The notes under the pieces: model-generated
Told to the model about the DNA's origin: nothing
Database searches by the model: none
The model's input: only the letters and a program-made list of their open reading frames with translations
Translations under genes and position numbers: made by a program
Part shown: positions 1 to 64,000 of the stretch, in pieces
Position numbering within the stretch: position 1 is the first letter of the stretch
How the letters are laid out: the number at the start of each line of letters is the position of its first letter
Sequence record: NC_047713.1
Length of the DNA stretch: 64,000 nt
Direction: 5' to 3' (one strand)

Positions 1-855
1 ATGAATAATACACAATCTGGGGGCGAAGATGATCGCTACTGGAAACTCACTTGCGACAAGTCCCAAAATGGATACGCTGTAATCCGTTTCCTCCCTGCAC
101 CAGACAGCGAGGATATGCCTTTCGTGAAACTATACTCTCACGCCTTCCAGTCAAAAGGAGGCTGGTTTATAGAGAACAGTCTAACTACACTCAATCAGAA
201 AGATCCTGTATCTGAGTATAACTCTGAACTCTGGAACAACGGAACTGAAGCAGGTAAAGAACAGGCACGTAAGCAGAAACGTAAGCTCACCTATATCGCT
301 AACATCTACGTAGTGAAGGATCCAGCTAACCCCGACAATGAGGGTCGCGTATTCCTCTACAAGTTTGGTAAGAAGATCTTTGACAAACTCATGAGTGCAA
401 TGCAACCTGAGTTCGAAGATGAAGATGCCATCAACCCCTTTGATTTCTGGGAAGGTGCAAACTTCAACCTCAAGGCTAAGAGTGTTGCGGGTTATCGTAA
501 CTACGACTCCTCTGGATTCGGTAAGGTTACTGCCCTCAATGATGATGATGAGGTTCTAGAGGGTGTCTGGAAGAAGGAACACTCCCTCGCGGAACTCGTA
601 GCACCTGATCAGTTCAAGGACTATGAGACACTCAAGAAGCGTATGAATCAAGTTCTAGGACTTGGTGGTACTTCACGTCCCGCTCCACAAGAAGATAGTG
701 GTGATGAGGATATCGAATCACAACTTCGTTCCTCTCGTCCTGCATTTGCTAAGGAAGAGAGTTCATACTCTGAACCTGAACTACCTTCTATGAGTTCTAG
801 TGATGATGGAGAAACTGATGATGCAATGAGTTACTTCCAATCACTAGCTGATTGA
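1..855 (+). CDS. gp32: ssDNA-binding protein (probably 5'-partial)
   Basis: T4 gp32 motifs GYAVIRFLP, ENSLTTLNQKDPV, YKFGKKIFDK, NPFDFWEGANF, acidic C-terminal tail. The window probably starts at an internal Met. Confidence 0.92.
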   Translation: MNNTQSGGEDDRYWKLTCDKSQNGYAVIRFLPAPDSEDMPFVKLYSHAFQSKGGWFIENSLTTLNQKDPVSEYNSELWNNGTEAGKEQARKQKRKLTYIANIYVVKDPANPDNEGRVFLYKFGKKIFDKLMSAMQPEFEDEDAINPFDFWEGANFNLKAKSVAGYRNYDSSGFGKVTALNDDDEVLEGVWKKEHSLAELVAPDQFKDYETLKKRMNQVLGLGGTSRPAPQEDSGDEDIESQLRSSRPAFAKEESSYSEPELPSMSSSDDGETDDAMSYFQSLAD

Positions 856-877
856 TATACCAGGAGAATATTTTACT

Positions 878-1201
878 ATGAAAATTGTACTAGCTATCGT
901 AGCTGCCTTCTTTCTTGCACTTCCTGCTTATGCTGCTGATGTTCAAATGGGTTTCAACGGAAACCTGGTATTTGAACCTAATGAACTCACAATCTCCGCA
1001 GGAGATACAGTCCACTTTCTGAATGATATGCTTCCTCCACATAATATTATTGTGGAGGCTAGACCTGACCTTTCACGAGAGTCACTTATGTTTAACCCAG
1101 GTGAGTCACAAGATATTGTGTTCGCTGATGTAGGTGACTATGAGTTCTTCTGTGGTCCTCATCAGGGAGCCGGAATGACCGGAGTGATTCACGTTGAGTG
1201 A
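878..1201 (+). CDS. petE: Plastocyanin (photosynthesis AMG)
   Basis: Signal peptide ending AYA; type-1 Cu ligands PPHN and FFCGPHQGAGM; AGGAG RBS upstream. Confidence 0.95.
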   Translation: MKIVLAIVAAFFLALPAYAADVQMGFNGNLVFEPNELTISAGDTVHFLNDMLPPHNIIVEARPDLSRESLMFNPGESQDIVFADVGDYEFFCGPHQGAGMTGVIHVE

Positions 1202-1582
1202 TCAGTTCTGAACAAGATACTTTAGAGGTAGAGTCAATGCTGTCTTTACCTCTATAGTTTTTAACTCATAATAAGAAGTTGCACTCTGGTTCCAGTCATA
1301 CTGACGAACCTTATTTAAGTGCATATTATATCCAACAAACCCCCAGTTATACACTGCGTTCACCGATGTAATCGGATACTGATCGTAGAGTAGATTGGGG
1401 GTTTTTGCGTAGTAATTGTAAATATATACCTTTCCTGGTATAGGGGCATTGACTTCAGAGTCCTTGAGTCTAGCCATCACCAGATCCATAATATCATCAG
1501 ACTTTTCTGTTCCAATTAGATTATCTAGAATAGGTTTCAGTCTATTAGAACTCTTCTGTTGGGATATCTTCTTTCTAGCCAT
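1202..1582 (-). CDS. Hypothetical phage protein
   Basis: 126-aa ORF overlapping the gp4 stop; no recognised motif. Confidence 0.7.
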   Translation of the reverse strand: MARKKISQQKSSNRLKPILDNLIGTEKSDDIMDLVMARLKDSEVNAPIPGKVYIYNYYAKTPNLLYDQYPITSVNAVYNWGFVGYNMHLNKVRQYDWNQSATSYYELKTIEVKTALTLPLKYLVQN

Positions 1583-2015
1583 TCTTAAATAGATCCTTTT
1601 CTGTTAGTATCCTGAACTCTAACCCATTATCAAGACAGAACTCGCGACATGCCGCCCACTTGGCTTGGTTCTGTGCGTATAAACTTTCAGCAATCATTAC
1701 ATTTTTGGTGCGACGGGTTGATTTAGGTGGGCTACATTCCCGAAGGGGTTTGATTTCGATGAGACATTTTTTGACCCCACCTTCTTTCTTTTTGTATTCC
1801 ACATAGAAGTCTGGAAAATACTTAGCCACCCTTTTCTTCATAGGGTTGTAATATGGGACGCTGATTTCCTCCGAAGCCCATCGAATGACACTATCTCTAT
1901 CATCCAAATATTTCATGAACTTCCGTTCCCATCCCGATCTATAGACGATATTGCTAGGATCTCCGATATACTTTTTAGGATTACTGGGTTTATACACTCC
2001 CTTCATGCTTGCCAT
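1575..2015 (-). CDS. gp4: Head completion protein (TnsA-like endonuclease fold)
   Basis: GVYKPSNPKKYIGDPSNIVYRSGWERKFM...WASEEISVPY...YFPDF...IEIKP is typical of gp4. Confidence 0.88.
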   Translation of the reverse strand: MASMKGVYKPSNPKKYIGDPSNIVYRSGWERKFMKYLDDRDSVIRWASEEISVPYYNPMKKRVAKYFPDFYVEYKKKEGGVKKCLIEIKPLRECSPPKSTRRTKNVMIAESLYAQNQAKWAACREFCLDNGLEFRILTEKDLFKNG

Positions 2016-2440
2016 AGTCTAAACCCCCTGTGTGACTTTCTTTTTCCGTTTAGAACATTACCAATGTGTGCGTAACTGACATTGTGCTCCTCTCCAAACT
2101 TCATTACACCATCTACTTCATATATAACCCCATCCTTTATTAGTTTCCCCTTCTTTCTAAACTGGGGATACTCTGCTCCTTTGTTGAGTGCTGGTTTCCC
2201 CTTTCTTGCCTTTGAAGAAGCGGCAATTGCCTTACTCATATCACGACCCTTGGCAATCTCACTCAGTTTCTTCTTGGTTTCTTCGGTGTGTTTCTGCCCC
2301 AACATACCACCACCGGATACTGCCCCCCACTGACCAACAGAGTATGTTGCCTCGAAAGTATCCACATACACAATACCTTCTGGTTCTACCCCCAAGAATT
2401 CATCAATAGGATCAAAATGATAGGTCTTTGTAACCAACAT
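2003..2440 (-). CDS. NUMOD3/HTH DNA-binding protein (homing-endonuclease-like, no visible nuclease domain)
   Basis: GQKHTEETKKKLSEIAKG NUMOD3 motif; C-terminal HTH-like HIGNVLNGKRKSHRGF. Confidence 0.65.
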   Translation of the reverse strand: MLVTKTYHFDPIDEFLGVEPEGIVYVDTFEATYSVGQWGAVSGGGMLGQKHTEETKKKLSEIAKGRDMSKAIAASSKARKGKPALNKGAEYPQFRKKGKLIKDGVIYEVDGVMKFGEEHNVSYAHIGNVLNGKRKSHRGFRLWQA

Positions 2441-2469
2441 AAATAATAATAGTCCCTAGTAGTATTTAG
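2438..2469. promoter_or_regulatory. Divergent T4-type late promoters
   Basis: CATAAATA on + at 2438-2445 and CTAAATAC on - at 2462-2469, between divergent late genes. Confidence 0.55.
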
Positions 2470-2473
2470 TAGA

Positions 2474-3220
2474 GTGAGAAGAGATCTAACCCTACAGGAT
2501 GTTCGTCCTCTAATAGGGAACCTATCACGGACAAATATCTACCAAGTGCAATTTGGTGGATTGAGTCCTGGTCTTATTGGATATCTAGCTTCTAGGAGTG
2601 TTGGTTCCCAGTTTATCGCAGATGGTGCTGGTTTGATGTGCTATGAAGCTTCCCTACCAGGATCATCACTATCACAAGTTCAGAGTTCTAACTTCCACGG
2701 AGTGGTAGAGAACTTTGCACACACAAGAGTATTCACACCCATTACCTTATCATTCTATTGTGACAGTGGTTATCAAACACTGAGAATGTTGGAACACTGG
2801 ATGGAGTATGTTGTCAGTGGAAATGGAACATCAGGAATGGCATATGGTGGAAATAACTATAACTATCGTCTAAAGTATCCCAATGACCCATCAGATGGGT
2901 ATAAGTGTGACTCTACTAGTGTATATAAGTTTGAAGGTGACAGGGAAAATGGAAGTGTGATGGAGTATTCCTTCATTGGACTGTATCCTTCCAACCTATC
3001 CTCAGTCCCTGTTAGATACGGACCCAATAATGAGATTACTAGAGTAACTTGTAGTTTCTCCTATGATAGATATGTTGCTGGATCTAAACGAAGTTTTGAT
3101 TGGATTCTTGGTAACTCCAATAACAGAGATCAATCTAACGGTAACTTTATTAATCAAACAGTTAGGGATCTTTTGGATGTTGGTGTTGACTTTGTTGGTA
3201 ACATCCTAAACAGGAGATAA
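2474..3220 (+). CDS. Tail-tube-fold protein, baseplate tube initiator-like (gp54/gp19 family)
   Basis: CYEASLPGSSL...AHTRVFTPITLSFYCD...LEHWMEYV...VTCSFSYD tube-fold pattern; located before gp48. Confidence 0.65.
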   Translation: MRRDLTLQDVRPLIGNLSRTNIYQVQFGGLSPGLIGYLASRSVGSQFIADGAGLMCYEASLPGSSLSQVQSSNFHGVVENFAHTRVFTPITLSFYCDSGYQTLRMLEHWMEYVVSGNGTSGMAYGGNNYNYRLKYPNDPSDGYKCDSTSVYKFEGDRENGSVMEYSFIGLYPSNLSSVPVRYGPNNEITRVTCSFSYDRYVAGSKRSFDWILGNSNNRDQSNGNFINQTVRDLLDVGVDFVGNILNRR

Positions 3221-3228
3221 ATAGTAAT

Positions 3229-4188
3229 ATGGCAAAATCTAAGAAACAACTAAGATACCCACTTACTAGGATTGAGACCAACTCCGACTATCTATCTATT
3301 AATGTGTGTAAATATAATCCACCAGGTTTTGCTGGGGGTAACACTTCTGATACTATGTTCGATATCCCATCCAGCACTAGTATAGGTGGTGGTGGTAACT
3401 GCTCAAAGAAATCTATTGAGGGTAATATTTTATTGCCCATGCCTGATTCAATCGTAGACTCAAATATAACTAACTGGGAGAGTAATGAGATTAATAGTGT
3501 AGCTGCTTCTGCTATTGGCAGTATCAAACAGGGATTGGAGGAATTTACACTAGATAGTATGATAAACAGCCCAGGCAAAAAACTCACAGATGGGTTAGCG
3601 CGCGCACAAACTACAGCAAGTAACGCTTTAGACGCCGCAAAGGATCCAGCTGTTTCTGCTGCTTTGGAAAACTACTTTATTGGTAATGCTGTTAATCTAT
3701 TTGGTGCAAACGTAGACGCAACATCACTCCTATCCAGAGAAAAGGGTTTAGTTCTTAACCCAAACATGGAGTTTCTATTCAAAGGTGTTCAACTTCGATC
3801 TTTCGACTTCACCTTTGTCATGAACCCCAGAAGTAGACAGGAGTCTATCGAGGTTAAATCTATCATCAATACTTTCAAGAAGAGAATGGCAGCTAAGAGT
3901 AGTGCTGAGGGATCAGGACCTAGAGGGTTATTTGTCAAAGCGCCTGATGTATTTGAACTCCAATTTAAGAGGGGTTCTTCCAAACATCCTTTCTTATATA
4001 CTATGAAGACTTGCGCACTCACAAAGATGACTGTAGATTATATGAGAACTGGTAACTATATCACATATGAGGATAGTACTCCAGTTCAATTAGCAATGGC
4101 TTTGAGTTTCACTGAACTCAACCCAATATACGCAGAGGATTATGATATGAATAACCTACCTGGTGCAGATGAAGGAGTTGGATTCTAA
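3229..4188 (+). CDS. gp48: Baseplate tail tube cap
   Basis: ILLPMPDSIVD, LNPNMEFLFKGVQLRSFDFTFVMNPRS, LSFTELNPIY; synteny with gp53. Confidence 0.8.
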   Translation: MAKSKKQLRYPLTRIETNSDYLSINVCKYNPPGFAGGNTSDTMFDIPSSTSIGGGGNCSKKSIEGNILLPMPDSIVDSNITNWESNEINSVAASAIGSIKQGLEEFTLDSMINSPGKKLTDGLARAQTTASNALDAAKDPAVSAALENYFIGNAVNLFGANVDATSLLSREKGLVLNPNMEFLFKGVQLRSFDFTFVMNPRSRQESIEVKSIINTFKKRMAAKSSAEGSGPRGLFVKAPDVFELQFKRGSSKHPFLYTMKTCALTKMTVDYMRTGNYITYEDSTPVQLAMALSFTELNPIYAEDYDMNNLPGADEGVGF

Positions 4189-4847
4189 TGACTTATTTTA
4201 GAGAGCTACCAAACTTAGAGTACGAAAACTTCCTATCAGATTCCAATGGATCTGGTGATTATATCCTAATGAAGAATATCTTCGTTAGGGGAAAACTTCG
4301 TGATGACTTACAAAATGTATTAACTCTATTCAATAAGTATATTATTGAAGAGGATGAGAGGCCAGATCAGATTGCTCTGAAACTATATGGTGATCCAGGT
4401 TTAGATTGGGTTATTCGTATGGTGGGTGAAATTACTAACATGCCCAACGATTGGCCAATATCTTCACAACAACTCTATGAGTTCTGTGTGGAAAAGTATG
4501 ATGGTGAGAAGGGTATGAATGGTGTTAAGTATTATCAAACTACTGAAGTTAAAGACTCACAGGGTAGAATATTACTAGCAGCTGGTCTCACAGTTGATAA
4601 GAACTTCACAATCCCTGATCCCGATCCAGATCACCAGGGTAATATTATTAATCCAACTGAACCAGTTACTAACTACGCATACGAAACCAATCTTAACGAT
4701 AGTAAGAGGGAACTATATGTATTGAAGAAGTCGTTCATTGGTCAGTTTGTGAGTGATATGAGAGATATTAATACATATGGATTCAACTCTGAGTTTGTGA
4801 ATTCTAAAACTCTTCGTGTGGCAAACACTAGGGTAACCAATCCCTGA
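4188..4847 (+). CDS. gp53: Baseplate wedge component (LysM-like)
   Basis: YFRELPNLEY, ERPDQIALKLYGDPGLDWVI, DWPIS, YAYETNLNDSKREL. Confidence 0.87.
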   Translation: MTYFRELPNLEYENFLSDSNGSGDYILMKNIFVRGKLRDDLQNVLTLFNKYIIEEDERPDQIALKLYGDPGLDWVIRMVGEITNMPNDWPISSQQLYEFCVEKYDGEKGMNGVKYYQTTEVKDSQGRILLAAGLTVDKNFTIPDPDPDHQGNIINPTEPVTNYAYETNLNDSKRELYVLKKSFIGQFVSDMRDINTYGFNSEFVNSKTLRVANTRVTNP

Positions 4848-4883
4848 TAAATACAGCATACCTTTCTATATTATTCTTACATC

Positions 4884-5594
4884 ATGGCGTTACCTAAGAT
4901 TGCCAAGATAACCTATGAATTGGTTATTCCTTCCACTGGCAAAAAGATTAAGTATAGACCTTTTCTAGTTAAAGAAGAGAAAGTTCTTATTCTTGCACAA
5001 GAATCTGGTTCCCAAACGGAAATGACCAGAGCTATTAAAGATGTTATCTCTGCTTGTGTTCAAACTCGTGGATTTAAGGTCGATCAGATGGCAACCTTTG
5101 ATATTGAGTATGTCTTCTTAAACATTAGGGGGAGATCTGTCGGTGAATCTGTGGATGTTATCGTCACCTGTCCAGATGACGAAAAGACTACAGTTCCCGT
5201 TACTATTTATCTAGATGAAATTGAGGTTATCTTTGATGAAAACCACGAGGCAAACATCAAGTTAGATGATACTTACTCTGTACAGATGAAGTATCCCACT
5301 ATGGAACAGGTCATGGAAGCAGATGCTGACAACATCTCCATCCAAGAAAGTCTAGAACTGATTGCCAAGTGTATTGATCAGATTTATAGTGAAGAGGAAT
5401 CTTTCGCCGCTTCTGATTCCTCACTGAAGGAACTTGTATCATGGGTAGAGGATCTGGAACCTAAACAGTTTACTAAACTAGAGAACTTCTTCACCACCAT
5501 GCCTAAGTTATCACATACTATTAATGTGATGAACCCAGAAACAGATGTTGAGAGTTCTGTCGTATTGGAGGGACTGGGTAGTTTTTTCGCGTAA
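4884..5594 (+). CDS. gp26: Baseplate hub subunit
   Basis: MALPKI..TYEL.IPSTGKKIKYRPFLVKEEK; FDIEYVFLNIRGRSVGE; LEGLGSFF terminus. Confidence 0.9.
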   Translation: MALPKIAKITYELVIPSTGKKIKYRPFLVKEEKVLILAQESGSQTEMTRAIKDVISACVQTRGFKVDQMATFDIEYVFLNIRGRSVGESVDVIVTCPDDEKTTVPVTIYLDEIEVIFDENHEANIKLDDTYSVQMKYPTMEQVMEADADNISIQESLELIAKCIDQIYSEEESFAASDSSLKELVSWVEDLEPKQFTKLENFFTTMPKLSHTINVMNPETDVESSVVLEGLGSFFA

Positions 5595-5596
5595 GT

Positions 5597-5776
5597 ATGG
5601 CTCACATGGATCTAGAGTCATACTATAAGACCAACTTTGCACTGATGCAACACCACAAGTACAACCTCTCCGATATTGAAGATATGATCCCATGGGAGAG
5701 GGACATCTATGTTACTCTACTCAAGAACTGGATTGAGGAAGAGGAACAACGAATCGCACAACAGCAGAAAGGATGA
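5597..5776 (+). CDS. gp51: Baseplate hub assembly catalyst (59 aa; absent from ORF track)
   Basis: Own translation: MAHMDLESYYKTNFALMQHHKYNLSDIEDMIPWERDIYVTLLKNWIEEEEQRIAQQQKG, the classic gp51 signature directly after gp26. Confidence 0.88.
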   Translation: MAHMDLESYYKTNFALMQHHKYNLSDIEDMIPWERDIYVTLLKNWIEEEEQRIAQQQKG

Positions 5777-7707
5777 GTTTATTCACCTCCGCTACTTCAG
5801 GTGTAGATCCCCAAACAGGATCTTACCTCTCTAAGGAACAAAGAGTTGCGATGTTCCAATCCTCCCGTGGTCGTGGAGGTGGTGGAAGCGCTACGCCTGA
5901 AGGTAAAAGAGGTAAAGTTGCACCACAGAATGCCATTGTTGTAGCAAACAAGATGGCACAGGTGGTTCAGACACTCCAGACAAATACACAGGAGACTGTT
6001 CAAGCTGTTAATGTAAAGGTTCAAGAGAACGCACAGAATATTGAAAACCTCTACAAATCTGTTCAGAATAACAGATCAGCAGAGGCTAAGGAAGAAAAAG
6101 CAGAGACAAAAGATTTAAGAGCAGACAGAGAGAATGCACTAAGGGCAGGTAAAGAGAAACTTATTGAGGGCATGTCATCAGCTGTTGCTGGTCTTGTCGG
6201 TGTAGGTAAGAGGGCAGCTGATGCTGCACTTAAACCCGTTATGGGTTTCTGGGAAAAGATTAAAGGATTCTTGCTTAATATAGCAGCAGCTTGGGCTATT
6301 AAGAATCTCCCAGTTATTATGGGTTATGTTGAAGATTTTGTTAGTTGGTTAGGTGACTTTAAGAGTTGGTTGCCTAAGTCTCTTACGGGTCTTCGTGGTG
6401 TATGGTCTATTGCGGATAATATTATCCGAGCAATGTGGCGCGGTTTCAGTCGTATTGGCGGCACAATATACCGTATCGCTACATGGTTAACTAGAAAGTT
6501 ATTTTCACTACTCAAGAGAATATTTGCACCTATTGGTAGATTTGTTTTAAGAATAGTAGGTGGTATTGTTGACTTCCTGAGACCAATAGTATCTAGAGCA
6601 CTGAGAGGTTTGGGTGATGCACTTGGTGGAATGGGGAACTCCATCAATCGAGCTTTTGGTGGTGGTGGTAGTTCCAGTGGTCTAGGTGGAGTTAAAGGTG
6701 GCGCTGGTGTTGAACCTGGTCAGAAGGCAATAGCTGGAGCTGCCGAAGAAGGTGGAGGTCTTTTGAGTGGCATCAGGAAATTCTTCAAAGGGCTTGGGGA
6801 TAAAGGCAAGGCTGCTTTTACTAAAGGTCAAGAGTTATTCGCGAGTGGTGGTAAAAAGATTCAGCAGGGTATAGGTGCAATACAGGAAACCACCACTGGA
6901 GTTAAACCACAACCCGAAAAGCATGCGGGGTGGCTTAAAAAAGCATTAACTCCTATTGGTGACCTTCTTCCCGGTATGAAGGGAGCACTTAGTGGTGTAG
7001 GTAAACTAATCAATGGTGTTCTTAAAGTTGTTCCTGGTATTGGTTTTGCTATTGATTTGGCTCTAAACAAGGGAATCAATGGTGATGACTGGACTACTGC
7101 TATTGTAGCCGCTCTTGGTTCCTCTGTCGCTGGTGGTATTGGTATTGCTGGTGGTGCTAAGATTGGTGGTGGAGTTGGTTTTGCTCTTGGTACTGCTATT
7201 CCTGGTATAGGTAACATTGTTGGTGCCGCTATTGGTGCCGGTCTTGGTGGTATTATCGGTGGTATTGCTGGTGGTGCTCTTGGTGATACTGCAGCTAGAA
7301 TGGGTCTGGATGCATTAAATATAGGAGAAAGTGCTCAGTCGGAAAACAAACCAGCTGATATAGGTTCTCCTGGCGGTGCGATGGATCTTGAGGGTGGTGC
7401 TCACGAAACAGTACCTGCTAGTTCTGTGGGAGCTACAACTAACAATAACTCAACATCAGGTATGGTTAGTAGTGCAACCAGTGGTAGTAGCACACCAGAA
7501 GGTATGTCAGAACCAAACGGTGGTAATACTACTTCTGTTGAAACCATTAATCTAGCTCCTAATGTTGTAGATAGTGGTAAGGAGGATAGTTCTGGAAAAC
7601 TTGAAGTGCCGTCTATGATTGATGATAACCCCTTCTGGCAGACAGCAGATCCAGCTTCTGATATGTACAGGAGTTTCGCTTCAACTGAATACGAGTTGGT
7701 ACACTAA
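5773..7707 (+). CDS. Tape-measure-like / gp29-like protein with glycine-zipper segment
   Basis: 644 aa; N-terminal coiled coil, amphipathic helices, G/A/I-rich membrane-like stretch; position after gp26-gp51. Confidence 0.5.
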   Translation: MSLFTSATSGVDPQTGSYLSKEQRVAMFQSSRGRGGGGSATPEGKRGKVAPQNAIVVANKMAQVVQTLQTNTQETVQAVNVKVQENAQNIENLYKSVQNNRSAEAKEEKAETKDLRADRENALRAGKEKLIEGMSSAVAGLVGVGKRAADAALKPVMGFWEKIKGFLLNIAAAWAIKNLPVIMGYVEDFVSWLGDFKSWLPKSLTGLRGVWSIADNIIRAMWRGFSRIGGTIYRIATWLTRKLFSLLKRIFAPIGRFVLRIVGGIVDFLRPIVSRALRGLGDALGGMGNSINRAFGGGGSSSGLGGVKGGAGVEPGQKAIAGAAEEGGGLLSGIRKFFKGLGDKGKAAFTKGQELFASGGKKIQQGIGAIQETTTGVKPQPEKHAGWLKKALTPIGDLLPGMKGALSGVGKLINGVLKVVPGIGFAIDLALNKGINGDDWTTAIVAALGSSVAGGIGIAGGAKIGGGVGFALGTAIPGIGNIVGAAIGAGLGGIIGGIAGGALGDTAARMGLDALNIGESAQSENKPADIGSPGGAMDLEGGAHETVPASSVGATTNNNSTSGMVSSATSGSSTPEGMSEPNGGNTTSVETINLAPNVVDSGKEDSSGKLEVPSMIDDNPFWQTADPASDMYRSFASTEYELVH

Positions 7708-9668
7708 TGGCACAACCACAAATTGCTGCAAACAAAACTAAAGCTCTGAGGATTGGTCAGAGGTTGATGGTTGGTGCCAAGAGTTTTGGTAAAGGTGTCA
7801 GGAATAGTGTTGACACTTCACAACAGGTTATCACTCAGAGTGCTCGTAAGATCAAATCAGATCAGAAAAGAATCAACGCAGAGAATAAGAAACAAGAAAG
7901 GTTTGAAGATGCAGTACGGGAAGAAACAGAGAGAAGACAGAAATCCCTAACAAAGGGTGCATATGGTGTTGGTAGTGCTGCCAAGAAGCTAACCGAGAAG
8001 GTTATGGTGGATCCAATGAAAGCTATTTGGAACATTATTGCTGCTTGGGCTATTAAGAATCTCCCAATTATTGTTGATGAAGTTAGAAAATTTGTAAAGA
8101 AAGTGAGGATTGTAATAGCTGCTATTAATAACGCGTTTAGAGCAACTGGTAACCTATTTAAGGGGTGGTTATCATATGGACAGGCTTGGCTGACAAATAT
8201 GGTTACCTTTGACTGGGGTGACTCCACAGGTAGGTTGGAAGAAGCACAGGCTGAAATAGATAATAGTTATGATGAATTGGATGCAAGTTGGAATACTATC
8301 TACAATGTATGGGGTAAGGAGGAAGAAGAGTTAGACAAAATGCTAACTTGGTTGGATAGTGGTAAGACTATTAAACAGGCTACTGATGCTATTACACAAG
8401 GTATTCCATTGCCACAGACACCTGCTTTTGGTGATGGTAGTAGGGAAGGTGGCGGAGGTTATGGTGGATCAGGCATCCAAATGAGTGCTGATGAGCAACA
8501 ACTTACAGAGTCATTGATTGCTGGTGAGGAGGGGGTAAGAACCAAAGCATATCAGGATACTGAAGGTATTTGGACGATTGGTTACGGACAAACTAGAATT
8601 AATGGTCGTGCAGTAAGACCAGGTGATACAATAACAAAAGCACAAGCATTGGGTGGTTTTAGAGGTGCTCTTGCAGAACACCAACAAAGGGCAATCAATC
8701 AACTTGGTGAGGAGAGATGGTCACAACTGGACGCAAGATCTAGAGCAGTTCTCACCTCTATAACATACAACTATGGTAGTATTCCTGGTAGAGTTCTACC
8801 TGCTGCTAAAACTGGTAATGCTGAAGACATTGCTGTAGCGATGAATAGTTTGTATGGAGATAATAGAGGAGTTCTAAAAGGTAGAAGACAGAGAGAGCAA
8901 TCTATTCTCAGGGGCGGTACTTCTTCTTACTTAGATAAAGACTTTATGGCTGGTGGTCAATTTGCAGGCTCTGGTACTGGTCCTCTAGTCATGGGTGGTG
9001 GAAATGAATCTACTTCAGGTTCAATATCTTCATCTGGAGGCACAACCAACACAACTGCAATGAAGAGAGGTGATATGGTTGGTGGTTTTAGTGTTAGTTC
9101 TGCATTTGGACGTAGAGCTGCACCTACTGCTGGTGCTAGTTCTAATCATGGGGGTCTTGATATTGCTACTCCACAAGGAACATACTTAGCTTTTGATGTT
9201 GATGTTGAGATTATGTTCGCTGGTTCAGCTGGTGGATATGGATATGTCATTGATGCTTGGTCGGCATCATTAGGAATTCAGTTCCGTTGTGCTCACATGT
9301 CAGTATTAATGTGTAACCCAGGACAGAAAGTTCGTGCTGGAACTGCTGTTGGTAGAACTGGTGGTGCAGTGGGAAGTCGTGGAGCTGGTACATCCACTGG
9401 ACCTCATCTTCACTTTGAAGTGAGTAATCAGAAGGGTTCTGCTAACTATGGTGGTTCAAATAGTGCTAGTATGTTAGCCAGATACGCAAAACACTTAATC
9501 CTTAGCTCATCTAAACCACAACCACAGTCACTCAGACCAGCTACAGTAAGTTCTTCCTCACAGCAAACCGCTAATCAACTTAACTCTTCTGCTTCCTCCA
9601 GAAGAACTAATGGTAGGAGAACTGATCAAAAAATAATACTAATCAAGGAAAATACTATTATTAAATAA
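7707..9668 (+). CDS. Virion-associated peptidoglycan hydrolase: coiled coil + GH24 lysozyme + M23 peptidase
   Basis: E-GVRTKAYQ-D-TEGIW-T (E-x8-D-x5-T triad); M23 motifs HGGLD and GPHLHFEV. Confidence 0.82.
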   Translation: MAQPQIAANKTKALRIGQRLMVGAKSFGKGVRNSVDTSQQVITQSARKIKSDQKRINAENKKQERFEDAVREETERRQKSLTKGAYGVGSAAKKLTEKVMVDPMKAIWNIIAAWAIKNLPIIVDEVRKFVKKVRIVIAAINNAFRATGNLFKGWLSYGQAWLTNMVTFDWGDSTGRLEEAQAEIDNSYDELDASWNTIYNVWGKEEEELDKMLTWLDSGKTIKQATDAITQGIPLPQTPAFGDGSREGGGGYGGSGIQMSADEQQLTESLIAGEEGVRTKAYQDTEGIWTIGYGQTRINGRAVRPGDTITKAQALGGFRGALAEHQQRAINQLGEERWSQLDARSRAVLTSITYNYGSIPGRVLPAAKTGNAEDIAVAMNSLYGDNRGVLKGRRQREQSILRGGTSSYLDKDFMAGGQFAGSGTGPLVMGGGNESTSGSISSSGGTTNTTAMKRGDMVGGFSVSSAFGRRAAPTAGASSNHGGLDIATPQGTYLAFDVDVEIMFAGSAGGYGYVIDAWSASLGIQFRCAHMSVLMCNPGQKVRAGTAVGRTGGAVGSRGAGTSTGPHLHFEVSNQKGSANYGGSNSASMLARYAKHLILSSSKPQPQSLRPATVSSSSQQTANQLNSSASSRRTNGRRTDQKIILIKENTIIK

Positions 9669-9670
9669 CC

Positions 9671-9678
9671 TATAAATA
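9671..9678 (+). promoter_or_regulatory. T4 late promoter
   Basis: Exact TATAAATA, 24 nt before the ORF at 9703. Confidence 0.75.
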
Positions 9679-9702
9679 CCTAATATAGGTGTGTAAGGTG
9701 TA

Positions 9703-11052
9703 ATGTCTAAGAGACCAGCAATATATAGAAAAGTCTCAGTAGTTACTAAAGATGGTTTTAGGGCAGATATTCGTCTTGCTTGTGTGTCAATTGACTTCTT
9801 TCAGGATATAATGTCACCTGCACTAACGGCAAAGATTATTATTGCCAATACTATGACTAATATTGAGGATGATCAGGGTGCCACCGTATCTCTCTATGAA
9901 GGATTGAAGTTGCGCGGTGGTGAGGCAGTTGAGATTGAAATAGAAGCAAATAGTGAAGATAACTTACCTATTAAATTTAATAATCCTGCGTTGTATGTCA
10001 GTGGTGTATCTGAAATGAGTAGGAAGTCACTCAAACAGTTCTTCACTATCAACTTATACACCAAGGAGGCATATGATAATGAGACTAAGTTCCTAGAGAA
10101 AGCATATCCAAAAGAATCTAGAGTGAGTGATCATGTTAGTACTATAGTTTCTGAGTCTTTTCCTACAACTACTCTCAATAAGGTAGATACTACCTCAAAT
10201 ACTTATGGTTTTTTGGGTAATCAACTCAAGCCATTCTATGCTCTTATCAGGTTAGCAAGTAAAGCAGTTCCTGAAGGTGCTGGTAGTGGTGGAAATAGTG
10301 CGACAGCTGGTTTCTTCTTCTACCAATCTATGAGTGGATTTAACTTTAGATCCATTGATAAAATGATGGGGGAAGAACCAAAGGCACAATATACTTACAC
10401 TGAAGTTAGTTCATCTGAAGAGACTGGAGATTTTGAAGCTACCCCAGAACTACCTTCTAATAGGTTTAAGATTGAGAAGTTTCACGTCACTAAAAACCAG
10501 AACCTCTTGAAGAACCTTAGTCAAGGTGTATACGCCTCTGCTAAGAAGTTCTTTAACCCTGTAGATTTTACAGTCACCCCACCACAAGAGTTCTTCAGTG
10601 GTGATAAGTACATCAGGGGTGTTAGTAACTTGGGTCAGGCTTTTGATCCACAAGACATCAGCTTAGCGGGTGATTCTTTGAGTTTCACTAATGTACCATC
10701 TAGGATTCTTAATGAGGTATATGATATTGGAACTGTTGAGAAAGAAGTGAATCAGGAACCCACACAAAACCCTGATGAGTTTCTAGCACAGAGAAAGATG
10801 AGGTATAATACATTATTCACTCAAGATGTTTATATTCAAGTTAGTGTTAATACTAATCTTGAGGCTGGTGATCTTGTTAAATGTCTATTCCCTAAAACTC
10901 AAGAGTGTCCTACTGATGATATAGATCAGGATCAGTTAAGTGGTCTATATATGATTAAGGAAATTAGACATCACTTTGATACTAGGGGTTCTTATTCATC
11001 TATGAGACTACTTCGTGACACCTTTGGTTTATATGGAGTGAATAACAAATGA
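9703..11052 (+). CDS. Baseplate hub protein, gp27/GpD-like
   Basis: C-terminal NLEAGDLV...LSGLYMIKEIRHHF pattern typical of hub proteins; directly precedes gp5. Confidence 0.55.
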   Translation: MSKRPAIYRKVSVVTKDGFRADIRLACVSIDFFQDIMSPALTAKIIIANTMTNIEDDQGATVSLYEGLKLRGGEAVEIEIEANSEDNLPIKFNNPALYVSGVSEMSRKSLKQFFTINLYTKEAYDNETKFLEKAYPKESRVSDHVSTIVSESFPTTTLNKVDTTSNTYGFLGNQLKPFYALIRLASKAVPEGAGSGGNSATAGFFFYQSMSGFNFRSIDKMMGEEPKAQYTYTEVSSSEETGDFEATPELPSNRFKIEKFHVTKNQNLLKNLSQGVYASAKKFFNPVDFTVTPPQEFFSGDKYIRGVSNLGQAFDPQDISLAGDSLSFTNVPSRILNEVYDIGTVEKEVNQEPTQNPDEFLAQRKMRYNTLFTQDVYIQVSVNTNLEAGDLVKCLFPKTQECPTDDIDQDQLSGLYMIKEIRHHFDTRGSYSSMRLLRDTFGLYGVNNK

Positions 11053-13118
11053 CAATTAAACTTGGTAGAATCGCTGACATTGAACCACAAAAGGAACAGG
11101 TCGATGGCGGTGGATGGGCGTGGAGATACAAAGTACGCATCCTAGACAAACACTCACAGGATAAGAATGTTCTTCCTGATGAGGATCTACCGTGGGCACA
11201 GGTTATTATGCCTGTCACGGCAGGTTCTGGTGCTGCTAACTATGCAGTATCGCCTATGATTAACCAGGGTGACACTGTAAGAATTGAGTATTATGATCTA
11301 GACGAACAACAACCAGTTATTACAGGTATCCTCCCTAGAACTAAAAAGGTTTCTACAGGTCCAGTGGGTGAGAATAACGGATATCTACCACACACTGGTT
11401 ATACAGAGAGGAGAGAGCCAAACTCCAAACAGGTAAAGGATGAGTCACATGAATCTAATAAGGAGAGTCAAGTATCCACAAGGTCAGATAGGTTCTCCAG
11501 TGTTTTTGGTGATACTACAGTTCTAGCGGATAGTTGTGATCCTAATGCTTATAAGATTAACGCAGTAACTTCTGCTATCACTAATCTATTCAACCAGATT
11601 AATAACTTTGCTAATCAAGCGTCATACATTGAGACTATCACACAAGCAACTATTGATAGAATTCATGCCATTGTAAATCCATATGTGGGACAAATCTTCA
11701 ATGGATTGTTTGAGGGATTGGTTCCTATTCTCAACCAGGGTTTGGCTGCATTATACAAGAAAATATTCGCTCAAGTATTGGCTGCCACTAATGGTAATGT
11801 AATTGCTGCCACTGCTGCCGCAGAAGCAGCACTTATCGCACTTATGCCAGCTATTATGGCACTACAGGAAGCCATTCAGATGTTGGCATCTCTAACAGTT
11901 GAGCAAATGTTAGACGAGATTGATTCCCTAGTTAGGGATGCAGTTGATAATAATGATGACTTCTCCCGTTGTGCGGCAGAAGACTTCGCTTCTGCTATGA
12001 TCAACGATATTGTTGATAAGACTGATAATGGTATGCAACCACTACTAAACGCAGTCACTATTATTCTAGCACTCGCAAGTGTTGGTAGTGGATTCACCGC
12101 TGGTACTGCTATTCGTAGTACTTTGGATGTTCTAAAAGATCTCACATCTGCTCTACTTGCACCAGGTCAAAGTGGTGGTGGTAATTGTGGTGGAATCACA
12201 AAGGAATATGCATTTGGTATAGGTCCTGTGAAGGATGTGGGTGATGTTATGGATGCTCTTCTAGAGTCAGCAAACATAGCAAAGTCACTAGTAGATGAGG
12301 CAAAGAAAACACAACAGGAAGTTGATGGTCTCCTAGACACATTTGGTGACTTCCCATTTATGAGTTCCACTACAAATATTATATCTAATCTAGACAAGTG
12401 TTCCACACTAGAACCTACTACTTGTTTTGGTCCTGAAGTTGTATTATTTGGTGGTAGAGGTGATGGTGCTAAAGCTCGTGCTATTATTGGCAACACAAAA
12501 TCAAAATCAGATGATAGAATTGCTGGTAATGCGCAGGGTGGCATTGTTGCTATTGAAGTTCTGGATGGTGGTTCAGGTTATGAGTACCCACCATATGTGG
12601 ATATCAGAGACAATTGTGGTCTAGGTATTGGTGGTGTTGGTAGAGCAGTCCTAAAGGGTGATAAGGTAGATAAAATCTATATGGTGAATATTGGTGAAGA
12701 CTATCCTGGAGATGCACCTGGAGATGCACCTGGGGACTTTATTGTTGATACTATTATCATCGTTGATGGTGGCATAGGATATGAACCAGGTATTACTCCT
12801 GGAGGTGAATATGAAGTTATTACTGACCCAGATGGAACAGTAATTGATATTATTCCTACCAACCCAGTACCAATTCCTGGTCCTCCAACTATAAATATAC
12901 CAGATGTATCTCCACCTATTCCACCAGGAGGTAATATCATTGATGGTAATGTTGTAGATGAGAATGGTAAAGTAATAGCACCCGCTAAGATTGGTACTGG
13001 TTTAGTGTTCTATCCAGTTATCAAACAGATACCCCCACTTAAGGACCTCCTTGAGGGTAATGTTCCTGGATTTACACCGGAAGAAGTTGTATTCATTATT
13101 GATTGTATTCAGAGTTAG
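11049..13118 (+). CDS. gp5: Baseplate hub/spike protein gp5 (OB-fold N-terminus, no lysozyme domain seen)
   Basis: RYKVRILDKH...LPWAQVIMPVTAGSG...PVITG OB-fold motifs; DGGSGYEYPP repeats. Confidence 0.75.
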   Translation: MTIKLGRIADIEPQKEQVDGGGWAWRYKVRILDKHSQDKNVLPDEDLPWAQVIMPVTAGSGAANYAVSPMINQGDTVRIEYYDLDEQQPVITGILPRTKKVSTGPVGENNGYLPHTGYTERREPNSKQVKDESHESNKESQVSTRSDRFSSVFGDTTVLADSCDPNAYKINAVTSAITNLFNQINNFANQASYIETITQATIDRIHAIVNPYVGQIFNGLFEGLVPILNQGLAALYKKIFAQVLAATNGNVIAATAAAEAALIALMPAIMALQEAIQMLASLTVEQMLDEIDSLVRDAVDNNDDFSRCAAEDFASAMINDIVDKTDNGMQPLLNAVTIILALASVGSGFTAGTAIRSTLDVLKDLTSALLAPGQSGGGNCGGITKEYAFGIGPVKDVGDVMDALLESANIAKSLVDEAKKTQQEVDGLLDTFGDFPFMSSTTNIISNLDKCSTLEPTTCFGPEVVLFGGRGDGAKARAIIGNTKSKSDDRIAGNAQGGIVAIEVLDGGSGYEYPPYVDIRDNCGLGIGGVGRAVLKGDKVDKIYMVNIGEDYPGDAPGDAPGDFIVDTIIIVDGGIGYEPGITPGGEYEVITDPDGTVIDIIPTNPVPIPGPPTINIPDVSPPIPPGGNIIDGNVVDENGKVIAPAKIGTGLVFYPVIKQIPPLKDLLEGNVPGFTPEEVVFIIDCIQS

Positions 13119-13120
13119 AC

Positions 13121-13822
13121 ATGGCAGAACAAAATTGGGAAAGAAGAATACTCCAGAGTTTTGGTGCTAACTTTCGACTAGATGTTAGTAACCCACAGAA
13201 GACTGTTGGTGGTGAAGATGTATATAACTTCTACTCTGTTACAGATGAGGAGAAAGTATGTCTAATGGGACAACAACAGGATGGTCTCTGGCGCCTCTAC
13301 AATGATGATAAGGTAGAGATTGTAGGTGGTGCCAAAGTTGTTGAGGATGGTGTATGTGTAACTATTGTTGGTAAGAACGGTGATGTAGTTATTAACGCTG
13401 ACAACAATGGGAGGGTTAGAATCCGTGGGCAGAATATCAACCTCCAGGCAGATGAGGATGTTAATATCACTGCGGGTAGGAATGTTAATATCAAATCTGG
13501 TTCTGGTAGAACTCTCCTTGCGGGCAATACCCTGGAGAAAGACGCACTCAAAGGTAATCTATTAGACCCAGAGAAACAATGGGCATGGAGAGTATTTGAA
13601 GGAACTGGACTACCTGCTGGTATGTTCCCACAACTCATGTCACCCTTCAGTGGTATTACAGACCTAGCGGGATCTATTGTTGGTGGAGTTGGGTTCGGTG
13701 ATGCAATCAGTGGGGCTGTGAGTAGTGCAGTCAGTGGGGCAGTCAGTGGTGCTGTTGGTGGTGTCGCCGGTGGTGTCGCCGGTGATATTGCTGGTGACGC
13801 AATTGGTGGTATTATACCCTGA
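13121..13822 (+). CDS. gp5 C-terminal beta-helix-like spike protein (true start probably ATG 13121)
   Basis: VVINADNNGRVRIRGQNINLQADEDVNITAGRNVNIKSG beta-repeat; G/A/V-rich tail. Confidence 0.5.
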   Translation: MAEQNWERRILQSFGANFRLDVSNPQKTVGGEDVYNFYSVTDEEKVCLMGQQQDGLWRLYNDDKVEIVGGAKVVEDGVCVTIVGKNGDVVINADNNGRVRIRGQNINLQADEDVNITAGRNVNIKSGSGRTLLAGNTLEKDALKGNLLDPEKQWAWRVFEGTGLPAGMFPQLMSPFSGITDLAGSIVGGVGFGDAISGAVSSAVSGAVSGAVGGVAGGVAGDIAGDAIGGIIP

Positions 13823-13860
13823 TAAATATAAGAAGCACCTATAACTAGCACCTATTAGTA

Positions 13861-16650
13861 ATGGCAAGCATTCAATTCCCAGCAAATCCGAAAGTTGGTG
13901 ATACTTACTACGACGTAGATACAAATATAACTTACACCTGGGAGGGTGAATACTGGTTTGCAACAGGACCAGGCACAGGTATTGGTGCCACTGGAGCAAC
14001 TGGAGCACAAGGAAATCAAGGTTCTAGTGGTGAAAAGGGTGAGCCAGGAACTCGCGGAATTAAAGGAGATACTGGATCTACTGGTTCTACCGGTCCCACA
14101 GGTCCTGGTGGTTTTATTGGATTAACAGGTGCAACTGGTCCTCAAGGTTCTCCCGGTGGTGCTACCGGTGCTACAGGTAATATTGGTCCTTTAGGAACTA
14201 CTGGTGCAACTGGTCCTGATGGTGCTAGTGGTGCTACAGGTATTCAGGGTCCTATTGGTACTCCAGGTGGTGCAACTGGCGCTACTGGTTTAGCTGGTCC
14301 TCCAGGAAATGTTGGTGCTACTGGTCCTCTCGGTCCTAATGGTACTCCAGGTGGTGCTACTGGTCCTCTTGGTCCTGTTGGTTCTACTGGAGCCACTGGT
14401 GCTGGTGCTACTGGCTCTGATGGTGCTACTGGTTCTACAGGTATTCAGGGACTACAAGGTTCCCCAGGTGGTGCAACTGGTGCTACTGGTATTGATGGTT
14501 TACTAGGTCCTATTGGTGCCACAGGTACTACAGGAGCTACCGGTGTTGATGGTCCTATTGGTGCCACAGGTACTACAGGTGCCACAGGTGAGACAGGTGA
14601 TACAGGTTCAACCGGTGCTGCTGGTCCTACGGGTATTCCTGGAGCCACTGGATTTACTGGTCCCGAAGGGGCTACAGGTTTAAAAGGTGATGAAGGAGCT
14701 ACAGGTACTACAGGTCCCCAAGGTTCTCCGGGTGGTGCCACTGGTGCTACTGGTGTTGATGGTCCCGTAGGTTCTACAGGTGCCACGGCTGCTACTGGTG
14801 CAACTGGTCCTGACGGTCCTACTGGTCCCGCAGGTCCTACAGGTTTATTAGGTGCTACTGGTGCTACTGGTGATGATGGTTCTACTGGAGCCACTGGTGC
14901 TACTGGTTTTGGTGCTACTGGTGCCGATGGTGCTAGTGGAGCTACAGGTTCTACGGGTCCTGATGGACCTCTTGGTTCTACTGGAGCCACTGGTATTGCA
15001 GGTGGTGTGAGTCATGTATGGTCACCAGATGTTTCTATCCTAACCGCCAACAACTCTTTCCTATTCACCCATGATGTAGACGAAGATATTAAGGTTCTAA
15101 AGATATCCAAGTTTAGTTCAACATTCACCAATGAGGAGGCACTACTTAATAGTTTTGCAATCGGTGATTCACTTAGACTAACATCAGGTCCAGCAACATT
15201 CCAATATACTGTTAGAGCCAATGGTGGACTCACAGTATCATCTGGTGTTGACGTGTTTATGTTACTCGTCAGTGATGGTTTCTTAGCATCTGGTAGTGGA
15301 ACACTCAATGGTTCAACAGTTGTTCTTCAACGTCCCACATCATCCACCTTCGCTACATTTAACTTCGGTGTATCCACTATCAACTGGCCTACTACTGATG
15401 GTGATGTAACTATTGACTATCCATTCCTAGTAAACAATGGTCCTAGGTATGTTGCATTCAATCAGAAGGATCTACTAGGTAGGGATGATGAGCAGTTCTT
15501 CTTTGAACCTTTAGTATCTACAGACCTAAACTCATTCCAGTTCCAGGTTAAGACTACTAACTTCTTCAAATCAGAAATTGAAGGTGGTTACTACTATAGT
15601 GATATTGATGCCTATGTGTATCTAACTGATATCACCGAACTATATTCAGATCCAAGTAATCCAGTAACCAGTGTGGGTTCACCTTGGAATGTTCAGGTTG
15701 TAGGTATTGCCTCCGCCATTCCTGGTGTTGCTGGTTCTCCAGGTGGTGCAACCGGTGCTACTGGTCCTGCAGGTCCTCCAAGTGGTGCAACTGGTGCTAC
15801 AGGTGATCTTGGTCCTATTGGTCCCGGTGGTCCTACTGGTCCCGTTGGTGTTAACGGATCCCCAGGTTCACCCGGTGGTGCAACTGGTGCCACTGGTGCT
15901 GATGGTCCTGAAGGTGCTACTGGTTCTACAGGTGCAACAGGTGCATTCGTCACTGGTAGTAATCTTGTAGCTGGTATTATCACAGCCACCACATTCGATG
16001 GTGATGCCACATCAGCTAATAAGATTAAGACTAACCAATCCACCAGTGCGGCTGTTAACTATCTAACTTTCGTTTCTGATGATAACACTGGTGGTGCCGT
16101 TAGTGAAACCCTCAAGACAAACTTGAATGTAAGTTTCATTCCTTCTTCTGGTGATTTTATCGCTAGTAGGATTACAGCAAGTAACAACTTCTACCTGGGT
16201 GGTACTGAGGTCAATTCTTCAGCATCTGAACTAAATGTGTTGGTTGGTGTTACTGACTTCTTAGATGAAGATAATATGGCATCCGATAGTCCTACGGCTA
16301 TCCCATCACAACAATCAGTTAAGAGGTATGTTGACGCTAACGCTTTCTCTGGTATTACTACAGTTAGTATCCTAGTGGGCGCTGGTTCTAGTGATGTATA
16401 CTTCGCAAGTTCTATTGTTCCAACTACTAATGAGTCCATTGACTTGGGTAGTATTGACTATAAGTTCAGAGACCTCTACCTATCAGACACAACCATATAT
16501 ACTAACACTGGTGAACTTAGTGTAGGTTTGAATACCACAGCACCAACCGCAAAGGTTGTTCTTGGTCCAGCACTACAAACAATTGTTCAACAGTCCACTG
16601 ATTTTGATGACTTTAAGATCAGAATCGCAGCACAAAGTTGGGGTGGATAA
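13861..16650 (+). CDS. Collagen-like tail fibre/appendage protein
   Basis: Long Gly-X-Y tracts (GAT, GPT, GST); N-terminal [11 protein letters not shown]...YTW motif; C-terminal [14 protein letters not shown]...FRDLYLS fibre motif; TAAATA upstream at 13823. Confidence 0.85.
13981..15000 (+). repeat. Collagen Gly-X-Y repeat tract 1
   Basis: About 340 codons of G-X-Y with recurring PGG-ATGATG interruptions. Confidence 0.9.
15721..15945 (+). repeat. Collagen Gly-X-Y repeat tract 2
   Basis: [16 protein letters not shown]...[10 protein letters not shown]. Confidence 0.85.
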
Positions 16651-16653
16651 TTA

Positions 16654-17076
16654 ATGGGTTATCGTAATGAGAAAGCTCCCCACACTGGGAGCTTATTGGT
16701 AGGAACTGGAGGTAGAGTTACTTTTACTGGTAGATCCTCTGGTGATATGAATAAGATTGCCACTTGGGGTGAAGAAGGGGGACAGATAGAATCTACCAAC
16801 TTTTCTGATCTTCTGGCACTATACGAGGAGTCTTTCGCGGTATCTATTGTCAGTGAAGATGAACCTTCGCTAAGACCTTTGGGTGAAGACCTAAAACTAG
16901 GAGATCTGTGGTATAGTACGTCAGAACGGAGACAGTATGTTTTTACAAATGGAATTGATGACCTTCCAGTCACCTTTAGAGGCTGGACACCTGTTATTTC
17001 AGGACTTAGTACGATTGCTAACGGATTTGTTGTATCCAATGGTATCATTGTTGGTGTGGCAGCAACAACTCCATAA
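16654..17076 (+). CDS. Hypothetical fibre-associated protein
   Basis: 140 aa; P...GDLWYST motif of the kind seen in phage fibre modules. Confidence 0.6.
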   Translation: MGYRNEKAPHTGSLLVGTGGRVTFTGRSSGDMNKIATWGEEGGQIESTNFSDLLALYEESFAVSIVSEDEPSLRPLGEDLKLGDLWYSTSERRQYVFTNGIDDLPVTFRGWTPVISGLSTIANGFVVSNGIIVGVAATTP

Positions 17077-17078
17077 TA

Positions 17079-17087
17079 TGGTATAAT
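17079..17087 (+). promoter_or_regulatory. Extended -10 host-type promoter
   Basis: TGG-TATAAT upstream of the methyltransferase at 17112; no good -35. Confidence 0.45.
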
Positions 17088-17111
17088 GGTGGGTAAGTAT
17101 CTTATACCCAC

Positions 17112-17675
17112 ATGAGCCACGAGCACGAAGATTACGAATTTGAAAAAGATTATTGGGGTGATTGTTGTAATACCTTCGATGAGGATCAGAAACATTATGT
17201 GTATGCCCGTCTAATGGGATTAGAACAGGCACACTATAGTTTTCGTTTGCCTGGTATTTCTGTAATTGATATTGGTGGCGGTCCTTCTTCGATGTTATTG
17301 AAGACTGAAGGACTTACTAGAGGTTTGGTTGTAGATCCTATTTCATATCCTCAATGGACTAAAGATAGGTATTCAGTAAAGAATATTGAAGTCCATGTAG
17401 ATGTTGGTGAGAATGTAACAGAGACAGGATATGATGAGGTGTGGATATACAATTGTATGCAACACGCTATTGATCCAGAGAAGATTATTGCTAACGCAAG
17501 GGCAGCAGCACCAGTCCTACGATTGTTTGAGTGGATTGATATCCCAGCACACGATGGTCACCCTCATGAACTTACAGAGCAATCACTAAATAAGTGGATT
17601 GGTCAAACCGGTAGTGTCACATCTCTAGCAGAGAGTGGTTGCTATGGTAAAGCATATTATGGAGTATTTGAGTGA
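17112..17675 (+). CDS. Class I SAM-dependent methyltransferase-like protein
   Basis: VIDIGGGP motif I; YDEVWIYNCMQH...DPEKII. Confidence 0.65.
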   Translation: MSHEHEDYEFEKDYWGDCCNTFDEDQKHYVYARLMGLEQAHYSFRLPGISVIDIGGGPSSMLLKTEGLTRGLVVDPISYPQWTKDRYSVKNIEVHVDVGENVTETGYDEVWIYNCMQHAIDPEKIIANARAAAPVLRLFEWIDIPAHDGHPHELTEQSLNKWIGQTGSVTSLAESGCYGKAYYGVFE

Positions 17676-18751
17676 GATTTCATCTATTAGGTTTGCCCCA
17701 TACAGTAACCCACCCAGACTATACTGCTTGTGCATACACCATGAAGGTGTTGAAGTTTGGTAAGATGATGAAGGCGCGTGGTCATACAATTATTCACTAT
17801 GGTCACGAAGATAGTAAGTTGGTATGTGATGAGCATGTTTCAGTAACTACCAATGCAGACCTAGAGAAAGCATACGGCAGTTATGATTGGAGAAAGAACT
17901 TCTTCAAGTTCAATACATCGGACCACGCATATCAGACATTCTACAAGAATGCTATTGAAGAAGTAGGTAAGCGCAAACAGAAGAATGATTTCATCCTACC
18001 TTTCTGGGGTAGTGGTACTCGTCCTGTATGTGATGCTCACCCAGAAATGATTTGTGTGGAACCCGGTATTGGTTATGCTGGTGGTCACTGGTCTCAGTGG
18101 AAAGTGTTTGAGAGTTACGCTATTCTCCATGCATACTGTAATCTAACATCAGTAGGAACCTGCAAACAGAGTTGGTATGATGTTGTTATCCCTAATTACT
18201 TTGACTTAGATGATTTCACCTACGCCCCAGAAACTAAGGAAGACTATTTTCTATTCTTGGGGCGTGTATATAGCGGTAAGGGCATTGATATTGCTGTACA
18301 GGTTACTGAACACATAGGTGCTAAACTAAAAGTAGCAGGACAGAACCCAGAGAACCGAACTTTCCCACCACATGTGGAGTTTGTTGGATATGCTGATATT
18401 GAGATGAGACGGGAGTTGATGTCTAAAGCAAAGGCATCCTTTGTTGCATCACAATACCTAGAACCTTTCGGTGGTGTTCAGGTGGAGAACTTATTATCAG
18501 GAACTCCTACTATCACTACAGACTGGGGTGCTTTCGTTGAGAACAACCCAGACGGACTAACTGGTTTCCGTTGTCGTACATTCGGTGACTTTGTTGATGC
18601 CGCTAATAACATTGACCAGATATCTCCTGCAGTATGTCGCACTTTCGGTGAGCAGTTTGCACTGGAGAATATTGCTCCCAAGTACGAGAAGTATTTCCAG
18701 GATGTTCTCAATGTATATACTGGAAAGGGATGGTATGAACTAAATGAATGA
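17672..18751 (+). CDS. Glycosyltransferase, GT-B fold (GT4-like)
   Basis: FLFLGRVYSGKGID; EPFGGVQVE (E-x7-E); SGTPTITTDWG. Confidence 0.88.
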   Translation: MRFHLLGLPHTVTHPDYTACAYTMKVLKFGKMMKARGHTIIHYGHEDSKLVCDEHVSVTTNADLEKAYGSYDWRKNFFKFNTSDHAYQTFYKNAIEEVGKRKQKNDFILPFWGSGTRPVCDAHPEMICVEPGIGYAGGHWSQWKVFESYAILHAYCNLTSVGTCKQSWYDVVIPNYFDLDDFTYAPETKEDYFLFLGRVYSGKGIDIAVQVTEHIGAKLKVAGQNPENRTFPPHVEFVGYADIEMRRELMSKAKASFVASQYLEPFGGVQVENLLSGTPTITTDWGAFVENNPDGLTGFRCRTFGDFVDAANNIDQISPAVCRTFGEQFALENIAPKYEKYFQDVLNVYTGKGWYELNE

Positions 18752-19337
18752 ACTAATACAAACGATTGATTGTATTACTCAAACTGAAATCAATACAATC
18801 AAAGAATATGTCCAAGATGATTGGTGGCAACCTACTACTATCTTTGGAATGTCTGGTTGTGAAATTAATACAGATGTTAGATCCAATGATAGAATATCTC
18901 TCCATGATGATAGTATTGCCGCTCAGATTATTCATACGGGTATGAATAAGGCACTCATTGAGTATAGAACACAACTCTATAATGTTGATCCATACTTCAA
19001 CAATTACCCAGTTCCAGGATCATATAGGACTAATTGTCACAGGGAAGGTATTCAACTCCTCAGATACAAAGAAGGACAACACTACAACTGGCATCACGAT
19101 ACTGCAGCAGATCGTACAGTGAATGAGTATCACAGAACGATCTCTATTGTGTTATACTTATCAGATGACTTTGAGGGTGGTAGAACAGTCTTCCCCCACA
19201 GAGCATACAAACCAAAAGCAGGTCAGGCACTAATTTTTCCCTCTAACTGGTGTTTCCCACATAAGTGTGAACCAATCACAAAGGGTGTGAAGTTAGCATC
19301 TGTTTCCTGGTACTATTCACATTATAACTATGACTGA
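18744..19337 (+). CDS. 2OG-Fe(II) oxygenase (prolyl-hydroxylase-like)
   Basis: YNWHHDT (HxD), YLSDDFEGG, FPSNWCFPH distal His. Confidence 0.88.
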   Translation: MNELIQTIDCITQTEINTIKEYVQDDWWQPTTIFGMSGCEINTDVRSNDRISLHDDSIAAQIIHTGMNKALIEYRTQLYNVDPYFNNYPVPGSYRTNCHREGIQLLRYKEGQHYNWHHDTAADRTVNEYHRTISIVLYLSDDFEGGRTVFPHRAYKPKAGQALIFPSNWCFPHKCEPITKGVKLASVSWYYSHYNYD

Positions 19338-19506
19338 AAATAAGACTACACCACAAACAGTAGAAGAAGCAACTCATGCTGCTTTCACTGGAAAGATGAA
19401 CATGATCAAGTGTGCAGAACACTGTGGGATGACGATAAAACAGTTTAAATTAACCTTCCGTGAGTATCTAAAATACCACCCAATAGACGAAAATTATCCT
19501 ATCTAA
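19330..19506 (+). CDS. Small hypothetical protein (58 aa; absent from track)
   Basis: Own translation MTENKTTPQTVEEATHAAFTGKMNMIKCAEHCGMTIKQFKLTFREYLKYHPIDENYPI; overlaps the upstream stop. Confidence 0.65.
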   Translation: MTENKTTPQTVEEATHAAFTGKMNMIKCAEHCGMTIKQFKLTFREYLKYHPIDENYPI

Positions 19507-19540
19507 ATATATGTAAGCAAGTATATGATGGTACGGAACA

Positions 19541-22500
19541 TTGCCCCTTAATAAGTTAGAGAATTTCATTAAGAATACGGATGGACGTACTCTGTATGTT
19601 AATCCAAACGATCTTAATGCTACTGATAGTATTACAAACCAAGGCACTTCCCTTACAGAACCCTTCAGAACTATTCAGAGGGCGTTAATTGAGAGTGCGC
19701 GTTTCTCATATGTGCGTGGTGATGATAATGATCTCATCGAGAGAACCACCATCATGGTGTATCCCGGTGAGCATCCTATCGATAACCGTCCTGGTTTCGG
19801 TATTAAGACAGTAGGTAATAGTCCGGTAGCGGTAACTCCTTCAGGTGAATTGATTGATCCGTTCCAAGCATTTAACCTGACTGATGCTAGTAACTTTGAT
19901 ATTGAGTCTAGTAATAACGTTCTCTATAGATTTAACAGTATCTACGGTGGTGTTGTTGTTCCCCGTGGTACTTCTATCGTGGGTATGGACCTACGTAAGA
20001 CAAAGATTCGTCCGATATATGTTCCCAACCCCACTGATGATTCAGTAGATTACTCAGCGATCTTCCGTATCACAGGTACTTGCTACTTCTGGCAGTTCAC
20101 CATCTTCGATGGTAATGAGAATGGTGTAGTATTCACTGATCCAAGAGATTTCTCTGAGAATAACCAGTCCAGACCCACTTTCTCACACCACAAACTAACA
20201 GCATTTGAATACGCTGATGGTGTTAACCCAGCGGTAGAATCAGGGTTTGAACTTACTGACCTTGCTATGTATTATAGTAAGTTGTCTAACGCATATAATG
20301 AAGCATCTGGTCGTCCTATTGATGAGAAGTATCCATCAGATCCTGGTGGTTTTTCACCACAACGTCCTGAGTTTGAGATTGTTGGTGCATTCGCAACTGA
20401 CCCAATCAATATCACTCGTTTAATCTCTGGTGATGGTTTTGTCCCTGATGCTGTCATCACAGTAGATACACAGGTCCCACATGAACTAAACACTGGAACA
20501 CCAATTAAGATTCGTGGTGTTGCCATCAGTGACTATAATATCTCTACAAAAGTATCTGCAGTTCTTAGTCCTACTAGGTTTACGTATAACCTATCATTCG
20601 TAAGACCTAACCTACCAGCAGAACCTTCAGTATCCTCTGCAACTGTAACCGTTGAGACTGATACTGTAACAGGTGCTTCACCATACATCTTTAACTGTTC
20701 GATGAGATCAGTTTGGGGTATCAATGGAATGCACGCCGATGGTGCCAAAGCAACTGGATTCCGTTCCATGGTTGTTGCTCAGTTCACCGCGATCTCCCTT
20801 CAAAAAGATGATAGATCCTTCGTTACTTATAACAAACAGGCACGTAGATACGATGGTATCAATGTCAATAAGACTGTAAGGGGTGCTGAACTATCTGCAC
20901 AGTCATCTTCTACCAACTCGGCAACTGTATACCACCTAGATCCTGACGCTATCTATCGTCCTGACTGGGGTACAACTCACATCAAGATGAGTAATGATGC
21001 AGTCATTCAGATTGTGTCTGTATTCGCTATTGGTTTCAATCAACACTTTGCCTCTATCGGTGGAGCTGATGCATCAATCACGAACTCTAACTCCAACTTT
21101 GGTCAGTTTGCACTGAAAGCTGATGGATTTAAGAATGATGCTTTCCTCAAAGATGATAAAGGTTTCCTAACATCATTTGTTTCTCCTAAGAGTGCATATA
21201 ACCCAGAAACTGATGATGTTGAGATCATTGACTGGATTAACATTGACTTTGATCTAACTCGTAGTATTGCCTTTGCTAATCAACTCTATCTAACTGGTTA
21301 TACTAACGCGGAAGATAAACCACCAGTAGTTAATCAGGGTTTCCGAATTGGTGCCAACTACAAAGAGAGTCTCATTCAGAGAACAACAGTTGGTGCTGGT
21401 GCAGATGTAACCTCATCAGTAAGAATGTGTGATAATATTCTCGGTCCTGGTAACAATCAAGCAACTGGTAGTAGTGTCGCTAGAAAGGTATATCAAGTTC
21501 TAGCTGGACCTATCAACAATACCCTTTCATTGGGTGTTCATGGACTACTTAATGGTGAGAGTGTAAGAGTATTCTCATCAACAGGTGACCTACCTGAGAA
21601 CCTAGAAAGAGGTGCCCTATACTACGCAAATGTGGTTGATGGTGAGAATATTCGTATTGCTACTTCCGAGTCTAATGCACTCAACAACATCTTCCTCAAC
21701 ATCTATGGTGGTGTTGGACTTCGTGTTGAGTCTAGAGTTAATGATAAGGAAGCAGGTGAAAGAGGACATCCTGTTCAGTATGACTACACTAACCAGAACT
21801 GGTTTGTTCATACTGATGCCAATAGTGATATCTATCAGTATATTGTAGCCAACCCAACCTCCACAGATGGTATTGACTTTGTATCCATATTCAAGAGACT
21901 TGGTGATAACAGAGCACTAGAAGACAAACTATATCGCCTCAGGTATGTTATTCCTAAGGAGTCAAGGAACGCAAAACCACCTACCCCTGGTTATGTTCTA
22001 CAAGCATCAGCAACAACAGGTGCTAGGAATAACGATGACTTTATCCTACAGGATATTGGTATCAATGACTATGAATATAACAGAAACCCACGTTATATTG
22101 TAAGTTGTACTGTTATTGCTAATGAAGTTGAGGTTCGTAGTGAGATTCCACACAACTTGAATGTTGGTGATAAGATTAAAATAGTGAATGTTGCCAGTAC
22201 AAATAACACTGGCGCATCACAAATCAAAGGTTTCAATGGTGAGTTCCTAGTTACTAGAGTTATCAACTCTCGTGAGTTTAGGTATGATATTACTGATGTA
22301 AATGGTTTTAGTAGAAATCCTGGTACCTTCACCAACAACATCAATGAAAGAAACATTCTTCTACCTCGTTATGAGAGAAAGGATCTACAGAGTAATGTAT
22401 TCGTATATCGTATTGAAACTATCACTGATTTCCTAGAAGGTGAGAGGGATGGTATCTACCACTTATTCCTTCTTAATGGTTCTAACCCAGTAACAGAGAC

Positions 22501-25408
22501 ATTCACTGATATCCAATACAATCAACCTGTGGAAGATTTATATCCACAGATGGATCCTGATAACCTTATTCAGAACCCCCCTGCAACCACAACGTTTGCT
22601 AAGAGGGCACCCCTAGGTGATGTTACTATTGATGAACAACAGAACTCCATTACTAAAGAGTCTGTTGATAAAATATACAAGACACTTAATGTTGGTATCA
22701 TTGAGACTGCTACTGATGGCACTGTTGGTGCTGGTGGAACACGTACAACCACACTAACATTCCAAAGAGAGCACGAGTTCAACTCTGTGTATAGTTACAC
22801 CACACTAGTTGGTGGTGGTGGATATACTGATGGTACTTTCTATGATGTTAAACTACTCAGTGAGTTTGGCACAGTATGGGGAGGTGCTTCTGCTGTTGTT
22901 ACTGTTACTGCTGGTACAGTTACCGCAGTTACTATCATGGATCCTGGTTCAGGTTATTCTGCAGGTCAGACACTATTCATCGATGGAACTACAATTGGTG
23001 GTGGTACTAACGCTACTATTAGTATTACTCAGGCAGACTTAGAGGATAACAAGCATAGTATCCTACAGATTTCTGGTGGTGCTTTGTATAACCCAGATTC
23101 ATATGTAGTGATGACCAGTGTTGAGGATCAGTCTTCAGTTGGTGTTGCTAGAACTTCTGGAAGTCCTGCTATTATTCCTGGTATGTACGCATATCCAGCA
23201 GATAGTGGAACAGGTATTTCTTCAACTACATATAACTCCGATACAGGTTTAACAACACTAGTATCTACAGGTAGTGCTGGTTTTGGTCTTCAGAGGGGTA
23301 ACACTTTCGTTGTATTCAGTAGTAACTATAGCTATCTCGGTAAGTTCTTTGTATCTAATGTTCCAACTCCAGATACATTGGAGTTCTACTCATACCGAGA
23401 TCTAGGAACTGTATCTATTGTAGGTAAGACAGGTTTAGATGTAAATGATGCTAACACTGGTTCCTTAGGTGAGAACGTGGGTGTTAGAGCTACACCACTA
23501 TATGATAACGGTGTATTCTATCTTGAACAGTCTTCAGGTACTGGAACACAACTAACAGTTAGGGCTGAAGATGGTGGTGTGGCTGGTAATGTAGACTCTA
23601 AGATGTACCTAGGAAGATACTTCCAAATGGGTTCTGAGATTATCAGAGTTGCTAGTAAGAACTTTGATGGAGCCAATAACAATATCGTAACTGTTATCCG
23701 TGGTGCTCTTGGTACCGTTGTTAGCAACCTTCCCATTAATACTAAGGTGAAGGCAATCAGACCTTCCGCACTAGAACTTAGAAGACCTTCTATTCTACGT
23801 GCCTCAGGTCACACCTTTGAATATCTTGGTTATGGTCCTGGTAACTATTCCACTTCATTACCACAACTACAGGTTAAGCAACTCCCAGATGATGAAATTT
23901 ACCTAGTACAGGCTCAGGAACTATCCTGTGGTCAGGTTGTTTATACTGGTATGAGTGATAATGGTGACTTCTATATCGGTAATACCAAGTATTCCGCAAC
24001 CTCAGGAACACAATCAACCTTTGATGTTCCCATCCCAACTGTTGCTGGTCAACCAGGTAGTTCTAATAATGTTGTGTTTGATGAAGTTATCATCAACCGT
24101 CGTCTATTCGTATCTGGTGGTGAAACTAATGAGGTTCAGTCACAGTTTGATGGTCCTGTTAAGTTTACCCAGTCTGTTACTATTCAGAACAATCTTTTCG
24201 TAACTGGTACAACTCAACTCAATAGAATTGAGATCACCAGTACAGAGAACGCAACCAGTTCTGCTAATGGTGGAGCACTAACTATCAGAGGTGGTGCTGC
24301 TATTGGTAAAGACTTCTATGTTGGTGGTGAAATGTACACCAACGCATATCAAATAGAAGATACAAGTGCAGTTCTTGAAATTGGTACTAACCAGTCATCT
24401 AAGGATATCTCTGTTGGTGGTTCAACTGATACAGATAGAGTTGTTTTTAATACAACTAAACTAGCAACAGGTGAAGGTGCTGAAGAGGTAGTTAACGCAG
24501 ACGCTGGTGTTGTTGTTGAGGGTGGATTAGTTGTTCGTGATGTTATTATCGCGAAAGAGTTTAGAGGTGCTGGAACTGGTGGTGGTCCTGGTACTATCCT
24601 ACTCTGGGGTGGTTCTACTAGTGCTCTCCCTGACAGATATCTACTCTGCAACGGAGCTACTCTCAATAAAAACACATATAACAAACTATTCGAAGCCATT
24701 GGTTATATCCATGGTGGTAGTGGTAATAGTTTTAAGTTACCAGATTTGAGAAATAGGTTTATCCCTGGTGCTGGTAGTTCTTATGCGGTAGCTGCAAAAG
24801 GTGGGGATGATTCAGTTGTACTAACTGAAACGCAGATGCCACGCCACACGCACTCAACTTCAGCAGTCAACGCACCACATACTCACCCAGTATCGTTTAC
24901 TAGTGGAGCGGCAAATGCACCACATAAACACCCAGCTGGCACAGGTGGCGGTGGAAATCATAACCACCCATCAGGTGGCACAGGTGGTGGTGGTAATCAC
25001 AATCACCCATCAGGTGGCTCTAACAATACAGGCAACCATGGACACCCGTATAGTGCTCCGGGGCAATCCAAAACTGATGTTGCTAATTCTAACGAGAAGA
25101 ATGTAACTAGCAACGTCAATGCCTCAGGTGCAGGAACCGGTGGTGGTGGAGCACACTCCCACTCTGTTTCAGTTAACAGTACATCCTCAGCTCATAATCA
25201 CCCAGTAAGTGTCAACTCTGGATCTTCAGCTCATAATCACCCTGTTAGTGTTAATTCAGCTAATGCACCACATTCCCACCCAATTAGTGGTAATGCAGGT
25301 TCTGCAAACGCACCTCACGTTCACCCAATTGGTAATACTGGTGGTACTGCTTCCTTTGACAATAGACCCAAATACTACGCTCTCTGCTATATTATCCAAT
25401 CAGAGTGA
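19541..25408 (+). CDS. Large tail fibre/structural protein with tail-collar domain and His-rich needle
   Basis: 1955 aa; tail-collar motif GTILLWGG...YLLCNGA...FKLPDLRNRF; 11 HxH motifs near the C-terminus; CTAAATA at 19503. Confidence 0.85.
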   Translation: MPLNKLENFIKNTDGRTLYVNPNDLNATDSITNQGTSLTEPFRTIQRALIESARFSYVRGDDNDLIERTTIMVYPGEHPIDNRPGFGIKTVGNSPVAVTPSGELIDPFQAFNLTDASNFDIESSNNVLYRFNSIYGGVVVPRGTSIVGMDLRKTKIRPIYVPNPTDDSVDYSAIFRITGTCYFWQFTIFDGNENGVVFTDPRDFSENNQSRPTFSHHKLTAFEYADGVNPAVESGFELTDLAMYYSKLSNAYNEASGRPIDEKYPSDPGGFSPQRPEFEIVGAFATDPINITRLISGDGFVPDAVITVDTQVPHELNTGTPIKIRGVAISDYNISTKVSAVLSPTRFTYNLSFVRPNLPAEPSVSSATVTVETDTVTGASPYIFNCSMRSVWGINGMHADGAKATGFRSMVVAQFTAISLQKDDRSFVTYNKQARRYDGINVNKTVRGAELSAQSSSTNSATVYHLDPDAIYRPDWGTTHIKMSNDAVIQIVSVFAIGFNQHFASIGGADASITNSNSNFGQFALKADGFKNDAFLKDDKGFLTSFVSPKSAYNPETDDVEIIDWINIDFDLTRSIAFANQLYLTGYTNAEDKPPVVNQGFRIGANYKESLIQRTTVGAGADVTSSVRMCDNILGPGNNQATGSSVARKVYQVLAGPINNTLSLGVHGLLNGESVRVFSSTGDLPENLERGALYYANVVDGENIRIATSESNALNNIFLNIYGGVGLRVESRVNDKEAGERGHPVQYDYTNQNWFVHTDANSDIYQYIVANPTSTDGIDFVSIFKRLGDNRALEDKLYRLRYVIPKESRNAKPPTPGYVLQASATTGARNNDDFILQDIGINDYEYNRNPRYIVSCTVIANEVEVRSEIPHNLNVGDKIKIVNVASTNNTGASQIKGFNGEFLVTRVINSREFRYDITDVNGFSRNPGTFTNNINERNILLPRYERKDLQSNVFVYRIETITDFLEGERDGIYHLFLLNGSNPVTETFTDIQYNQPVEDLYPQMDPDNLIQNPPATTTFAKRAPLGDVTIDEQQNSITKESVDKIYKTLNVGIIETATDGTVGAGGTRTTTLTFQREHEFNSVYSYTTLVGGGGYTDGTFYDVKLLSEFGTVWGGASAVVTVTAGTVTAVTIMDPGSGYSAGQTLFIDGTTIGGGTNATISITQADLEDNKHSILQISGGALYNPDSYVVMTSVEDQSSVGVARTSGSPAIIPGMYAYPADSGTGISSTTYNSDTGLTTLVSTGSAGFGLQRGNTFVVFSSNYSYLGKFFVSNVPTPDTLEFYSYRDLGTVSIVGKTGLDVNDANTGSLGENVGVRATPLYDNGVFYLEQSSGTGTQLTVRAEDGGVAGNVDSKMYLGRYFQMGSEIIRVASKNFDGANNNIVTVIRGALGTVVSNLPINTKVKAIRPSALELRRPSILRASGHTFEYLGYGPGNYSTSLPQLQVKQLPDDEIYLVQAQELSCGQVVYTGMSDNGDFYIGNTKYSATSGTQSTFDVPIPTVAGQPGSSNNVVFDEVIINRRLFVSGGETNEVQSQFDGPVKFTQSVTIQNNLFVTGTTQLNRIEITSTENATSSANGGALTIRGGAAIGKDFYVGGEMYTNAYQIEDTSAVLEIGTNQSSKDISVGGSTDTDRVVFNTTKLATGEGAEEVVNADAGVVVEGGLVVRDVIIAKEFRGAGTGGGPGTILLWGGSTSALPDRYLLCNGATLNKNTYNKLFEAIGYIHGGSGNSFKLPDLRNRFIPGAGSSYAVAAKGGDDSVVLTETQMPRHTHSTSAVNAPHTHPVSFTSGAANAPHKHPAGTGGGGNHNHPSGGTGGGGNHNHPSGGSNNTGNHGHPYSAPGQSKTDVANSNEKNVTSNVNASGAGTGGGGAHSHSVSVNSTSSAHNHPVSVNSGSSAHNHPVSVNSANAPHSHPISGNAGSANAPHVHPIGNTGGTASFDNRPKYYALCYIIQSE

Positions 25409-25411
25409 TGG

Positions 25412-25419
25412 TATAAATA
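25412..25419 (+). promoter_or_regulatory. T4 late promoter
   Basis: Exact TATAAATA before the ORF at 25451. Confidence 0.75.
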
Positions 25420-25450
25420 TCTATAAGGTACTCTAACCATTTTATAGATA

Positions 25451-27559
25451 ATGGCGAATTTTAATAAGGCGTTTAACTTTAGAGGTGGCTTCCAAGTAGA
25501 TGAAGACACCTTTTTGGTGCGCGGTTCTAACGTTGGTATCGGATCTTCTGTTCCATCAGAAAGACTAGATGTTGACGGTGTTATTAAAGCTCGCGGTTTA
25601 ATTATTGACTCCACTGATGTTGTTGCCATTACTACCGCATATGTTGGTGTTGTAAGTGCAACTGAGGTTCAATCCGGTATATTCACTGGAACTCCAAAAA
25701 ATGGTGGTATTGCTACTTACTATGGTGATGGATCACAACTAATCAATCTCCCCACATCTCAGTGGGTTGATATTGATGTAGGATTGGGATTCACTAGTAT
25801 CTACGCAGCTGGAAATGTTGGTGTTGATACTGTAGATCCTAGGTATAAGTTTCAGGTTGGTGGAGTTCCTTTCAAAACCAAAACTGGTCCCCTCTTACAA
25901 GCACAAGATGGTGTAGGTGTTGAGGATGGTAACATTTATTTCTCTGGTATTGCCTCTGCCAGATTCAAACCCGGTCTAGAAAAGCAGGGTTTTGTGGGTT
26001 ATGGTTCATATATTAATACATTAAATGCAGCTGAACTCACCACTGGTGATATTCCTTCATATGCATATGGTGATCTTATTATCACCGAAGAAATTATAGC
26101 ACCTAAACTAACAGGTATTGCATCAACTGCTATCGGTGTTACAACTGATGCTCAGTTATCATTTGATACTGCAGTAGCAAACGAACTTAGGGCAAAGAAT
26201 AGATTTATCAGTACAGAAGGTTATCTTCAGATTGGTACTGATGAAGATGTTGCTGGTGTAGGTGATATTGAAGTAGTAAAAGATACAGATAACTCTAACA
26301 TCTATTCAATATCTAATACTCGAGCACAAATTCTGGTGGGTAATGAGAGACCCGGTGGATCTAATCGTGGTATTGGTGGAATAAGGAAGGGCACATTTAC
26401 TAGTGATCCACTCACATCAGCCACTGATGTAGATTTGGTTAACTATGATGTCGGTAACCTAAACTTCTATCTCCATAACGGATCTGGTGGTCAGGGTGCA
26501 ACAACTGGTAAGTTCCGTTGGATATATGGCCAGAGAGATATTTCAGTTATGGAGCTGGATAAAGATGGTCAATTAGTTCTACCTGATAATGTAGTGGTTA
26601 CAGGTCCACTCCTAAGTGTTGGTGGAAGTGCATATCTCAAGAATGGTGCTCAGTTAGATGGTGATCTAAATGTTACATCAGGTATTGGTTCTTTCGCTAA
26701 TGATGTTAATATCTTTGGAGAACTCAGTGTAGGTAGTATCTCAATATCTGGTGTTGTTACATTTAGTGGTATTGACACAGATATCCTAACTGTAGGATCA
26801 GACACAGTTATTCAATCTGGCATTGCAACCATTGCAAGAATTATGGTTGTTAATGATACAACCAATTCAGTAGATATCGATGGTTCTCTTGAGTCATCAA
26901 CATTAGTAACAACTAACGCTAGTTCTTCCACATTAGTATTCTCACAGAGTTTAACAGGACCGAATGGTTTCACAGTATCATCTGATGGTGGTGTAACAGC
27001 CTCTAGTGTGGATGTAGCAGGTAATATAGGTGCTGGTGGGACTATTCAAGGTGTTGATATTGTTACAAACACCGGAAGCATCAACGACCTCACTGTTAGT
27101 GAATTAATCGGATCTAAAGTCGATGTTAGTGAGGTCGAAACTGATAGTCTCAATGTAGCAAACTCATCCACAGTTAATGACCTAAGTGCTACTAGTATTG
27201 AGACCACATCCATTCAGGCAGACACCACTGATTTCAATGCCATGGAAGCAACTGCCGCAAGTGTGGATAGTTTAGGTTCTAAGAGTGGATCAAAAGTAGA
27301 TATGTCTGATGATCTAGACTTACAGAACAACGATATCGATGGAGTTAATGAGATAAACGTTGAGAACCTCAACGCAAACGATAGGGTTTCTAGCTTCTTT
27401 GGGCGCTATGGTATTACTAACAACAACTACGTTTCTATTGATTATGGGGACAGAGGTTTCGGTAGTCAAGATCTTCCAGCTATTACTTTCGAGGTGTTTG
27501 ATGATAACAACGTTTCCCTAGGACAGACATACTTCAAACTATATACCCCTGTCCCCTGA
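25451..27559 (+). CDS. Fibre-like structural protein
   Basis: 702 aa; GSNVGIGSSVP and GNVGVDT fibre-shaft repeats; beta-rich C-terminal half; late promoter. Confidence 0.7.
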   Translation: MANFNKAFNFRGGFQVDEDTFLVRGSNVGIGSSVPSERLDVDGVIKARGLIIDSTDVVAITTAYVGVVSATEVQSGIFTGTPKNGGIATYYGDGSQLINLPTSQWVDIDVGLGFTSIYAAGNVGVDTVDPRYKFQVGGVPFKTKTGPLLQAQDGVGVEDGNIYFSGIASARFKPGLEKQGFVGYGSYINTLNAAELTTGDIPSYAYGDLIITEEIIAPKLTGIASTAIGVTTDAQLSFDTAVANELRAKNRFISTEGYLQIGTDEDVAGVGDIEVVKDTDNSNIYSISNTRAQILVGNERPGGSNRGIGGIRKGTFTSDPLTSATDVDLVNYDVGNLNFYLHNGSGGQGATTGKFRWIYGQRDISVMELDKDGQLVLPDNVVVTGPLLSVGGSAYLKNGAQLDGDLNVTSGIGSFANDVNIFGELSVGSISISGVVTFSGIDTDILTVGSDTVIQSGIATIARIMVVNDTTNSVDIDGSLESSTLVTTNASSSTLVFSQSLTGPNGFTVSSDGGVTASSVDVAGNIGAGGTIQGVDIVTNTGSINDLTVSELIGSKVDVSEVETDSLNVANSSTVNDLSATSIETTSIQADTTDFNAMEATAASVDSLGSKSGSKVDMSDDLDLQNNDIDGVNEINVENLNANDRVSSFFGRYGITNNNYVSIDYGDRGFGSQDLPAITFEVFDDNNVSLGQTYFKLYTPVP

Positions 27560-27566
27560 AGAATAA

Positions 27567-27657
27567 TGTGACAGTCACCAAACTGGCACAGGGGGTTGGC
27601 AAACCCCCTTTTTTGTGCTATAATAACAGGGTAGTCAAACAGAGAGGTTAGGTTCTA
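27567..27657 (+). promoter_or_regulatory. Early element copy 1
   Basis: tgtgacagt-caccaa-actggcaca; GGGGG-TTGGCA-AA-CCCCC-T-tract; TGC-TATAAT. Confidence 0.85.
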
Positions 27658-28008
27658 GTGGGTTTCCTGAAAGCTCTGTTTGCTACTGCCTTGGTGGGTA
27701 TTGTTGGTGTGGTGTCTCCCGCCGAGGCAAGTGTAGGTGGCAATATGTCTCCAGTCGTAGAGGGTATGTGTATAAAGTACACACCCTTTGGTGATTTGCC
27801 CTGTAAGATTAGAGTATACGATAGTGAAGAACTAGTGTATATTACAGATGGTCATAATACTATGACATATACCAAGCACCCATTCATACCATATGCGTGG
27901 ACAATGTATGTGAATGAACAACGGATATCTAATATGTTATGCTCCCTAGATAAGTATAACTTCTCTTGTTTCACCTCAATCCAATTTGTTCCTGATTATG
28001 AAAACTAA
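27658..28008 (+). CDS. Hypothetical exported protein
   Basis: Signal-peptide-like N-terminus ending AEA; follows an element. Confidence 0.65.
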   Translation: MGFLKALFATALVGIVGVVSPAEASVGGNMSPVVEGMCIKYTPFGDLPCKIRVYDSEELVYITDGHNTMTYTKHPFIPYAWTMYVNEQRISNMLCSLDKYNFSCFTSIQFVPDYEN

Positions 28009-28330
28009 ATCATTGATGCTCACCAGTTTGATGGTGGCAACGATAACCGCATCACCTGTCATGGCATACGGATATCGCCAACCATACTATCAACAACCCC
28101 CAGTTGTTATTCAACAGCCAGCACCTGTTATCATTCAACAACCAAGACCCAGTACCCTAGAAACTGTTTTGGGTATTGCAGTTATTGGTGCAGGTTTATA
28201 CTGGAATAGTCCAGCATATCAGAACGATCATGGATATTATAATGGAAATAGAAACCATCATCACAACCAATACCAAGGTGGCAAAACATATGTAATTTGT
28301 AATGATTACGGACGGAGGTATTACTGCTGA
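27998..28330 (+). CDS. Hypothetical exported protein, P/Q/Y-rich
   Basis: MKTKSLMLTSLMVATITASPVMA signal peptide; PPVVIQQPAPVIIQQP repeat. Confidence 0.65.
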   Translation: MKTKSLMLTSLMVATITASPVMAYGYRQPYYQQPPVVIQQPAPVIIQQPRPSTLETVLGIAVIGAGLYWNSPAYQNDHGYYNGNRNHHHNQYQGGKTYVICNDYGRRYYC

Positions 28331-28539
28331 TGGATTTTGTGGCATTTATGATTGATAAGGAAAACGCCTTATCACTGATACAATCACTTCACGAATCTGC
28401 CGATAAGTGTAGTAAAGATGGAAGACGAATTATGGAAGCAAACTATACCAAACTAGCAGACATGATGATGGAACAATACCTAGTATCAGAGAGTATCCAC
28501 AGGAAGAGAAAAAGAAATAACGGAGATTATATCGGCTAA
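28330..28539 (+). CDS. Hypothetical protein
   Basis: 69-aa ORF, translationally coupled on both sides. Confidence 0.6.
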   Translation: MDFVAFMIDKENALSLIQSLHESADKCSKDGRRIMEANYTKLADMMMEQYLVSESIHRKRKRNNGDYIG

Positions 28540-29111
28540 TGATTGACTATCTTACCATCCCTAATAGCTTATCAGACAAACTTTGTGACGACATCATTCA
28601 CAAGTTTGACAGTGATGATAGAGTTGATTATGGTAAAATTAATATGGGAGATGTTGATACTGAGGTCAAAAGATGTAAAGAGTTGTTCATATCAATCCTA
28701 GATAACTGGCGAGATCTTGACAATCAGGTATTCAATGCGTCGGTGAAAGGGTTAAGTCAATACCGTGAGTACATTAATGAGTTATACGATGCCGATTATC
28801 TTCTAGGATCAGATAATTCTGATCAAGGTTACCGGGTAAAGAGATACGATATTGGTGAAGATTACTTTCATTGGCATCATGATCTACGCATAGATGAAAA
28901 CCGTAGGATGAGATCAGTTGCCTTCATATGGTATCTAAATGATGTGGAAGAGGGTGGTGAAACAGAATTTAGTAATGGTCTAAAGATACGTCCAGAGAAA
29001 GGTAAACTACTTCTATTTCCATCTACATGGAACAACGTACACAGAGGGAATACACCAATAAGTAATACGAAGTATGCTATTACTAGTTTCCTCTATTCCT
29101 CCTACGATTAG
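28539..29111 (+). CDS. 2OG-Fe(II) oxygenase
   Basis: FHWHHD, WYLNDVEEGGETEF, LFPSTWNNVHRG. Confidence 0.9.
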   Translation: MIDYLTIPNSLSDKLCDDIIHKFDSDDRVDYGKINMGDVDTEVKRCKELFISILDNWRDLDNQVFNASVKGLSQYREYINELYDADYLLGSDNSDQGYRVKRYDIGEDYFHWHHDLRIDENRRMRSVAFIWYLNDVEEGGETEFSNGLKIRPEKGKLLLFPSTWNNVHRGNTPISNTKYAITSFLYSSYD

Positions 29112-29140
29112 GTGATATATACTAAGTATGGGATACTTCA

Positions 29141-29695
29141 GTGACAAAGGGTTATCAAATCAGGGGAGACTTTATTGCAAGTCTCATTAAACAACACGAC
29201 TGTAAGATTGGTTATGAAATTGGGGTATCCAATGGTGCAACTTTTGGTAAGATCTTAAAGAAATGTGATAATATTGAGTGGCATGGTGTAGATCCATGGG
29301 TTGTATGTTCCGAGTATGATAAACGCCCCAATGGTAAGGGTAAGTGGAATCATGATGCTAACTATGAGAAAGTTCAGGAGATTGTTAGTAAGTATCCAAA
29401 GCGTGCATATACCCACCGCATGACCTCTGTAGAGGCTGCAAAGGAGGTAGAGGATAGAAGTATTGATATTATCTTTATAGACGGTCTGCACACCTACGAG
29501 GGGGTGAAGGAAGATCTAGAGGCTTGGGTGCCAAAGATCAAAATAGGTGGTATAATCTCTGGACATGACTATAAAGGTATGAAGAGACATGAGGGTGTGA
29601 CTATACGAGTGAATGAAGTATTTGGTGAAGAAAACATTACTACTGGTCCAGATGTGACCTGGTGGTTATACAAAACGGAGGAACACGATGACTGA
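29141..29695 (+). CDS. Class I SAM methyltransferase (Methyltransf_24-like)
   Basis: YEIGVSNG; DIIFIDGLHTYEGV...IGGIISGHDY. Confidence 0.85.
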   Translation: MTKGYQIRGDFIASLIKQHDCKIGYEIGVSNGATFGKILKKCDNIEWHGVDPWVVCSEYDKRPNGKGKWNHDANYEKVQEIVSKYPKRAYTHRMTSVEAAKEVEDRSIDIIFIDGLHTYEGVKEDLEAWVPKIKIGGIISGHDYKGMKRHEGVTIRVNEVFGEENITTGPDVTWWLYKTEEHDD

Positions 29696-30449
29696 GGGTT
29701 ATGTTGTTATTGCACTTGGCGATAAGTATGTTCAACTCGCCAAGAACTTTGAAGATACACTAAGACAAAACGGTGACAATCGTCCTGTTCATGTTGTCAC
29801 TGAAGACATGATTGATAAGGATAATGATAAGTATAGGGACTGTGATGTTCCCAACGAAAGGTATAACTGCTACCCCAAACTTCACTTCAATGAGTATGCG
29901 ATATTTGATCATAGTATCCTAATCGATGCCGATGTTCTGTGCGTAGGTGATACCCAACACGTTTGGGATATGTGTAAAGAACAGGAACAGTTTATTCTTC
30001 ACCGTGGGTGGGGACAAGTTACTAAATGGAATAGAGAACTACAGAAGAAAGTGTGGGACGTTCATGGGTTCGTACCTCCTCGCATTCACGGAGCTTTCTG
30101 TTATCTAAGGAAGGCAGATATCAATGAAGACTTCTTTGAATTTATCCAAAATAATGTGTGGTTTCAGTATACTGAATGGTGTACGGAAGATGTCAAAGCA
30201 AGACATCACAGGTTAAGTAGATCAGACCAGGTGATATATGCTATTGGTTATGGTAAGTTTGATCTCATGCCCTGTCAGTTAATGGAAGTTCCTATTATGA
30301 CTCATATATTGACAGCGGCACACGTTAATCCTCCATACGATACAATCACTTTTAAGGATCAAATTGGACCCGATTTACAACATCCAGTGGCATTTGCCCA
30401 TATCGAACAACTATTTCAGGAGAGCACCCCAGAAAGTTTTCTAAGGTGA
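29688..30449 (+). CDS. Glycosyltransferase-like protein, GT-A fold
   Basis: EGYVVIALGDKY; YPKLHFNEYAIFDHSILIDAD (DxD motif). Confidence 0.7.
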   Translation: MTEGYVVIALGDKYVQLAKNFEDTLRQNGDNRPVHVVTEDMIDKDNDKYRDCDVPNERYNCYPKLHFNEYAIFDHSILIDADVLCVGDTQHVWDMCKEQEQFILHRGWGQVTKWNRELQKKVWDVHGFVPPRIHGAFCYLRKADINEDFFEFIQNNVWFQYTEWCTEDVKARHHRLSRSDQVIYAIGYGKFDLMPCQLMEVPIMTHILTAAHVNPPYDTITFKDQIGPDLQHPVAFAHIEQLFQESTPESFLR

Positions 30450-30529
30450 CAGTCCACAAACTGGCACACAGGGCTTGGCAACCCTCCAAAAAGGTGCTAT
30501 ACTATCTAAGTAACCAAAGGAAATGATTT
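30445..30529 (+). promoter_or_regulatory. Early element copy 2
   Basis: ggtgacagt-ccacaa-actggcaca; TTGGCA; TGC-TATACT. Confidence 0.85.
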
Positions 30530-30751
30530 ATGAAACCAGCAGAAATTCTCTACGAAATGCAATCCATTCGTAAAGTCTGGCATAATAATAATTTCGTTAT
30601 CAGTCCCGAACTAAACCGTCGCTATTGTGAACTTCTTAAACTCCGCCGTGAACGAGTTTCTCAATTCTATAAAGAGGGAAGGGTCGCTACAGGATCACAG
30701 ACCCCCGACCTCAAAGCCCGAGAAGCAGCCAGACAAGCCGAGGTTGGTTGA
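30530..30751 (+). CDS. Hypothetical early protein
   Basis: ATG after element leader with AAGGA RBS. Confidence 0.7.
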   Translation: MKPAEILYEMQSIRKVWHNNNFVISPELNRRYCELLKLRRERVSQFYKEGRVATGSQTPDLKAREAARQAEVG

Positions 30752-30755
30752 GCCT

Positions 30756-30995
30756 ATGCAGGAACTTCTAGATACTTTCTATACAACTCCCTATGGTGAT
30801 TTTGCCATTAGAAAGACTCGTTTCGGTGTTCATACCTCATATGATCGAGAGGGAACCGATTTGGTGACAGGTTTAGAGTGGATTGACGTATTCACCACCA
30901 CACCTTGTCACCTACAATGGGAGAAGGAGGGTTACAAACCCCCCGAAGGTACAGTTCAAGCAACCTATGATAGTGTAGTCTCTGGAAAACTCTAA
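30756..30995 (+). CDS. Hypothetical early protein (true start probably ATG 30756)
   Basis: MQELLDTFY...KTRFGVHTSYDREG; the track's TTG extension overlaps the upstream gene. Confidence 0.65.
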   Translation: MQELLDTFYTTPYGDFAIRKTRFGVHTSYDREGTDLVTGLEWIDVFTTTPCHLQWEKEGYKPPEGTVQATYDSVVSGKL

Positions 30996-31342
30996 TGGAA
31001 GACCGAAAATCACAACTATACAGCATCATGTATGATGCTATCAGTGAACTAACTGAGCACGAGAGTGCTGAGGATATCTTTGACAATATTGTAGAGTATT
31101 TTGCTCTACGTGTTGAAGAAGCCCGTACTGAGGTTGATACTTACACGGATATGTTAAACGTATTCCGCAAAGACAACCCAGTGAGAGACGTTCCCGGTGC
31201 AGATCCATACAAGAGAACTGAATGGGAACAGGCATTTGGTGATATGGATGATATCAACCAAACATATATGCCATCAAACCAACATATTTGGAACGAGTTT
31301 CTTAAGAATATAAAATTCACGGACAATCAAGATACTAAATAA
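30995..31342 (+). CDS. Hypothetical protein
   Basis: 115-aa acidic ORF, coupled start. Confidence 0.65.
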   Translation: MEDRKSQLYSIMYDAISELTEHESAEDIFDNIVEYFALRVEEARTEVDTYTDMLNVFRKDNPVRDVPGADPYKRTEWEQAFGDMDDINQTYMPSNQHIWNEFLKNIKFTDNQDTK

Positions 31343-31362
31343 ACACTATCAGGAGAAAAGAG

Positions 31363-31560
31363 ATGACTACTGACCCAAACGATAAGTACGCTAAGTTCAA
31401 AGTACCATTTGGCACTAATGAACATCACGAAGATGATGAATGGGATCCCACAACTGAGGGTAAAATCTCTGATTGGCACAACCGACATCAAGATAAACTC
31501 TTAGATGAGTTTTGTGACACTCACCCAGGCGCACCCCAGTGTAAGGTGTTTGACGATTAA
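31363..31560 (+). CDS. cp12: CP12 Calvin-cycle inhibitor (AMG)
   Basis: C-terminal FCDTHPGAPQCKVFDD matches the CP12 C-x8-C-x2-(Y/F)DD motif; AGGAG RBS; CTAAATA at 31335. Confidence 0.88.
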   Translation: MTTDPNDKYAKFKVPFGTNEHHEDDEWDPTTEGKISDWHNRHQDKLLDEFCDTHPGAPQCKVFDD

Positions 31561-31612
31561 CAAAGTGGCACAAGACCACTTGACAGTACCACATTATTAG
31601 GTTACAGTACAT
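31549..31612 (+). promoter_or_regulatory. Early element copy 3 (degenerate left arm)
   Basis: tttgacgat-taacaa-agtggcaca; TTGACA-17-TACAGT. Confidence 0.65.
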
Positions 31613-31801
31613 TTGTTCAAGAGGTTTCTCATGACTACCGTTGTTGATTCAGAGGTTATCTTTGCTGACGCTTTCAGTGAAGATGGTATAGACTACGGAA
31701 CTGGTTATTATGTAACTAAGTTCTATAGCAATGGTATGACCGACCTATTTGGACCATACAATTTTGAGGAAGACGCCCTCAATCTTGCCACTGTTTATTG
31801 A
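31613..31801 (+). CDS. Hypothetical early protein
   Basis: Short acidic ORF; alternative ATG at 31631. Confidence 0.55.
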   Translation: MFKRFLMTTVVDSEVIFADAFSEDGIDYGTGYYVTKFYSNGMTDLFGPYNFEEDALNLATVY

Positions 31802-31817
31802 TTCCTTCCTTTTTATT

Positions 31818-31946
31818 ATGACTTTTGACACCTACGAAGACGAAAGTATCTTCACTATTCTCGGTATTGCCGAAGAAGGTGAAGAAGAAACAGAAAACCC
31901 CTATTCCACTGAGGATACTAAAACACTAAAAGAATATGGCTATTGA
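31818..31946 (+). CDS. Small acidic hypothetical protein
   Basis: MTFDTYEDESIFTILGIAEEGEEE...; ATG 31818 preferred over the track start. Confidence 0.5.
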   Translation: MTFDTYEDESIFTILGIAEEGEEETENPYSTEDTKTLKEYGY

Positions 31947-32019
31947 TTTCTCGTTCATTCTAGGTTTAGTTTTCATTTGGTTGGGACTAAATATTCGTAT
32001 AGTGAGAGAGGTTGAATAG
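31936..32019 (+). CDS. Tiny membrane peptide (27 aa)
   Basis: MAIDFSFILGLVFIWLGLNIRIVREVE fills the gap with overlaps at both ends. Confidence 0.4.
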   Translation: MAIDFSFILGLVFIWLGLNIRIVREVE

Positions 32020-32306
32020 TGGATTTTAGGGTCACAGTAAGAACCTACACCGGGGCAGTTAGAGTTGTCGAGGTGAGCAACATGCCGGACGAGGAGGCTG
32101 CCAGAGCGGAAGCTGTTGGTATGACTTTCGGTAAAGTTCTGCAGGTTGAGTGTTTAGATGAGATCCCAGAACAATCCAAACCTAAAAAGAAAAGAGGACC
32201 AGTTCAAGAGATTGAACGAGAACTTAGACCAGGTGAAACAGAAACAATCGTAACAGGTTACAATAGCAACCCGTTGGCAGTGTTTTTCACTTTAGATGTT
32301 TTTTAG
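32019..32306 (+). CDS. Hypothetical protein
   Basis: 95-aa ORF with GTG start coupled to the upstream stop. Confidence 0.55.
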   Translation: MDFRVTVRTYTGAVRVVEVSNMPDEEAARAEAVGMTFGKVLQVECLDEIPEQSKPKKKRGPVQEIERELRPGETETIVTGYNSNPLAVFFTLDVF

Positions 32307-32359
32307 GGGTTGACACACCCCTTTTTTTGTGCTATACTTATACTAATCGCAGGAGATTA
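32306..32359 (+). promoter_or_regulatory. Hairpin promoter without palindrome (element variant 4)
   Basis: GGGG-TTGACA-CA-CCCC-T-tract-GTGC-TATACT; AGGAG RBS. Confidence 0.75.
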
Positions 32360-32626
32360 ATGGAAGAAAACATGTCGATTTCGACAGAACTTCTAACCAG
32401 CATAAACGACGCTATGTATGTTGCTACTAACAACGCAGCTACTTACATGCATGGTGATAGAGGTGCTGACGCTATGTGTCTCCTAAACGAGTGGACTACA
32501 GAGGATGGTGAATGTTTACTCACACAATATGCAAAGGGTGAAGTATGTGAGCACATGGGAACTTTCATGTTTATCAACCTAGAAGAAGAAACATGGGGTG
32601 AGTTTATTATATCCGATGATGAGTAA
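32360..32626 (+). CDS. Hypothetical early protein
   Basis: ATG 32360 after AGGAG. Confidence 0.65.
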   Translation: MEENMSISTELLTSINDAMYVATNNAATYMHGDRGADAMCLLNEWTTEDGECLLTQYAKGEVCEHMGTFMFINLEEETWGEFIISDDE

Positions 32627-32873
32627 ACTATATACTACAGACAATTATTCAGGTACAATGAACCTAACTGAACATCAAAAGATTCAACTCTCACAATTTA
32701 TTCATGAGTCGTTCTCTACATTCTATGAGGAGGAACTAAAGTTTCAAGTAGAAACTCTAAAAGATGATGATAAGTTGGATTGGACTTATACAATCACACC
32801 AAGAGACTCAGGGGAGATTTATGATAAGGTTCAGGAATTATTCACACTGGAAAGGCGTGTGACAGTAGAATAA
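32616..32873 (+). CDS. Hypothetical early protein
   Basis: Overlapping ATG; ends V-T-V-E inside the next palindrome. Confidence 0.6.
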   Translation: MMSKLYTTDNYSGTMNLTEHQKIQLSQFIHESFSTFYEEELKFQVETLKDDDKLDWTYTITPRDSGEIYDKVQELFTLERRVTVE

Positions 32874-32938
32874 GTGACACAAGGGGGTTGGCAAACCCCC
32901 TTTTTGCTGCCATAATATACTCATACACACAAAGACCC
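32858..32938 (+). promoter_or_regulatory. Early element copy 5
   Basis: tgtgacagt-agaata-agtgacaca; GGGGG-TTGGCA-AA-CCCCC; TGC-CATAAT. Confidence 0.85.
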
Positions 32939-33067
32939 ATGAACGTCCCCAACTGGCAGAAGCACTCCAAGAAAGACCAGAAGGGTCGCGGAGTGAGCAA
33001 GGGTCAGATGAGAGCCCGCAAACAGGCTCTACGTGCCCTAAAGGCAAAGCTCCTTGTGACAGTCTAG
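32939..33067 (+). CDS. Small basic protein (42 aa; absent from track)
   Basis: MNVPNWQKHSKKDQKGRGVSKGQMRARKQALRALKAKLLVTV, lying exactly between two elements. Confidence 0.75.
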   Translation: MNVPNWQKHSKKDQKGRGVSKGQMRARKQALRALKAKLLVTV

Positions 33068-33137
33068 GAAGTGGCACAAGCCCCCTAGGCAAGACCCTCA
33101 AACCCTGCTATACTAAACACATACAAAGGAAACCACC
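33055..33137 (+). promoter_or_regulatory. Early element copy 6
   Basis: tgtgacagt-ctagga-agtggcaca; TAGGCA; TGC-TATACT. Confidence 0.88.
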
Positions 33138-33551
33138 ATGGCTCGTCACTCTGAAGTTCTCATCCAAGGCACCGAGGTTCCCGGTCTTCGCATGATCGTA
33201 ACCGTTCCAGTCGATCACACCTGGGCATCAGAAACCGCCGAGAGCATCTATGGATTTGGTGGCAACACCCAATATATCTGGCGGAAGTCTTGGGAGACTA
33301 ACCAACCCGCCCCCCGTGGTGGTGGTTCCTCCTCCTCCTCTGGCATGGGTCCTGGAGCTATCCTGATGGGGATGATTGGTCTTATCCTGGTTGCTGGTAT
33401 TGGTTCCGCCTTCGAGGGTAACGACACCCCCTCAGCTCCTTCCTATGACGCTCCCGCACCTGTTGAGAGGACATATGTTCCACAGGCACCAGCAGCAACA
33501 TCCTCCTACGATAACGGTCCTTGCCTCACAGCTAACTTTGAACCTTGTTAA
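33138..33551 (+). CDS. Hypothetical membrane protein
   Basis: One TM segment (AILMGMIGLILVAGIGS) and a P/A-rich C-terminal part. Confidence 0.7.
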   Translation: MARHSEVLIQGTEVPGLRMIVTVPVDHTWASETAESIYGFGGNTQYIWRKSWETNQPAPRGGGSSSSSGMGPGAILMGMIGLILVAGIGSAFEGNDTPSAPSYDAPAPVERTYVPQAPAATSSYDNGPCLTANFEPC

Positions 33552-33552
33552 T

Positions 33553-33726
33553 ATGAAAGACTTTCGTCCCCCACATCACACCACTACTAAAGAAGAGTGG
33601 GAGTTTATTTTCCAAACACAGATACATAACTGCGCCCAACTAAAGAACACAGAACTCCAACGTTTTGTGTGTGTAGATAGTATGGGCAACAAAACTACCA
33701 AATACGTTATCGAATACAATGACTGA
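33553..33726 (+). CDS. Hypothetical protein
   Basis: MKDFRPPHHTTTKEEWEF...; ATG 33553 preferred. Confidence 0.55.
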   Translation: MKDFRPPHHTTTKEEWEFIFQTQIHNCAQLKNTELQRFVCVDSMGNKTTKYVIEYND

Positions 33727-34009
33727 AAAAGAAGTAGAGCTACACTTTGGGAGTGAGTATGAGGCTGGCATTGACTATGGGGATAGTGATGATTCAGACA
33801 TTTTAGACTACACCAAAGAAGTAAGTGTCACACTAACCCGTTCAGATTGGAATTGGTTTGTTACACTGATGTCAGACTCCGTTAATAAGATGGAGGCTGC
33901 AGTTTCTGCACAAGGTATGGATGCTGAGTCCTTCCTTTCTATTGATGTTCTTCGCACTATTCGTAATGAAATCGCAACTCAGAGTGGACTCACTCAATAT
34001 ATTGATTGA
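33719..34009 (+). CDS. Hypothetical acidic protein
   Basis: 96-aa ORF, coupled start. Confidence 0.6.
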   Translation: MTEKEVELHFGSEYEAGIDYGDSDDSDILDYTKEVSVTLTRSDWNWFVTLMSDSVNKMEAAVSAQGMDAESFLSIDVLRTIRNEIATQSGLTQYID

Positions 34010-34283
34010 GATGCCAGTGGTGGCACCTAAAGGGTATCACTATGAGGCAGTAGAACACAAACAAAATGTAGTGTCTATTTGGTTATGTGGAGGTCCAACA
34101 TACCTCTACAAGATGGGAGAAACTGCTAGAACTATCCACTCCTTCTATAATATTAAGAAGAAAACCTGGTATGCACCTATCAACTGCAAGAAGCCAGGTA
34201 AGGAGGTATCAGTGGATAAGATACGACCTTACACATCAATGCAACTGAACTACAACCCTCTGGAGATGCTACTATATGGCTAA
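34002..34283 (+). CDS. Hypothetical cyanophage protein
   Basis: APKGYHYEAVEHKQNVVSIWL...YTSMQLNYNPLE; start TTG 34002 or ATG 34011. Confidence 0.65.
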   Translation: MIEMPVVAPKGYHYEAVEHKQNVVSIWLCGGPTYLYKMGETARTIHSFYNIKKKTWYAPINCKKPGKEVSVDKIRPYTSMQLNYNPLEMLLYG

Positions 34284-34318
34284 ATATATGTTATAATATC
34301 ATAACATATATCACGAAT

Positions 34319-34540
34319 ATGAAGTCCAAAGACCAATACAAGAAAGAGTTTCAATTCACACTGAATACATCCGATGATAAGATCGCGGAAGAGAATATTC
34401 TTCACGATTTCGCCAGAGAGGTTTCAGTTATTGATGCTTTCCTACAGGGTGGGAAGGTATCACTAAAGGAGGCAAAACAGCGTATCAAAGATGTATACAA
34501 AGTGTGGAAGAACTCACTGAAAAACAACAACCAAATGTAA
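34319..34540 (+). CDS. Hypothetical protein
   Basis: 73-aa ORF; CTAAATA about 40 nt upstream. Confidence 0.6.
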   Translation: MKSKDQYKKEFQFTLNTSDDKIAEENILHDFAREVSVIDAFLQGGKVSLKEAKQRIKDVYKVWKNSLKNNNQM

Positions 34541-34927
34541 ATGGAACCTTTCCTGCGAATGGCTGTTGATGTAGCTGAGTCTTCACCTTCTAGAAAGAAG
34601 GTTGGAGCTGTTCTAATGAATAAGAACAAAGTTATAGCAACAGCCACAAATCATGATTGTAAATCACACCCTCTACAAGCAAAGTGGGCAGACCGTGTGG
34701 GACTATCTGAAAAGATATATCTACACGCTGAGATGTCAGCAATGATCAAAGCCCGTGATGACTCAGACAAAATCGTTGTAGTTAGACTAGGAGGACATTC
34801 TGGTCACGAACTACGACAATCACGTCCTTGTCCTATATGTGAATCATACCTGAAATATTCGGGTATTGAACACGTATATTATTCCACTGGGAATAACAAA
34901 TTTACCTATGAATACTGGGGGAAATGA
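34541..34927 (+). CDS. Zn-dependent cytidine/dCMP-deaminase-family protein
   Basis: KKVGAVLM, HAE and PCPIC motifs. Confidence 0.85.
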   Translation: MEPFLRMAVDVAESSPSRKKVGAVLMNKNKVIATATNHDCKSHPLQAKWADRVGLSEKIYLHAEMSAMIKARDDSDKIVVVRLGGHSGHELRQSRPCPICESYLKYSGIEHVYYSTGNNKFTYEYWGK

Positions 34928-35124
34928 TGGAAACGTTCACAGCAACTTGTCCCAAAGACTACGACAGACATCACTATTCAGTTGTCAACAAAGACGGCAC
35001 GAATAGGATGTTTAGTAGTTGGGAACTCGCACAGAGTTACTGGTGGCATACTAACAAACTTGGTACACTATCACACATCGATGTGATAGACTATAAAGAA
35101 CAATCAAGAGGTTTTGGAGCATGA
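34924..35124 (+). CDS. Hypothetical protein
   Basis: ATGA-coupled 66-aa ORF. Confidence 0.6.
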   Translation: MMETFTATCPKDYDRHHYSVVNKDGTNRMFSSWELAQSYWWHTNKLGTLSHIDVIDYKEQSRGFGA

Positions 35125-35339
35125 ACATGTTGGGTAAACAATCAGAGACTGGGATGAAAGTAACCTTTCTTGGTTATATCCCAGAACAAGTGAAGTTCGC
35201 AGGATCGGACACACCAGACAAACTGAATACCACTACAACATATACCATTGAACAGGTAAAACGATTCAACTCGTATACCAAGATCAAACTAGTTGGTGAT
35301 GATCTGTGGTATAATTCAGTTCACTTTAGAGTTACTTAA
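35121..35339 (+). CDS. Hypothetical protein
   Basis: ATGA-coupled 72-aa ORF. Confidence 0.6.
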   Translation: MNMLGKQSETGMKVTFLGYIPEQVKFAGSDTPDKLNTTTTYTIEQVKRFNSYTKIKLVGDDLWYNSVHFRVT

Positions 35340-35539
35340 TGGATAACATCTATGGGCGTGAGTATCACAGACATGCTGTTGATTACGCTCTGATGATAGG
35401 TGAGTTAGAAGGAACTTACACTCACCTGAAACGAATGTCTTACTTTGAGGATGCTGCTATCCTTGAAGAAATGAAGAAACGTTACTACAAGATCTACTTC
35501 CGTACCTTACGTGAAGAAAGAGAAAAAGCAGAAAACTAA
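35339..35539 (+). CDS. Hypothetical protein
   Basis: TAATG-coupled 66-aa ORF. Confidence 0.65.
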   Translation: MDNIYGREYHRHAVDYALMIGELEGTYTHLKRMSYFEDAAILEEMKKRYYKIYFRTLREEREKAEN

Positions 35540-35557
35540 CCTAATTGAGGATTTTGA

Positions 35558-35866
35558 ATGGTGTTAACTTGGACCGACGAAGAAAAGACAAACCTAACCC
35601 GTGCAGAGGTTAGTATTCATGGAGAGAATATCACTCCAGATAAACTAGACAACAAAACTCTACCAACAGATATTCACGTAGTTGAATATGAGATGGAAAG
35701 TGTAACTTACTACGACGCGGTTCGTGCATACAAGATGGTTAGTATCTTTGATGTTTATCACGATAAGCTAAAAGGTGGTGGTAAAGTTGTTAGAATCACC
35801 AATGGGTATGGTAGCATTAGACCTAACCTGTGGAACAGCAATAAGAGTGAGAAGGGTGATGAGTGA
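35558..35866 (+). CDS. Hypothetical cyanophage protein
   Basis: 102-aa ORF with GAGG RBS. Confidence 0.7.
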   Translation: MVLTWTDEEKTNLTRAEVSIHGENITPDKLDNKTLPTDIHVVEYEMESVTYYDAVRAYKMVSIFDVYHDKLKGGGKVVRITNGYGSIRPNLWNSNKSEKGDE

Positions 35867-36038
35867 GAGGAAGGCAGAGGACTGGATTAGTGAGTGGAAA
35901 GGAATGAATGATGAGTTCATTGAAGAAGACACTATGTTCAGACTTGACATTCCTTCCACTGAAAAGACACAAGAATGGATGGATAGAGAACCATTAATCT
36001 TAAAAGTAGATCACTCGAAGTATTATTTTGATGACTGA
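35859..36038 (+). CDS. Hypothetical protein
   Basis: ATG 35859 overlapping the upstream stop. Confidence 0.5.
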   Translation: MSERKAEDWISEWKGMNDEFIEEDTMFRLDIPSTEKTQEWMDREPLILKVDHSKYYFDD

Positions 36039-36237
36039 AGAAGATCCAATGATTAACTGGAAACAGAAGATGATTGAGCAGTGTGATGTAAACGGAATTG
36101 AAAAGCAACTATTACGTGAAGGTGCTACGTCATCTGTGACAGCAATGGGCATAATGTCACTAAAGAAACGATACAAAAGGATTATGGGTATTGATGATGA
36201 TCCAAAGCCACCTGTAGTCCAATATGCCTCATATTGA
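36028..36237 (+). CDS. Hypothetical protein
   Basis: 69-aa ORF; stop lies in the next palindrome arm. Confidence 0.6.
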   Translation: MMTEEDPMINWKQKMIEQCDVNGIEKQLLREGATSSVTAMGIMSLKKRYKRIMGIDDDPKPPVVQYASY

Positions 36238-36317
36238 CACCTGAATAACTGGCACAAGGGGGGTAGGCACCCCCCTTTTTTGTGCCATAATACAGAGGTA
36301 AACAACGGGAACCACCC
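36233..36317 (+). promoter_or_regulatory. Early element copy 7
   Basis: attgacacc-tgaata-actggcaca; GGGGGG-TAGGCA-CCCCCC-T-tract; TGC-CATAAT. Confidence 0.82.
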
Positions 36318-36695
36318 ATGCAACTACCTACCCCCCTGCTAAACAGAGGTTACACTATAAACGGCAATACTGCCAGTAGGGTATATCAGCACGGTTTTAG
36401 AGTAGAGTTAGAGGCACTAACTACCCTAAACATGCCCATAGGTTTACTAAACTATATTATAAACGAAAACGATATAGAGTGCCCCTGGGCACCAGCAGAT
36501 GTAGAGCAGTTTGATACTATCTGGCACTATACTGTTACAGATATTAGAGGTGAGATACTAGATAATACATATGGTTTTATAACCTATTATATGTTTGATA
36601 CTCTCAGAGAGATACATAACACACTAACAGATATTACAGTAGATAATGCGTTAGATATTATGAATGGCACATCTGAACTATATGCCACCTGCTAA
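36318..36695 (+). CDS. Hypothetical early protein
   Basis: 125-aa single-gene cassette between two elements. Confidence 0.7.
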   Translation: MQLPTPLLNRGYTINGNTASRVYQHGFRVELEALTTLNMPIGLLNYIINENDIECPWAPADVEQFDTIWHYTVTDIRGEILDNTYGFITYYMFDTLREIHNTLTDITVDNALDIMNGTSELYATC

Positions 36696-36762
36696 ACTGG
36701 CACAGGGGGGCTAGGCACAGCCCCCTACACCTGCTATACTAAACACATACCAAACCAATACT
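36681..36762 (+). promoter_or_regulatory. Early element copy 8
   Basis: tatgccacc-tgctaa-actggcaca; TAGGCA; TGC-TATACT. Confidence 0.82.
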
Positions 36763-36939
36763 ATGTTTGAATTGATGTTACTGGCGGGGGTGGCATTCAC
36801 ACCTCTCCAAGGATCAGAAACTATCAACCAGTTTTGTGCTGAAGTTGTTGGTATCCCATACGCCAGTGATAACTTCACTGATGAAGAATGGGAACGTTTT
36901 ACTTATTGTCGCGAATCTATCAAGGTACCTCAAAAATGA
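36763..36939 (+). CDS. Small exported/membrane protein (58 aa; absent from track)
   Basis: MFELMLLAGVAFTPLQGSETINQFCAEVVGIPYASDNFTDEEWERFTYCRESIKVPQK. Confidence 0.7.
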   Translation: MFELMLLAGVAFTPLQGSETINQFCAEVVGIPYASDNFTDEEWERFTYCRESIKVPQK

Positions 36940-37220
36940 AATCAGTTATGTCTGGCGTTTATGGTGCTCTAATTGGCACCGCTTCTGCTATTGTTGTATT
37001 TGCTGGGTTGGAGTTCTTCTTCCCTACTCAAGATACATACACAGTTGATCTCAACAAAAGAGAAACTACTTCCCTAAAGATGTCTGTTATTCGCACACCC
37101 TGTGGATATGATTATTGTTTCATTCCTGCTATCAAGGAAGGAGAAGCAATTGAGATTGAAACACATAACCCAAACCCTGAGCCCGGTTTCCTTCGCCCTG
37201 TAGAATCTACTGATTACTGA
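36936..37220 (+). CDS. Hypothetical membrane-anchored protein
   Basis: ATGA-coupled start; N-terminal TM segment. Confidence 0.6.
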   Translation: MKSVMSGVYGALIGTASAIVVFAGLEFFFPTQDTYTVDLNKRETTSLKMSVIRTPCGYDYCFIPAIKEGEAIEIETHNPNPEPGFLRPVESTDY

Positions 37221-37221
37221 T

Positions 37222-37431
37222 ATGGATTATCAACCCCCAACTCTCTGTATTCGGAGTATTGAACCAGCTGCAACTCCCGGTAGGTTCTTGTTAGATATGC
37301 CTTCACTTTGGAGAGAACCAGGAGCATTAGAGGTGGATCAATATACCATCGATTATGTTACTGGTGGGAAATATGAGGTTCCTAAATGTCCCCCAGGTTA
37401 TCCAAATCCACCAACCCCCGATACACAATGA
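37222..37431 (+). CDS. Hypothetical Pro-rich protein
   Basis: 69-aa ORF. Confidence 0.55.
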   Translation: MDYQPPTLCIRSIEPAATPGRFLLDMPSLWREPGALEVDQYTIDYVTGGKYEVPKCPPGYPNPPTPDTQ

Positions 37432-37498
37432 CACCCGAAGAATTTGAAGAGAACGCAAGAATTATCACGGGTGACCCAACATGGTCCCTAGATGATGA

Positions 37499-37617
37499 TG
37501 TGACAGATGGGGAAGTGGCACACGCTTCCCCGCAAACCCCCTGAAACCTGTTATCTTATAGGAGTGGAGGGGATACACCCCCCACACCAAACAAACCCCG
37601 TACAACCCCTTCTAAGT
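37499..37617 (+). promoter_or_regulatory. Early element copy 9 (long-leader class)
   Basis: tgtgacaga-tgggga-agtggcaca; GGGGAAGTG/CGCTTCCCC hairpin; TGT-TATCTT. Confidence 0.75.
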
Positions 37618-37968
37618 ATGAATCTCAAGGCACTGGCACTCACTTCCGTTCTCGCCGTTGGTGGCATCTTTGGATCAGTTGCACCAGCCTCAGCTGGCAC
37701 CTGTTGGTTTGAAAACTACAGTGGTAGTTTGTCTCCAACATATTGTTCCACATATGTTAGGACTAACGCTAACGGACACAGGGTTGTGGATGTTGTTGAC
37801 TATGAAGGAACCGAAATGACGTTGGTATTCTGGACTGATAGTTCAGTTGAGATTCTCTACACTAACGGGCAATACAACGGACAAAGAGTTGTAGCAACTT
37901 GGTACTTCGATGATGATGGTGACCGTCGTATCTACGTTGGTGACTTTGAAATGAGTCTCCGAGTTTGA
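37618..37968 (+). CDS. Exported Cys-pair beta protein (paralog of 49635-49988)
   Basis: MNLKALALTSVLAVGGIFGSVAPASA signal peptide; CWF...C; W.FDDDGD...RV. Confidence 0.7.
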   Translation: MNLKALALTSVLAVGGIFGSVAPASAGTCWFENYSGSLSPTYCSTYVRTNANGHRVVDVVDYEGTEMTLVFWTDSSVEILYTNGQYNGQRVVATWYFDDDGDRRIYVGDFEMSLRV

Positions 37969-37975
37969 TAACACT

Positions 37976-38000
37976 GGAGGGTTTATAACCCTCCTTTTTT
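37976..38000 (+). terminator. Rho-independent terminator
   Basis: GGAGGGTT-TAT-AACCCTCC followed by T6. Confidence 0.8.
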
Positions 38001-38008
38001 ATGCCATG

Positions 38009-38037
38009 TTGCCATTGTAGTTGATATCTGTTATAAT
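38009..38037 (+). promoter_or_regulatory. Sigma70-like promoter without palindrome
   Basis: TTGCCA-17-TATAAT with extended TG. Confidence 0.75.
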
Positions 38038-38062
38038 ACCTTTGTCAGGATGAATTGGGATT

Positions 38063-38332
38063 ATGAAGCGCAAAGCAACAAGAAACTTTGATCTACGAAT
38101 TCGGTTGGATAACAACAAATGGAAGGTAGTTAAGTTAGAAGAAGGTAAGGTTATTACCCCAGCTAAGTTGAAAGAACTAAACCCCCGGCAGATAAGAGAT
38201 TACACTGAGCCAGTTGGTGAAGTTGATTTAAGTTTTCTATCAACAGAAGATAAGCGTTACTACCGTAAACATAAGTCTAATCCAGATATGGATTGGGCTC
38301 TAGATATTCTCTCCTACCCCCCAACTAAATGA
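38063..38332 (+). CDS. Hypothetical basic protein
   Basis: 89-aa ORF after a sigma70-like promoter. Confidence 0.6.
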   Translation: MKRKATRNFDLRIRLDNNKWKVVKLEEGKVITPAKLKELNPRQIRDYTEPVGEVDLSFLSTEDKRYYRKHKSNPDMDWALDILSYPPTK

Positions 38333-38493
38333 AAAGCAACTACCTTCTTCTAATGTCTCACTGGAAACGAGCAATGACTATGGGTAAGAAACAAGAAGCT
38401 GAAGACCTTATGTTACAAATCAAGGAGATAGTTTCTTCTGGTAATGTAACAGATAGGGAGTTGACAGCAGGTAAGTTTATTGGTTGGCGTTGA
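38329..38493 (+). CDS. Small hypothetical protein (54 aa)
   Basis: ATGA-coupled; MKSNYLLLMSHWKRAM... Confidence 0.55.
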   Translation: MKSNYLLLMSHWKRAMTMGKKQEAEDLMLQIKEIVSSGNVTDRELTAGKFIGWR

Positions 38494-38504
38494 TGTGTTA
38501 TAAT

Positions 38505-38529
38505 GGGGAGAGAAATCTCCCCTTTTTTT
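38505..38529 (+). terminator. Hairpin plus T-tract just before the HNH gene
   Basis: GGGGAGA-GAAA-TCTCCCC-T7. Confidence 0.65.
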
Positions 38530-38997
38530 ATGACAAGAGATTGGACTGGATATAAGAATGGAAAGCTCACTACTTTATATCAAGATGGAAGACATCCCAA
38601 AAGAAATGAAAGAATGTGGATGTGTGAGTGTGAATGTGGGAAAAGAAAGAGAGTTGCACAGAGTAAATTAAAGCAAACAAAATCTTGTGGTTGTAACAGA
38701 GGACCTAACAGCAATCCAAATGGGAATAACAATCACCCACTATACACAACTTGGTATGGAATGAAAACTAGATGCCTAAACCAGAATACCGGTAATTATA
38801 TGCGTTATGGTGGTAGGGGAATAACAATCTGTGAGGAGTGGAGAGATAACTTTCAGGCGTTTGTTGATTATGTTGGAGAGCGCCCAGAGGGACACACTTT
38901 GGATAGAATAAACAATGATGGTAACTACGAGCCAGGAAATGTTAGGTGGGCTACATCACAACAACAGGCACTAAACAGGCGTAACAACATTCACTAA
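38530..38997 (+). CDS. HNH homing endonuclease
   Basis: WMCECECG..SCGC; HPLYTTWYGMKTRC...YGGRGITIC..W...TLDRINNDGNYEPGNVRWAT. Confidence 0.9.
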   Translation: MTRDWTGYKNGKLTTLYQDGRHPKRNERMWMCECECGKRKRVAQSKLKQTKSCGCNRGPNSNPNGNNNHPLYTTWYGMKTRCLNQNTGNYMRYGGRGITICEEWRDNFQAFVDYVGERPEGHTLDRINNDGNYEPGNVRWATSQQQALNRRNNIH

Positions 38998-39025
38998 CAC
39001 ATTTTCCCTTATTTGACAAGCAGTG

Positions 39026-39173
39026 TTTTTCCATATTCTGGCAGGCTCACCCCTCCTACCACACCCAAAACACCCCCGATATGGTTTTTTACGAGTTTGG
39101 GTCTAGTGCCTGACTGGGTTCTCAGGGGCATCAAACCCCCATATCACCCTGATACCACCCCCCTACACAAAAC
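39026..39173. repeat. 148-bp non-coding repeat, copy A
   Basis: Gapless block-wise match to 48295-48442. Confidence 0.85.
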
Positions 39174-39183
39174 CACAAACCAT

Positions 39184-39290
39184 TGTGCCAGTTGGACTAG
39201 TGGCACAACCCCCCTAGGCAAGACCCCCCCCTATCGTGTATTGTATAGAAGTGGAGGGGAAACCCACCACACAAACCACTAACTAACCAA
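39184..39290 (+). promoter_or_regulatory. Early element copy 11 (long-leader class)
   Basis: tgtgccagt-tggact-agtggcaca; TAGGCA. Confidence 0.78.
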
Positions 39291-39473
39291 ATGAACCGCA
39301 TCCAACTCAACAAAGAACTCACACAACTTCGCGAAGAACGTGAAAAAGCACAACGTGAAGTTGATAACATCCAAGGATGTATGAATGAGTTAATGAGGAA
39401 GCGAAATGAGTTGGATATGGAACAGGAAGAACGTTCCGGTCAGATGTTATTTGACCAAATGTTTGGAGGTTGA
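39291..39473 (+). CDS. Small coiled-coil protein
   Basis: 60 aa, E/Q/R-rich heptads. Confidence 0.65.
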   Translation: MNRIQLNKELTQLREEREKAQREVDNIQGCMNELMRKRNELDMEQEERSGQMLFDQMFGG

Positions 39474-39502
39474 GTTAGTAACACAAACTATTCACTAAAA
39501 CA

Positions 39503-39748
39503 ATGAACACAACAACAATCAACATTCTCAAATCACTGGACATTCTTTCCACTTTGATTCAAGCATTCTATGAGATTGGATATGAACTTGGCACCTTCTA
39601 TCGCAACCATCTTCATTCACATGTAAAGTTTGCTATTGAATACTCTGGTCTTGTTATTCGTGAGACCTATGGTAACCGTCAAGAGTATTTCACAAAACTG
39701 AATAACCTTCGCAACCAAGCTGGTTCATACTTTGTCTATAGCGTGTGA
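39503..39748 (+). CDS. Hypothetical early protein
   Basis: 81 aa; TGA stop supplied by the next palindrome. Confidence 0.65.
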   Translation: MNTTTINILKSLDILSTLIQAFYEIGYELGTFYRNHLHSHVKFAIEYSGLVIRETYGNRQEYFTKLNNLRNQAGSYFVYSV

Positions 39749-39828
39749 CAGTTGAGGAAGTGGCACAAGCCCCCTAGGCAAACCCCTCAGGGGGTGCTAT
39801 ACTATATTCATACCAAAGGGAACCACCC
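39744..39828 (+). promoter_or_regulatory. Early element copy 12
   Basis: tgtgacagt-tgagga-agtggcaca; TAGGCA; TGC-TATACT. Confidence 0.9.
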
Positions 39829-40071
39829 ATGACTCACCTTTCTTTCACTCAAACCACACAAAACGCACTCCGTGAGTTGGATCGTTTAGAGGGAATAAAA
39901 GTTAGACTCGCTGGTCTGATTGTTGATCTTAAAGAGACACCATCAGCTAACTCTGAGACTTGGGTCAGGATGTATACTGACCGCCTCGTTTCTAATGTTA
40001 TCCCAGCCATCAAGGAAGTTAAAGAATATCTCACTAGTCAGGATGCACTAGTTACCAAAGCATCCAACTGA
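39829..40071 (+). CDS. Hypothetical early protein
   Basis: 80-aa single-gene cassette. Confidence 0.7.
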   Translation: MTHLSFTQTTQNALRELDRLEGIKVRLAGLIVDLKETPSANSETWVRMYTDRLVSNVIPAIKEVKEYLTSQDALVTKASN

Positions 40072-40148
40072 CAAACTGGCACAAGGGGGGTTGGCAAGAC
40101 CCCTCAAAACCCCTATACTAAACACATACCAAACAAAGGGAACAACCC
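40060..40148 (+). promoter_or_regulatory. Early element copy 13 (right arm only)
   Basis: actggcaca; GGGGGG-TTGGCA; TATACT. Confidence 0.8.
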
Positions 40149-40400
40149 ATGGCTCAACAAATCAAAATGAGAACACGAGTTTATTCTGATGTGACAGTAA
40201 GAGATCCACAGAGATATTATGATAGTGTGTTTCAGGGTTATAATGAGTATTGGACACTATTAGAATCAGATGATCCAAAGTGTATCTTAGTTGAGACTAC
40301 AGCACAATATGATCTAAACCCAGGGGGTTTGGATAACTTATATGATATGATTACACCTGAAATGTATCAGTCAACATACAGAACCTATATTGAAGTCTAA
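40149..40400 (+). CDS. Hypothetical early protein
   Basis: 83-aa single-gene cassette. Confidence 0.7.
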   Translation: MAQQIKMRTRVYSDVTVRDPQRYYDSVFQGYNEYWTLLESDDPKCILVETTAQYDLNPGGLDNLYDMITPEMYQSTYRTYIEV

Positions 40401-40402
40401 GA

Positions 40403-40485
40403 TGTGACAGTTGGGGAAGTGGCACACGCTTCCCCACAAACCACTCCATACCTGCTATACTAAACACATACCAAAGGAAACCAAC
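40403..40485 (+). promoter_or_regulatory. Early element copy 14
   Basis: tgtgacagt-tgggga-agtggcaca; GGGGAAGTG/CGCTTCCCC hairpin; TGC-TATACT. Confidence 0.88.
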
Positions 40486-40683
40486 ATGGTTATCGACACT
40501 GAAAACTATTTCACCACTGACAACGATCTTCTTCAGACAGTATCACAATTCATTCTCTCACTGAATAATAAATTGATCAGTCAGAATGCGAACTTTATGG
40601 AGTCTATTGGCGTTGATACTTTGACTGACTTCAACCAACAACTCATCCTTGAATGTGAAGAATACAAGTGTTATGATGTATAA
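40486..40683 (+). CDS. Hypothetical early protein
   Basis: ATG 40486 after AAGGA; the track start lies inside the element. Confidence 0.65.
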   Translation: MVIDTENYFTTDNDLLQTVSQFILSLNNKLISQNANFMESIGVDTLTDFNQQLILECEEYKCYDV

Positions 40684-40820
40684 TGAGATTACTTATTCTC
40701 TTCTTGTTTGTTACTGGGTTTCTAGTCCTTAGATTCGGAGTTGTCCCCCATGACAACTACGTATTCGATTGTGATAATATCCCACAAACAACAATCAACA
40801 CCATCGCCTGTGGTGGTTAA
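40683..40820 (+). CDS. Small membrane peptide (45 aa)
   Basis: MRLLILFLFVTGFLVLRFGVV..., TAATG-coupled. Confidence 0.5.
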   Translation: MRLLILFLFVTGFLVLRFGVVPHDNYVFDCDNIPQTTINTIACGG

Positions 40821-40843
40821 CACTCAACCTCAACTATTTCACC

Positions 40844-41353
40844 ATGACTGATACCAACAAGGCTCAAACAATTGAAGAGCTGAAAGCTGAAGTTTCTGAA
40901 CTGAAGGCAGCTAGGAAGGAAGAACTTCTGGCACAGGCAGAACAACGAAAGCAAGATGAGGAACTTCGTTCACTCGAACTTCAGAAACAAGCTCTAGAAA
41001 GTGGTTCCCTCCCCTCCCCCACAGGCACACCTCAGTCACTACAACGTAGGATGACTGATATTGAAAACGCACGAGTTCGCACCTGGGCATATGCACTAGG
41101 AGCCTATTTCACTGGTCCTATCATGCCAGCTGTGGTGGCTAATCGTACTAAGAACTGGACACCTTTCTGGGCTGGATTGGGTCTTGGCATTGTATCTCTC
41201 CCCCTAGCATTTGCTGACCTTGGTATCATCTCCTCTGTCCCTGCAGCTGCTTTAGGAACTGTACTTCAGGCTCAGAAATCTAACAAGAAGCGTGAGGAGT
41301 TGGGTATTGTTTCCCCTGAGGAAGCTGACCTTCTCCGTTTCAAACAGTTCTGA
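40844..41353 (+). CDS. Coiled-coil plus membrane protein
   Basis: N-terminal E/K/Q coiled coil; hydrophobic C-terminal helices. Confidence 0.7.
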   Translation: MTDTNKAQTIEELKAEVSELKAARKEELLAQAEQRKQDEELRSLELQKQALESGSLPSPTGTPQSLQRRMTDIENARVRTWAYALGAYFTGPIMPAVVANRTKNWTPFWAGLGLGIVSLPLAFADLGIISSVPAAALGTVLQAQKSNKKREELGIVSPEEADLLRFKQF

Positions 41354-41450
41354 TTAAGTTACATCTCTGACCTCCTCAGTTTATACTGACGACTAAACCA
41401 ACTGAGAGCGCTGGTCCCCTCTCACAACTCACCTTATCTAACTATCTACT

Positions 41451-41987
41451 ATGGCTATTTTCTCCGAAGAGTTCACCAACAGCATCAAGTCTAAAGTTGA
41501 TTCAGTGAAGGATAAATTCACAGGTATCAACATCGGGAAACAGAGTGTTGTTGCTATTGTGGGAGGTACGTTGGTATTCTCTACCCTCGCAGTTGGTGCA
41601 GTTGGTGCTACAGTTCGTCAGGTTGTTGGTTCTAACATGGCAAAACAATGTAATGTGGCTGTTGGTAACTATGTGGAGTTGGCTGAAGTTCAGGAAACCG
41701 AACTAGTGAGGGCTAATGGATATATTCAATCGGTTCTAGAAAACCCTTGGAGCGCCCTAGTCCTTGGTGCTAGGATGTCTGAGATGGCAGACGAGATGAG
41801 TGCTCGTTGGGATGAGATTGGTGAAGCTGATGATAACTATTTGGAGGCATGTGTTCCTGATAGTGACTTCAAACAATGGGTGTTTGGTGGATATGTTGAA
41901 GCCGATCGTGAAGCTAAGTGGGAAGCAGAATCTACCCTAGAAGATACTCGCCAAATCACAATCAAACTCTCTGAACAACTCGGATGA
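41451..41987 (+). CDS. Membrane-anchored helical protein
   Basis: TM segment VVAIVGGTLVFSTLAVGAVGA; acidic helical body. Confidence 0.7.
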   Translation: MAIFSEEFTNSIKSKVDSVKDKFTGINIGKQSVVAIVGGTLVFSTLAVGAVGATVRQVVGSNMAKQCNVAVGNYVELAEVQETELVRANGYIQSVLENPWSALVLGARMSEMADEMSARWDEIGEADDNYLEACVPDSDFKQWVFGGYVEADREAKWEAESTLEDTRQITIKLSEQLG

Positions 41988-42235
41988 ACAACCCTTTCGC
42001 CTCACTAACTACCGAAGAGTTTATCTCTCTATCTGATGCATGTGCTCTCTCTGAACAAATGTGGAGGGAGCGCTCCCGTTCTATAAAAGCAGGGGAGCCA
42101 CGTTGGTTTTTAGATGGCGAACCTATGTTCACTGAGGAGGAATGTCGCTCAGAAATGAAACGATATCGTGAGTTACAGAAACGAGTTTCCTGGTTCACCC
42201 TCACACCAGAGGAGAGGGAGGGTGTGCCAGTCTAA
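41984..42235 (+). CDS. Hypothetical protein
   Basis: ATGA-coupled; ends V-P-V in the next palindrome. Confidence 0.65.
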   Translation: MNNPFASLTTEEFISLSDACALSEQMWRERSRSIKAGEPRWFLDGEPMFTEEECRSEMKRYRELQKRVSWFTLTPEEREGVPV

Positions 42236-42304
42236 GAAGTGGCACAACCCCCCTAGACAAACCCCTCTTTTTCTGCTATACTATTCACATACAGACAAAA
42301 CACT
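42223..42304 (+). promoter_or_regulatory. Early element copy 15
   Basis: tgtgccagt-ctaaga-agtggcaca; TAGACA; TGC-TATACT. Confidence 0.88.
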
Positions 42305-43210
42305 ATGGCTAAGAATCTCCACCTAGAACACCCAGAAGACCAGCTCCTCACTGGTGACGATAGTGTCATCAGTTGGTTCTACGCAACCTCTAGTTCCTCT
42401 GTGAAGATGGATGGAGCTCCTGCTATTGTATGGGGAACTAACCCAGAAAATGGTGAGTTCTTTGTGGGAACTAAGTCAGTGTTTAATAAGAAGAAGATCA
42501 AGATATGTTATACCCAGAAAGATATTACAACCTTATATGGTCATCAACCTAATGTGGTTGCTATCCTTACCGCCTGTTTGGCATACCTCCCCCGCACTGA
42601 TGTAGTGTATCAGGGTGACTTTATTGGGTTTGGTGGTGATGATACCTATACCCCCAATACCGTCACCTATGTGTTCCCTGAGGTCATTCAGGAACGTGTT
42701 ATCATGGCACCCCACACTTTCTATGTGGGTGAGAAGATGACTGAGATGGATGCCTTCCCTATCTTATCCACTCTAGATGAATCACGTCACGTTCACTTTG
42801 TTCAACCTACCGTGGATATCTACAACAATAAGGCAAACTGGGAAGAGTTTCAGCGTTGTTATGATGAAGTGAAAGAGGTAGATGGTTTCCTAGGTATCAA
42901 GAGAGCCGCAGAGGCAAAGATCATCATCAACCAGTTACTCCGTAACAACAAGTATCTTAGTATTCCACTATTGACTGAGATCTTTGGTACTAAAGAGATG
43001 GCTATTCTGTACACCTTCGCACTACATGAGAAGTTCAGAATCCTTGAGGATGCTATCTACTACGATGGTCCCCAGTGTTTGTTAGATGGTGATGATGTAG
43101 AGGCTGAGGGTATTGTTAGAACCAACCAGTTTGGTTCTATGAAACTCGTCAATCGTTACATCTTCAGTGTAGCAAACTTCAACAACAGTAAGTTCAGAGA
43201 GGTGAAGTAA
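42305..43210 (+). CDS. Conserved phage protein with KxDG (ligase/nucleotidyltransferase motif I-like)
   Basis: MAKNLHLEHPED; SVKMDGAPAIVWG; YQGDF; EGIV; MKLVNR. Confidence 0.6.
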   Translation: MAKNLHLEHPEDQLLTGDDSVISWFYATSSSSVKMDGAPAIVWGTNPENGEFFVGTKSVFNKKKIKICYTQKDITTLYGHQPNVVAILTACLAYLPRTDVVYQGDFIGFGGDDTYTPNTVTYVFPEVIQERVIMAPHTFYVGEKMTEMDAFPILSTLDESRHVHFVQPTVDIYNNKANWEEFQRCYDEVKEVDGFLGIKRAAEAKIIINQLLRNNKYLSIPLLTEIFGTKEMAILYTFALHEKFRILEDAIYYDGPQCLLDGDDVEAEGIVRTNQFGSMKLVNRYIFSVANFNNSKFREVK

Positions 43211-43404
43211 TGGTTGACTTCGATACTCTAACCCACGAAGAACTAGAGAGACTATCTGATGACTGTGAGGACTTTCTTCTCCATAGAAATATACCTCTAA
43301 GGTCACATTCCTATGAGAATATCATCAGACATGCTATCTTGGAAGGATACCAACTATCTCGGTATCCTGGTGTGACACCTGGGAAACTGGCACAAGACCC
43401 CTAG
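43210..43404 (+). CDS. Hypothetical protein
   Basis: TAATG-coupled; reads through the next palindrome. Confidence 0.6.
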   Translation: MVDFDTLTHEELERLSDDCEDFLLHRNIPLRSHSYENIIRHAILEGYQLSRYPGVTPGKLAQDP

Positions 43405-43454
43405 ACAAACCAGACCACACCTGCTATACTATATTCATACCAAACAAACAACCC
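43371..43454 (+). promoter_or_regulatory. Early element copy 16
   Basis: tgtgacacc-tgggaa-actggcaca; TAGACA; TGC-TATACT. Confidence 0.85.
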
Positions 43455-43712
43455 ATGCAACTCACAGCACAACACGCAAACATCGTTGTTGATTTCTACC
43501 CTGTCAAGTACTCTGATGGCACTATCAGTGAGCGTCTAATGTATAAAACAGTGAAGTTCGTTGGTTCACCTGCATCTAAGTCATATATCAACAAAGAATC
43601 CTTTGAAAAGGAAGTTGATTCTCGTGTGTATGGTTTTGGTTATGAGGTAACTGATCTACATACAGAGCCACAACTCTTCAACTCTGCACTTGTTCAAACT
43701 CGCTGGTCATAA
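43455..43712 (+). CDS. Hypothetical early protein
   Basis: 85 aa after the element leader. Confidence 0.7.
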   Translation: MQLTAQHANIVVDFYPVKYSDGTISERLMYKTVKFVGSPASKSYINKESFEKEVDSRVYGFGYEVTDLHTEPQLFNSALVQTRWS

Positions 43713-43714
43713 GT

Positions 43715-43906
43715 ATGAATTACACACAACGGTTGTATGAGGCTGAACAACTCTCCACTATGTGTTACCTTTGTAATATTGACCTAACGGAATGTATTAC
43801 AGAGGTTTCTGATTACCTAGAGTTGGGTTATAATGACAGTAAAGATATTGCCTCAGGTACCTATAAAGTTCTCTCAACAATGAATCCCCATGAGCCTATC
43901 AAATGA
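43715..43906 (+). CDS. Hypothetical protein
   Basis: 63-aa ORF. Confidence 0.55.
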   Translation: MNYTQRLYEAEQLSTMCYLCNIDLTECITEVSDYLELGYNDSKDIASGTYKVLSTMNPHEPIK

Positions 43907-44249
43907 ATCAATGAGCAAGCTTGTCGATAACATTGCCTCTGATGTTTTCCATCTTATTGCTTCTGACCCATACTATACTGAGACCTTTATGAATCTATTA
44001 CCCGGTGCAATCACTGAGGTTATTGGTGATACTTCCCCTGAACTTATTGGTGAGTTGGGTGGTAGAATCATGGACAGAGTTGGGGTTGATGGATGTGATG
44101 TCAATTCCGATAAAGTATGGGAGGAGAGATATAGATCTCTGTTTCGTTATGTCAAAAACACATACGCATCAGAGTATGTTGATGGGGCAGAATATGGTCA
44201 GATGGGTACAATGTATGGAGATTTTACTAGTACCTCGGAGTTAGACTGA
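43890..44249 (+). CDS. Hypothetical protein (probable paralog of 46647-46871)
   Basis: LSNESMSKLVD...ASD...E..M.L pattern shared. Confidence 0.65.
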   Translation: MSLSNESMSKLVDNIASDVFHLIASDPYYTETFMNLLPGAITEVIGDTSPELIGELGGRIMDRVGVDGCDVNSDKVWEERYRSLFRYVKNTYASEYVDGAEYGQMGTMYGDFTSTSELD

Positions 44250-44452
44250 TGCCATCATTTACACCCTATGGTAGATACCAACTAACATCAGTTCAGGTAG
44301 ATTTGATCCTACACTGCATGAGTGAGTATAAAGGACTCACCACACAGGAAGATAACGAGAGGAGAAAGATTGTAGAAGAACTTAGCAACTCTTTTACTGA
44401 TACTGACCCATCAGATCCTTACCTAGATCATTACTATACTTGTGACTATTGA
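44249..44452 (+). CDS. Hypothetical protein
   Basis: TGATG-coupled 67-aa ORF. Confidence 0.55.
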   Translation: MPSFTPYGRYQLTSVQVDLILHCMSEYKGLTTQEDNERRKIVEELSNSFTDTDPSDPYLDHYYTCDY

Positions 44453-44826
44453 TGAATGAACTCTTTCCTTTTCCTGGTTTCCAGTATAGATTAGACTATA
44501 CAGATAACGGAACCCCAAAGCTATGTTGGTTTGAATGTGAGGATCATTTAGCCAAACATATATCTAGATACAAACTAACAAAGAAAACTCACAGGGCAAA
44601 GATCCAAACCCCCCGCGGGGTAAAGTTGGCGAAAGACCCGCTAGCCACCAAACCAGCCAGGAAACGGAAAACTACCCCCTCAAACCCCAGTGATACCAAG
44701 GGTTCTAAAGTATCAAAAACTACAAAATCCATAACGAAGGGCAAGAAGGTAGAAACACCCACCCCCTCCCGTAGGAAAGCGAAGAAATCAGTTTTTAGTA
44801 CCGTGGAGGACTTCTTTACCAAATGA
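44449..44826 (+). CDS. Hypothetical protein with basic disordered tail
   Basis: FPFPGFQYRLDY...CWFECEDHL; K/T/P-rich C-terminus. Confidence 0.65.
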   Translation: MMNELFPFPGFQYRLDYTDNGTPKLCWFECEDHLAKHISRYKLTKKTHRAKIQTPRGVKLAKDPLATKPARKRKTTPSNPSDTKGSKVSKTTKSITKGKKVETPTPSRRKAKKSVFSTVEDFFTK

Positions 44827-45014
44827 TTGTACCTAACGAATCAGAATTGCTTCACCTAAAGATACAAGCAGCAATGAGGGAGAATGCTTTTCCTCACAAT
44901 CAGTTGATGTATCTGGGTGAGAGAGAAGATCAACACTGGTATCTAATAGCAGGAAAACATGAAGTGCCAGTAACAATGTTAGAAGGATTTGAGAGGATTG
45001 ATGATGAAGAATGA
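44823..45014 (+). CDS. Hypothetical cyanophage protein
   Basis: ATGA-coupled; LMYLGERE..HWYLIAG.HEVPV. Confidence 0.65.
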   Translation: MIVPNESELLHLKIQAAMRENAFPHNQLMYLGEREDQHWYLIAGKHEVPVTMLEGFERIDDEE

Positions 45015-45152
45015 TAAACTAAAGACATATCACCTAAAGGTAAAGTTTATGGATGAACTAACCTATGGTCAGTTTATTACAGCACCCAGTGAAGAGGAAG
45101 CCATGAGACTTTTCATTGAGGAGTATATCTACATCGCATCGGAGAGAGACAC

Positions 45153-45344
45153 ATGAACCACAATAAGGTAGCAGAGGCTCTTCATGAAGAAGTAACTGAT
45201 TATATCTTTAAGAACCATTATCGCCATATCAAATCAGTTTATACTGATGTTGTTGAGGAATACATAGAGAGGGAAGTGGGTCCTCTAACTGAGAAGAACC
45301 ACAAACAACTAGTTAAACAACTCGTTAAATTCTACATCTCCTGA
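45153..45344 (+). CDS. Hypothetical protein
   Basis: 63-aa ORF. Confidence 0.55.
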   Translation: MNHNKVAEALHEEVTDYIFKNHYRHIKSVYTDVVEEYIEREVGPLTEKNHKQLVKQLVKFYIS

Positions 45345-45358
45345 TTGAGCTTTTCGTT

Positions 45359-45568
45359 ATGTCTTCACCATCAGCATTCACACCAGCATTAGGTCTAGAA
45401 GTTGAATACAGGGGCTTTGTGGGTTATATCAAGTTTATAGATGAAGAATATTTAACAGTGTGTGTGAAGAAGAAAGAGCACCAAATGTTTGGTGATGTTT
45501 GTATGGTTGTGTATCCAAGTCAGTGGGAACACATTAAACTAATGGGCGGACCTCACAGAGACCGCTAG
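45359..45568 (+). CDS. Hypothetical SH3-like small protein
   Basis: GLEVEYRGFVGYIKFIDEEYLTVCV beta pattern. Confidence 0.55.
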   Translation: MSSPSAFTPALGLEVEYRGFVGYIKFIDEEYLTVCVKKKEHQMFGDVCMVVYPSQWEHIKLMGGPHRDR

Positions 45569-45652
45569 GACAGTTGGAGAAGTGTCACAAGGGGGGTTCG
45601 CAACCCTCCTTTTCTATGCTATACTATATTCATACCAAAGGGAACCACCCCC
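45566..45652 (+). promoter_or_regulatory. Early element copy 17
   Basis: taggacagt-tggaga-agtgtcaca; TTCGCA; TGC-TATACT. Confidence 0.82.
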
Positions 45653-45799
45653 ATGACTATCAACCTCAAAAGTCTATTCATCACCACTTGTGTGGGTCTC
45701 ACCCTAATACTAGGGAGCTTCGCTTTTACCAGTGATTATGGTACTGAGACCGGGCGTGGCGAACAGACTGAGAGCCCTTACTACGGACCCGCTTTCTAA
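45653..45799 (+). CDS. Small membrane/exported peptide (48 aa)
   Basis: MTINLKSLFITTCVGLTLILGSFAF..., a cassette between two elements. Confidence 0.65.
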   Translation: MTINLKSLFITTCVGLTLILGSFAFTSDYGTETGRGEQTESPYYGPAF

Positions 45800-45867
45800 A
45801 GTGGCACAAGGGGGGTTGGCAAGACCCTCTACACCTGCTATACTAAACACATACCAAACAAGGAACC
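45785..45867 (+). promoter_or_regulatory. Early element copy 18 (right arm only)
   Basis: agtggcaca; GGGGGG-TTGGCA; TGC-TATACT. Confidence 0.8.
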
Positions 45868-46044
45868 ATGTTTAAACTTCAACTCAAATGGCAGAAAGAA
45901 GGTGAGTGGATTGATACAGTATACGCTCCTACAGAATACGCAACAGCTTTCTTTCGTTGGAGACAGTACCAAGAGCTTTGGGGTGATACTCACACCTATC
46001 GCCTCCTCGATGTGACACCTCAGGAAGTGGCACAAGCCTCCTAG
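45868..46044 (+). CDS. Small hypothetical protein (58 aa)
   Basis: MFKLQLKWQKEGEWIDTVY..., a cassette between two elements. Confidence 0.65.
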   Translation: MFKLQLKWQKEGEWIDTVYAPTEYATAFFRWRQYQELWGDTHTYRLLDVTPQEVAQAS

Positions 46045-46093
46045 GCAAACCACCCCACACCTGCTATACTAAACACATACCAAACAAAGAACC
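46011..46093 (+). promoter_or_regulatory. Early element copy 19
   Basis: tgtgacacc-tcagga-agtggcaca; TAGGCA; TGC-TATACT. Confidence 0.87.
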
Positions 46094-46375
46094 ATGAATT
46101 TCAAGTCCTTCCTTCTCTCCTCTCTCATCGTTACCACTGGGCTAGTAGCTTCAGCACCAGGAGCCAAAGCCGCTGAATGTTTCAATGGTGATGGATATCG
46201 GGTTTGTATGGAGAGCTTAGGCATGAATCGTTGGGAAGTATCCTTCGAGAACAACCATGGCTCAGAGTTTATGGAGGTTCAGTGTATTGGCAAGAGTGTG
46301 AGTGATTGGACCTCACGGGGTGATTTGAGTCAGTCTGAAGCACAGTATCTCGCAGAGGAATTCTGTTCCTGGTAA
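46094..46375 (+). CDS. Exported Cys-containing protein
   Basis: MNFKSFLLSSLIVTTGLVASAPGAKA signal peptide; four Cys. Confidence 0.72.
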   Translation: MNFKSFLLSSLIVTTGLVASAPGAKAAECFNGDGYRVCMESLGMNRWEVSFENNHGSEFMEVQCIGKSVSDWTSRGDLSQSEAQYLAEEFCSW

Positions 46376-46408
46376 GATACAACAACTAACCAACTCTACA
46401 CTATTATC

Positions 46409-46567
46409 ATGTTTGTATCCTTCACTGAAATCCAAGACTACATTCGCGAAGACCAATACACATATAGTGAGCGTCAGTTCCGCTCACGCAAATACAACAA
46501 AAACGAACGTCGTTATCAGCGTCGTCAGAAGCAACAACAAAGAGAACGCAACTACGATAGCGTGTGA
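46409..46567 (+). CDS. Small R/Q-rich protein (52 aa)
   Basis: MFVSFTEIQDYIRE...; TGA in the next palindrome. Confidence 0.6.
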   Translation: MFVSFTEIQDYIREDQYTYSERQFRSRKYNKNERRYQRRQKQQQRERNYDSV

Positions 46568-46646
46568 CAGTTGGAGAAGTGGCACACGCTTCTCCACAAA
46601 CCCCTCAGGGGGTGCTATACTATATTCATACCAAAGGGAACCACCC
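46563..46646 (+). promoter_or_regulatory. Early element copy 20
   Basis: tgtgacagt-tggaga-agtggcaca; GGAGAAGTG/CGCTTCTCC hairpin; TGC-TATACT. Confidence 0.9.
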
Positions 46647-46871
46647 ATGACCACCACCACTCCAAACCTCTACAACGAAGCTATCCGTCGTTTGGCTGAC
46701 GGGTTCTCCTCAGAGTTCGCTGAGTTCTGTGCAGGAGACGAGAGGGTTCACGAGATCATGATGGAACTCGCTAGTGAGTTCGTAGAAACCAATATCCCTG
46801 TAGTGAGTGAGGACAGCCAGACTGACGTGGCATCTGAGCTCCTCATGAGTATCACAGTCACCAAGGTGTGA
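46647..46871 (+). CDS. Hypothetical early protein
   Basis: ATG 46647 after the element; the track's longer ORF spans the element and is an artefact. Confidence 0.7.
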   Translation: MTTTTPNLYNEAIRRLADGFSSEFAEFCAGDERVHEIMMELASEFVETNIPVVSEDSQTDVASELLMSITVTKV

Positions 46872-46951
46872 CAGTCTAGGAACTGGCACAAGGGGGGTTG
46901 GCAACACCCCCCAAAACCTCTATACTAAACACATACCAAACAACCCAGACC
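46867..46951 (+). promoter_or_regulatory. Early element copy 21
   Basis: tgtgacagt-ctagga-actggcaca; TTGGCA; TATACT. Confidence 0.88.
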
Positions 46952-47500
46952 ATGAACTTCAAGAAACTCCTCCTTTCCACTCTCGCACTTGGTTCAGTTG
47001 TAGCCCCTTCAGCAAACGCTGGTTATACCTATGAGGGTTATCACTTGATGGATGGTTCTGACTTTCCTGGTTATGAGAGAGTGGCAACCCCAATGATTCA
47101 GGCTCTCAATGAAATGGGTGTTCCTGTTGTTGATGGTGGTAAGAATAACGTAGAAATGTGTATTCCTGAAGAGGAAAAGATGACTCTTGGTTTCTACGTT
47201 CCAGCATCCAATGTGATGGTTATCTGCACCAAGTCTATCCCAGGTTGGCTCCAGATGGAGACACTTACCCACGAAACAGTTCATGTCATCCAAGACGCAA
47301 GAGCTGGTATTGATAACGGAGATTTGGGAGAGGCACCAACCGATCACCTTATCACCCTCGCTAATGAGATGGATCCCGATAAGATGAATATCATCTACAG
47401 CCTCTACGATGAGTCTGATTACGCAGTAGAGATTGAAGCTTTCTACTTTGAAACAGAACCCCAGGCGGTTATGAATGAGATCCAGAAGTGGGCATTCTGA
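46952..47500 (+). CDS. Exported zinc-metallopeptidase-like protein (HEXXH)
   Basis: MNFKKLLLSTLALGSVVAPSANA signal peptide; LTHETVHVIQD; downstream EIEA. Confidence 0.7.
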   Translation: MNFKKLLLSTLALGSVVAPSANAGYTYEGYHLMDGSDFPGYERVATPMIQALNEMGVPVVDGGKNNVEMCIPEEEKMTLGFYVPASNVMVICTKSIPGWLQMETLTHETVHVIQDARAGIDNGDLGEAPTDHLITLANEMDPDKMNIIYSLYDESDYAVEIEAFYFETEPQAVMNEIQKWAF

Positions 47501-47542
47501 TACACTAAGTAACACTCACCAAACACACTAACTAACAACATC

Positions 47543-47929
47543 ATGGGCACACGTTCACGCATCGGTTATCAACTTCCAACTGGCAATATCGTTTCTGTGT
47601 ATCATCATTGGGATTCATATCCTACGTGGTTGGGTAAGAGACTCACCAAAAACTACATCACTGATAAAACCATCACCGAACTGATTGATGGTGGTGATAT
47701 GTCATCTATCGAGAGTAATCGCGACTGGGATCTTAATGAAGTTGCCCCACATGTTCAGTATTATTCACAACGTGGTGACACTGGATGTGAACCCCTCCTT
47801 CACAAAAACCAAAGAGAGTTTATCAAAACCACTGTAGACTGTTGGGGTGAGTATTCCTACTTATACAGGAATGGACGTTGGTTCTGTTATGATGAGAAGG
47901 GTAAGTCTGTTTCACTGAAGAACTTATGA
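47543..47929 (+). CDS. Conserved phage hypothetical protein
   Basis: MGTRSRIG...SVYHHWDSYP..LG..L, a widespread phage family pattern. Confidence 0.75.
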   Translation: MGTRSRIGYQLPTGNIVSVYHHWDSYPTWLGKRLTKNYITDKTITELIDGGDMSSIESNRDWDLNEVAPHVQYYSQRGDTGCEPLLHKNQREFIKTTVDCWGEYSYLYRNGRWFCYDEKGKSVSLKNL

Positions 47930-48294
47930 TTAGCAAACTGTTTTCACTATCTCTTGTTCTTGCGGGTTCTATCTTACCCGCACATGCATACCCCAATATC
48001 GTATATTGGGAACGCATTGATTGTAACCTCATCACCGAAACTATCCAGAAGTGTGATAGGTACAATGGGCAGAATGGAGTTTTCATCGAATCATACTACC
48101 TGGACATATACACAAACGAACATAGCTTTATAGATCCACGCGAACCGGAAATAGTTGTACCTGATGTTATTGAAGAAGAACTCTATATTGTTGAACCTGT
48201 GTTAGAAGATGAGACACTAGATGATATTCAACCAGATGTAGAATACAACCAACCGATAACAACATCAGACCCACTCCTGAATGATAGTTACTGA
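47926..48294 (+). CDS. Exported protein with acidic tail
   Basis: MISKLFSLSLVLAGSILPAHA signal peptide; Cys pair. Confidence 0.65.
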   Translation: MISKLFSLSLVLAGSILPAHAYPNIVYWERIDCNLITETIQKCDRYNGQNGVFIESYYLDIYTNEHSFIDPREPEIVVPDVIEEELYIVEPVLEDETLDDIQPDVEYNQPITTSDPLLNDSY

Positions 48295-48442
48295 TTTTTC
48301 CATATTCCTGTCGGCAACCACCTCCTACCATACCCCCTGCCAAACCGATATGGATTTTTCACCTTTCCCGTCTAGTGGCTCACTGGTATCTCAGCGAGGC
48401 ACAAATGAGATTTCACCCCCATACCACCCCTCTGACCAAAAC
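48295..48442. repeat. 148-bp non-coding repeat, copy B
   Basis: Gapless block-wise match to 39026-39173. Confidence 0.85.
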
Positions 48443-48447
48443 GGATC

Positions 48448-48759
48448 ATGAAACGCTACGGACTTTATTGGCTGAGAGCTATCACCCTAGGTGCTGGGCT
48501 AAACTTTGTTCTGACTGGTTATCTCATGGGTCACCAAAAGTGGAAGTTTCAACATGCAGCTCCACTCTCAGCGTTTATCTGTGTGAATCTATCGTATGTG
48601 GCGGATCGTCTTATCTTTGGTGATAAGAAGGAACCTGAAGATTTAGATCCAGATACTATTGTTATATCAACCCCACACTGTTGCCCCGTATGTTCAGAGT
48701 ATCCTTGCACTTGTGACAGTTGGGAAAGTGGCACAAGTCCCCTAGGCAACACCCTCTGA
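48448..48759 (+). CDS. Hypothetical two-TM protein with Cys-rich tail
   Basis: Two hydrophobic segments; CCPVC..YPCTC; reads into the next element. Confidence 0.55.
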   Translation: MKRYGLYWLRAITLGAGLNFVLTGYLMGHQKWKFQHAAPLSAFICVNLSYVADRLIFGDKKEPEDLDPDTIVISTPHCCPVCSEYPCTCDSWESGTSPLGNTL

Positions 48760-48795
48760 ACCTGCTATACTAAACACATACCAAAGGAACCAACC
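48712..48795 (+). promoter_or_regulatory. Early element copy 22
   Basis: tgtgacagt-tgggaa-agtggcaca; TAGGCA; TGC-TATACT. Confidence 0.88.
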
Positions 48796-48993
48796 ATGAA
48801 AGTCTCTCAGGAAGTTTTCAAGAGTTACATTCAGATACTGGATGAAAACACACAAACATCATGGGATATCCTAAATGTTTTGAATGATATTGTTAGAGGT
48901 GACTGGGATAACTCAGTCCAGTATTGTTTGGAAAATCCATCAGGCGACCCTATGGATGATTTCAACTACGCAGGCAGTCGCCACCACTATTGA
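48796..48993 (+). CDS. Hypothetical early protein
   Basis: 65 aa after the element. Confidence 0.65.
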   Translation: MKVSQEVFKSYIQILDENTQTSWDILNVLNDIVRGDWDNSVQYCLENPSGDPMDDFNYAGSRHHY

Positions 48994-49026
48994 TAACCAA
49001 CTCACCACACTAACTAACACAAACTC

Positions 49027-49248
49027 ATGACCCTCACTGATTTACAAACAGCACACCCTTATGGGGAGTATTCAGAGCGACATGGTTGTTATTATACAGT
49101 AGACTACGATTCGGAGATAGGATACTTCCGTCAGTTGAATGATAGAACTTTTGAAACTGATTGGAACTGGGTTGATTTTGATACTATGAGTGAAAAAGAA
49201 GCAGAGTATATTTGTGAAGTAGCAAAGACTATTTCTACACGTTCCTGA
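49027..49248 (+). CDS. Hypothetical protein
   Basis: 73 aa after an A/C-rich leader. Confidence 0.65.
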   Translation: MTLTDLQTAHPYGEYSERHGCYYTVDYDSEIGYFRQLNDRTFETDWNWVDFDTMSEKEAEYICEVAKTISTRS

Positions 49249-49276
49249 TACTAACCACCCACACTAACTAACAACT

Positions 49277-49561
49277 ATGACACGCACTCCAATGACAGTC
49301 ACCCTCAAGCGTAGCGAATGGGAATGTTATACAGACACTCCTGATACTATCATCGAAACCATCAACACATACTTCTCTTATGTGTTATCAACTAAAGATA
49401 ACGCGTTTGATGCACAAGCTGAGATATTTAAGTTTATGGGTATGTTTAGTGAGTTTGGGTTTATGGATAGTGAGTGCCTAGAATGTGCAACTAGAGTTAT
49501 CAACAGATATTTCGATTCATACCTCTCCCGATGGAGCCAGGTGGGTGATGTGACAGTCTAG
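49277..49561 (+). CDS. Hypothetical protein
   Basis: 94 aa; ends V-T-V in the next palindrome. Confidence 0.65.
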   Translation: MTRTPMTVTLKRSEWECYTDTPDTIIETINTYFSYVLSTKDNAFDAQAEIFKFMGMFSEFGFMDSECLECATRVINRYFDSYLSRWSQVGDVTV

Positions 49562-49634
49562 GAACTGGCACACGCTTCTCCGCAAACCCCTCAGGGGGTG
49601 CTATACTATATTCATACCAAAGGAACCAACCCCC
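49549..49634 (+). promoter_or_regulatory. Early element copy 23
   Basis: tgtgacagt-ctagga-actggcaca; TGC-TATACT. Confidence 0.88.
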
Positions 49635-49988
49635 GTGAACTTCAAGTCTTTAGCACTCTCTTCAGTTATCGCCGTTTCCTCTATCTTTGGAACCGTATCA
49701 GGAGCTGAAGCAAAACCCGCCAATTGCTGGTTTGAAGATCAAACAACACCCATCACAGCCGCCAACTGTAACATCACTAAAATGTATCATGATGGATCTA
49801 TCTTTGATTGGGTTGGCACCTACTTCCTTGTCAGTGAGTTGGGAGCACTAATCTACCTGAAAGACAACGGAACCTTTATCGCAGAACCTATCAATGGTGA
49901 TCCAGAGGAGTACGGAACCTGGCGTTATGATCATGAGGGTGATATTCAAATGAGGATGGGAGGAACTTACTTTACCTTCCGAGTGTGA
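49635..49988 (+). CDS. Exported Cys-pair beta protein (paralog of 37618-37968)
   Basis: MNFKSLALSSVIAVSSIFGTVSGAEA signal peptide; CWF...C; WRYDHEGD...RV. Confidence 0.7.
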   Translation: MNFKSLALSSVIAVSSIFGTVSGAEAKPANCWFEDQTTPITAANCNITKMYHDGSIFDWVGTYFLVSELGALIYLKDNGTFIAEPINGDPEEYGTWRYDHEGDIQMRMGGTYFTFRV

Positions 49989-50067
49989 CAGTTGAGGAAG
50001 TGGCACACGCTTCCCCCAAAACCCCTCAGGGGGTGCTATACTATATTCATACCAAACAAGGAAACCA
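49984..50067 (+). promoter_or_regulatory. Early element copy 24
   Basis: tgtgacagt-tgagga-agtggcaca; TGC-TATACT. Confidence 0.88.
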
Positions 50068-50334
50068 ATGTTCCCACACCTCCACATCTCTGAATCAAAC
50101 CTCGGACCTCACACCTCCATGTTTTTCAAAGTATCATCACAACCACAAGATGAGTGGCAGAATGGCATTTTCCATAACTCACCTTATGGCATCTTTCACC
50201 TTCATTCTGAGAAAGGTGTTTATAAGTTGGAACTATCTTCCTCAGGTTTGAATACTCCTAAGTTTCGCAAGTGTAAGTGTGAAGATGAACTTACCGCACT
50301 CACTAAGATTCGTCAGTGGATGGATAAGTTCTGA
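50068..50334 (+). CDS. Conserved phage hypothetical protein
   Basis: DEWQNGIFHNSPYGIF...KFRKCK. Confidence 0.7.
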   Translation: MFPHLHISESNLGPHTSMFFKVSSQPQDEWQNGIFHNSPYGIFHLHSEKGVYKLELSSSGLNTPKFRKCKCEDELTALTKIRQWMDKF

Positions 50335-50369
50335 TATTATCTAACACAAACCACTCACAACAAACTATC

Positions 50370-50543
50370 ATGAACCGACTAGAACTACTGACCCAACGTG
50401 AACAACTGATGGAGAGGATTGACTCTATCTGTGATGAATTCTTTTATAAGAACTATAATGGAGATACGTCAGAAGCAGATGAATTAGTTCGTATTCTATG
50501 TGATGCTGTTTGTGAAACCATAGACCCAGCGGGCATGGTGTGA
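50370..50543 (+). CDS. Small hypothetical protein (57 aa)
   Basis: MNRLELLTQREQLMERIDSIC...; TGA in the next palindrome. Confidence 0.65.
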   Translation: MNRLELLTQREQLMERIDSICDEFFYKNYNGDTSEADELVRILCDAVCETIDPAGMV

Positions 50544-50622
50544 CAGTTGGACTAGTGGCACAAGCTTCTCCGCAAACCCCTCCTCACCTGCTATACTATA
50601 TTCATACCAAAGGAAACCGACC
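50539..50622 (+). promoter_or_regulatory. Early element copy 25
   Basis: tgtgacagt-tggact-agtggcaca; TGC-TATACT. Confidence 0.88.
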
Positions 50623-50886
50623 ATGTTCCAAGTCTGTATTGAAGATTCACTAGATCACCGTCATACAGTTGATGAGTTTGAGACTCTGGAAGAAGCACAA
50701 GAGTGTTATAACGAGTGTTTGAAGATTGGTCCTGAGGGTTATGAACTCTCTGTTGAGTTAGAGCAAGTTATTGGCGACCATGATGATTATATTTCAATTG
50801 ATTTCACCGAGTGGTTTACACAAGAGGAGTGGGATGTGGCTCATCCATGGAATGAGAAGGAAGGAGTATGGGAAAACATAGACTGA
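50623..50886 (+). CDS. Hypothetical acidic early protein
   Basis: 87-aa single-gene cassette. Confidence 0.7.
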   Translation: MFQVCIEDSLDHRHTVDEFETLEEAQECYNECLKIGPEGYELSVELEQVIGDHDDYISIDFTEWFTQEEWDVAHPWNEKEGVWENID

Positions 50887-50970
50887 TGTGACAGTTGGAG
50901 AAGTGGCACACGCTTCTCCGCAAGACCCGCCTCACCTGCTATACTATATTCATACCAAAGGGAACCACCC
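50887..50970 (+). promoter_or_regulatory. Early element copy 26
   Basis: tgtgacagt-tggaga-agtggcaca; GGAGAAGTG/CGCTTCTCC hairpin; TGC-TATACT. Confidence 0.9.
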
Positions 50971-51261
50971 ATGACCACCAACACCCTCATCAGACTCGGC
51001 ACTCTCGGTTTTGGGGCTTTCGCAATGACGGTTAACCTGGCACCCATGAGCACTCCGGTCGTTCCTCTCCTTTCCCAACTTACTCCAGTTTACGCTGAGG
51101 TCACTCAGTTTGACAACAGCCAATACAAGTTTGTTTCTCATCAGGAGTTTGTTTTCATGAATAAAACAAGAGAGAACGCACTAGAAGAAATTGATAAAAT
51201 TGTGGAAGACTTTGAGCGTGAGATCGATGAAGCTTTCTCACCAGACAACTTTCGTTTCTGA
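50971..51261 (+). CDS. Hypothetical protein, copy 1
   Basis: 96 aa with a hydrophobic N-terminus. Confidence 0.65.
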   Translation: MTTNTLIRLGTLGFGAFAMTVNLAPMSTPVVPLLSQLTPVYAEVTQFDNSQYKFVSHQEFVFMNKTRENALEEIDKIVEDFEREIDEAFSPDNFRF

Positions 51262-51270
51262 TAGGGGGCT

Positions 51271-51356
51271 TGTGCCACCTAAATAAGTGGCACACGCTTC
51301 CCCGCAAGACCCGCCTCACCTGCTATACTATTCACATACCAAACAAAGGAAACCAA
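51271..51356 (+). promoter_or_regulatory. Early element copy 27
   Basis: tgtgccacc-taaata-agtggcaca; TGC-TATACT. Confidence 0.85.
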
Positions 51357-51611
51357 ATGACCACCACCCAAACCAAAACCGAGTTCCTCACCGAGGCAAT
51401 GATCGAACAGGTGAACAACCTCTGGAAGGTTTATAACGTGGAGTCAGGTCACACCATCACCCCACTCCTTAAGTATGAAGTGGCTAAGAAGTATATCAAG
51501 GTCTATCGTCTTGATGTTGTCAATGGTGAGATTAAGGGAACCACCCATGACCACCAACACCCTCATCAGACTCGGCACTCTCGGTTTTGGGGCTTTCGCA
51601 ATGACGGTTAA
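51357..51611 (+). pseudogene. Truncated/chimeric copy of 51933-52274
   Basis: Identical up to ...VNGEI, then switches at the duplication junction to KGTTHDH... Confidence 0.8.
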
Positions 51612-51837
51612 CCTGGCACCCATGAGCACTCCGGTCGTTCCTCTCCTTTCCCAACTTACTCCAGTTTACGCTGAGGTCACTCAGTTTGACAACAGCCAAT
51701 ACAAGTTTGTTTCTCATCAGGAGTTTGTTTTCATGAATAAAACAAGAGAGAACGCACTAGAAGAAATTGATAAAATTGTGGAAGACTTTGAGCGTGAGAT
51801 CGATGAAGCTTTCTCACCAGACAACTTTCGTTTCTGA
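51547..51837 (+). CDS. Hypothetical protein, copy 2
   Basis: Exact duplicate of 50971-51261. Confidence 0.6.
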   Translation: MTTNTLIRLGTLGFGAFAMTVNLAPMSTPVVPLLSQLTPVYAEVTQFDNSQYKFVSHQEFVFMNKTRENALEEIDKIVEDFEREIDEAFSPDNFRF

Positions 51838-51846
51838 TAGGGGGCT

Positions 51847-51932
51847 TGTGCCACCTAAATAAGTGGCACACGCTTCCCCGCAAGACCCGCCTCACCTGCT
51901 ATACTATTCACATACCAAACAAAGGAAACCAA
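51847..51932 (+). promoter_or_regulatory. Early element copy 28 (duplicate of 27)
   Basis: Within the tandem duplication. Confidence 0.8.
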
Positions 51933-52274
51933 ATGACCACCACCCAAACCAAAACCGAGTTCCTCACCGAGGCAATGATCGAACAGGTGAACAACCTCTG
52001 GAAGGTTTATAACGTGGAGTCAGGTCACACCATCACCCCACTCCTTAAGTATGAAGTGGCTAAGAAGTATATCAAGGTCTATCGTCTTGATGTTGTCAAT
52101 GGTGAGATTCGTGACGGTCGTTCTGTGTTTATGTTTATCGATAAGGAGACTGGAGCAGTTCTGAAACCAGCCAGTTGGAGAGCACCCGCTAAGGGTATCC
52201 GGTTCTACATTGAGTCGTTGGCAGAGAACCCTGAGCTGGTTGATCAATACGGTTCATTCCTCTACCGTCGCTGA
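51933..52274 (+). CDS. Conserved phage hypothetical protein
   Basis: KKYIKV...VFMFIDKETG.VLKPASWRAPAKGIR pattern. Confidence 0.75.
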   Translation: MTTTQTKTEFLTEAMIEQVNNLWKVYNVESGHTITPLLKYEVAKKYIKVYRLDVVNGEIRDGRSVFMFIDKETGAVLKPASWRAPAKGIRFYIESLAENPELVDQYGSFLYRR

Positions 52275-52356
52275 TGTGACAGCCACCAAGGTGGCACAGG
52301 GGGGCTAGGCAGCTCCCCTTCCTTATGCTATACTATATTCATACCAAAGGACCCCG
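52275..52356 (+). promoter_or_regulatory. Early element copy 29
   Basis: tgtgacagc-caccaa-ggtggcaca; TAGGCA; TGC-TATACT. Confidence 0.85.
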
Positions 52357-53610
52357 ATGACTCTGACCCTTCGCCCCCACCAAACTGAAGCTCTTCAGGC
52401 GATGGCTCAGACCCGTCTAGGTCAGATCCTTGTACCCACTGGTGGTGGTAAGACATTGATTGCCATCATGGATGTTGTGAGGACCCTGGAGACCGCACAG
52501 ACCCCTCAGACCATCGTTGTGGTTGCTCCTCGTATCCTTCTAGCTCAGCAACTCTGTAGTGAGTATATGGAGGTTCTGAGCGACCAGTTCGCTAATATCA
52601 TTCCCGCCCATATTCACTCAGGTCATACACCTCACTTTTCTACCACTAACATTCAGAAGATTCATCTTTTCGAGAAGATGATGGATACCGCCAACCTCCA
52701 TCGCATATATTTCACCACATACAACTCACTTCCACGTTTAGCAGAAGCAGGTGTAAGTGTCGATGCTATTATGTTCGACGAAGCACATAACTCTACTCGT
52801 AATGACTTCTATCCCGCTACCAAGTATTTCTCACAGACCGCTAGTCGTTGTTACTTCTTTACAGCAACTCCCCGTCACTCGGTAACATCCAAGAGACACG
52901 GAATGAACGAGTCTGATGTATACGGACAGGTCATCTATAATGTTCCCGCTCCTACACTTGTACAGGGTGGGTTCATCATCCCCCCTCAGGTTCTTGTTAA
53001 AGAGATGGAGTTCGTAGCTAAACATGAGCTCATCTCACAACGTGATACAAACCACCTCATCTCTTGCATTGATGATAACAACACGAGCAAAGTTCTAGTT
53101 TGTGCTAAATCTGTCAAACAGATCATGCGTATGTTTAGTGAGACCGATATCAGCCAACAACTTGATGATCGTGGTTTCTCCTATATGTACATCTCAGCTA
53201 AGACTGGTGGTGTTATCAATGGTAAGAAAGTATCACGTACTATGTTCTTCGATACTCTAAACGAGTGGGGTAAGGATAACAACAAGAAGTTCATTGTTCT
53301 TCATCATTCTATTCTCTCTGAAGGTATCAACGTAAGTGGTTTGGAGTCCGCTATCTTCTTACGTACCATGGATCATATTACTATCTCCCAAACGATTGGA
53401 CGTGTGATAAGACTTCACAAAGACGATGCCCAAGGTATGAGAGATGGTTCGATTCGCCCCGGTGATCTTAACTCCTATACTAAGTCCTTTGGTTTGTGTA
53501 TTGTTCCAGTTTATTCTAAGACACAACAAACCGTTGCTAAGTCTCTTCAAGCAGTTGTCAATACCGTCTTTGTTGAAGGTGAAGCAGCAACCACAGTTGT
53601 GAGGCGTTAG
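52357..53610 (+). CDS. SF2 DEAH-box helicase (type III restriction Res-like)
   Basis: LRPHQ Q-motif, PTGGGKT, FDEAH, FTATP, LSEGINV, QTIGRVIR. Confidence 0.92.
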   Translation: MTLTLRPHQTEALQAMAQTRLGQILVPTGGGKTLIAIMDVVRTLETAQTPQTIVVVAPRILLAQQLCSEYMEVLSDQFANIIPAHIHSGHTPHFSTTNIQKIHLFEKMMDTANLHRIYFTTYNSLPRLAEAGVSVDAIMFDEAHNSTRNDFYPATKYFSQTASRCYFFTATPRHSVTSKRHGMNESDVYGQVIYNVPAPTLVQGGFIIPPQVLVKEMEFVAKHELISQRDTNHLISCIDDNNTSKVLVCAKSVKQIMRMFSETDISQQLDDRGFSYMYISAKTGGVINGKKVSRTMFFDTLNEWGKDNNKKFIVLHHSILSEGINVSGLESAIFLRTMDHITISQTIGRVIRLHKDDAQGMRDGSIRPGDLNSYTKSFGLCIVPVYSKTQQTVAKSLQAVVNTVFVEGEAATTVVRR

Positions 53611-53611
53611 T

Positions 53612-53740
53612 ATGAATTATCAAAACCAAGCTCTTGTGATACTTCTAGGTCTAATGATCATAGCTGGTATTAACGTACTTCACTACGAACAACAATGGCA
53701 ATGTAGGATGCATCGATCCTATTGTTTTGTTTCTGAATAA
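53612..53740 (+). CDS. Small membrane peptide (42 aa)
   Basis: MNYQNQALVILLGLMIIAGINVL... Confidence 0.45.
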   Translation: MNYQNQALVILLGLMIIAGINVLHYEQQWQCRMHRSYCFVSE

Positions 53741-54429
53741 TACCATAAGTAACCCTTCCAACGCGAACCCCATTTGATTGAAGTACAGATACCTTTGCCA
53801 CGATCCTCCTCATTAAAGGATCTCATCGCATCACTAATAGAGTCAAAGACGGGAGTAACATGACCAGTCTTATGAACTCCATAGACTTGTTTCTTATTCT
53901 TAGCGTGTTTATGAATCCACCATTTGTAACCATATGCCGATCCCTCTCTTGTGATACTTCTCCTGATATTTGATGGCCTACCATTCACAAACTCAGCGGC
54001 AGCAACCCAACCGTGAAAGGTCTTTATCTTACCCGTTTCCAAGCACCTACACTTGATCACGTTCTTATCATGTTTCTTAGGTTTCTTCTTCCTTTGATAA
54101 CCCCAACGCCTATCCCCTTTATGATATGACTCTTTATTATTGAGCTTCCTGGTAGTATGCTCCATCACTAAAACGTTGTATTCAGGTTGATACTTATTCA
54201 TCCAATATTCCATCCTCTCTTTAACCTTATTCTCATTCACTTCTTCTAGTATCCGTATAGTGAAGTCATCGGAGTTATAGTAAGATAAGGCATTTGATAA
54301 GGGAGTATTTTCCTCCTTATGATTTCTAAGGATACGAGCCCAAACTTTATTCAAGGGAAGCGTATCATAACCGATGTATTTGTGAGAGGTTTGTCTATTC
54401 AAGATGATGTAGATGTTTATGATGCTCAC
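53719..54429 (-). CDS. GIY-YIG-type homing endonuclease with two NUMOD1-like domains
   Basis: NIYIILNRQTSHKYIG; later ILEE..E; KTFHGWVAAAEFV...AYGYKW and VFDSISDAMR...WKGYLW. Confidence 0.75.
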   Translation of the reverse strand: MSIINIYIILNRQTSHKYIGYDTLPLNKVWARILRNHKEENTPLSNALSYYNSDDFTIRILEEVNENKVKERMEYWMNKYQPEYNVLVMEHTTRKLNNKESYHKGDRRWGYQRKKKPKKHDKNVIKCRCLETGKIKTFHGWVAAAEFVNGRPSNIRRSITREGSAYGYKWWIHKHAKNKKQVYGVHKTGHVTPVFDSISDAMRSFNEEDRGKGICTSIKWGSRWKGYLWYYSETKQ

Positions 54430-54842
54430 GGAAGATACTCTCTATTCTGGTTGTATATATAAGTATTGTTTTATTTTATCACATGTGCCTGTTTATCTCC
54501 CTTATGAATGTTATAATAGAAAGGAAGAGATAAAGACATATATTCAACTGAATCATCTAAGAGAAGGTAACACTAATCCCCTATACAATAACCCAATAGA
54601 AAGTGATCTAATAGAAGGTAATCATATAGAGGAAGGTTAATAGAAAGCCCTATAGAAAGCCCCTTATAATAGTATCATATAAAGAGGTCTTTAAGTTGCT
54701 CTAAGTCTCACTGGAAACCTACCTGCCCGTTGAACCTAAACCTCCCTGCCCGTTGCAACCTAAGCCCGTTATAACACGGGACTTCGGAAAAGTCAAGGGA
54801 TCTCCGAAAAACTTAATATTTCTCCCCTCCCCCCTGGACTCC

Positions 54843-54926
54843 TGTGCCAATTCCCAAACTGGCACACAAAAGCCCGCAGACCCCCCGAAATGGCATATAC
54901 TATATTCATACCAAAGGGAACCACCC
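54843..54926 (+). promoter_or_regulatory. Early element copy 30
   Basis: tgtgccaat-tcccaa-actggcaca; TATACT; standard leader. Confidence 0.82.
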
Positions 54927-55073
54927 ATGGCTAAGATCACCACCCAGACCCGTTACACCAGCCAGGTAGCCCAGGACCGTAAGGCAGCAGCACTCCAGAG
55001 GGCTGAGGAGCGTCGCCTCACGGGTTCTGCCGACGTGGATCAGGTGAACCGCCTCTACACTCAGGCACTCTGA
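54927..55073 (+). CDS. Small hypothetical early protein (48 aa)
   Basis: MAKITTQTRYTSQVAQDRKAAAL...; true start follows the element. Confidence 0.65.
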   Translation: MAKITTQTRYTSQVAQDRKAAALQRAEERRLTGSADVDQVNRLYTQAL

Positions 55074-55170
55074 TAACTGGTACACACCCCCTAGGCATCA
55101 CCCCCTCTATACCCTATAATATAGAGGTAGGGGGGGAAACCACTCTACACTCACTCTAAACTCTCTAAAC
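55061..55170 (+). promoter_or_regulatory. Early element copy 31 (degenerate, long leader)
   Basis: actggtaca; TAGGCA; TATAAT. Confidence 0.7.
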
Positions 55171-55539
55171 ATGAAAACGTTTCGTTACTCATCAACCGAT
55201 CTCAACCAGGGCATGGCTAACCTACTCATCAGCCTCGAGCATGGGGTGGCAGCTGATAGGGTACAGGTTAACCCTATCGAGGTGGGTACCCCAGTAGTTT
55301 CATACGTAACCGATACCACTCGCCGCGGTACTCACGTTATCGTAGGGTTCGCTCGTGGCACCACTACCGAGGCTAACCCGTGGGGCACCGAGGGGCTTAA
55401 AACCGTTTACCAGGTGGCATGGGTAGCTGAGGCAGTGAGGTTCATACCTGAGGCAGCTGTACCTATCGTGAGTACCACCCGGGCTAACGAAGAGATGGCA
55501 CAGGCTCTGATGGTAGCAGCCCTGGCACCCCGATACTGA
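55171..55539 (+). CDS. Hypothetical early protein
   Basis: 122 aa, GC-richer codons than the structural genes. Confidence 0.65.
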   Translation: MKTFRYSSTDLNQGMANLLISLEHGVAADRVQVNPIEVGTPVVSYVTDTTRRGTHVIVGFARGTTTEANPWGTEGLKTVYQVAWVAEAVRFIPEAAVPIVSTTRANEEMAQALMVAALAPRY

Positions 55540-55602
55540 TAACCGATATACAGGGGGGCTCTCAGTAGCCCCCTCTATACAACCCCCCTATACAGAACCC
55601 CG

Positions 55603-55764
55603 ATGAACAGCCAACAGCATCTCGACTCTCTTGTATCAGAACTAGCCCAGGGCGGTTGCCAAGAGATCGCAGTTATCAAGCTCCCTTCCCAAGCGAAGAG
55701 GAACCACAAGACCCTGTTCAGCCCACCCAACCGTAAAGGACCCCGGGCTAAGGTTTCAGCCTAA
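55603..55764 (+). CDS. Small hypothetical protein (53 aa)
   Basis: MNSQQHLDSLVSELAQGG... Confidence 0.5.
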   Translation: MNSQQHLDSLVSELAQGGCQEIAVIKLPSQAKRNHKTLFSPPNRKGPRAKVSA

Positions 55765-55802
55765 CTCCCCCATTCACTCAACCCCCCTACACTCTGAGAA
55801 CT

Positions 55803-55994
55803 ATGAACAACATCGATAACCTGGCAATGGACCGTTTGGATCAGTTGGCTTCCATGGTCAGCCAGCACATGGAGAACGGAAACGAATCACTCGCTGAACT
55901 CTGTGACCAGGAGGCACGGGACCTACTCAACGAACTGGAATCCGATGACTATACCTTCTGGACTATGCAAGACCTCAGCGGGCTGGAAGCCTAG
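55803..55994 (+). CDS. Hypothetical acidic protein
   Basis: 63-aa ORF. Confidence 0.6.
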   Translation: MNNIDNLAMDRLDQLASMVSQHMENGNESLAELCDQEARDLLNELESDDYTFWTMQDLSGLEA

Positions 55995-56449
55995 GGACAG
56001 GTTACCCAGGGGGACAGATCGACAGTCCCCCGAATCGACAGGTCCCCCGTCCGTTGAGCCGATACCCCCGGATCGCGATACCCCCCGAATTAAATAAGTA
56101 CCTAGAGCTAACCTACAAACCTTTACCCGACCGCTATAACTATCGAACTCATTTTATTTTTCCCAGGGTCACCGAGCCCCAGAGGTCGCCTATATTATTC
56201 CCTTCCCAGTTTCCCAGGGTTCCCAAAATTTCCCCAGGTAAAAAGATACCCCATAAGGTTACGCAGTAAACACGGAGTGTTTCTCTTCAAGTATCTCCCT
56301 GTCACTCTCACTCTCCCATTATAACATATAACACACTATATTACACACTGATACTCTGAGGTTCTAAACACAGAGATATGGTGTGGAACGTAGTGAAACT
56401 ATGGTAGAATGTAGAAGTTCTATATACACCAGTTGTTACCCCTATATGA

Positions 56450-56614
56450 ATGAAAAAGGAAAACACGTTTATCACTGAGTTACAAGAGAATGTCTCCACG
56501 GGAGATCTAATGGCTTCTATTCCTCCACAGGTCCTCTCAGAGATGGGATGGTATGAAGGTACAGAGGTCCGTTGGGTCGTCGATGGAAACGAGTTAGTTC
56601 TTATGGAGGCTTGA
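56450..56614 (+). CDS. AbrB/MazE/SpoVT-like DNA-binding protein (54 aa; absent from track)
   Basis: ...SIPPQVLSEMGWYEGTEVRWVVDGNELVL matches the swapped-hairpin pattern IP..i...lg...G..v.....g.l.l. Confidence 0.7.
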   Translation: MKKENTFITELQENVSTGDLMASIPPQVLSEMGWYEGTEVRWVVDGNELVLMEA

Positions 56615-56661
56615 TGTCTTCTGTAAGTTAGAAATCTTATGAAGTCTTAGAGACTAAAAAA

Positions 56662-56853
56662 ATGGCACAAAAAACATCCCTGTATCATATCTACGTCAAC
56701 AAAGAGCCCATCTATGTCAATCTAGATGAGGATGATTTTAAGCGAGAATATAGTTACCTGATGGGGTTTTTGGAGTTGACTAATCTAAAGAAAGATGCTA
56801 CAATAGAGTATGAGGAGTGTGAGACGATACTCGGTTTAGAGTCGTCTTACTAA
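56662..56853 (+). CDS. Hypothetical cyanophage protein
   Basis: YHIYVNKEPIYVNLDEDDF...ESSY. Confidence 0.65.
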   Translation: MAQKTSLYHIYVNKEPIYVNLDEDDFKREYSYLMGFLELTNLKKDATIEYEECETILGLESSY

Positions 56854-56892
56854 TCCTACATACTAGTATGAACACATTAATGGAGTATTGAA

Positions 56893-57660
56893 ATGGCAAA
56901 GGGTTTCACCGTGAAGGCGAAGACACCCCCTAAAGGAACCGAAGCTAAAAAGGCATCGGAATGGGATTATGATAAGGCTAAGGAGATTATGCGTGGTAAG
57001 AGCGTAGTATTCTGTCTCCCTGGTCGTGGCGTTAGTTATACGTATCTAAAGAACTTTGTTCAACTATGTTTTGACTTAGTTCAAATGGGAGCTTCGATTC
57101 AGATCTCTCAAGACTATAGTTCAATGGTTAACTTTGCACGTTGTAAGTGCTTAGGTGCCAACGTCCTACGGGGTCCTGATCAGATTCCATGGGATGGTCG
57201 CCTTAAGTACGATTACCAACTCTGGATTGATAGTGATATCGTATTCAACACTGAGAAGTTCCTACAACTTGTTCTAATGGACAAGGACATCGCTTCTGGT
57301 TGGTATTGTACTGAAGATGGACGTACCTCCTCTGTAGCCCACTGGTTAGAGGAAGATGACTTTGCCAAGAATGGTGGTGTCATGAACCATGAGAACCTAG
57401 AAACAATGGCTAAGCGTAAGAAGCCTTTCACGGTTGACTACACTGGCTTTGGTTGGGTCCTTATCAAGAATGGTGTCTTTGAGCACCCTGAGATGAAGTA
57501 TCCATGGTTCGCACCTAAGATGCAGATCTTTGAATCTGGTGATGTACAGGATATGTGTGGTGAAGACGTTAGCTTCTGTTTAGATGCTATCGAAGCTGGA
57601 TTTGAGATCTGGTGTGACCCTCGTATCCGTGTTGGACATGAGAAGTCACGAGTGATCTAA
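56893..57660 (+). CDS. Glycosyltransferase-like protein (GT-A/GT2-like)
   Basis: VVFCLPG, LWIDSD (DxD), YTGFGWVLIK, GEDVSFC, RVGHEK. Confidence 0.75.
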   Translation: MAKGFTVKAKTPPKGTEAKKASEWDYDKAKEIMRGKSVVFCLPGRGVSYTYLKNFVQLCFDLVQMGASIQISQDYSSMVNFARCKCLGANVLRGPDQIPWDGRLKYDYQLWIDSDIVFNTEKFLQLVLMDKDIASGWYCTEDGRTSSVAHWLEEDDFAKNGGVMNHENLETMAKRKKPFTVDYTGFGWVLIKNGVFEHPEMKYPWFAPKMQIFESGDVQDMCGEDVSFCLDAIEAGFEIWCDPRIRVGHEKSRVI

Positions 57661-57824
57661 TGGACCACTTGTATGATATAATCATAGAAGGTCAGGTTAT
57701 TCATAAAGGAGTATGTGAAGAGGAGTTTCTAGATCTTATGGAGATCTTCTCTTCCAACTATTATGAATGTGGGTTCCCCCATCCTGACACCATCTCTCAC
57801 ACAATGTATACTAAGGAGAACTAA
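57660..57824 (+). CDS. Small hypothetical protein (54 aa)
   Basis: TAATG-coupled; MDHLYDIIIEG... Confidence 0.6.
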   Translation: MDHLYDIIIEGQVIHKGVCEEEFLDLMEIFSSNYYECGFPHPDTISHTMYTKEN

Positions 57825-57955
57825 TGTACGGAAACACTAAGACTCAGGATGCGGCAAGACCTAAGAGAACCTCTCAAGGTCGTTCAGCAAACACTAAGAT
57901 GAGTGCTACCTCACGAAACTCTCGTAAGAAGCGTTACCGCGGACAAGGTAGATAA
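57824..57955 (+). CDS. Small basic protein (43 aa)
   Basis: ...RPKRTSQG...SRNSRKKRYRGQGR; AAGGAG RBS. Confidence 0.7.
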   Translation: MYGNTKTQDAARPKRTSQGRSANTKMSATSRNSRKKRYRGQGR

Positions 57956-57963
57956 GATATCTC

Positions 57964-57994
57964 GACCACCTCTAAATACTAGGGGTGGTTTTTT
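57964..57994 (+). terminator. Terminator hairpin containing a late-promoter motif
   Basis: ACCACCTCTA-AATAC-TAGGGGTGGT-T5; CTAAATA at 57972-57978. Confidence 0.65.
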
Positions 57995-58008
57995 AATGCT
58001 ATTTCTTT

Positions 58009-58617
58009 ATGGGAGTGTTGTATGAGTTTTTGAATATACATCCAGATGATATGTGGGTGTATAATAAACTACAACTTTGTCGTAAGTTGGAGTATATCTG
58101 TGGACCTCTAGGGGCACCAGTACCCTTTCCTGGTTGGTATATCCTCAAGCCTGCTATAACCTTCCTTGGTATGGGAAGAAACTCAAGAAAGATATGGTTA
58201 ACTCCTGAAGATAAGACAGAAAACTTTGGAATACCAGGTGAGTTTTGGTCTGAGTACTTTGAAGGGGAACATATTAGCGTAGACTATTACAAAAAGCATC
58301 AGATATTAACTGTCAAGGGTTACCCAGAGGATAAGAAACACATCTCTGAGTGTTCTAGATGGAGAAAGTGGCAGAAAGTTGATAGAGAAATACCATTTCC
58401 AGAAGTATTAGGGGATGTATGGAGAAACTATAGTACTATTAACATTGAATGCATTGGTGGAAATATGATTGAAGCCCATGTTAGGGGTAACCCTGACTTT
58501 GTTTGGGGTAATGAAGAAGCTATTCCAGTGTGGAAAGGTGATAGAATAGATCCACCGGATGGTTATACATATGTCAAGAGTCCAGATTACGAAAGAGTTG
58601 GGTTCTACATCAAGTAA
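58009..58617 (+). CDS. Hypothetical protein, possibly ATP-grasp-like
   Basis: YILKP...GMG; FWSEYFEGEHISVDY; NIECIGGNMIEAH. Confidence 0.5.
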   Translation: MGVLYEFLNIHPDDMWVYNKLQLCRKLEYICGPLGAPVPFPGWYILKPAITFLGMGRNSRKIWLTPEDKTENFGIPGEFWSEYFEGEHISVDYYKKHQILTVKGYPEDKKHISECSRWRKWQKVDREIPFPEVLGDVWRNYSTINIECIGGNMIEAHVRGNPDFVWGNEEAIPVWKGDRIDPPDGYTYVKSPDYERVGFYIK

Positions 58618-58684
58618 ATAAAGTATCAGGGGATAGAAACCCCCTTAAAAGTTCTATAACTGTTGTTTTTAGGACTATAGTACT

Positions 58685-58822
58685 ATGGGAAGACCAGTAG
58701 ATCGTTCAGAAGGAGTTCTGTTAGTCACCGATTATGGTGCTCTTGAGTGGGCATTGAAGAAAAAGAAGGAAATGTCTAAGAGATGTCCGTCATGTTCTTG
58801 TCAGACAAAGGCAACTTCCTGA
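58685..58822 (+). CDS. Small hypothetical protein (45 aa)
   Basis: MGRPVDRS...LVTDYG...; AGGA RBS. Confidence 0.5.
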   Translation: MGRPVDRSEGVLLVTDYGALEWALKKKKEMSKRCPSCSCQTKATS

Positions 58823-58829
58823 TAATACA

Positions 58830-58846
58830 CTAAATACAACTAAATA
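58830..58846 (+). promoter_or_regulatory. Tandem late-promoter motifs
   Basis: CTAAATA twice, 10 bp apart, before gp25. Confidence 0.65.
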
Positions 58847-58856
58847 CGCAACAATA

Positions 58857-59261
58857 ATGGCAGAAGTCACACGTATTTCTAGGGCATTTAAGGACATTAG
58901 TCTCTCGTTCAAACCTCATCCGGTTACGGGAGATATTTCTGTGCTCAAAAACGAGAGAGCGATCAACAAATCTGTACAGAATATCGTCGAAACCATTCCT
59001 GGTGAGAAGTTTTTCAATCCTAACTTTGGTTCTGACGTTAGATCAATGCTTTTTGAGTTAGTTGACTTTGGTAGTTCCGCATTAATTGAGGATCAGATCC
59101 TAACTTCCATTAATAACTACGAACCAAGAGTTAATAAAGTAAAAGTATCGGTAGATCCGAGACCTGATACTAATGAATTCGAGGTTACTGTTAATTATGA
59201 AATCATAGGACAACCATTTCCTTCCCAAACATTCACATTCATCTTAGAGGCAACTAGGTAA
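58857..59261 (+). CDS. gp25: Baseplate wedge subunit
   Basis: SRAFKDISLSF, NERAINKSVQNIV.T..GEKFFNPNFGS, NYEPRV. Confidence 0.93.
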   Translation: MAEVTRISRAFKDISLSFKPHPVTGDISVLKNERAINKSVQNIVETIPGEKFFNPNFGSDVRSMLFELVDFGSSALIEDQILTSINNYEPRVNKVKVSVDPRPDTNEFEVTVNYEIIGQPFPSQTFTFILEATR

Positions 59262-61186
59262 TGGCATTTACTAAGTTCACTAACCTAGATTACGACCAGA
59301 TTAAGGCGTCTATTAAGGATTATCTAAGAGCAAACTCAGATTTCACTGGGTTTGACTTTGATGGTTCTAACTTTTCTGTGCTAATTGATACTTTAGCATA
59401 CAACGCCTACATCAACTCAGTAAATGCCAACATGATTGTCAATGAATCCTTTTTGGATTCAGCAGTCGTTAGGAGAAACGTGGTTTCTCTTGCTGGAAAT
59501 ATCGGATATCTACCAAGATCAAAGAAAGCAGCACAAGCAAAGATTACACTTACTATTGCAACCGCCTCAGATACTCCTACGCTCACCCTGAAGGCGGGTT
59601 TGGTGTGTGTTGGGGCACAAGATAACACAAACTATGTGTTCTCCATTCCAGAGGATATTACGACACTAGTAAATGATGGGGTTGCTCAGTTTGGAACTAC
59701 TGAAGATCCCATTACTGTCTACCAAGGAACATATTTACAGAACTCCTTTACCTATGATGGGTCCTTAGATCAGAGATTCATCATTACCAACTCCAATATG
59801 GACTACAGTACCCTTGTGGTGCGTGTTAAAGATCAAAATGAACAGACTCCTGGTAAAGTCTGGAACAGAGTAGAGAATATTATCAAGATCAATAGGGATA
59901 GTGAGATATATTTCTTAGCAGAAGTTGAAAAGGAGTACTATGAACTCCTATTTGGTGATGGAATCTTTGGTAAGAAGCTAAAACAGGGACAACAACCTGT
60001 TGCAAGTTACATTTTGACTGATGGGTCATCAGGAAATGGACCTTCTAAGTTCAGTTATTCGGGTTCTGTGGTCAGTTCGAGTGGTGGAGTGATAATCCCT
60101 ACCAATACCATCGATATAACCACTGTAGAGAGTGCTAGGAATGGTGCAAATATTGAATCTGTTGACTCTGTAAGGTATTATGCACCCAAACTCTATGGTG
60201 CTCAGTATAGAAGTGTAACTGCTCGTGATTACGAGGGTATTATTAAGGAAATTTACCCAAATACGGAGTCTGTCTCTGTTGTTGGTGGTGAAGAACTCGA
60301 TCCACCCCAGTTTGGTAACGTTTTAATCAGTATCAAACCGGTAAATGGTACCGAAGTCTCTGATTTTGACAAAAAGAACATATTGGAGGGGTTGAAACAG
60401 TACACAATCGCTGGAATCAACCAACAACTAGTGGATCTTAAGATTCTATTCGTCGAATTGGACTCTTATGTCTATTATGATGTAACTAAAGTGGCATCTG
60501 CTGACTCTTTGAAGACAGAAGTCATTGGTTCACTCAATACTTACGCAAAATCAGTCGATCTTAACAAGTTTGGCGGTAGATTCAAGTATTCGAAGGCACA
60601 GAAGGTAATTGACGACACCAGTATCGCTGTTACCTCCAATATTACTCGTGTTGTTATCCGTAGAAACCTATCTGCAGCGATTGGGCAGTTTGCACAGTAT
60701 GAATTGTGCTTTGGTAACGGTTTTCACATCAAAGCATCAGGTGGAAACATCAAAACCACTGGTTTCCGCATTACTGGGTTGAATGATGTTGTATATTTAA
60801 CAGATACACCAAATAAAGATGCAAATGGAAATGTAGATAACTCAGGGAAGGGTAAGATTTCCGTAATTACTGGAATTGCCGATGATAATGGTAGTTTCCG
60901 ATATACTGTTGTTATTGATAAGGCAGGAACAGTGGATTATACAAAAGGAGAGATAATGTTGAACACTTTACAGATAAGTTCTACTGTTAAACCCAATAGA
61001 ATTGTTGAAGTACAGGCATACCCAACATCTAATGATATTATTGGTTTGAAGGACCTTTATGTGTCACTAGCTGTTCCTGATAGTGAGATAAATATGGTTA
61101 AGGATACTATTACCAGTGGTGAGCAAATCTCTGGTGTAGGATTCAAAGTAACCTCCAGTTACGGCAACGGCAAGTTAACACGGTAA
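59261..61186 (+). CDS. gp6: Baseplate wedge subunit
   Basis: LDYDQIKASIKDYL, FDFDGSNFSVLIDTLAYN, YELLFGDG.FGKKL, RSVTARDY. Confidence 0.93.
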   Translation: MAFTKFTNLDYDQIKASIKDYLRANSDFTGFDFDGSNFSVLIDTLAYNAYINSVNANMIVNESFLDSAVVRRNVVSLAGNIGYLPRSKKAAQAKITLTIATASDTPTLTLKAGLVCVGAQDNTNYVFSIPEDITTLVNDGVAQFGTTEDPITVYQGTYLQNSFTYDGSLDQRFIITNSNMDYSTLVVRVKDQNEQTPGKVWNRVENIIKINRDSEIYFLAEVEKEYYELLFGDGIFGKKLKQGQQPVASYILTDGSSGNGPSKFSYSGSVVSSSGGVIIPTNTIDITTVESARNGANIESVDSVRYYAPKLYGAQYRSVTARDYEGIIKEIYPNTESVSVVGGEELDPPQFGNVLISIKPVNGTEVSDFDKKNILEGLKQYTIAGINQQLVDLKILFVELDSYVYYDVTKVASADSLKTEVIGSLNTYAKSVDLNKFGGRFKYSKAQKVIDDTSIAVTSNITRVVIRRNLSAAIGQFAQYELCFGNGFHIKASGGNIKTTGFRITGLNDVVYLTDTPNKDANGNVDNSGKGKISVITGIADDNGSFRYTVVIDKAGTVDYTKGEIMLNTLQISSTVKPNRIVEVQAYPTSNDIIGLKDLYVSLAVPDSEINMVKDTITSGEQISGVGFKVTSSYGNGKLTR

Positions 61187-61198
61187 TAGGTATTAAAC

Positions 61199-64000
61199 AT
61201 GATCGGTACTGAGCTAGGTATTGACGTGAGAGTTAAGATTCAGGATGTGGTTTCCTCACAACTTCCTGATTATATTTTAAGTGAAGCTCCACTCACCGAC
61301 GATTTTCTAAAACAGTTTTACATATCTCAGGAATACCAAGGCGGTACTGTAGATTTTGCGTCAAACCTAGATCAATACCTCTCTCTGACAACACTTGGCA
61401 GTGAGAATCTTTATACTGCCTTTGAACTTACACAAGATGTAAGTATTGATGATACTATTATTCATGTTAATACTACAAGTACCTTCCCCAACGAATGGGG
61501 TCTTTTAAAGATTGATGATGAGATTGTCACCTATACCGGTCTCACCACAAACACCTTCACTGGAGTTGTAAGAGGTTTCAGTGGTATTTCTAGTTACAGA
61601 GATTCTGATAATCCTTCCGAACTTGTATTTGAAACCACAACCGCTGCCACTCACACTACAGAAACCAATGTTGAGAATCTATCAACACTCTTCCTAAAGA
61701 ATTTCTACGACAAACTCAAGTATACCTTTGCTCCTGGTTTTGAGAACCTAGAGTTCAATAGTGAAGTTAGTGTTGGTCAGTGGATTCGTCAGGCAAGATC
61801 ATTCTACCAATCTAAGGGTAGTGAAGAGTCCTTCAAGATTCTATTCAGAGTATTATATGGTGAAGATCCTCTAGTTATTGATCTAGAGCAGTTCCTTATC
61901 AAACCTTCCCAAGCAGAGTACTCTAGAAGGGACTATGCGGTTGCTATTCCAGTCAGTGGTAACCCTATAACCCTCAAGGGTAAGACAGTGTATCAGAGTG
62001 ATGCAGAGGACGTGTTTGGTGCCATCTCAGAGATTGAGACATTTACTAGAGATAACAAATTATATTACAGAATCTACTTCTTTGTTAGTAATGATGAAAT
62101 TGCTAATGAGAGAAAACTATTCACTATCCCTGGTAGATCAAGAACACAGAGAGGATGGAATCAGGGTGACACTACAATCACTGTAGATACTACTCTTGGG
62201 TTTAGGGATAACAACGAGTTTATCACTGAAGATGGAACTAAGTTTACATACTTGGAGAGAACTGTTAACCAGTTTCTAGGTGTTGAATGTAGTGATACAG
62301 AGAAAACACTAGGTGTTAATGAAGATATCATTGATGATATTACTATCTTTGGTATTAATGATGCTGGTGAGACTGTCTCATTACGTATGACTGGTGTTAT
62401 CTCTGATATTGAGTTCCCCGATGAAGTCCCATTCACTACACCTGGGGAGAAGATATCTGTAGATACCTTAGGTGAGAATATCATCTCTGCTGATGTAACT
62501 AGAAGTGAGCCTACACAGAGACAGATCATTGCTAATAGTTTCATCTATAACACTTCAGTAAGAATGGAAGTAGATGAACTCAATGGTTCTGATTTCCAAA
62601 TCAATACTGCCTACTTAGATAAAGCTTTCATTTCTCCTGGTGACTCTGTTGATATTCTCCAAAGAGGCTCGCAGCTTGTCTATGTCGCTAATCGCAAAGT
62701 AACCTCAGTTGACTATCTCAATAGTATTATAACAATCAATGACTCATTTGGCATCCCTTTAGATCAATCACTTGATATCAGAAGGAATCAGAACTATGCA
62801 AAGAGTAGCACTACAGATATTGAGTATGGTCAGAACTCTGTTCTATCCAATGTTCTGAACCTTTATGATGCAACAGAGTTTGATGGTAACTTCTATGTTG
62901 CAACTAACTCCCTACCTTCCTATGATATGGAAGTTAAAGTTGTTGAGAGTATCCTCACTGGAATCACTACTTCTAACTTTGAAGGATATAACTCATTCAC
63001 TGATCAGTACTCAACAATTATCTTTGATTCTGCCACTTCATTCATAACTGGTGATCTAATTTCATATAGAGTTATCTCAGTAGAAAGAACAGGTATTCCC
63101 CTTATCACTGAAGGTGAATACTTTGTAGAGGTTCTCAGCAACCCCAGAAAGATTAAACTATATGTATCACCTTCCTTCATTGGAAGTGATAACTTTGTTG
63201 GATTCGTATATAACGATGCAGTAGGTGCTCATGCATTCACTCTAGAGGAACAGAAAGATAGAAGAATCAATACTAAGAATGTATTCAAGAAGATTCCCTT
63301 TACAGCAACCAAACAGAATATCACTATCCCTAGAACACCCGATGTAACCCCCTCAGGTTCCCCTGTGGCAGTTCTTACTAATGGTGTAGAGGTATTGTCA
63401 TATAAGTCACCAGATAAGGTGTTCTTGGGTCCTTTAGAAGAAGTTGTTCCTGTTGCTTCTGGTGAGGGTTATAGTGTTATTGGACCACCCAATATCCTAA
63501 TCACACCACCTAATATTCAAGTTACAGATCCAACTGGTATTCCTACTGATGGTGGTGTTGCTAGAGTATCACCAGTTATCTCTGGTAGGTTGAAGAAGAT
63601 CTATATCGATCCACAAGACTTTGATATTGAGGAAGTATTCTCAATCACTGTTGTTGGTGGTAACAGTCGTGGTGCCACAGCAAAACCACAGATTTCTAAG
63701 AGAACTCGTTCTATCCCCTTTGATACGAGACTTGATATCTACGGTGGTGGTATTAATCCAAATGAAGAGACCATCCTATTCTTAACTGAACACAAACTCG
63801 CCAAGGGTGATGCAATTATCTACGAAAACAACGATACACAAAGTATTGGTGTTAATGTTGCTGGTGGTAGTAACATCTATAATGGCCAGACACTATCTAA
63901 CGGTGCTGTGTATTTTGCAGAACCCCTTAATAATGTAACCATTAAGATCTATGAGACTCTAGAAGATTTGAACTTGGGTATCAATACCGTTGGGTTCACT
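61199..64000 (+). CDS. gp7: Baseplate wedge initiator (3'-partial; absent from track)
   Basis: ATG 61199; frame checked at both ends. VKIQDVVSSQLPDYI...FLKQFYISQEYQGG, FYQSKGSEESFKILFRVLYG; follows gp6. Confidence 0.85.
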   Translation, partial: MIGTELGIDVRVKIQDVVSSQLPDYILSEAPLTDDFLKQFYISQEYQGGTVDFASNLDQYLSLTTLGSENLYTAFELTQDVSIDDTIIHVNTTSTFPNEWGLLKIDDEIVTYTGLTTNTFTGVVRGFSGISSYRDSDNPSELVFETTTAATHTTETNVENLSTLFLKNFYDKLKYTFAPGFENLEFNSEVSVGQWIRQARSFYQSKGSEESFKILFRVLYGEDPLVIDLEQFLIKPSQAEYSRRDYAVAIPVSGNPITLKGKTVYQSDAEDVFGAISEIETFTRDNKLYYRIYFFVSNDEIANERKLFTIPGRSRTQRGWNQGDTTITVDTTLGFRDNNEFITEDGTKFTYLERTVNQFLGVECSDTEKTLGVNEDIIDDITIFGINDAGETVSLRMTGVISDIEFPDEVPFTTPGEKISVDTLGENIISADVTRSEPTQRQIIANSFIYNTSVRMEVDELNGSDFQINTAYLDKAFISPGDSVDILQRGSQLVYVANRKVTSVDYLNSIITINDSFGIPLDQSLDIRRNQNYAKSSTTDIEYGQNSVLSNVLNLYDATEFDGNFYVATNSLPSYDMEVKVVESILTGITTSNFEGYNSFTDQYSTIIFDSATSFITGDLISYRVISVERTGIPLITEGEYFVEVLSNPRKIKLYVSPSFIGSDNFVGFVYNDAVGAHAFTLEEQKDRRINTKNVFKKIPFTATKQNITIPRTPDVTPSGSPVAVLTNGVEVLSYKSPDKVFLGPLEEVVPVASGEGYSVIGPPNILITPPNIQVTDPTGIPTDGGVARVSPVISGRLKKIYIDPQDFDIEEVFSITVVGGNSRGATAKPQISKRTRSIPFDTRLDIYGGGINPNEETILFLTEHKLAKGDAIIYENNDTQSIGVNVAGGSNIYNGQTLSNGAVYFAEPLNNVTIKIYETLEDLNLGINTVGFT

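Follow-up and report, generated by a model that had tools for sequence, protein, structure and literature searches.

Two copies of a 148-nt element lie in the longest intergenic gaps of the region

The window analysed here, a stretch of 64,000 nucleotides from sequence record NC_047713.1, belongs to the Synechococcus phage ACG-2014f_Syn7803C8, a marine T4-like cyanomyovirus. All genes in the region of interest are located on the + strand. Its two longest intergenic gaps span 293 and 153 nt, the others being 97 nt or less, and each of the two carries one copy of the element. The features of both loci are as follows:

39026..39173, + strand: element copy A, 148 nt, within the region's longest gap between genes (38998-39290)
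48295..48442, + strand: element copy B, 148 nt, after gene 88 (stop at 48294) and before gene 89 (ATG at 48448)
38496..38997, + strand: HNH endonuclease cassette (ORF 38530-38997), inserted directly upstream of copy A
39182..39266, + strand: palindrome with a weak sigma-70-like promoter (cassette before gene 61), adjoining the element but outside the 148 nt

The two copies align without a gap and are identical at 99 of 148 bases (blastn E = 5e-7). When copy A was slid along the whole window, the mean number of identical bases was 36.6 (sd 5.4) and the next best position reached 60, compared with 99 at copy B. Matches and mismatches between the copies form 41 runs, and since so few runs were obtained in none of the 20,000 permutations, the pattern of blocks and linkers is real. 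The coordinates, the ungapped alignment and every block listed in the original prediction were found to be correct on recheck. The strict spacing of the blocks, also proposed there, holds in the gapless alignment of A and B, but some variants carry 1-nt indels: the 5' half of some copy-A variants is shorter by 1 nt, and one copy-A variant has an additional C within a C-run. Offsets 53-131 are free of indels across 17 variants.

The element is positioned after the stop codon of the upstream gene and immediately before a palindrome-plus-promoter cassette, one of about 28 such cassettes in the window. It had been stated that neither copy has the early palindrome, however, a palindrome (39184-39207, TGTGCCA-N10-TGGCACA) begins 10 nt downstream of copy A, and in many sister isolates copy B is also followed by it at a near-equal spacing (1-nt indel). 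Homology between copy A and C58-type copy B extends through this palindrome. The HNH cassette contains an extended -10-like box, TGTTATAAT, and the hairpin GGGGAGAgaaaTCTCCCC followed by a T7 run (38505-38529). It is present in six records only, and in these records copy A has a different interior of its first hairpin (domain 1, below). Directly downstream of copy B, some isolates have an additional gene that brings its own cassette, whereas others lack it. The surrounding region is mosaic, and the genome encodes RegA.

The element is conserved in blocks within a single phage lineage

We compared 17 variants of the element, which are closely kin and thus offer few independent changes. The columns common to both copies turned out to be the columns that never vary among these variants (Fisher p = 5e-10): when polymorphism within each paralogue was counted, columns identical between the A and B consensus were polymorphic in 32 cases and invariant in 61, whereas the differing columns were polymorphic in 48 and invariant in 8. 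The same depletion of polymorphism in shared columns was found for the 3' half alone (p = 4e-8). As the shared columns coincide with those invariant among variants, the blocks appear to be under selection, which bears out the conserved blocks noticed originally. Judged by these comparisons, the 148-nt element is real and is selectively conserved in blocks. Its identity between this isolate (C8) and the metagenome contig L020 is roughly 0.8, about equal to that of the flanking ORFs.

An nhmmer search (--max) over the whole 223-kb genome gave exactly two copies per genome. The search across cyanophages and viromes that had been proposed did reveal homologues, but only in about 45 ACG-2014f isolates and in five marine metagenome contigs, each of the latter being a copy-B orthologue, and none beyond this lineage. 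All blastn matches came from ACG-2014f records, the pattern scans of IMG/VR returned one ACG-2014f genome and otherwise chance matches, and 185,579 bacterial and archaeal genomes contained no match to the element. The syntenic region of S-CAM7 is devoid of it, as are three of the four contigs examined for gene 89 homologues (86%, 76% and 70% identity), while the fourth (85% identity) begins within the copy B tail. The IMG/VR contig L006, which shares 26 of 27 bases of the copy B tail and nothing more of the element, may be a chance match and was not counted as a relative. Within the collections searched, the element is confined to one phage lineage.

The element is non-coding

Two open reading frames cross the copies:

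48281..48451, + strand: ATG-started ORF of 56 codons across copy B, rejected as a gene
39013..39282, + strand: ORF of 89 codons with a TTG start, spanning copy A and the promoter cassette, rejected as a gene

The element could be read as a small protein gene, or as the decaying remnant of one, that uses either the open frame FPYS...PIW.F... or the ATG-started ORF of copy B. This would fit with a single frame being free of stops in 17 of 17 variants over offsets 53-131, with an ATG at ATGCCGATATGG in most copy-A variants, and with the copy B ORF overlapping both neighbours in a manner resembling translational coupling. However, the start codon of the open frame is not conserved across the copies. 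The copy B ORF does contradict the earlier remark that no good start codon exists, but this ORF is itself not conserved, as it is stopped prematurely in the metagenome variant L020 and interrupted in all copy-A variants. Codon position 1 of the open frame is the most variable (15, 9 and 9 variable columns at positions 1, 2 and 3), the mismatches between A and B are distributed as 19, 14 and 16, and nearly all variable codons alter the amino acid (synonymous-only versus amino-acid-changing codons: 0/7 in copy A, 2/11 in copy B). Isolates also differ by frame-shifting indels of 1 nt, and searches of the element ORFs against Pfam and PHROG gave no match. Codon-type conservation with a real start, set beforehand as the finding that would speak against a non-coding element, was looked for and was not found. 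Taken together, the missing starts, stop codons, indels, codon-position pattern and lack of family matches speak against a small gene and agree with the initial view of the element as non-coding; the small-gene reading is largely refuted, and we regard it as highly improbable.

The first half of the element is predicted to form a hairpin followed by a U-run

Each copy can be divided into two hairpin domains and a tail:

39031..39084, + strand: copy A domain 1 hairpin, CCAUAUU (39031-39037) paired with GAUAUGG (39078-39084)
39085..39090, + strand: copy A T6 run, directly 3' of the domain 1 stem
39099..39138, + strand: copy A domain 2, three-segment hairpin (GGGU/ACCC, GUGCCU/GGGCAU, CUGG/UCAG)
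39139..39173, + strand: copy A tail, C-rich and G-poor, with conserved CAC.C..ATAC and AAAC
48299..48354, + strand: copy B domain 1 hairpin, UCCAUAUU (48299-48306) paired with GAUAUGGA (48347-48354), inner GGCA/UGCC helix
48355..48359, + strand: copy B T5 run, after domain 1
48366..48410, + strand: copy B domain 2, three-segment hairpin with two 1x1 internal loops and the apex CUGG/UCAG as in copy A
48411..48442, + strand: copy B tail, C-rich, in this isolate abutting the gene 89 start

CCATAT and ATATGG are indeed inverted, as noted before, and belong to the closing helix of domain 1. In this helix 121 of 170 cells are canonical pairs, in comparison to 38-67 when the partners are slid; a C-to-U change retains pairing as G.U, and in one metagenome variant the helix is lengthened to 10 bp. 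The TTTTT after the stem (offsets 60-64) is invariant in 17 of 17 variants. Folding energies of domain 1 range from -7.1 to -26.7 kcal/mol, and in every variant the domain lies below its shuffles (z from -1.6 to -6.3). The weakest fold is that of copy A in the window, where the interior is weak; in isolates without the HNH gene it forms a strong hairpin, and in these isolates UUUUUU or UUCUUU stands after the inner hairpin as well. The interior of domain 1 was rejected as a unique hypervariable hotspot, being one among several low-identity patches of the mosaic region. Domain 1 thus has both a stable hairpin and a U-rich tract immediately 3' of the stem, as terminators do. The consensus terminator scan did not list it, since its loop and stem are beyond the limits of the scan.

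The second domain shares its architecture between the copies

The three-segment architecture of domain 2, which in copy A includes the invariant block GTCTAGTG.CT.ACTGG..TCTCAG, is common to both paralogues, and the middle helix differs in register between copies A and B. A G-C to C-G exchange was found at alignment columns 81/119, within the linkers previously described as scrambled. When the 5' and 3' hairpin halves were swapped between variants, the chimeras were about as stable as the natives, both for domain 1 (-16.8 vs. -17.1 kcal/mol) and for domain 2 (-13.1 vs. -13.8 kcal/mol). Co-evolution of the arms was rejected on this test, and generic G-rich and C-rich arms, and not co-evolved helices, may thus account for the pairing. 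For the two copies of the window, the folding energy of the whole element is no better than that of shuffles (z = +0.59 for copy A, -1.29 for copy B), and the helices and the tail contain long invariant runs beyond what pairing alone requires. The covariation support for the structure is thin, consisting of the single G-C to C-G swap with the negative chimera test. The structured RNA suggested originally fits with the two hairpin domains and the U-run after the first one.

No known RNA family, tRNA or promoter cassette matches the element

Rfam 15 covariance models at the gathering threshold gave no match in the window; around copy A at E <= 10 only noise was returned, and four variant loci at E <= 5 remained without a match. 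ARAGORN found no tRNA or tmRNA gene in the window, and no sigma-70 promoter was found inside either copy on either strand. A degenerate promoter cassette was rejected, as the profile built from 25 cassettes of the window does not match the element. A template or variable repeat of a diversity-generating retroelement (DGR) was also rejected: of the 49 mismatches, only 14 have an A in one of the copies, and no reverse transcriptase is annotated in the genome. The proposal of a replication origin or a packaging site was not supported. No internal repeat family or iteron array covers the C-rich (36% C) element, no binding motif recurs among its blocks, and only two copies are present, both in the gene-dense, one-strand early region. 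A role in recombination, raised at the same time, is weakly suggested by the HNH cassette and the gene cassette gained or lost beside the copies.

A proposed module for termination or processing of early messages and its alternatives

We favour, with a probability of roughly 0.4, the explanation that the element is an RNA module between cistrons at which early messages are terminated or processed. The element would be a transcribed, non-coding module in an early gene array oriented on a single strand, placed downstream of the stop codon that closes one early unit and upstream of the palindrome-plus-promoter cassette of the following one. The first 65 nt of the + strand RNA would form a long hairpin in which the CCAUAU/AUAUGG base and U5-6 are kept and the interior is free, an anatomy that may correspond to an intrinsic terminator or attenuator acting on host RNA polymerase that comes from upstream. 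This hairpin would be followed by a short and invariant stretch of U-rich single strand, then by a second hairpin of about 45 nt with three segments and an invariant apex, and finally by a C-rich, unstructured tail. Such a module could insulate neighbouring early units and terminate or pause a part of the read-through; the U-rich strand between the hairpins might serve as a processing site, in which case a protective hairpin would stay on the processed products.

An element acting at the level of DNA is possible, though we consider it rather unlikely. It would be either an array of protein sites at fixed spacing upstream of the early promoter cassette, or a homology patch or target for cassette exchange and homing-endonuclease traffic at both loci. 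The invariant blocks, longer than base pairing needs, and the indel-free offsets would be consistent with this. So would the HNH cassette lying exactly at the 5' edge of copy A, the altered domain 1 interior that accompanies it, consistent with a co-conversion tract ending at CCGATATGG, the gene and cassette gained or lost 3' of copy B, and the homology running on through the palindrome. However, the blocks contain no repeated or dyad motif, a binding protein has no nameable candidate, only two copies exist whereas about 28 promoter cassettes work without the element, and breakpoints near it are unexceptional because the whole region is mosaic. A functionless remnant of an old intergenic duplication, with blocks left by chance or by patchy gene conversion, seems improbable. 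The very narrow distribution, the lack of a detectable family and the mosaic surroundings would suit it, but the invariant columns are shared by both paralogues and the divergent metagenome variants, the mismatches cluster far beyond chance, conservation of the element is about equal to that of the flanking ORFs (C8 vs. L020), and conversion tracts of 9-25 nt would hardly fall at identical places in all lineages.

Slightly less probable still is a regulatory RNA that is specific to the lineage and acts in cis with a dedicated partner, which might be host RNA polymerase, RNase E or a phage RNA-binding protein; examples would be a polymerase modifier similar to HK022 put and an operator hairpin for a phage protein. 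Two copies per genome in early units with two hairpins each, the invariant apex and internal-loop sequences (GUCUAGUG, CUGG/UCAG, CUA opposite AA) and the presence of RegA point in this direction. On the other hand, Rfam gave no match even at permissive thresholds, covariation is weak, the resemblance to put RNA is a putative one, and the U-run after domain 1 favours termination over anti-termination. If true, such an RNA would set, at two points of the early programme, how much transcription terminates and how much reads through, and would represent a new RNA family in T4-like cyanophages and not a generic terminator.

Relation to known systems and significance

Promoter-early stem-loop (PeSL) cassettes are regulatory sequences that recur between genes in the plastic early region of T4-type phages (PMC2839356, PMC4122927). 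The element resembles them in being repeated and intergenic, in its stem-loop and putative terminator and in its location at boundaries of gene insertion and deletion between close relatives. The palindrome-plus-promoter cassettes of the window look PeSL-like themselves, with the element attached upstream of two of them. Unlike PeSLs, the element has no internal promoter, is longer, occurs in two copies instead of many and does not match the 25-cassette profile, and nothing in PeSLs corresponds to its second hairpin and tail. Domain 1 is similar to intrinsic (Rho-independent) terminators, with a stable hairpin, U5-6 at the stem or 1 nt after it, a conserved stem base and U-run and a variable interior; it differs from them in being 54-56 nt long and branched, with an A-U-rich base, and in a second conserved T-run 5' of its stem. 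This likeness leaves domain 2 and the tail unexplained.

Hairpins at which early phage mRNAs are processed between cistrons include the RNase III sites of phage T7 and RNase E sites. The predicted hairpins of the element are like them in being irregular and intercistronic, in what would be an early polycistronic transcript, with internal loops and a U-rich strand between the two. Infection by cyanophages induces RNase E in the host (PMC3113571, PMC9692554). In HK022, the put antiterminator RNA binds RNA polymerase through two specific stem-loops and suppresses downstream terminators. With putL and putR the element would share the two diverged copies per genome, the two hairpins each and the action in cis within early operons, but its U-run after domain 1 points the opposite way. 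The copy A locus also resembles the loci of T-even free-standing homing endonucleases, with an HNH gene in the adjacent intergenic site in a minority of isolates and an altered flank; unlike there, copy B has no endonuclease, and the element is found in all isolates, HNH-bearing or not.

In T4-like cyanophages the early regions are crowded with tiny genes of unassigned function, and the separation of their transcription units is little understood. The narrow distribution of the element limits its wider impact unless relatives are found. If it is an insulator or processing module, it would offer a concrete entry point to the regulation of early genes in a marine phage group that is abundant, and it would help to account for the traffic of gene cassettes and homing endonucleases into and out of such regions.

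The two copies share a conserved block pattern

By megablast, the window corresponds to positions 1-64000 of Synechococcus phage ACG-2014f_Syn7803C8 (KJ019058.1, 223,270 bp), a T4-like cyanomyovirus in the genus Atlauavirus (Kyanoviridae). Both copies of the element lie where small + strand genes of unassigned function are densely packed, and the gaps that hold them, of 293 and 153 nt, are the two longest intergenic gaps of the region (the others are at most 97 nt).

38496-38997, HNH endonuclease cassette
39026-39173, + strand, copy A, preceding gene 61 (domain 1, 39031-39084; domain 2, 39099-39138)
39184-39207, palindrome TGTGCCAGTTGGACTAGTGGCACA
48295-48442, + strand, copy B, between genes 88 and 89 (domain 1, 48299-48354; domain 2, 48366-48410)
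39742-39837, 46561-46659 and 50883-50982, example promoter cassettes

The original prediction, that the two copies align without a gap as conserved blocks at strict spacing, was largely borne out. The copies are identical at 99 of 148 positions with no gaps, while sliding copy A along the whole window gave 36.6 identities on average (sd 5.4), with 60 at the best other placement. All the predicted blocks were found at their offsets. Matches and mismatches fall into 41 runs, and 0 of 20,000 permutations gave so few, thus the block-and-linker pattern is not a mere impression. The spacing is strict between the window's copies, but single-base indels occur among isolates in the 5' half, the C-run and downstream.

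We aligned eight copy-A and nine copy-B variants, a small and closely related sample. Where the paralogue consensuses agree, 61 columns were invariant and 32 polymorphic within paralogues; where they disagree, 48 were polymorphic and 8 invariant. Agreement and invariance are associated (Fisher p = 5e-10; 4e-8 for the 3' half alone). The strictly invariant core has five parts, in order TTTT..CAT, ATATGG.TTTTT, GTCTAGTG.CT.ACTGG..TCTCAG.G, CAC.C..ATAC and AAAC. The window's element shares about 80% identity with that of metagenome contig L020, a level similar to that of the flanking ORFs. We read the blocks as being under purifying selection, as far as so small and closely related a set of sequences may indicate.

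The element is specific to one phage lineage

With blastn, the element was found only in about 45 ACG-2014f records, at two places in nearly every one, and a profile of the 17 variants with all filters off gave exactly two copies in the full 223,270-bp genome. Pattern scans of IMG/VR returned one ACG-2014f genome and otherwise chance matches only, and there was no match among 185,579 prokaryotic species, each represented by one genome. The five marine contigs that carry the element in a metagenome scan are all copy-B orthologues. Outside ACG-2014f, the closest species to have a gene 89 homologue is S-CAM7 (59% amino-acid identity); it has no intergenic space at that gene, and the element is absent from 28 kb. 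Among four examined contigs with gene 89 homologues, those at 86%, 76% and 70% identity are without the element, and the fourth (85%) begins inside the copy-B tail. From these searches it can be concluded that the element is specific to one phage lineage. It is also previously undescribed, full-text searches of the literature having found no mention of it.

In an unrelated viral contig (L006:13033-13427, IMGVR_UViG_3300031853_004370), 26 of 27 bases of the copy-B tail were matched (TCACCCCCATACCACCCCTCT.ACCAA). This match, which adjoins a stretch filled with iteron-like repeats (TTGTTGATAA / GGGTTTCAAC), is probably a coincidence.

The element is non-coding

Across offsets 53-131 one frame is without a stop in each of the 17 variants, and a small paralogous ORF had been named as what would speak against a non-coding element. 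We found neither a shared start nor codon-type conservation: in most copy-A variants the frame opens with ATG, in the window's copy A with a TTG far upstream, and in copy B it has no start; its variable columns fall 15, 9 and 9 times at codon positions 1, 2 and 3, the first being the most variable; and variable codons are synonymous-only versus amino-acid-changing in 0 versus 7 cases (copy A) and 2 versus 11 (copy B). The indels among isolates, moreover, shift the reading frame. The element's ORFs have no Pfam or PHROGs match, and it is hardly credible that the element is a protein-coding gene. An ATG ORF (48281-48451) was rejected as a gene, since it ends prematurely in contig L020 and is interrupted by stops in every copy A. 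No tRNA was found, and no Rfam family either, although permissive thresholds were used for four variant loci. We thus conclude that the element is non-coding.

Predicted structure of the two domains

In the predicted fold of the + strand RNA, a long hairpin (domain 1) spans offsets 4-60, with (U)CCAUAU(U)/(G)AUAUGG(A) as its closing helix. This helix has 121 of 170 canonical cells, against 38-67 with slid partners; a C-to-U change in it is kept as G.U, and in the variant of metagenome contig L021 it is lengthened to 10 bp. The interior differs in nearly every lineage, and all variants still fold below shuffles (z -1.6 to -6.3). The invariant U5-6 run, at 39085-39090 in copy A and 48355-48359 in copy B, begins at or 1 nt past the stem, and in HNH-less copy-A variants an inner hairpin has its own U-tract behind it. 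A terminator scan did not call domain 1. This modelled hairpin would explain the 5' half of the original pattern, the conserved blocks being stem base and U-run and the scrambled linker being the hairpin interior.

Offsets 71-115 are predicted to form a three-segment hairpin (domain 2) in both paralogues, with a C-rich tail 3' of it. The hairpin has an invariant apex, CUGG/UCAG, and a variable loop; in the outer helix, alignment columns 81/119 are G-C in copy A and C-G in copy B, and the registers of the middle helix differ between the copies. When hairpin halves were swapped between variants, the chimeras folded as well as the natives, so the arms may be no more than G-rich and C-rich stretches. 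The composition overall is 36% C and 14-16% G. Whole-element folding z was +0.59 and -1.29 for the window's copies, and only two metagenome variants (-3.0 and -3.7) are clearly structured by this measure. One 25-nt block has invariant runs as long as 8 bases, beyond what base pairing would call for, which suggests sequence-specific recognition, as RNA or as DNA.

Promoter cassettes and gene traffic around the copies

The other gaps of the region hold a repeated cassette, composed of a palindrome (TGTGACA-N10-TGGCACA), a -35 box (TAGGCA or TTGGCA), a -10 box (TATACT) after a spacer of 17 nt, and a leader rich in C and A that ends at the next ATG; some versions have the -35 box within the loop of a GGGGG...CCCCC hairpin, with T6 behind it. 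A cassette profile search found about 28 copies in 27564-55147. They resemble the promoter-early stem-loop (PeSL) cassettes described for T4-type phages (PMC2839356, PMC4122927). At two of them the element is an additional piece, lying between the upstream stop codon and the cassette. As a decayed cassette it was rejected, since the cassette profile does not match it. The early palindrome, described as lacking from both copies, in fact starts 10 nt past copy A, and many sister isolates have it 3' of copy B at nearly equal distance (1-nt indel).

Only 6 of about 45 records have the HNH cassette, which sits right at the 5' edge of copy A; in these records the first 50 nt of copy A are a different version and identity resumes at CCGATATGG. 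The cassette contains a TGTTATAAT extended -10-like box, then a strong hairpin and T7 ending right at the ORF's ATG, which suggests that expression of the HNH gene is tightly limited. Its protein was unrecognised by Pfam at E <= 0.1. In many isolates, copy B and gene 89 are separated by a palindrome, a promoter and an additional gene of 357 nt (L007:1364-1810 in KJ019037, equivalent positions in L008-L010 and L018), all absent from the window's isolate and four metagenome contigs. Both element loci are thus sites of gene traffic.

Elsewhere in the window, two 300-nt stretches (50958-51257 and 51534-51833), 576 nt apart and 100% identical, look as if a gene and its cassette had recently been duplicated in tandem, and long GGT-rich arrays of 9-nt period (14000-16000) are consistent with a collagen-like Gly-X-Y structural protein. 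Outside the window, the same genome has its gp43 DNA polymerase annotation split over two ORFs, between which lie two tiny ones (L023:6530-9546), an rpoD-like sigma-70 family gene (L023:23139-23831) and a LAGLIDADG endonuclease gene adjoining the head vertex gene (L022:38685-39023).

Possible roles of the element

The element is real, non-coding and constrained. The most economical mechanism, to which we tentatively give a probability of about 0.4, is that of an intercistronic RNA module, which would insulate early transcription units from one another or be a site of RNA processing between them. A role as DNA, in protein binding or recombination, seems unlikely; the invariant runs would suit recognition in this form too, and, the whole region being mosaic, breakpoints at the element are not exceptional. 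That it is a neutral relic is improbable, the agreeing columns being largely invariant. A specific regulatory RNA appears more doubtful again; Rfam does not point to one.

Restricted to a single phage lineage and without strong covariation, the element is of moderate to low interest. In the proposed intercistronic module, a terminator-like hairpin with its U-run would come first, followed by a U-rich single strand and the second hairpin. Host RNase E is induced during cyanophage infection (PMC3113571, PMC9692554), so a processing role is plausible, and the module may insulate or process between early transcription units.
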